In this document: in pieces, positions 1 to 10,280 of the stretch
How the letters are laid out: each line of letters begins with the position of its first letter
How positions within the stretch are numbered: position 1 is the stretch's first letter
Virus genome (UHGV): UHGV-0222540
Strand: one strand, 5' to 3'
DNA length: 10,280 nucleotides
Source of the DNA: a virus
The notes under the pieces: generated by a model
Databases searched by the model: none
What the model saw: the letters and a program-made list of their open reading frames with translations, nothing else
Told to the model about the DNA's origin: nothing
Position numbers and translations under genes: made by a program

Positions 1-108
1 CGCCCCGGCAACAACAACCCCCGCCGGGGGATAAATCAGCCAGGCACCATACGCCAGCAAAAGCGCCCCCAGCACGCCCACCAGAGGCGCGAGAATCAGC
101 ATGATCAT
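1..108 (-). CDS. Hypothetical small hydrophobic protein, N-terminal 36 codons only (runs off window start)
   Basis: ATG at 108..106 with a GAGGT Shine-Dalgarno 5-9 nt upstream, 12 nt downstream of the terminase large subunit stop (120..122). Translation [36 protein letters not shown] is strongly hydrophobic. Not in the ORF track because no stop lies inside the window. Confidence 0.3.
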
Positions 109-119
109 AATTACCTCAG

Positions 120-1853
120 TTAAAGCGAGCGGATCCCATAGGACTCAATGTGGTCAGACAGCGTGTCTTCTTTCTCGTACAGCATGGCTCTGCCAACCGC
201 CATAATCAGCGCAACTGCACCATCGATTTTGTTTTCCGCCTGCTCTTTGACGGGCTTCACCACATCATCGTTACCCGGAATGGTTTTGCCGACCACGTTG
301 CCGATACACCAGGTCATGATGGGATTGCCATCATGATGAAAGCGCCCCGATTCAATTGCCGCTTCCAGCTCTTTCATCGGGTCGGACATGTTGGTGTAGT
401 TCTGAATGATAGTGATGGGGTTCAGGTCTTCATCAGCAAGGTCATGTGACAACCCGGTCGCCCCGAAGGGGTCAATGGGTGACTCACTGACCGGGCTGAT
501 TTTGTTCGCCGCTTTGGCCTCCTCGAGGATGTAGCGATAATCCACCTCCGCACCATCGGTAACGGTCAGAACGCCCATTTCCACCCATTTCTGAAAGCGT
601 TCGGCTGTCCGTCGATCTTCATTTTTCTCGACGCTGTACACCGTGTCATACGGTACCCAGAAACGCGGGGCCACACTGTAGTAATGCGTTTTACCGTCAA
701 TCTCGCGGGTATAAAGTCGCGCCATGCTGTTCATATCCAGCTTACGCGCCAGGTCAAAGGCCAGAATGCACGGCTGCCCCTCGAACTGCTCAAGGGTCAG
801 TGATTTATCCTCGCAGCTCTGCCAGCTCACCAGGTTGAAATACGCCGAACGCGCCGACACCCAGATATTGAGGTGTTTTGTTTTAAAGACGTTTGCCAGA
901 CGGGCGTTATTTTTCGCACGCTGCTGCTGACTTAACAAAAATTCGCGATAAACCGACACGCCAATATTCGGGTTAGCTTTTTCCAGCACCTGCGGGTCGG
1001 TCCAGTCATCGCCTTCGTCAACGGTATAGATGATCCCGAACAGTTCATCGTTGGGTACCGACCCGTTGAGCATCTCGATAACTTCCCGTCGCTTGTCGTA
1101 GCACGGCCCCTCAATGTTGTACCCGGCAGTAGTAATGGCCCACATCAGTGGCTGACGTCGCGCCCCCATCCCGGTAAGCATCGTGGTGTAAAGCGCATCG
1201 GTGGCGTGCTCGTGATATTCATCCACCACCGCACAGTGGGGTGATGAACCATCACCGGGGTTACCGATCAGCGGTTCAAACCGCGCGCCATCCTCCGGAC
1301 GGTTCATGTTTGAGGCGTTAACCTCAATCCCGAACGCTTCCGTCAGCATGGGCGTGCGTTTACACATCAGTCGCGCCGGGCGAAAGACTTCCCACGCCTG
1401 TTTCTCTGTCGTGGCACCGGAATACACTTCCGCGCCAAACTCGTTATCACAGGCAAAACAATACAGGGCGACACCGGCAGAGATTGCCGATTTGCCGTTC
1501 TTACGGGGGATTTCGGTATACACCTCCCGGAAGCGGCGCAGCCGGGAGCCTTTATTGACCCAGCCAAACGCACAGCAGATCACAAAGAGCTGCCACGGCT
1601 CCAGCGTGATGGGCATCCTCTTGAATGCCCACTCACCCTTGGTGTGCGGCAACAGCTGAATAAATTTGGCGGCCCGTTCAGCCAGGTCCTTGTCGAAGCG
1701 GTAACGAAACGACTTACTTTTTTCCGCCATCAGGTCATCAAGATGGCGCTGGCAGGCCTGAATCACAAACTGGCAGGCAACAATCTTTCCGCGCACGACA
1801 TCCCGGGCATACTGATTGGCAGCATTTACGTTGGGGTAAGATTTCCGGCTCAT
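120..1853 (-). CDS. Phage terminase large subunit
   Basis: 577-aa ORF with a Walker A-like motif (PRKNGKS) near the N-terminus. Start overlaps the stop of the upstream small-subunit gene by 4 nt, typical terminase coupling. Size and position after HNH and TerS fit an HK97/P27-type packaging module. Confidence 0.92.
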
Positions 1854-2344
1854 GATTCGATAATTTTCAGAAACGGGTTAGTGGCTTTCTTCTGCCCCGC
1901 CAGGCCAATCAGACGCTGGCGGCTGCTGGGGTCGAGTCCGAGCATTGCCCCCGTACTGCTCATCTCGGACTCCTGTTCTTTTTTGGCGGTCAGCTCCGGA
2001 TTTTTGACCATGCCGCCCATTGCACCGGTGATGGTGTTGCCCTGTCTGGCAATATTTTTCACGGCACGTCGCCAGAACTCATAGGCCACGCACCACCGCT
2101 CAAGCACTGCGAGGTCAGTCACGCACAGCAGGCCCTGACCGCAGAGTTCTTTGGTTGTCAGTTGCCACATGATCGTGGCGAGAGGGAGCTCTTCTTCAGC
2201 GAACCACTCCGGTGGCTCAACACCTTTGATGGGCGTAAAAACGGGTTCATCTTTGTTCAGGGCTCGCTTGCCGGGGTTTCCGGCCAGCGCCTTGCGCGCC
2301 GTTGGCTTGGGGCGACGCCCGGAACGCCCCGCCGTTCCAGCCAT
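1850..2344 (-). CDS. Phage terminase small subunit (P27-family-like)
   Basis: The ORF opens with GTG at 2353, but the ATG at 2344 has a better AGGAG Shine-Dalgarno about 9 nt upstream. The Gly/Arg/Lys-rich N-terminus ([31 protein letters not shown]) is characteristic of P27-family small terminases. Stop overlaps the TerL start. Confidence 0.85.
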
Positions 2345-2469
2345 ATGCGGCACTCCTGGTTAAATTTCATTTTTCGCGGGTATAAAAAAACGATGGGGCG
2401 GGCAGTCCGGAAGACGTCAGGTCACAGGGATTTGACCCGCCCCTCCCCTCTGGCAGTGGGAACTGGTTC
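2345..2469. other. Candidate cos / packaging-initiation region
   Basis: Non-coding gap between HNH and TerS, the position of cos in HK97-like phages. Contains a G-rich element GGGGCGGG (2395..2402) with an inverted partner CCCGCCCC (about 2439..2446), loosely like the lambda cohesive end GGGCGGCGACCT, plus an A-tract (TATAAAAAAA). Positional inference only. Confidence 0.3.
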
Positions 2470-2820
2470 TTACTTCAGCCGTTCACGGGCCGTCTTCGCC
2501 TTATGACACGGCCAGCACAAACTCTGCAGATTACTGTCGACATCAGTGCCGCCATGCGATTTAGGGATGATGTGGTCAACGGTCTTCGCCTCACGCACCA
2601 CACCAGCACGCAGACATAACTGACACAGGCCTTTGTCACGCTTCAGGACACGCGCGCGGATACTGTCCCACTTCGAACCGTAGCCGCGCTGATGACGTGA
2701 CAGGCCTGGTTTGTATTGCTTCCAGCCTTCGCTTTTGTGGCTTTCGCAATAGCCTGACGGGTCAGTAGTGGTATTGCGGCAACCGCGAACGCGGCAGGCT
2801 TTTGGTGTACGTGGTGGCAT
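2470..2820 (-). CDS. HNH endonuclease (terminase-associated, HK97 gp74-like)
   Basis: Cys pairs (CRVRGC, CQLC, CWPCH) and the H-N-H signature (TVDHIIPKSHGGTDVDSNLQSLC). Likely start is the internal ATG at 2820 (MPPRTPK...), which has an AAGGAAA Shine-Dalgarno; the ORF-track start at 2907 would overlap the divergent gene. Sits directly upstream of TerS. Confidence 0.9.
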   Translation of the reverse strand: MPPRTPKACRVRGCRNTTTDPSGYCESHKSEGWKQYKPGLSRHQRGYGSKWDSIRARVLKRDKGLCQLCLRAGVVREAKTVDHIIPKSHGGTDVDSNLQSLCWPCHKAKTARERLK

Positions 2821-2893
2821 TAATTGTTTCCTTAAGCCATTACGATGCGTCTGAAAATGAGTTAATCTGAAAATTCCTTCACTATGCGAGAGC

Positions 2894-3199
2894 ATGACAA
2901 TGGTCATAGGACAAGAAGATCAGAAATGCTGCCCGGCTTGCAATTCAGATGCGACCTGGCAGAACCGTGATACCGCTTGGTTAATTAGATGCCCGATGTG
3001 TGAAACATTTCTCATCAGGAATTCCACCATTGAAATTTTGCGAAGTGACGTTGTGTATCGGACATTAGCTGGTGACCTTCTCAAACAAGAAGGTGGGTGT
3101 GACTACATGCTTACAAGAGGAAGGCTTGCGAACTTCGCGAAAACCCAGCTCCCAAAATCAAAGTTTCAGGAATACTTCCCTGGTGACAACTACGAATAA
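2894..3199 (+). CDS. Hypothetical small protein with N-terminal C4 zinc-ribbon motif (cargo/moron)
   Basis: 101-aa ORF on the strand opposite to the late operon. CPAC-x18-CPMC motif (CxxC...CxxC). No signal peptide. Visibly more AT-rich than flanking late genes. Followed immediately by a 14-bp perfect-stem hairpin. Start could be ATG 2894 or 2900; Shine-Dalgarno is weak (GAGAG). Confidence 0.6.
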   Translation: MTMVIGQEDQKCCPACNSDATWQNRDTAWLIRCPMCETFLIRNSTIEILRSDVVYRTLAGDLLKQEGGCDYMLTRGRLANFAKTQLPKSKFQEYFPGDNYE

Positions 3200-3240
3200 G
3201 CCATTACAAAGCCCACCCGCAGATGAGCTTTGTAATGGCT
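3199..3240. terminator. Long hairpin between convergent genes (14-bp perfect stem, 14-nt loop)
   Basis: GCCATTACAAAGC (3200..3212) pairs with GCTTTGTAATGGC (3227..3239), extendable by an A-T pair at 3199/3240. Overlaps the stop codons of both the plus-strand small ORF and Rz1. No strong U-tract on either side, so terminator function is uncertain. Confidence 0.4.
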
Positions 3241-3562
3241 ACTGTGAGTTGCGTGACGTTTCTATCTTCCTGATACTGGCCTTGTCGATGTTGCACTGGC
3301 CCAGCGCCGAAAGCAGGCTCACATTCAGATCCAGACTGGCCCCATAGGTCAGCGGGTCGGGAATGACTGGCTGGGGCGTTTCAGTGGTCAGGCTTGTTGG
3401 CAGCGGTACCGCCGGAACCGGCACGTAAACTGTTCGCGTACTTCCGCAACCGGTCAGCAGCGGCAGCAGGCACATGACGTGAAGCACAATCATCATCCGC
3501 AACAGCCACTTTGATATCTTCCTGGGTTCTCTGTGACTCCAGTGCGATCTGCTGTTTTGCAT
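3239..3562 (-). CDS. Rz1-like outer-membrane lipoprotein spanin (o-spanin)
   Basis: Out-of-frame ORF overlapping the 3' end of Rz. Lipobox LLTGC followed by a proline-rich mature region (VYVPVPAVPLPTSLTTETPQPVIPDP). Start is ambiguous (ATG 3562, 3496 or 3493). Extends past the Rz stop, i.e. overlapped rather than embedded. Confidence 0.75.
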   Translation of the reverse strand: MQNSRSHWSHREPRKISKWLLRMMIVLHVMCLLPLLTGCGSTRTVYVPVPAVPLPTSLTTETPQPVIPDPLTYGASLDLNVSLLSALGQCNIDKASIRKIETSRNSQ

Positions 3563-3773
3563 GCTGGTTAGCCTCTATAACTGTATTGATGATTTGCAGT
3601 GATTGCAGAACGTTACGGGTAATGGCAGTTGCTGATTCAGCATTTCGTACAGCCTCATCAGCACGCTCCTTTTCGTGCTGATATTTGCTGTAGTAATGTC
3701 CAGCAGACCAGATGAAGGAACCAATGACGCTAACAACGAAGGCAACAATAACCAGCTTATATCTCAGCCTCAT
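3381..3773 (-). CDS. Rz-like inner-membrane spanin (i-spanin)
   Basis: N-terminal transmembrane helix (LVIVAFVVSVIGSFIW) followed by a charged, probably coiled-coil region. Start overlaps the endolysin 3' end. GGTGGGG Shine-Dalgarno upstream of ATG 3773. Position immediately after the endolysin. Confidence 0.8.
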   Translation of the reverse strand: MRLRYKLVIVAFVVSVIGSFIWSAGHYYSKYQHEKERADEAVRNAESATAITRNVLQSLQIINTVIEANQHAKQQIALESQRTQEDIKVAVADDDCASRHVPAAAADRLRKYANSLRAGSGGTAANKPDH

Positions 3774-4233
3774 TTACTACCCCACCAGCTTTTTTAAATC
3801 GGGCAATCAGGTCACCGATTTTATGTTCATACTGACCGTAACCTGCACCAGGTAACGACGCCCAGATATTGCTGCAACGGTCGATTGCCTGACGAATACT
3901 GCCGCGGTCAATCATCGGTAAAGCACCACGCTCTTTAATCTGCTGCAGAGCTACAGCGTCCTGGCTTTCTGGAGAAAAATCTTTCAGGCCAAGCTGTTTA
4001 CGGTAAGCATCCCACCAGCGTGAAAGAAGCTGGTAACGTCCGGCAGCTGTTGATTTGAGTTTGGGGTTTAGCGTGACAAGTTTGCGAGGGTGATCGGAGT
4101 AATCAGTGAACAGTTCGCCACCAACAATAACATCATAACCGTGGTTACGTGTCGGTTGTCGCCCGTTATCCGTTCCTTCTGACCATGCCACCATATCCAG
4201 GAAAGCTTTACGCTGGGAATTTAGTGCCTGCAT
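3757..4233 (-). CDS. R: Endolysin, lambda R-type lytic transglycosylase
   Basis: 158 aa, near-identical over most of its length to lambda R as I recall it (QRKAFLDM-AWSEGTDNGRQ-TRNHGYDVIVGGELFTDYSDHPRKLVTLNPKLKST-AGRYQLLSRWWDAYRKQLGLKDF...), including the catalytic Glu in WSEGT. Strong AAGGAG Shine-Dalgarno 8 nt upstream of the ATG. Confidence 0.95.
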   Translation of the reverse strand: MQALNSQRKAFLDMVAWSEGTDNGRQPTRNHGYDVIVGGELFTDYSDHPRKLVTLNPKLKSTAAGRYQLLSRWWDAYRKQLGLKDFSPESQDAVALQQIKERGALPMIDRGSIRQAIDRCSNIWASLPGAGYGQYEHKIGDLIARFKKAGGVVNEAEI

Positions 4234-4236
4234 AAA

Positions 4237-4572
4237 TTACTCCTTCGAGCTACCAAATTTGTTACCGATTACTCGCATTGCAGCCCCACGAATAGCATCG
4301 ACACCGATCAGCCCCACGCCACCACCAATGGCAACAGAAAGCGATTTAGGCCATCCGACATATTCAAGAGCGGATGCAAAGGTCAGCGTCAGAGCGCCAC
4401 ATAGCAAAATCTCGAGCGTTTTTCGCTTCCAGCCACCACCACCGCCAAAATAGGCGATGCGCAAACCAGCCATAACGATCGACATAATCACTGCACCCAG
4501 CGGTGTGTCTCCACGCCACCAGCTCTGAAACAACTCCAGCCAGTCCGGCCAGGTATTTGGGTTATGAGACAT
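4237..4572 (-). CDS. Holin, class I, distantly lambda S-like
   Basis: Three predicted transmembrane segments and a charged C-terminal tail. The C-terminal two-thirds aligns loosely with lambda S (GLRIAYFGGGGGWKRKT... vs AYLRGRYNGGAFTKT...). Sits immediately upstream of R. Likely start is ATG 4572 (MSHNP..., GAGGTGA upstream) rather than the ORF-track start at 4668, which would overlap the methyltransferase. Confidence 0.8.
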   Translation of the reverse strand: MSHNPNTWPDWLELFQSWWRGDTPLGAVIMSIVMAGLRIAYFGGGGGWKRKTLEILLCGALTLTFASALEYVGWPKSLSVAIGGGVGLIGVDAIRGAAMRVIGNKFGSSKE

Positions 4573-4611
4573 TTCGTCATCTCTCACCTCGCGATATTTG
4601 CGGGTGCTGTG

Positions 4612-4641
4612 TTGGAAATAAAAAGGCCACGCAACGTGGCC
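4612..4641 (-). terminator. Rho-independent terminator (minus strand) between the methyltransferase and the holin
   Basis: GGCCACG-caa-CGTGGCC hairpin (4625..4641), 7-bp GC-rich stem. On the minus strand it is followed directly by TTTTTATTTCC. Lies 8 nt downstream of the methyltransferase stop. Confidence 0.55.
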
Positions 4642-4648
4642 ACCAGAA

Positions 4649-5701
4649 TTATTTCCCCACCAGTTCACTTACCTCTTTCACCGTCTGATTAAACCGCTCT
4701 GACTCAAGTTCAACACCTAACGCCCGACGCCCCAGCGCCATTGCTGCTTTTATTGTGGAACCGGATCCCATAAAGAAATCAGCAACCAGATCACCAGGTC
4801 GACTACTGGCATTGATTATTTGCCGGAGCATATCCGCCGGTTTCTCGCACGGATGTTTACCCGGGTAGAACTGAACGGGCTTATGCGTCCAGACATCGGT
4901 ATAAGGCACGGAGACTGATACGGAGAAATAGCGCCGGAGAGATTTAAACTCATCCAGCAATTCAGAATATTTGCGATTCAGTGAATCATAAGATGCCACC
5001 AGCTGGTGGTGTGGTTGTTCCAGTTGTTGTTCCTGAAACTTCTCTGCCGCTATACGGGAAAACAGTGCCTGTAACTTCCGATAGTCAGCCTCATTCGGCA
5101 ACTGCCACTGACTGGCACCAAACCAGTGGGAAACCATATTTTTCTTACCTGTGGCTTCGGCAATTTGTTTTGCCGTTATACCCAGTTCGGCACGAGCATC
5201 CCTGAAATACGATATCAGCGGTGCCATTATGTGCTGTTTGAGTTCCCTTTCTTTTGCCGCATAGCCGTCACTTTTGCCGCGATATGGCCCCTGGTAATGT
5301 TCAGCAAACAGAACGCGCTCTGTGGCAGGAAAATATGCGCGCAGACTTTCTTTATTACACCCATTCCAACGTCCGGACGGCTTCGCCCAGATGATATGGT
5401 TAAGCACGTTGAAACGTTCACGCATCATGATCTCAATATCAGATGCCAGGCGATGCCCACAGAACAGGTAAAGGCTTCCGGCAGGTTTCAACACCCGCCA
5501 GAACTGGGCCAGACAGTGGTCCAGCCACTTAAGGTAATCTTCGTCCCCTTTCCACTGATTGTCCCAACCGTTAGGTTTCACCTTGAAGTAAGGCGGATCG
5601 GTAACAATCAGGTCAATGGAATCATCAGGCAGGGACTGAATAAAATGCAGGCAATCAGCGTTGATTAAATCAACACTGTTTATTTTTACAGTATTTTTCA
5701 T
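4649..5701 (-). CDS. DNA methyltransferase, beta-class N6-adenine (or N4-cytosine) MTase, apparently orphan
   Basis: 350 aa. Catalytic motif IV DPPY (IVTDPPYF) near the N-terminus and AdoMet motif I FxGxG (DFFMGSGSTIKAA) near the C-terminus; this IV-then-I order defines beta-class amino-MTases such as CcrM and M.HinfI. No adjacent restriction endonuclease candidate. Confidence 0.9.
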   Translation of the reverse strand: MKNTVKINSVDLINADCLHFIQSLPDDSIDLIVTDPPYFKVKPNGWDNQWKGDEDYLKWLDHCLAQFWRVLKPAGSLYLFCGHRLASDIEIMMRERFNVLNHIIWAKPSGRWNGCNKESLRAYFPATERVLFAEHYQGPYRGKSDGYAAKERELKQHIMAPLISYFRDARAELGITAKQIAEATGKKNMVSHWFGASQWQLPNEADYRKLQALFSRIAAEKFQEQQLEQPHHQLVASYDSLNRKYSELLDEFKSLRRYFSVSVSVPYTDVWTHKPVQFYPGKHPCEKPADMLRQIINASSRPGDLVADFFMGSGSTIKAAMALGRRALGVELESERFNQTVKEVSELVGK

Positions 5702-5851
5702 GGATCAGTAAGCGTAACTCTGGTAGGCTCACTCTGCTTTTGCGCTAAAGCAGTGGGCCGTGGTTCGCTTGTGACCAGTAAGCATGAGCGAATGGCTGGC
5801 AGGTGCTACCAACACCCACCAGCCGCCCATTTTCACAGCAGGAAACCGCCA

Positions 5852-6055
5852 TTACTGGCAGCGTCTGAATTTATTCCCATACCCGCCGTTATCCTTCGCC
5901 AGACCCGCCAGAACTAACTGAGTCAGTATTAACTGGCACCGGGCTTCGCTTACTCCGGTAGTTCTCGTCATCATGCGTGGCGTTACCCACTTGTCAGCAG
6001 GTAAGAAATGAAGGACTACGGCGGCGGTTTCTGTCATATCTTGCTGTTTTAGCAT
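5852..6055 (-). CDS. Hypothetical small protein (possible winged-helix-like); start uncertain
   Basis: ORF 5852..6079. The internal ATG at 6055 has the best Shine-Dalgarno (AAGGGA about 9 nt upstream); ATG 6079 and 6037 are alternatives. No recognised homolog. Co-directional with the late operon and divergent from the 339-aa cargo gene. Confidence 0.4.
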   Translation of the reverse strand: MLKQQDMTETAAVVLHFLPADKWVTPRMMTRTTGVSEARCQLILTQLVLAGLAKDNGGYGNKFRRCQ

Positions 6056-6079
6056 GTCTTTTTCCCTTCTGGTTAACAT

Positions 6080-6374
6080 GACATACCAATAACTCTTGTC
6101 TAAAAAGCCAGCAAGATAAAAAGTCAGTATTCACGACCACCAGCGTGTTTACTGTACTGCACCAAGTTTACAGGTACAAAAAAACCGCTCAGCGGCGGGT
6201 TTAAGCTGTGTGGCGAAGTAACCACTCTTAACACAGTAATCTAGAAAATGCGGACCGCGTTAGTGATTTTTATCTGTTTTTCCATTATTTTTTTGCCACA
6301 CAACTTAAAACGAAAAATAAAGCAGGCGTTGCCAAACCTCACGGTGACAGTTGGCTTAGAATGAGGACATACTT
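6080..6374. promoter_or_regulatory. AT-rich divergent intergenic region; likely promoters for the plus-strand cargo gene and possibly a displaced late-promoter module
   Basis: About 295 bp with no ORF and long A/T tracts (TTTTTATCTGTTTTTCCATTATTTTTTTGCC). Plus-strand candidate promoter: TTGCCA (6293..6298), 17-bp spacer, AATAAA (6316..6321). Shine-Dalgarno GAGGA (6363..6367) precedes the TTG start at 6375. Minus-strand -10-like AATAAT at 6289..6284. Promoter calls are by eye only. Confidence 0.3.
6178..6202 (-). terminator. Weak intrinsic-terminator-like hairpin plus U7 (minus strand)
   Basis: Minus-strand sequence CCGC-tga-GCGG followed directly by TTTTTTT. The stem is only 4-5 bp, so this is marginal. 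Lies in the AT-rich intergenic region upstream of the small ORF. Confidence 0.3.
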
Positions 6375-7394
6375 TTGGATAAGTTTGATGAGATTCATGT
6401 AGACATTGAATCTGAGCAGCAAGCCTTCGATTTGCTTGAAAGCTATCTTGATGGTTATGGTTTACCTGACAGTTTAAGTTTCAACGGATGGCCAAACCTT
6501 ACCATCAGATTAACCGGTGAAAAATTCAACAGATCGCTAACACCTTCAGTTATGAAGGGATTTGTTGAAATGCAAGCTCAAATCAACAAATCATATGCCC
6601 TTGCCAAGTACGGTGTCCCTGACGTCCGCAAACTGACCAAAGAAGAACTTGATGCCCTAGAAATAGAAGTTACGGTAGAACAGGGTTCTTCAATAGTAGA
6701 AATCAACATTGATGGCTTTTTAACCAAACTCACACAGGAACTTGTTGGTAAAATGAACGCAACTGAGATCATGTTTACTGTTCTCGGCGCAGCAGTCATC
6801 TGGGGCGGAGTAACAGTATTTAAACGGTTCTTGGACAACCGCAAAGATATTCGCCTTGCAGAAATTGCTAAGGATGGAGAGAAAGAACATCTCCGGACTA
6901 TGCAGATCATGAGCGAGCAAGAAACTAAACGCCTGCGGGTTATTTCAGAAATGATTGCGGAAAAACCACTTCTCGATAACATGGACCGTATGTCGTATGA
7001 CGCTAAAACCCAAATGGTCAAATCCTTTGTGCGTTCAGATAACGCTCAAATTGATGGCGTTACTATTGATTCTGAAATGGCGAAAGAGTTGGTTACGAAT
7101 GCTCGTAGACGTTCATCAGAAATGAGGATTGATGGTATTTACCGAATTGAAGAAGTCAATAATACTGACCCAGAGAGTTTCAAAGTTAAGGTCCGACGCG
7201 TAGATACCGACCAACGTCTAACCTGCGTAGTTCAGGATGTTTTCCTTGATGAATCCGGAAACAAAGAAGCATTGCAGCGAGCTGAGTGGGAAAGAAAGCC
7301 TGTACATTTGAGCATTAACGCAAAACACGTCGATGGTGACATTAAGTCAGCAGTAATTCTCTATGTTCGAGATGTGGAACAAAAGCCCGAGTAA
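6375..7394 (+). CDS. Uncharacterised 339-aa protein with one predicted central transmembrane helix (cargo gene; candidate phage-defence/exclusion function)
   Basis: Long ORF on the strand opposite to all flanking phage genes. Visibly AT-rich against GC-richer flanks. Likely TTG start at 6375 with GAGGA 7 nt upstream; the first in-frame ATG at 6552 has no Shine-Dalgarno. Acidic N-terminal region of about 130 aa, one hydrophobic stretch (IMFTVLGAAVIWGGVTVF) followed by a positively charged patch (KRFLDNRKDIR), then a roughly 185-aa charged C-terminal domain. No family recognised. Confidence 0.7.
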   Translation: MDKFDEIHVDIESEQQAFDLLESYLDGYGLPDSLSFNGWPNLTIRLTGEKFNRSLTPSVMKGFVEMQAQINKSYALAKYGVPDVRKLTKEELDALEIEVTVEQGSSIVEINIDGFLTKLTQELVGKMNATEIMFTVLGAAVIWGGVTVFKRFLDNRKDIRLAEIAKDGEKEHLRTMQIMSEQETKRLRVISEMIAEKPLLDNMDRMSYDAKTQMVKSFVRSDNAQIDGVTIDSEMAKELVTNARRRSSEMRIDGIYRIEEVNNTDPESFKVKVRRVDTDQRLTCVVQDVFLDESGNKEALQRAEWERKPVHLSINAKHVDGDIKSAVILYVRDVEQKPE

Positions 7395-7402
7395 TCGGGC
7401 TT
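7383..7402. terminator. Bidirectional terminator hairpin shared by convergent Q and the cargo gene
   Basis: AAGCCCGA-gtaa-TCGGGCTT, 8-bp stem; the loop contains the TAA stop of the plus-strand ORF. On the minus strand the stem is followed by TTTTGTT, 5 nt after the Q stop (7409..7411). Plus-strand downstream sequence is A/T-rich but not a clean U-tract. Confidence 0.55.
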
Positions 7403-7408
7403 CAATAA

Positions 7409-7786
7409 TCAATCTTTAACTTCGGGGTCCATCTCTAGACTAATTTCCAACATCGATAGGCAGCCATCAATAAACCCCTCAGCCATCTGTATCTCAATGC
7501 GTATTAGTTTCTCATCCTTTTTACGAGCCTTGGCGAGCTTTCTTTTAGAGATACCGTATAGGTAATGGGCAACAAGAAGCGAGTGTTCTTCAGGTCTTTT
7601 TTGCTTTAGACGAGCAAGACAACCTTCAATAATTAATGCATCACTATCTGAACAAGCCTGACGTGTTTTGCTTGTATAGGGAAGAAGCCCTTTAAACCCA
7701 GCAGCTATAGGCGAATAGTCTACCCCAGAACTATCACTCGCCGCCCATGCCCCCCAACGATCCAGAACCATCTGAATATCACGCAT
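7409..7786 (-). CDS. Q: Late antiterminator Q (QuuD-like)
   Basis: N-terminus MRDIQMVLDRWGAWAA... and C-terminus ...AEGFIDGCLSMLEISLEMD closely resemble E. coli prophage QuuD as I recall it. The ATG at 7786 has a GGAG Shine-Dalgarno about 9 nt upstream; the ORF-track start at 7801 is a TTG. Confidence 0.85.
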   Translation of the reverse strand: MRDIQMVLDRWGAWAASDSSGVDYSPIAAGFKGLLPYTSKTRQACSDSDALIIEGCLARLKQKRPEEHSLLVAHYLYGISKRKLAKARKKDEKLIRIEIQMAEGFIDGCLSMLEISLEMDPEVKD

Positions 7787-7803
7787 CAACTTTCTCCACA
7801 AAA

Positions 7804-8799
7804 TCAGGCCAGCACGCCAATTGCCAGCGCGCGATCGATAAAACGAAATATCAGCTCCAGCTGGGAGCCATACTTCTCTTCAAATGCCACGGTATCCGCA
7901 TGCAGCTCGTCGTGATGCTTTCTGCACAAAGGCAACACAAAGAGGTCATGCGCTTTTGTACCCATTCCCCCCTGACCGTGGCCTATCAGGTGGTGGGGAT
8001 CATCAGCGGGCTTTCCACAACATGCACACGGCTGTGTCTTAACCCAGCGCGTGTACTTTTCATTAACCCAGCGGCGACGTTTTGGGCGTAACATAAAAGA
8101 CTCCGGCGACTCCGGATCCACTTTCAGCGCCAGCACCTTTTTTGCCTTATCCTGGATGATGCTGGTGGCAGGAACCGAAGGCACAAGGTCACTTTCCCGG
8201 GTGACAGACGGCACAACAGGCTTTGGTAATCTCAGTGCCTTACGGGCTGCACTTTCCGGTAAGGCATCCGCCAGGTCATTACGAATCAGCCACCAGCACA
8301 GTTCCGGCATTGTCACAACGTGACTATCATCAAAACCGAGATCCCGACGCACAACAGACAACACCCAGCGGGCACAGTTATCCGTTGCCATTGATTCCAG
8401 CCGTTCCGTGAACTGATCGCGCAGCTGGTTATCACAGTGCCAGCACAGACGGATTGCGCCCGGAGCGTGTCGCATTGTGGTCATGTTCTCGCTGTGCCAG
8501 TCGGAATGAGGCCACTGGCAGCCTTTTTCACGAAGTAACCAGCTTTCAAGACATTCCACGCCACCAGCACGACGGATCACTGCCTCATTGCGGAACACGG
8601 CCCGAACAGCAGGATCATCCGCCAGCGGTTGTGATGCCGCGGGAACGGCACCACTGGCGAAAGATGAATAACGTTCCGGCTCAGGCTCCAGCAGTACACG
8701 CCCCTGCATAAACAGGGGCATCAGCTCTGAACCTGGTCTGAACAATACGATCCCCATACGCGGGGCTATTTCAGGGGTCAGTAGTGCTCTCACGGTCAC
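7804..8799 (-). CDS. Prophage DUF968-like protein with C-terminal HNH-like zinc-binding motif
   Basis: 331-aa ORF between the KilA-N gene and Q. C-terminal CACCGKPADDPHHLIGHGQGGMGTKAHDLFVLPLCRKHHDELH looks like an HNH/zinc-finger nuclease signature. Family assignment (YdfU-like) is from memory. The start at 8799 is GTG, one nt after the upstream stop, with no clear Shine-Dalgarno, so the true start is uncertain. Confidence 0.75.
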   Translation of the reverse strand: MTVRALLTPEIAPRMGIVLFRPGSELMPLFMQGRVLLEPEPERYSSFASGAVPAASQPLADDPAVRAVFRNEAVIRRAGGVECLESWLLREKGCQWPHSDWHSENMTTMRHAPGAIRLCWHCDNQLRDQFTERLESMATDNCARWVLSVVRRDLGFDDSHVVTMPELCWWLIRNDLADALPESAARKALRLPKPVVPSVTRESDLVPSVPATSIIQDKAKKVLALKVDPESPESFMLRPKRRRWVNEKYTRWVKTQPCACCGKPADDPHHLIGHGQGGMGTKAHDLFVLPLCRKHHDELHADTVAFEEKYGSQLELIFRFIDRALAIGVLA

Positions 8800-8800
8800 C

Positions 8801-9610
8801 TCAATGAACGGTATCGAGCAACTTTAACAGCTCAGGGAATCGGGATTCGAAGAAATGCGGCTGCGTCTCGCGCGGATTTGCGGGACTGGTGATGTTCTTG
8901 CCGAACATGCAGCCTTTCGCCGTCAGCGACCAGAATTTTTTGATGTTGTTAATCGCAGTGCGGCTGTATCGTTCACGTTGTTCAACGATCCCCAGCTTCG
9001 CCATCTGGTGATATGCCTGATTAGCTGTCAGGCGGATACCATACTGCTTCAGCAGTGCACTCAATGATAGCGTGGGGCGGCTTGAGCCATCAGGCGCGTC
9101 AGCAGGAGCATCAATGGCATAGCGCGGTGCCAGATTCGGTAAGCCAACAGCCTCCTGGAGTTTCTGACAGGCACCAAGCACTGAAGAGTTAGACAGGTTT
9201 AACTCCCGGCGCATAAAGTCCAGCAGGATCACGCCAGCCTGCATCTTGTCAGCAGCCTGTCCGGATAATTTTTCCGGTGCGCTGGTTACCATATCGAAAG
9301 TACGGATCACCTTCAGATGGAATGACGGGCTGATCCACATTGCATAGGCATACACCAGTTCCTTGCAGACATACGTTCCCCGTTCATTTCCCCCATGAAT
9401 CACACTCACCGGGTCAACACCCAAATTCTGGGTGTTGGTCAATTCATGAACAAGCTCAACAGTTTGTTGGCTGGAAAGAAACTTTCCCGGCTCCTTGGTT
9501 CTGGCATTTGCACCAGATGCTACTGCTGCGCGATGCAGATCGTTCAGGCTGTAACGCCCATAAGCATCACGACGAACTTCAATACCATCAATGACCATCA
9601 GATTATTCAT
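8801..9610 (-). CDS. KilA-N domain protein (Roi / antirepressor-like)
   Basis: N-terminal region (VIDGIEVRRDAYGRYSLNDLHRA...GTYVCKELVYAYAMWISPSFHLKV) has the conserved pattern of KilA-N domains found in phage Roi/antirepressor proteins. ATG 9610 with AGGAG Shine-Dalgarno upstream. Confidence 0.8.
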   Translation of the reverse strand: MNNLMVIDGIEVRRDAYGRYSLNDLHRAAVASGANARTKEPGKFLSSQQTVELVHELTNTQNLGVDPVSVIHGGNERGTYVCKELVYAYAMWISPSFHLKVIRTFDMVTSAPEKLSGQAADKMQAGVILLDFMRRELNLSNSSVLGACQKLQEAVGLPNLAPRYAIDAPADAPDGSSRPTLSLSALLKQYGIRLTANQAYHQMAKLGIVEQRERYSRTAINNIKKFWSLTAKGCMFGKNITSPANPRETQPHFFESRFPELLKLLDTVH

Positions 9611-9629
9611 ACTTCGTTTCTCCTCTTAA

Positions 9630-10019
9630 TCAGGCGGCTGCACCCGCCGTTTTCTCGTACTTACTGATAGTGATCTCGACCTTCCCTTCCGGGATAACCG
9701 GTCCCCACTCCACCAGCATTCTTTTCACCTGACTGTCGTCTTCCCACACACCCGCGTGGGTCAGGGCGTCAAACAGCGCCTTGTTATAGTTGTCCAGATC
9801 GCGGATCCGGTTATCCGGAGGAAACAACACGATCTCCACTGAAGCAGGTGCCGACGTTGGTTTCGGCAGACGACGTAACTGCTCAACTATTGCTGCGCAC
9901 GCCGCGCTCTGGAATTTTCGCCCCGCCGCGCTTATCAGACTCTTACCAGCAAACGCCCCTTTGTTGGGGTGTCGCCAGTACGTGTTCACGCTGGGCGGGA
10001 AAGGCAAGATCAGCTTCAT
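9630..10019 (-). CDS. rusA: RusA-family Holliday junction resolvase
   Basis: 129 aa. N-terminal LPFPPSVNTYW and the catalytic-region pattern RIRDLDNYNKALFDALTHAGVWEDDSQV closely parallel E. coli RusA (RRRDLDN...AFDALTKAGFW.DDAQV). Confidence 0.9.
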   Translation of the reverse strand: MKLILPFPPSVNTYWRHPNKGAFAGKSLISAAGRKFQSAACAAIVEQLRRLPKPTSAPASVEIVLFPPDNRIRDLDNYNKALFDALTHAGVWEDDSQVKRMLVEWGPVIPEGKVEITISKYEKTAGAAA

Positions 10020-10091
10020 ACTTTCAGGCCTCTCTCATGTAACCAGTGGGCTGCACGCAGCCTGGCGTTTTCCTCACCGGCAAGCAGTGCG
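9974..10091. repeat. Left arm of a perfect 118-bp inverted repeat
   Basis: 9974..10091 is the exact reverse complement of 10163..10280, checked base by base. First mismatch is at 10092/10162. The arm covers the rusA start and its upstream region. Confidence 0.9.
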
Positions 10092-10162
10092 CGGATAATC
10101 CCGACCGCCTCGCTGTCGTCGTCCTTCACCGCGGTATGAAGCGTTATCCCCCGGGCCACGCC

Positions 10163-10280
10163 CGCACTGCTTGCCGGTGAGGAAAACGCCAGGCTGCGTG
10201 CAGCCCACTGGTTACATGAGAGAGGCCTGAAAGTATGAAGCTGATCTTGCCTTTCCCGCCCAGCGTGAACACGTACTGGC
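10163..10280. repeat. Right arm of the inverted repeat (runs to window end, may extend further)
   Basis: Reverse complement of 9974..10091. Contains a plus-strand copy of the rusA 5' end (ATG at 10236, MKLILPFPPSVNTYW...) with the same Shine-Dalgarno. The 71-bp spacer 10092..10162 is unique. Confidence 0.9.

Follow-up and report, generated by a model that had tools for sequence, protein, structure and literature searches.

A probable Q21-family late promoter and terminator cassette separated from its Q gene by antisense cargo in a lambdoid prophage

The minus-strand segment 6274..6178 of the window, by which we mean the whole analyzed stretch of 10,280 nucleotides, is in all probability (about 0.8, judged from sequence and comparison) the PR'-tR' cassette of a lambdoid prophage with a Q21-family (PF06530) antiterminator, displaced from the Q gene by an antisense cargo cassette. 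This result points to the most likely late start in the window and would explain why the flank of Q is devoid of a promoter. The window spans the late-regulatory and lysis/packaging region of the prophage, transcribed on the minus strand in the order rusA, KilA-N gene, DUF968 gene, Q, small ORF, N6 methylase, holin, lysozyme, Rz, HNH gene, and terminase genes. Its segment 5700-7900 has full-length matches at 99% identity in prophages of 76 complete E. coli genomes, e.g., APEC O78 (NC_020163 1,280,465-1,282,665). The lone plus-strand ORF between Q and the small ORF encodes the 339-aa cargo protein; it converges with Q and runs in the antisense direction relative to late transcription.

The ORF list and Pfam bear out the gene layout given by the sequence-only reading, including the non-coding nature of the 295-bp gap at 6080-6374. 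The gap is also AT-rich as described, with a GC content of 0.41 vs 0.513 for the window; low GC is shared by the cargo gene (0.42) and Q (0.44). The features on which the following analysis relies are:

7409..7801, minus strand: Q antiterminator gene (Pfam PF06530, E 1e-52; stop codon 7409-7411)
7383..7402, both strands: strong hairpin between the Q and cargo stop codons, from folding
6375..7394, plus strand: cargo ORF of 339 aa (phrog_6191), TTG start, Shine-Dalgarno GAGGA at 6363-6367
6293..6321, plus strand: candidate cargo promoter TTGCCA-17 nt-AATAAA, from sequence inspection; weak, lacking the T at the last -10 position
6265..6274, minus strand: A-tract GATAAAAATC (-49..-40), a possible UP-element-like part of PR'
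6250..6258, minus strand: palindrome GCGGTCCGC, candidate Q-binding element at about -33..-23 (here -32..-24), a fixed 17 nt from the conserved block
6233..6238, minus strand: predicted PR' -10 hexamer TACTGT (-12..-7), aligning with TATCAT of the Sakai PR'
6226, minus strand: predicted PR' start, the A in TAAG-A-GTGG, homologous to the Sakai start mapped by dRNA-seq (L010:2008)
6205..6232, minus strand: conserved initial-transcribed block GTTAAGAGTGGTTACTTCGCCACACAGC of 28 nt, (nearly) identical in all Q21-family relatives
6178..6196, minus strand: first late terminator (tR'-like), stem-loop at 6196..6184 and T7 at 6184..6178
5852..6079, minus strand: first late-operon ORF (phrog_331), probable true start 6055 (67 aa), the equivalent of the PGAP start
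4649-5701, minus strand: N6 DNA methylase gene of the late operon
4625..4641, minus strand: second, stronger intrinsic terminator, GGCCACGTTGCGTGGCC then TTTTTATTT (-19.7 kcal/mol, z -3.2)

Two further observations concern the remainder of the window. A perfect inverted repeat of 118 nt (9974-10091 and 10163-10280, separated by a 71-nt spacer) reaches its right end and overlaps the start of rusA, whereas ordinary genes occupy this place in the near-identical prophage of APEC O78; the repeat may be an artefact of assembly or of a contig end, or a rearrangement. Between Rz/Rz1 and the HNH gene, a 101-aa ORF (2894-3199) runs on the plus strand, opposite to the surrounding late genes; its matches are weak (zinc-ribbon or Lar-like), and it could be a further moron in antisense orientation.

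The predicted late promoter and its terminators

Read on the minus strand, the conserved block is TGTTAAGAGTGGTTACTTCGCCACACAGCTTAAACCCGCCGCTGAGCGGTTTTTTT and is kept in every relative with a Q of the same Pfam family; it is by this conservation that it stands out from chance. Its 28-nt core (6232..6205) occurs once in the window, and no second copy of PR' was found near Q; since the block is unique, no alternative PR' lies beside Q in the window. A degenerate 21-nt pattern over the core is present in more than 120 phage and prophage contigs, the conservation of the block at -4..+17 being partly imposed by this search pattern. The A at -11 and the T at -7, both outside the pattern, are nearly invariant in 68 unique related sequences. 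Among phage records sharing the flanks, the segment from Q to about 6234 is variable, and in phages with an unrelated Q of 250 aa, another sequence replaces the block upstream of the hairpin. In the cargo-less relatives 1720a-02, PPyecE, PhiR5_1, and PhiR49_2, the block starts about 40 nt past the Q stop codon.

In 933W-type Shiga-toxin phages, for which a mapped transcript is available, the sequence immediately past Q matches the block at ∼84%. In the Sakai prophage Sp5, the PR' start was mapped by dRNA-seq to 1,266,203 and the tR' 3' end to 1,266,460 (Sy et al., 2020; PMC7547250). By our placement, these ends correspond to L010:2008 and about 2265 in VT2-Sakai. The placement was confirmed by the tR' hairpin, which ends there (+258), by the RNase E motif GUAUU near +173, and by a TTTACG-16-TATCAT promoter that ends 7 nt before the start. 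Window positions 6226..6173 are 84% identical to +1..+54 of this transcript.

The sequence-only reading had seen promoter-like hexamers on both strands of the gap. This was not borne out, as a consensus scan returned 6 sites in 5600-7900 vs 3.8 ± 1.8 in shuffled sequences. Promoter prediction on both strands gave no minus-strand site in the gap and missed PR'. The consensus terminator scan likewise did not exceed shuffled sequences. The sole site inside the gap (plus strand, 6344-6373) is implausible because it overlaps the Shine-Dalgarno sequence and the start codon of the cargo gene. What would mark the predicted PR' as a sigma70 promoter is its homology to the mapped Sakai PR' together with the conserved TAnnnT (-12..-7), but the -35 position is unmatched, reading a non-consensus AACGCG, and the scan gave no hit. 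The A-run at -45..-41 is partly conserved over the 68 unique related sequences and lies directly upstream of the -35 element in Sakai; it may act as an UP element. We also considered TAGATT (6243..6238) as the -10 hexamer, since TAAGAG would then fall at +2..+7, the position known from phage 21. This register is not conserved in the other Q classes, and it was rejected because the TAnnnT register beside GTTAAG is conserved and matches the mapped Sakai start.

Within the initial transcribed region, TACTTC (+7..+12; 6220..6215) is the best but an unconvincing candidate for a sigma-dependent pause hexamer (-10-like, nAnnnT), as it lacks the final T; the Sakai counterpart is TACATT, and a few loci have TACTTT. 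A PR' of the phage 82 type (pause at +25, GCC at +15-17) was dropped, PF06530 being the Q21 family and Q82 belonging to PF06323 (PMC9388147). The first 17 nt of the predicted transcript could form a 5' hairpin of 5 bp (GUGGU/GCCAC; 6225..6210, minus strand), which is kept in Sakai and, via a G-U pair, in DLP12.

The minus-strand hairpin with its U7, described as weak in the sequence-only reading, proved real and has the stem-loop GCCGCTGAGCGGT. It is indeed weak: the stem has 5 pairs, and the entire 50-nt RNA reaches an MFE of -12.6 kcal/mol (z -1.3 vs shuffles). The predicted terminated RNA would be about 47-49 nt long. Downstream on the same strand lie holin, lysozyme, Rz, and terminase, i.e., the late genes expected behind such a terminator. 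In phages with a PF03589 Q, the same hairpin is found downstream of a lambda-like PR' (TTGCAT-17-TAAGAT, then AACGATGGG), and its presence in two Q systems argues for a functional tR'. In VT2-Sakai, an 8-bp GC-rich hairpin followed by U7 occupies +24..+49 of the PR' transcript (L010 2031-2056), far upstream of the published tR'. As that tR' lies at +258, polymerase must at least partly read through this first hairpin (+24..+50), which is homologous to that of the window and stronger; either it terminates a fraction of the transcripts, or the published libraries did not retain the short products.

The second terminator lies past the methylase gene and ahead of the probable true holin start. The long holin ORF (4237-4668, minus strand) overlaps the methylase stop codon and contains the terminator, and the Pfam holin match begins at residue 35 of this ORF, suggesting that the real start is near 4572. 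With a strong terminator before that start, the lysis genes would stay Q-dependent even if the first terminator leaks. In phage Ayreon, a terminator is annotated at the equivalent place.

The hairpin that the sequence-only reading had placed just past Q is present as well, beginning 6 nt after the Q stop codon and overlapping the cargo stop codon. On the minus (Q) strand, it folds at -15.1 kcal/mol (z -3.9) and is followed by UUUUGUU; on the plus (cargo) strand, folding gives -15.0 kcal/mol (z -4.5), and there is no U-tract. The terminator scan missed it because the T-tail is short. This hairpin is probably an insulator or terminator between the convergent genes.

On the proposed mechanism, sigma70 polymerase would start at about 6226 using the TAnnnT -10 element (TACTGT) and the upstream A-tract, with essentially no -35 element. 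In the absence of Q, most transcripts would stop at the hairpin and U7 (6196..6178), yielding an RNA of about 49 nt, and those leaking through would stop at the second terminator (4641..4625) ahead of the lysis genes. After induction, Q made from the gene 1.18 kb upstream and acting in trans would bind the palindrome GCGGTCCGC and load onto a polymerase that pauses within the conserved block of the initial transcribed region. The terminator-resistant polymerase would then express the small ORF, methylase, holin, endolysin, Rz, and terminase.

Processing of the Sakai PR'-tR' transcript yields StxS, an sRNA that binds Hfq (PMC7547250), and the window has the first 54 nt of this transcript in common. 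The short RNA could accordingly be primarily a trans-acting sRNA like StxS and not just a by-product of antitermination. We regard this as very improbable. The functional 74-nt 3' part of StxS, which carries the Hfq-binding region and the rpoS/stx1B seed, was not found in the window by BLAST; it is present in 20/132 loci, which include the examined Stx phages Sakai Sp5 and BP-4795. No Rfam family matched the window at E <= 1, and ARAGORN likewise reported nothing across it.

Cargo between Q and the late promoter

The sequence-only reading had proposed that a late promoter and a short terminated transcript lie in the gap and that the cargo gene was inserted between Q and PR'. Comparison strongly supports this proposal. 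A pattern scan of IMG/VR yielded 120 further loci. In the 107 loci for which an upstream Q could be read, the nearest one is always of the PF06530 type (107/107). The predicted start follows the Q stop codon after 9-44 nt in 29 of these loci; in the other 78, cargo intervenes and the distance is 630-2889 nt. The layout is also found in DLP12 and in the phages cdtI, PhiR40_1, and Stx2a_1447, which were deposited as isolated, complete genomes. The displaced promoter is thus supported by the homology to the mapped Sp5 PR', by an architecture like that of phage 21, by the position of the block 9-44 nt past Q where cargo is lacking, and by the single copy of the block in the window. Its occurrence in 78/107 loci and in DLP12 indicates that a displaced promoter is common and not peculiar to the window; on these sequences, the layout is an ordinary one that recurs in many E. 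coli prophages.

A different outcome of the insertion would be that the cargo uncoupled PR' from Q and left the block as a dead relic, the late genes being silent or served by read-through from PR across Q and the antisense cargo. The weakened terminator stem and the non-consensus -35 region of the window fit such decay, and the window may stem from a prophage without established viability, whose 118-nt inverted repeat suggests rearrangement or an assembly problem. Yet the same layout occurs in the isolated complete phages named above and in most of the loci, and 5 loci with the window's cargo have the promoter, the palindrome, and the block in intact and identical form. The strong hairpin right after Q also argues against the read-through route. 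Loss of function by displacement is consequently quite improbable, and a working PR'-tR' cassette remains the preferred reading.

The DNA inserted between Q and the block falls into 23 architectures with 36 ORF families, and 20/23 architectures are wholly antisense to late transcription. The cargo includes the porin nmpC, Kiwa KwaB (with a small membrane ORF), the KAP NTPase PDC-S20, and an HNH protein resembling PDC-M68A (loci L014-L133). As in a moron or accessory slot, variable genes lie between conserved flanks, and the cargo would have a promoter of its own. The junction between Q and the predicted PR' is thus a recurrent insertion site, and it is a place to seek lysogen-expressed cargo and defence genes. 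Our literature searches found no description of this junction as a hotspot.

In the window, the junction appears to be filled by a self-contained, antisense cargo cassette at about 6275-7408. The consensus scan did not pick up the candidate cargo promoter listed above. Searches with the cargo protein gave no match in PADLOC, NCBIfam, or PDB sequences and none above cut-off in Pfam. About 100 clusters of homologues were found in Enterobacterales, Pseudomonas, Acinetobacter, and Burkholderiales, all annotated as hypothetical and without a Pfam domain. The AlphaFold model (pLDDT 84) comprises an N-terminal alpha/beta domain, a helical middle part, and a C-terminal beta-barrel, with a hydrophobic helix at about residues 129-150. 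Foldseek comparison of the model with the PDB gave weak OB-fold matches to the C-terminal part (best E 3.8e-3). In Salmonella prophages, homologues adjoin the cI repressor gene, and in those of P. aeruginosa they lie between tail genes I and J; their presence in such other slots suggests that the cargo gene is a mobile moron.

The sequence-only reading had further remarked that the small ORF and the cargo gene diverge from the gap, a common regulator/effector arrangement. On such a reading, the small minus-strand ORF would regulate the plus-strand cargo via shared operators. The two ORFs do diverge from a 295-bp AT-rich gap that holds a palindrome. However, the small ORF occurs in 24/74 loci with cargo vs 5/22 without, its presence being independent of the cargo, and we rejected the pairing. 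The small ORF and its upstream region as far as the hairpin are kept in the cargo-less 720R4 and 1720a-02 and alongside quite different cargo, while homologues of the cargo occupy other prophage slots without the small ORF. The palindrome, moreover, follows the Q subtype and not the cargo. The late operon opens with the small ORF (phrog_331), which is also found in phages with an unrelated Q. A regulator/effector function has hardly any probability left, and this tempting interpretation of the region can be set aside in favor of the displaced late promoter.

The palindrome and Q subtype

By its sequence, the window's Q is a member of the Q21 family and of the 933W/QuuD clade. The listed ORF has 130 aa; homologues begin at MRDIQ, corresponding to about 125 aa. 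A distant match to the Q21 chains 6p18/6jnx in the PDB was obtained (E 4.6e-4). The whole clade of the window's Q is without the long loop of Q21.

The palindrome upstream of the block differs in sequence between lineages and is always 17 nt from the block. Palindromes from separate classes read, for example, GCGGTCCGC, GCGTACGC, and TTTACGATCGTAAA. Over the 107 loci, ten Q clusters (80% identity) fall into six palindrome classes with zero exceptions:

Class 1: CGCGGTCCGC, the window's own
Class 2: CGCGTACGC or CGCGCACGC
Class 3: TTTACG(A/T)(T/A)CGTAAA
Class 4: TGTTATAACA
Class 5: TGGAATTCCA
Class 6: ATTCGTTACGAAT

Q clusters of one class, although 63-73% identical, have a common recognition (second) helix of the HTH. 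The signature of this helix is EK(L/A)IRIE in the window's class, TIRKE in the next, and (V/I)G(R/K) in the 933W/QuuD class. As the palindrome classes track Q subtype and recognition helix without exception, GCGGTCCGC is likely the Q-binding element (QBE) of the window's Q subtype. Physical linkage may contribute to the association of Q and palindrome, since cargo families are not shared between Q clusters.

The cassette might be a PR'-tR' region in which the palindrome is not the QBE but an insulator or terminator for antisense transcription, or the site of another factor, with Q reading, e.g., the block. Q21 binds tandem repeats and not palindromes, linkage could produce the observed association, and on the plus strand the palindrome forms a hairpin followed after 5-7 nt by a T-run, which a scan called terminator-like. 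As RNA, however, the palindrome folds no better than shuffled sequences (-4.6 kcal/mol, z -0.15), and the T-run is displaced from the stem. Its position at -33..-23 is where the QBEs of lambda and phage 21 sit, and the class-specific recognition helices co-vary with it. The block is the same for all six Q classes and so cannot encode specificity. We therefore consider a role other than Q binding unlikely and favor the palindrome as the QBE.

A wider proposal is that the QBE of the 933W/QuuD clade is a short palindrome with at least six specificity classes that co-vary with a compact HTH helix, implying a DNA-binding geometry unlike the tandem-repeat one solved for Q21, and that the Q-QBE junction is a dedicated hotspot for antisense, lysogen-expressed cargo including Kiwa, PDC-S20, and the 339-aa protein as an uncharacterised member. 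To this combined proposal we give roughly even odds. Q/PR' compatibility in this clade is thought to influence toxin output (PMC6266700), and the palindromes are candidate DNA sites that set the specificity of Q in the clade of Q933W, from a Shiga-toxin phage, and of K-12 QuuD. No QBE for Stx phages or for the Q clade of the window was found described in our literature searches.

Comparison with known late promoter systems

The late promoter cassette of phage 21 (OL657228; Yin et al., 2019; Shi et al., 2019) belongs to a Q of the same family (PF06530) as in the window. Its annotation comprises a -35 element, a QBE of two 8-bp subsites (QBEu/QBEd) at -27..-12, a -10 element, the start, an SDPE at +2..+8, and a terminator at +3..+50, altogether ∼90 bp. 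The window has a matching compact plan of ∼90-100 bp, with a candidate Q site between the -35 and -10 positions, a terminator that ends near +50, the same predicted length of the terminated RNA (about 49 nt), and the late genes next to it. It differs in the place of TAAGAG, which resembles the SDPE TAAGCT of phage 21 but lies at -4..+2 and not at +2..+7. The two Q proteins are about 30% identical over 80 residues, and the long HT[loop]H loop of Q21 is missing in the window's Q. Whereas the QBE of phage 21 consists of tandem TGAGCA repeats, the window has a 9-bp palindrome instead; the tandem subsites ATTGAGCA/AATGAGCA are absent from window positions 6300..6160. The phage 21 cassette abuts Q, while that of the window is predicted 1.18 kb away from it.

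In the Sakai prophages Sp5 and Sp15 (933W-type), the -10 position, the start, the initial transcribed block, and the first hairpin with U7 are homologous to those of the window (84% over +1..+54), and Q is of the same clade with about 50% identity. Unlike in the window, Q ends 21 nt before the start. The Sakai palindrome is of another class (TTTACGATCGTAAA) and doubles as the -35 element, and the 3' part of the transcript ending at the published tR' (+258) forms StxS; this part is missing in the window.

The displaced architecture of the window is also that of DLP12 in K-12, with the order quuD, nmpC, block, and essD rrrD rzpD. Here, a PF06530 Q is followed by the antisense porin gene nmpC (interrupted by IS5), and block and hairpin lie 160 bp upstream of the lysis genes. 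The comparison with QuuD-type prophages called for by the sequence-only reading is thus in agreement with the displaced layout, the block being located between nmpC and essD. DLP12 differs from the window in its Q cluster, palindrome class (TTTACGTACGTAAA), and cargo, and has no small ORF or methylase gene between terminator and holin. No description of a DLP12 late promoter was found in our literature searches.

The predicted logic of the window is the same as that of the lambda PR'/6S RNA/tR' system (PF03589 Q), i.e., a promoter, a proximal pause, Q loading, and a short terminated RNA, which is 194 nt long in lambda. The lambda Q is unrelated to that of the window, and the promoter and pause sequences differ. 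The two systems meet in relatives of the window with a PF03589 Q, namely 720R4 and Ayreon, in which a lambda-like AACGATGGG pause element is fused to the terminator hairpin of the window. In vB_EcoM-720R4 (L004 2010-2108), a lambda-like PR' (TTGCAT-17-TAAGAT, start, AACGATGGG) serving a 250-aa PF03589 Q is joined to a window-type hairpin and late module, suggesting that recombination at the hairpin has linked cassettes specific to different Q proteins with a late region that they have in common.

Follow-up and report, generated by a model that had tools for sequence, protein, structure and literature searches.

AbiP of Lactococcus and PdpSau of a Staphylococcus aureus prophage are single-gene accessory proteins of prophages or plasmids, in which one N-terminal membrane helix is followed by a positive cytoplasmic stretch and an OB-fold-like domain. 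When phages infect, PdpSau alters both the potential and the permeability of the membrane (PMC10127798). Other described systems are linked by the position of their genes. Validated defences, among them GiPD474, a ParA-like ATPase, and remAIN, lie in the Gifsy immunity region (PMC12724215), where they follow the repressor directly and in the same direction; this position is shared by lambda RexAB, which consists of two genes and includes the 4-TM protein RexB. [quoted passage not shown] Both proteins block tail assembly, both genes adjoin an anti-defence gene, and neither protein (26 kDa for TaiEcA, 83 residues for Tab) has been described as a membrane protein. Finally, the PADLOC collection holds PDC-S20 (KAP NTPase, PifA/QatA-like) and PDC-S42 (LAPAL); a literature search for these two names found nothing, and both are PADLOC candidates only.

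Here we describe a 339-aa protein encoded in the UHGV virus genome UHGV-0222540, the whole 10,280-nt stretch of which is referred to as the window. The protein is probably a defensive, prophage-borne single-gene membrane cargo, and it belongs to a large uncharacterised family, PHROG 6191, with a novel N-terminal domain. With AbiP and PdpSau it shares the single accessory gene and the order of one helix, a positive stretch, and an OB-fold. Its helix, however, is internal and lies behind a 125-residue conserved domain that is absent from theirs, and its OB domain is not basic. There is also no sequence relation to PdpSau: hhalign of a 93-sequence profile gave a probability of 0.08% and aligned the membrane helix alone. 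Homologs of the 339-aa gene occur in the repressor-proximal position of RexAB and the Gifsy genes, whereas the copy in the window adjoins Q. Members of PHROG 6191 stand as single genes without a conserved partner; a RexAB-like two-gene operon of a sensor and a multi-pass membrane partner was not found, and in contrast to GiPD474 the protein has no ATPase domain. As in the case of TaiEcA and Tab, the gene lies opposite to Q-controlled or late genes, but the proteins are unrelated, and no anti-defence partner is evident in the window. PDC-S20 and PDC-S42 occupy the same slot between Q and the late promoter in the same antisense orientation. A single-sequence alignment with PDC-S42 was suggestive of homology, which the profile–profile comparison (probability 0.2%, E 0.3) did not bear out.

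Results

The 339-aa ORF (Table 1) is the sole long plus-strand gene within a minus-strand lambdoid backbone, as the preliminary description of this DNA had stated. On its Q side, the minus strand encodes Q, a DUF968/HNH protein, KilA-N, and RusA; on its left side, it encodes a 75-aa ORF (PHROG 331), an N6/N4 DNA methyltransferase, holin, lysozyme, Rz, HNH, and terminase. The contrast drawn earlier between an AT-rich ORF and GC-richer flanks holds in part. The GC content of the ORF is 40–44% versus 50–58% farther out, but the AT-rich tract (39–44% GC over positions of about 6000–7800) also takes in Q and the late-promoter region, which are just as AT-rich. The TTG start codon lies seven bases past the Shine-Dalgarno sequence, and both elements are kept across five genera. 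A comparison with homologs at 93–98% amino-acid identity yielded dN/dS values of 0.014–0.036, and a protein identical to the 339-aa product was present on at least 1,000 contigs. In view of the low dN/dS and the size of the family, the ORF is a functional gene under strong purifying selection and no chance ORF. An Rfam search of the whole window returned 0 RNA families.

Table 1. Positions of the 339-aa gene, its protein segments and the elements of the slot in the window
Feature	Position (nt)	Strand	Residues	Remarks
Left-hand flank of the slot, inferred Q-dependent late-promoter region	6176..6281	-		Common to empty-slot prophages
Terminator-like hairpin with T7	6196-6184	-		Past the dyad element
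23-nt dyad element TGCGGACCGCGTTAGTGATTTTT	6249-6271			Within the left flank
Optional cargo module (upstream region, ORF, hairpin), about 1.15 kb	about 6282..7427	+		Missing in sister prophages with the same flanks
Cargo-specific AT-rich upstream region, 93 nt	6282..6374	+		Carries GAGGA; promoter presumed
Shine-Dalgarno GAGGA	6363-6367	+		5' of the TTG start
339-aa ORF, PHROG 6191	6375..7394	+		TTG start; 339 codons
Acidic N-terminal alpha/beta domain	6375..6749	+	1-125 (model: 8-125)	Most conserved part of the protein
Hydrophobic helix, predicted membrane span	6765..6821	+	131-149	From hydropathy
Long helix (model)			129-163	Initial 19 residues form the hydrophobic segment
Basic patch KRFLDNRKDIR, then helical region	6822..7034	+	150-220	
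Three more helices (model)			167-218	
Small beta unit (model)			223-232	
C-terminal OB-fold domain	7107..7373	+	245-333 (model beta barrel: 248-333)	
Hairpin (8 bp, GC-rich) between the stop codons of the convergent ORF and Q	7383..7402	.		From fold energy and z-score
Antiterminator Q (PF06530, E 1.1e-52)	7409..7801	-		Bounds the slot on the right; convergent with the cargo

The protein matched the HMM of PHROG 6191 almost over its entire length (E 1.6e-152, 508 bits; residues 3–337 on profile positions 2–337 of 338). This PHROG carries no functional annotation, and it was the sole match, in agreement with the initial impression that the protein belongs to no recognised family. Searches of Pfam, NCBIfam, and PDB sequences, for which either the protein itself or 93 divergent members served as queries, returned noise only; one such hit, FNIII-A_GpJ, reached 18.6 bits against a cut-off of 27 bits. 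Likewise, none of the 5,027 models of PADLOC-DB v2 matched at E values up to 1, and a PADLOC scan of the 93 divergent members gave scattered single matches with E values of 4e-4 or weaker. The family profile, in turn, retrieved 1,523 clusters at 50% identity, nearly all of which are about 335 residues long and align over their full length. Their hosts extend from Enterobacterales as far as Treponema and cover gut, marine, and spirochaete lineages, while the length stays uniform. Among 50,697 genomes of isolated phages, only three weak matches were obtained. A literature search found no paper that names the accession numbers or PHROG 6191. The published proteins GiPD474, remAIN, svsR, Tab, Tai, TerI, HepS, and SieA are all different from the 339-aa protein.

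Comparison with sister prophages revealed the boundaries of the cargo. In E. coli FDAARGOS_1295 (L012) the slot is empty, and the counterparts of window positions 6176–6281 and 7428–7801 are only 9 nt apart. Since these flanks nearly abut there, the sequence between them in the window represents the cargo module. In prophages with other cargo, the boundaries fall at 6272/7451 (L013) and 6233/7740 (L014). The complete gene was found in 87 of 5,426 complete E. coli genomes, where it is always annotated as 'hypothetical protein', and the flanks without the gene occur in many more E. coli genomes than these 87. Where the window has the antisense 339-aa gene, L013 carries, in the same antisense orientation, a KAP NTPase resembling PDC-S20 (E 3e-177; PifA and QatA were also matched). 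A 145-aa protein with no assignment occupies the slot of L014, a LAPAL protein resembling PDC-S42 (E 1e-32) together with a 143-aa ORF that of L020, a WYL protein that of L021, a DUF6731 protein together with a 122-aa ORF that of L022, and 313-aa and 149-aa proteins with no assignment that of L023. By annotation only, a 'nucleoid-associated protein' and an 'AraC family regulator' are located there in H80 and H81, respectively. Two PADLOC candidate families and several uncharacterised proteins are thus already represented in the slot. No homology was found between the DUF6731 protein and the 339-aa protein.

We conclude that the 339-aa gene is optional prophage cargo with defined module boundaries, and that the slot between Q and the late promoter is a hypervariable cargo site in prophages. 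In this respect the preliminary description was right, but it had placed the gene in the interval between Q and S, like stx or nmpC cargo. Cargo of the stx type lies downstream of the late promoter, in the promoter-to-S interval. The 339-aa gene, by contrast, appears to sit between Q and the presumed Q-dependent late-promoter region, in antisense orientation ahead of the late transcription unit, and it therefore cannot be driven by Q. We infer that it is an autonomous accessory ('moron') gene of the prophage, positioned for Q-independent transcription in the lysogen.

A terminator hairpin shared with Q had been proposed, and a hairpin is indeed present between both stop codons, with folding energies of –13.6 kcal/mol (z –5.6) on the plus strand and –13.8 kcal/mol (z –3.3) on the minus strand. 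It moves together with the cargo module, but its U-tract is found on the Q (minus) strand only. The gene had also been credited with its own regulatory region. The upstream stretch with its GAGGA motif is specific to the cargo, but no credible sigma-70 promoter was found in it, and from the sole promoter-like match (6344–6373) transcription would begin inside the ORF. The dyad element in the left flank is kept in E. coli, Pantoea, Entomohabitans, Rahnella, and Serratia as well as in the empty slot. As RNA it does not fold stably, which makes a DNA binding site more likely. For this reason, and given its presence in the empty slot, a role as cargo promoter or as plus-strand terminator was rejected. 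Among 18 homologs, TTG, GTG, and ATG start codons were used 7, 4, and 7 times, respectively, and TTG was used in all Enterobacterales copies in the Q slot. The weak start codons in 11 of the 18 homologs suggest selection for low translation and would fit a potentially toxic protein whose expression is selected to be low.

AlphaFold2 yielded, from a 44-sequence alignment, a confident and compact model of the full-length protein (pLDDT 85.5, pTM 0.79), in which the N-domain is followed by the hydrophobic helix, the basic patch, further helices, and a C-terminal OB-fold. An acidic N-terminus, a single hydrophobic helix, and a positive patch had been read from the sequence before, and all three were confirmed by computation of charge and Kyte-Doolittle values. 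The first 130 residues have a net charge of –10, Kyte-Doolittle values average 1.77 over the segment EIMFTVLGAAVIWGGVTVF, and five of the next 15 residues are K or R. Over 265 members of the family, the hydrophobic segment shows a median Kyte-Doolittle value of 1.77 and a value of at least 1.2 in 98%, with 0 conserved columns. Hydropathy that is kept without sequence conservation is a pattern typical of a membrane span and supports the prediction of a membrane helix. The flanks of the segment contain on average 3.9 K+R on the C-terminal versus 1.9 on the N-terminal side, with the C-terminal side being richer in 78% of the members. Based on this asymmetry, the positive-inside rule predicts an N-out/C-in orientation with the helical region and the OB-fold in the cytoplasm. 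Export of the N-domain is doubtful, however, since it holds 12 K/R in 130 residues and has no signal peptide. When the N-domain was modelled alone, the confidence dropped. In view of this result and of the compact full-length model, the hydrophobic helix may be buried in a soluble resting state.

The N-domain is also the part with the most clearly conserved positions. Among 93 diverse members, G104 is invariant and Q67, S105, and L87 are conserved in at least 96%. A fold search of this domain in BFVD returned only low-TM likeness to other uncharacterised phage proteins, and the domain matches no known fold. The OB domain has a median net charge of about 0, so that binding of nucleic acids is not indicated.

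To locate homologs across genomes, the 44-sequence alignment was used as the query. The homologs are always single genes. In 9 of 19 hand-checked cases, the gene immediately follows a CI or S24 repressor, runs in the same direction, and lies opposite a cro-like gene (Moraxella phage Mcat17, Salmonella, Acinetobacter (two), Morganella, Pseudomonas (two), and Treponema (two)), and in five it is convergent with the PF06530 Q (the window, Pantoea, Entomohabitans, Rahnella, and Serratia). Two further copies lie inside morphogenesis operons, one between tail genes I and J of P. aeruginosa and one in a Mu-like head operon of Vreelandella, and one copy marks an early/late junction of a Mu-like phage. 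The remaining two comprise one copy after a Fic/Doc gene and an unclassified one. The best 80 IMG/VR loci were sorted into contexts by purpose-built HMMs; 48 were convergent with Q at gaps of 1–43 nt, 17 lay downstream of CI at gaps of 90–329 nt, and 15 belonged to neither class. Thus, 14 of the 19 hand-checked contexts and 65 of these 80 loci are of the CI-downstream or Q-convergent type. These recurrent positions are transcribed or transcribable in lysogens. Copies of about 68–70% identity were found in both the Q and the CI slot, indicating that the gene moves between them. A group of viral contigs of about 46% identity (L108–L117) had been placed in a tail operon, which was not confirmed.

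Discussion

That homologs follow the CI repressor and that the slot also carries PDC-S20 and PDC-S42 lends contextual support to the idea of a defence gene, and an anti-phage function of some kind seems to us rather probable. The specific reading that we prefer is held more tentatively, at slightly less than an even chance: the 339-aa protein would be a lysogen-expressed, membrane-anchored anti-phage protein with an AbiP/PdpSau-like layout, that is, an analogue of these proteins and not a detectable homolog. According to this model, lysogens would express the gene together with CI or from a promoter lying no more than about 100 nt ahead of it, and the protein would be held in the inner membrane by a single-pass anchor. 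The cytoplasmic helical region and the OB-fold would detect a phage-derived ligand, whereupon the Gly/Ala-rich membrane helix and the conserved N-domain would bring about oligomerisation. The oligomer would then compromise the membrane or block an early intracellular step, and the infection would be aborted. On induction, read-through of the early operon past Q would cross the gene in antisense and could silence it. Such antisense silencing would amount to self-immunity without a partner protein.

A more far-reaching version of this model appears doubtful to us. It holds that PHROG 6191 as a whole is a widespread, unnamed family of single-gene anti-phage proteins, that the N-domain represents a new effector fold, and that the helix is latent, being buried at rest in a soluble protein, and enters the membrane only after the OB-fold has sensed infection, with self-immunity being provided by convergent transcription through Q or by co-regulation with CI. 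The main doubts about a membrane-anchored anti-phage protein arise from the predicted C-in topology, which would demand export of the N-domain, from the compact model, in which the helix may be buried, and from the absence of homology to any validated system. An OB domain that is not basic, an internal helix, an upstream region in which no promoter was identified, and the absence of a match to the PADLOC models also speak against the reading that we prefer.

The location beside CI or Q is also compatible with a regulatory or host-fitness cargo. The gene product could be an envelope-acting factor for lysogenic conversion or host fitness, or it could modulate the prophage's own decision between lysis and lysogeny, for example as a membrane protein that targets FtsH or Clp-type control, or by way of an anti-Q antisense RNA. 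Both recurrent positions are regulatory hubs. As the hairpin has no U-tract on the plus strand, the cargo transcript could enter Q in antisense. Furthermore, WYL, AraC, and nucleoid-associated proteins are found in the same slot, and the family matches no defence model. We nevertheless consider a non-defence cargo rather unlikely. Otherwise near-identical prophages do without the gene, and a role in one particular regulatory circuit is difficult to reconcile with the copies in tail and head operons and in Mu-like phages, which have neither Q nor CI as a neighbour. The spread of the hosts over gut, marine, and spirochaete lineages argues against a host-specific role in virulence.

Slightly less likely still, in our view, is superinfection exclusion by a periplasmic N-domain in the manner of P22 SieA or HK97 gp15, in which case the cell would survive and abortive death would not occur. 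The orientation predicted by the positive-inside rule is the one that such a mechanism calls for, and the conservation of the N-domain across phyla, which exceeds that of the rest of the protein, is what one would expect if it bound a conserved host component. Prophage-expressed inner-membrane exclusion proteins are well documented (PMC10883804), and the slot pattern fits this explanation as well as it fits a membrane-anchored abortive protein. The mechanism would, however, depend on the doubtful export of the N-domain, and it would leave the conserved cytoplasmic helical region and the OB-fold without a role. The exclusion proteins described so far are small, evolve quickly, and have a narrow range, unlike PHROG 6191, whose length is uniform across hosts as distant as Enterobacterales and Treponema. 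That the gene serves a core phage function, be it structural, in lysis, or in replication, and simply lacks annotation is extremely improbable: NCBI calls one unrelated slot occupant a 'putative phage structural protein' and some homologs lie within morphogenesis operons, but the gene is missing in sister prophages with intact flanks, runs antisense to all phage operons in the window, changes its position between phages, and is nearly absent from isolated phage genomes.

If the anti-phage function is confirmed, a large and taxonomically broad family that is blank in curated databases will join the catalogue of prophage-borne immunity, and the junction between Q and the late promoter of 82/DLP12-type lambdoid prophages would be a practical site to mine for defence genes. 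It is a small, stand-alone gene that is often found in E. coli, Salmonella, Klebsiella, and Pseudomonas, and the outcome bears on the host range in phage therapy. If the protein does not serve defence, it is still a conserved, lysogeny-linked predicted membrane protein with a new fold. To call it the strongest candidate for an undescribed system, as in the preliminary description, was an overstatement, because it represents one uncharacterised single-gene cargo family among many. Uncharacterised cargo genes are numerous at prophage hotspots, and the 339-aa gene contradicts no current expectation.

A cargo hotspot at the junction between Q and the late promoter region

We compared the window's slot flanks (6176-6281 and 7428-7801) with the same slot in sister prophages of E. 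coli (loci L012-L014 and L020-L023). The comparison revealed that E. coli prophages have a hypervariable hotspot for cargo genes where Q (PF06530 type) meets the late promoter region. The slot was either empty or occupied by a KAP NTPase (PDC-S20), a LAPAL protein (PDC-S42) with a 143-aa ORF, a WYL protein, a DUF6731 protein with a 122-aa ORF, unknown proteins of 313 and 149 aa, a 145-aa unknown protein, an AraC regulator, or a nucleoid-associated protein. The majority of the occupants are encoded antisense to Q. The dyad element (see the table below) is kept in five enterobacterial genera and also in the empty slot. It formed no stable RNA structure and is therefore probably a protein-binding site, putatively that of the Q-dependent late promoter.

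Coordinates of features in the window and in related loci
Feature	Locus	Position	Strand	Remark
Orphan N6/N4 DNA methyltransferase	Window	4649-5701	-	PADLOC MTase_II, E 1.6e-152
Holin ORF, mechanically called, 143 aa	Window	4237-4668	-	Holin profile spans residues 35-137 only
Second antisense AT-rich ORF, 101 aa, zinc-ribbon-like	Window	2894-3199	+	Lar/PhnA matches weak, sub-threshold
Dyad element, 23 nt	Window	6249-6271		Perfect dyad GCGGACCGC, then T-run
iss, APEC O78 prophage	L001	4224-4517		
100-aa ORF, Acinetobacter-type prophage	L007	5560-5862		
100-aa ORF, Acinetobacter-type prophage	L017	4550-4852		
Fic/DOC protein, Vreelandella titanicae	L027	3339-3773		
Mu F-like protein fused to PBECR2 toxin-type nuclease domain, Mu-like prophage	L032	2126-3355		

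Further ORFs in and around the late operon

The interval from the late promoter to the holin gene is a classical cargo position. In the window, the methyltransferase gene lies there within the late operon, and it is kept in many sister prophages. The true start of the adjacent holin is probably an internal codon, and the ORF possibly represents a dual-start holin/antiholin arrangement. The 101-aa ORF is flanked by the lysis genes on one side and the HNH/terminase module on the other, the same position as that reported for Tai-type defence genes. As identical RefSeq prophages carry no annotation for this ORF and no phage homolog was found, it may not be a real gene. In a related prophage of APEC O78, iss adjoins the lysis cassette; this gene, a bor homolog, encodes the increased serum survival lipoprotein. 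Thus, the same prophage lineage also bears virulence cargo.

Neighbours, distribution and start codons of the PHROG 6191 family

In the Acinetobacter-type prophages, the PHROG 6191 homolog is always directly preceded by a 100-aa ORF without a Pfam domain and followed downstream by a GGDEF protein; in L007, an HSDR_N-domain protein is additionally encoded between CI and the 100-aa ORF. This ORF could represent a partner specific to the clade or merely further cargo. Cargo-like neighbours were also observed elsewhere, with the Fic/DOC gene located directly upstream of the homolog in Vreelandella titanicae and the Mu F-like fusion gene adjoining the homolog of a Mu-like prophage. Treponema metagenome-assembled genomes (L034, L035) contain family members with 26-37% identity after S24 repressors, which shows that both the family and its placement extend past Proteobacteria.

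Weak start codons were strikingly frequent among the homologs (window 6375; L002, L003, L008, L018, L024-L026, L028, L031, L032), with TTG in 7/18, GTG in 4/18, and ATG in 7/18. The TTG start is kept in all Enterobacterales copies that are convergent with Q.

Follow-up and report, generated by a model that had tools for sequence, protein, structure and literature searches.

The window, which is the whole 10,280-nt stretch of DNA analyzed here (virus genome UHGV-0222540), consists from position 1 to 10162 of ordinary prophage DNA of the SfII/SfV/mEp460 type. This part is collinear in one piece with Escherichia coli TUM11352 (98.3% identity) and is 99 to 100% identical to many prophages. Its genes are listed in Table 1, together with the parts of a long perfect inverted repeat at the right-hand end. 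The RusA protein matches PF05866 over profile positions 1 to 123 of 124 (E value 6e-15; 56.4 bits against a cut-off of 22.8), and the first 46 nt of its gene (9974 to 10019) lie within the left arm of the repeat. The neighboring gene, for a LexA_DNA_bind-like protein, is present only as a 3′ remnant. In its native form this gene encodes 108 aa over the equivalent of positions 10016 to 10342, with PF01726 covering residues 1 to 65 (E value 3e-19), and the junction between positions 10162 and 10163 cuts away the whole of this DNA-binding domain. The 87-aa chimeric frame that runs off the window matched no Pfam family. Because the gene order and the profile matches place the LexA-like gene here, the breakpoint falls inside an early (nin-like) regulatory gene. 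The earlier note had located the repeat at the early/late boundary of the prophage; this placement was wrong, as the LexA-like gene is part of the nin-type early region and precedes rusA, with Q lying much farther downstream.

Table 1. Genes of the window and components of the terminal inverted repeat
Feature	Position	Strand	Remarks
ymfR′ (partial)		−	
Large terminase	120–1853	−	
Small terminase, P27 family		−	
HNH endonuclease		−	
Lysis genes		−	
N6/N4 DNA methyltransferase	4649–5701	−	N6_N4_Mtase profile
Q		−	
DUF968	7804–8799	−	Profile match
KilA-N	8801–9610	−	Profile match
rusA, RusA-family Holliday-junction resolvase	9630–10019	−	Intact; PF05866; annotated as RusA in collinear genomes and in phage SfII
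LexA_DNA_bind-like gene, 3′ remnant	10016–10162	−	48 codons and stop
Left arm	9974–10091		Native prophage DNA in its normal place; identical to contig L004 (see text) and collinear with 212 contigs
Spacer	10092–10162		71 nt of native LexA-like coding sequence; matches native sequence up to base 10162
Right arm	10163–10280		Non-native, exact reverse-complement copy of 9974–10091; ends with the window
Mirrored rusA start	10235–10279	+	ATG and 14 codons, MKLILPFPPSVNTYW; mirror rule p → 20254 − p

Three further features of the window were recorded. A 339-aa open reading frame at 6375 to 7394 (+), between Q and the DNA methyltransferase gene, lies on the strand opposite to all other genes of the window. 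It has no Pfam match above the cut-off (best, FNIII-A_GpJ with 18.6 bits against 27) and no PADLOC match, while the exact protein occurs on more than 1,000 contigs whose named sources are E. coli, Salmonella, and Citrobacter, with cluster relatives also in Leclercia; its appearance is that of a moron-type cargo gene. A 17-nt inverted repeat that looks like a terminator (3199 to 3215 and 3224 to 3240; 94% complementary, 8-nt loop) separates the HNH endonuclease gene from the lysis genes. The KilA-N protein gave a weak, short PADLOC match to the candidate defence family PDC-S22 (E value 1.6e-5, 37 residues), which probably reflects a shared domain only.

The two arms of the terminal repeat are each 118 nt long and 100% complementary, with 71 nt between them, as found by a repeat search and confirmed by a script that checked exact reverse complementarity. 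The earlier note had described just this arrangement, 118-bp arms around a unique 71-bp spacer with the right arm running to the end of the window, and it is borne out in each respect. The inner limit of the arms is a true mismatch, base 10162 being C where the complement of 10092 would be G. Their outer limit is set by the end of the window alone, and 118 nt is therefore a lower bound on arm length. Since perfect 118-nt inverted pairs have a computed expectation of about 1e-63 in a sequence of 10.3 kb, a chance origin of the arms is excluded; the second-longest inverted repeat of the window measures 24 nt at 75%. The left arm holds the 5′ end of rusA and the final 25 codons and stop of the LexA-like gene. 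Its copy on the right thus brings with it a second, oppositely oriented rusA start, as had been noticed, although its ATG is at 10235 to 10237 (the mirror of 10019 to 10017) and not at 10236. This mirrored start is a by-product of the copy, and its frame has room for 15 codons only before the window ends.

As single-stranded DNA, the 307 nt from the left arm to the window end are computed to fold into a hairpin of −182 kcal/mol (z = −32), a value that simply restates the perfect pairing of the arms. The existence of a long and perfect inverted repeat able to form this hairpin is all that speaks for a functional element, be it an invertible switch, a hairpin telomere, a pair of transposon or MITE ends, or a regulatory cruciform. 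Against it, the arms are ordinary coding sequence (the rusA 5′ end and the LexA-like 3′ end), the left arm and spacer form the native locus with no insertion, and the second copy is found in no relative. Nor does the 71-nt spacer encode anything on its own, and neither the arms nor the stretch between them holds a gene for a recombinase, transposase, or protelomerase. A hairpin telomere of the N15 type was rejected on three counts. The spacer, which occurs once in the window, has 34% identity to its own reverse complement and is non-palindromic, so that it cannot be a telomere resolution site; the site lies mid-genome in the relatives, which are integrated prophages with a P27-type terminase; and no protelomerase is present among the genes of the window or of contig L004. 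A site-specific invertible segment and transposon or MITE ends were likewise dismissed, the spacer being LexA-like coding sequence and the right arm being absent from all relatives. A functional inverted repeat is thus effectively refuted, and we give it a negligible chance of being correct.

The position of the breakpoint is exact. In the alignments with E. coli ACN002 and phage SfII, the identity holds up to base 10162. Beyond it the native sequence reads ACGCTTTATCG... and the window CGCACTGCTTGCC..., the latter being the reverse complement of the sequence from 10091 downwards; over a longer stretch the two read ACGCTTTATCGTGATG... and CGCACTGCTTGCCGG..., respectively. The native junction is GCCACGCC followed by ACGCTTTATCG, and where the window has the 31-mer of positions 10147 to 10177, the equivalent native 31-mer of the best relative contains GGGCCACGCCACGCTTTATCG. 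The first mismatch to that relative is at 10163. In terms of geometry, the sequence runs forward to 10162 and then continues on the opposite strand 71 nt back (from 10162 on the plus strand to 10091 on the minus strand). A table of microhomologies gave 0 nt at the breakpoint for either reading of the event, and no palindromic (k−1)-mer is present at the turn. The one stretch nearby that complements the 3′ end is GGCGT at 10064, and pairing there would give another junction. Microhomology or fold-back priming was consequently discarded as an explanation, there being no usable pairing at the junction.

We searched for the junction in other assemblies. None of the 5,426 complete E. coli genomes, 50,697 phage records, or 72,556 plasmids contains it, and every match in them stops at this point. 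A 106-nt junction probe was nowhere covered to at least 80% in the 5,426 E. coli genomes, and its matches span exactly positions 1 to 53 or 54 to 106. A 34-mer over the junction had no match at an E value of up to 10 in 28 Gb searched. The junction 40-mer had 0 exact matches in GTDB species representatives, IMG/VR, and metagenome contigs, while the positive control, the native 40-mer, occurred in 91 contigs from metagenomes and in at least 120 from IMG/VR. From 222 loci that were fetched, 219 alignments reach positions 10100 to 10120. The junction is where 212 of them end; the other 7 stop at contig ends (10132 to 10137), and none crosses the junction, so that no contig enters the right arm from the left; 206 remain native for at least 200 nt. 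Five candidate chimeric open reading frame products, ending at 10280 or assuming that the mirror continues, were subjected to exact look-up, and none is recorded except a 37-aa form. The seven contigs with this form were considered as fold-backs and rejected, because they are plain contig ends.

Two of the fetched loci are of particular weight. The best relative, L004 (JGI 3300045988, Ga0495776_150618), agrees with the window at every base for 10,162 nt and then continues natively into an intact 108-aa LexA-like gene, and L125 (IMGVR_UViG_3300000279_000163) has 0 mismatches over 7,893 nt and also continues natively. Since both match the window base for base, the exact prophage genotype is widespread, and since both stay native, an identical phage genotype exists elsewhere without the fold-back. 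The two contigs come from different samples, and sample 3300045988 holds at least 10 different IMG/VR contigs with the locus. L004 itself, to which a 145-aa HNH form known from a single contig had led, was also considered as a carrier of the fold-back; this was ruled out by its native sequence past 10162.

Absence from other genomes would be expected equally of a private, very recent real event, and a true inverted duplication in the prophage of one strain has to be weighed here. Such a duplication might have arisen if a break or stalled fork within the LexA-like gene were repaired by fold-back synthesis or illegitimate joining, a route that we hold to be improbable. Its product, which we consider just as doubtful, would be a copy of rusA, and of anything that follows it, in head-to-head orientation, and the mirror might extend far past the window. 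The perfect identity of the arms fits a very recent event, and the contig runs through the junction, as expected if the sample held no native continuation. Defective prophages, moreover, tolerate rearrangements. It also counts for a real duplication that cells tolerate a long inverted repeat better when a spacer, here of 71 nt, separates its arms than when the palindrome is spacerless, as is known from SbcCD and palindrome biology.

To our knowledge E. coli has no classical end-joining pathway, which counts against a real duplication. So does its occurrence in no other assembly searched, including those of the two sequence-identical phages, and so does the closing second junction that it requires, which would have to lie past 10280, none being visible in the window. 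Work on spontaneous inversions in Salmonella found inverted repeats at the endpoints of every one that was verified, the cut-off being at least 12 bp, and took junctions of short microhomology for chimeras (PMC3411829). Against this enterobacterial benchmark, the short inverted repeat expected of an in vivo inversion amounts to 0 nt at the junction of the window.

A further point against a real duplication is the place of the feature at the end of the window, close to where contigs habitually terminate. Within the LexA_DNA_bind-like gene, at the equivalent of 10132 to 10152, lie the ends of hundreds of NCBI draft contigs (loci L005 to L011; proteins P0121 to P0135), and the remnants that these contigs carry form clusters of 29- to 44-aa proteins annotated “LexA family transcriptional regulator, partial.” The seven contigs with the 37-aa form all end 3 to 8 nt past it. 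From these contigs and the partial LexA clusters it follows that short-read contigs coming from the rusA side routinely stop 10 to 30 nt from the breakpoint of the window, and with hundreds of draft contigs ending at 10132 to 10152, a contig terminus is to be expected here. Assembly GCA_008756645.1 contains two such contigs (20.6 kb and 365 bp), and the pattern suggests that co-resident prophages sharing the module routinely break short-read assemblies at this site. Another biological cause considered for the junction, a boundary between mosaic segments or modules, was rejected, since a search of complete genomes with the native sequence found boundaries at about 10342 and none at 10150 to 10165. 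The hotspot of contig ends therefore probably reflects k-mers that overhang the boundary of a repeat close by.

The junction might also have been made in silico, by scaffolding, gap closing, polishing, or window extraction, with no chimeric molecule involved. That the right arm reaches the window end agrees with this, as does the arm length of 118, which presumably would equal k−1 in a node-centric de Bruijn unitig built with k = 119. Assemblers of the de Bruijn and overlap types, however, need existing junction k-mers or reads, and no native sequence supplies even a 34-mer over the junction; the turn also offers no palindromic (k−1)-mer. We therefore consider a purely computational origin very unlikely, though less remote than a functional element.

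By exclusion and from its geometry, the right arm is most probably a technical fold-back that lies outside the biological genome; we put the probability of this reading at roughly 0.83. A strand with its end at 10162 would have been extended, in library preparation or in sequencing, along the opposite strand from a point 71 nt back, and one or more chimeric molecules or reads would have resulted. The assembler would then have taken the chimeric path and so extended a contig that otherwise would have stopped about here. The outcome would be what the window contains, native prophage DNA up to 10162 followed by the mirror image of 10091 to 9974. The sequences themselves show the structure, its exact breakpoint, the native state of all that lies to the left, the absence of the junction from the other collections, and the lack of microhomology. 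We infer that chimeric reads and the assembler together were the cause and that a contig ends at the window end or close to it; on this reading the feature is without biological function.

The earlier note had left two options, a fold-back chimeric assembly artefact and a very recent real inverted duplication or rearrangement, and of these the first is favored and the second less supported, because the junction is unique, has no microhomology, lies 10 to 30 nt from a habitual contig end, and sits at the window edge. The 100% identity of the arms and the extension of the right arm to the window end also speak for an artefact. In published work, a fold-back artefact read is one whose second segment lies on the opposite strand within 200 bp; such reads typically make up 1 to 4% of genomic DNA long reads and can be recurrent (PMC12870357). 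In the window, the second segment is on the opposite strand of the same locus at an offset of 71 nt, within the distance of about 200 bp, and independent assemblies do not reproduce the junction. Short-read libraries, both sonicated and enzymatically fragmented, have also been described to yield chimeras in which a strand is joined to its own inverted complement, for which the models invoke priming by a short natural inverted repeat (PMC10908179).

The absence of such a short inverted repeat at the junction counts against an artefact. A further counterpoint is that a de Bruijn assembler requires junction-bearing reads, and a chimeric path of low coverage normally loses to the native continuation. 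Terminal fold-backs were found in 0 of the 222 related loci, which include roughly 116 true contig ends; a terminal fold-back artefact is thus rare, which neither supports nor excludes the artefact reading. Because of these weaknesses (the path choice, the missing priming repeat, the rarity of terminal fold-backs, and the equal expectation for a private event), we leave a real duplication a small share of the probability.

The main import of a technical fold-back is for quality control: the final 118 nt ought to be cut off, and neither the second rusA start nor the chimeric LexA-like open reading frame should be annotated or interpreted. If the duplication were real, the prophage would be dead, with the DNA-binding domain of the LexA-like protein lost and the rusA-to-Q region cut off from upstream early transcription. 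It would then be a microhomology-free inverted duplication in a single strain, disabling an SfII-like prophage in an organism thought to be without classical end joining. This would have a modest bearing on the mechanisms of bacterial illegitimate recombination, and it would constitute no new kind of genetic element.

Compared with known systems, positions 1 to 10162 are the nin-like region of lambdoid prophages of the SfII, SfV, and mEp460 type (dam, LexA_DNA_bind-like gene, rusA, KilA-N, DUF968, Q) along with lysis and terminase genes, in the same gene order, and the right arm is the sole departure. With the fold-back inversions and palindromic duplications that arise in vivo after double-strand breaks or by template switching in replication (known from yeast, cancer genomes, and quasi-palindrome mutagenesis in bacteria), the window shares the head-to-head arrangement, the short asymmetric spacer, and arms that are perfectly identical at first. 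Those events, however, use inverted microhomology at the turn, of which the window has 0 nt, and neither a second junction nor a supporting genome was seen. Short-read fold-back models differ in relying on a short natural inverted repeat, which the window junction lacks; read-through from a template to its complement leaves no spacer, unlike the 71 nt found here; and the feature of the window was seen in assembled sequence, not in a read. The resemblance to fold-back chimera artefacts, as in Breakinator (PMC12870357), the PDSM model (PMC10908179), and Pacasus for whole-genome-amplified DNA (PMC6218980), lies in a second segment from the same locus, on the opposite strand and within 200 bp, and extends to arms identical to the native sequence and to a junction that lacks independent assembly support and stands at the window end.
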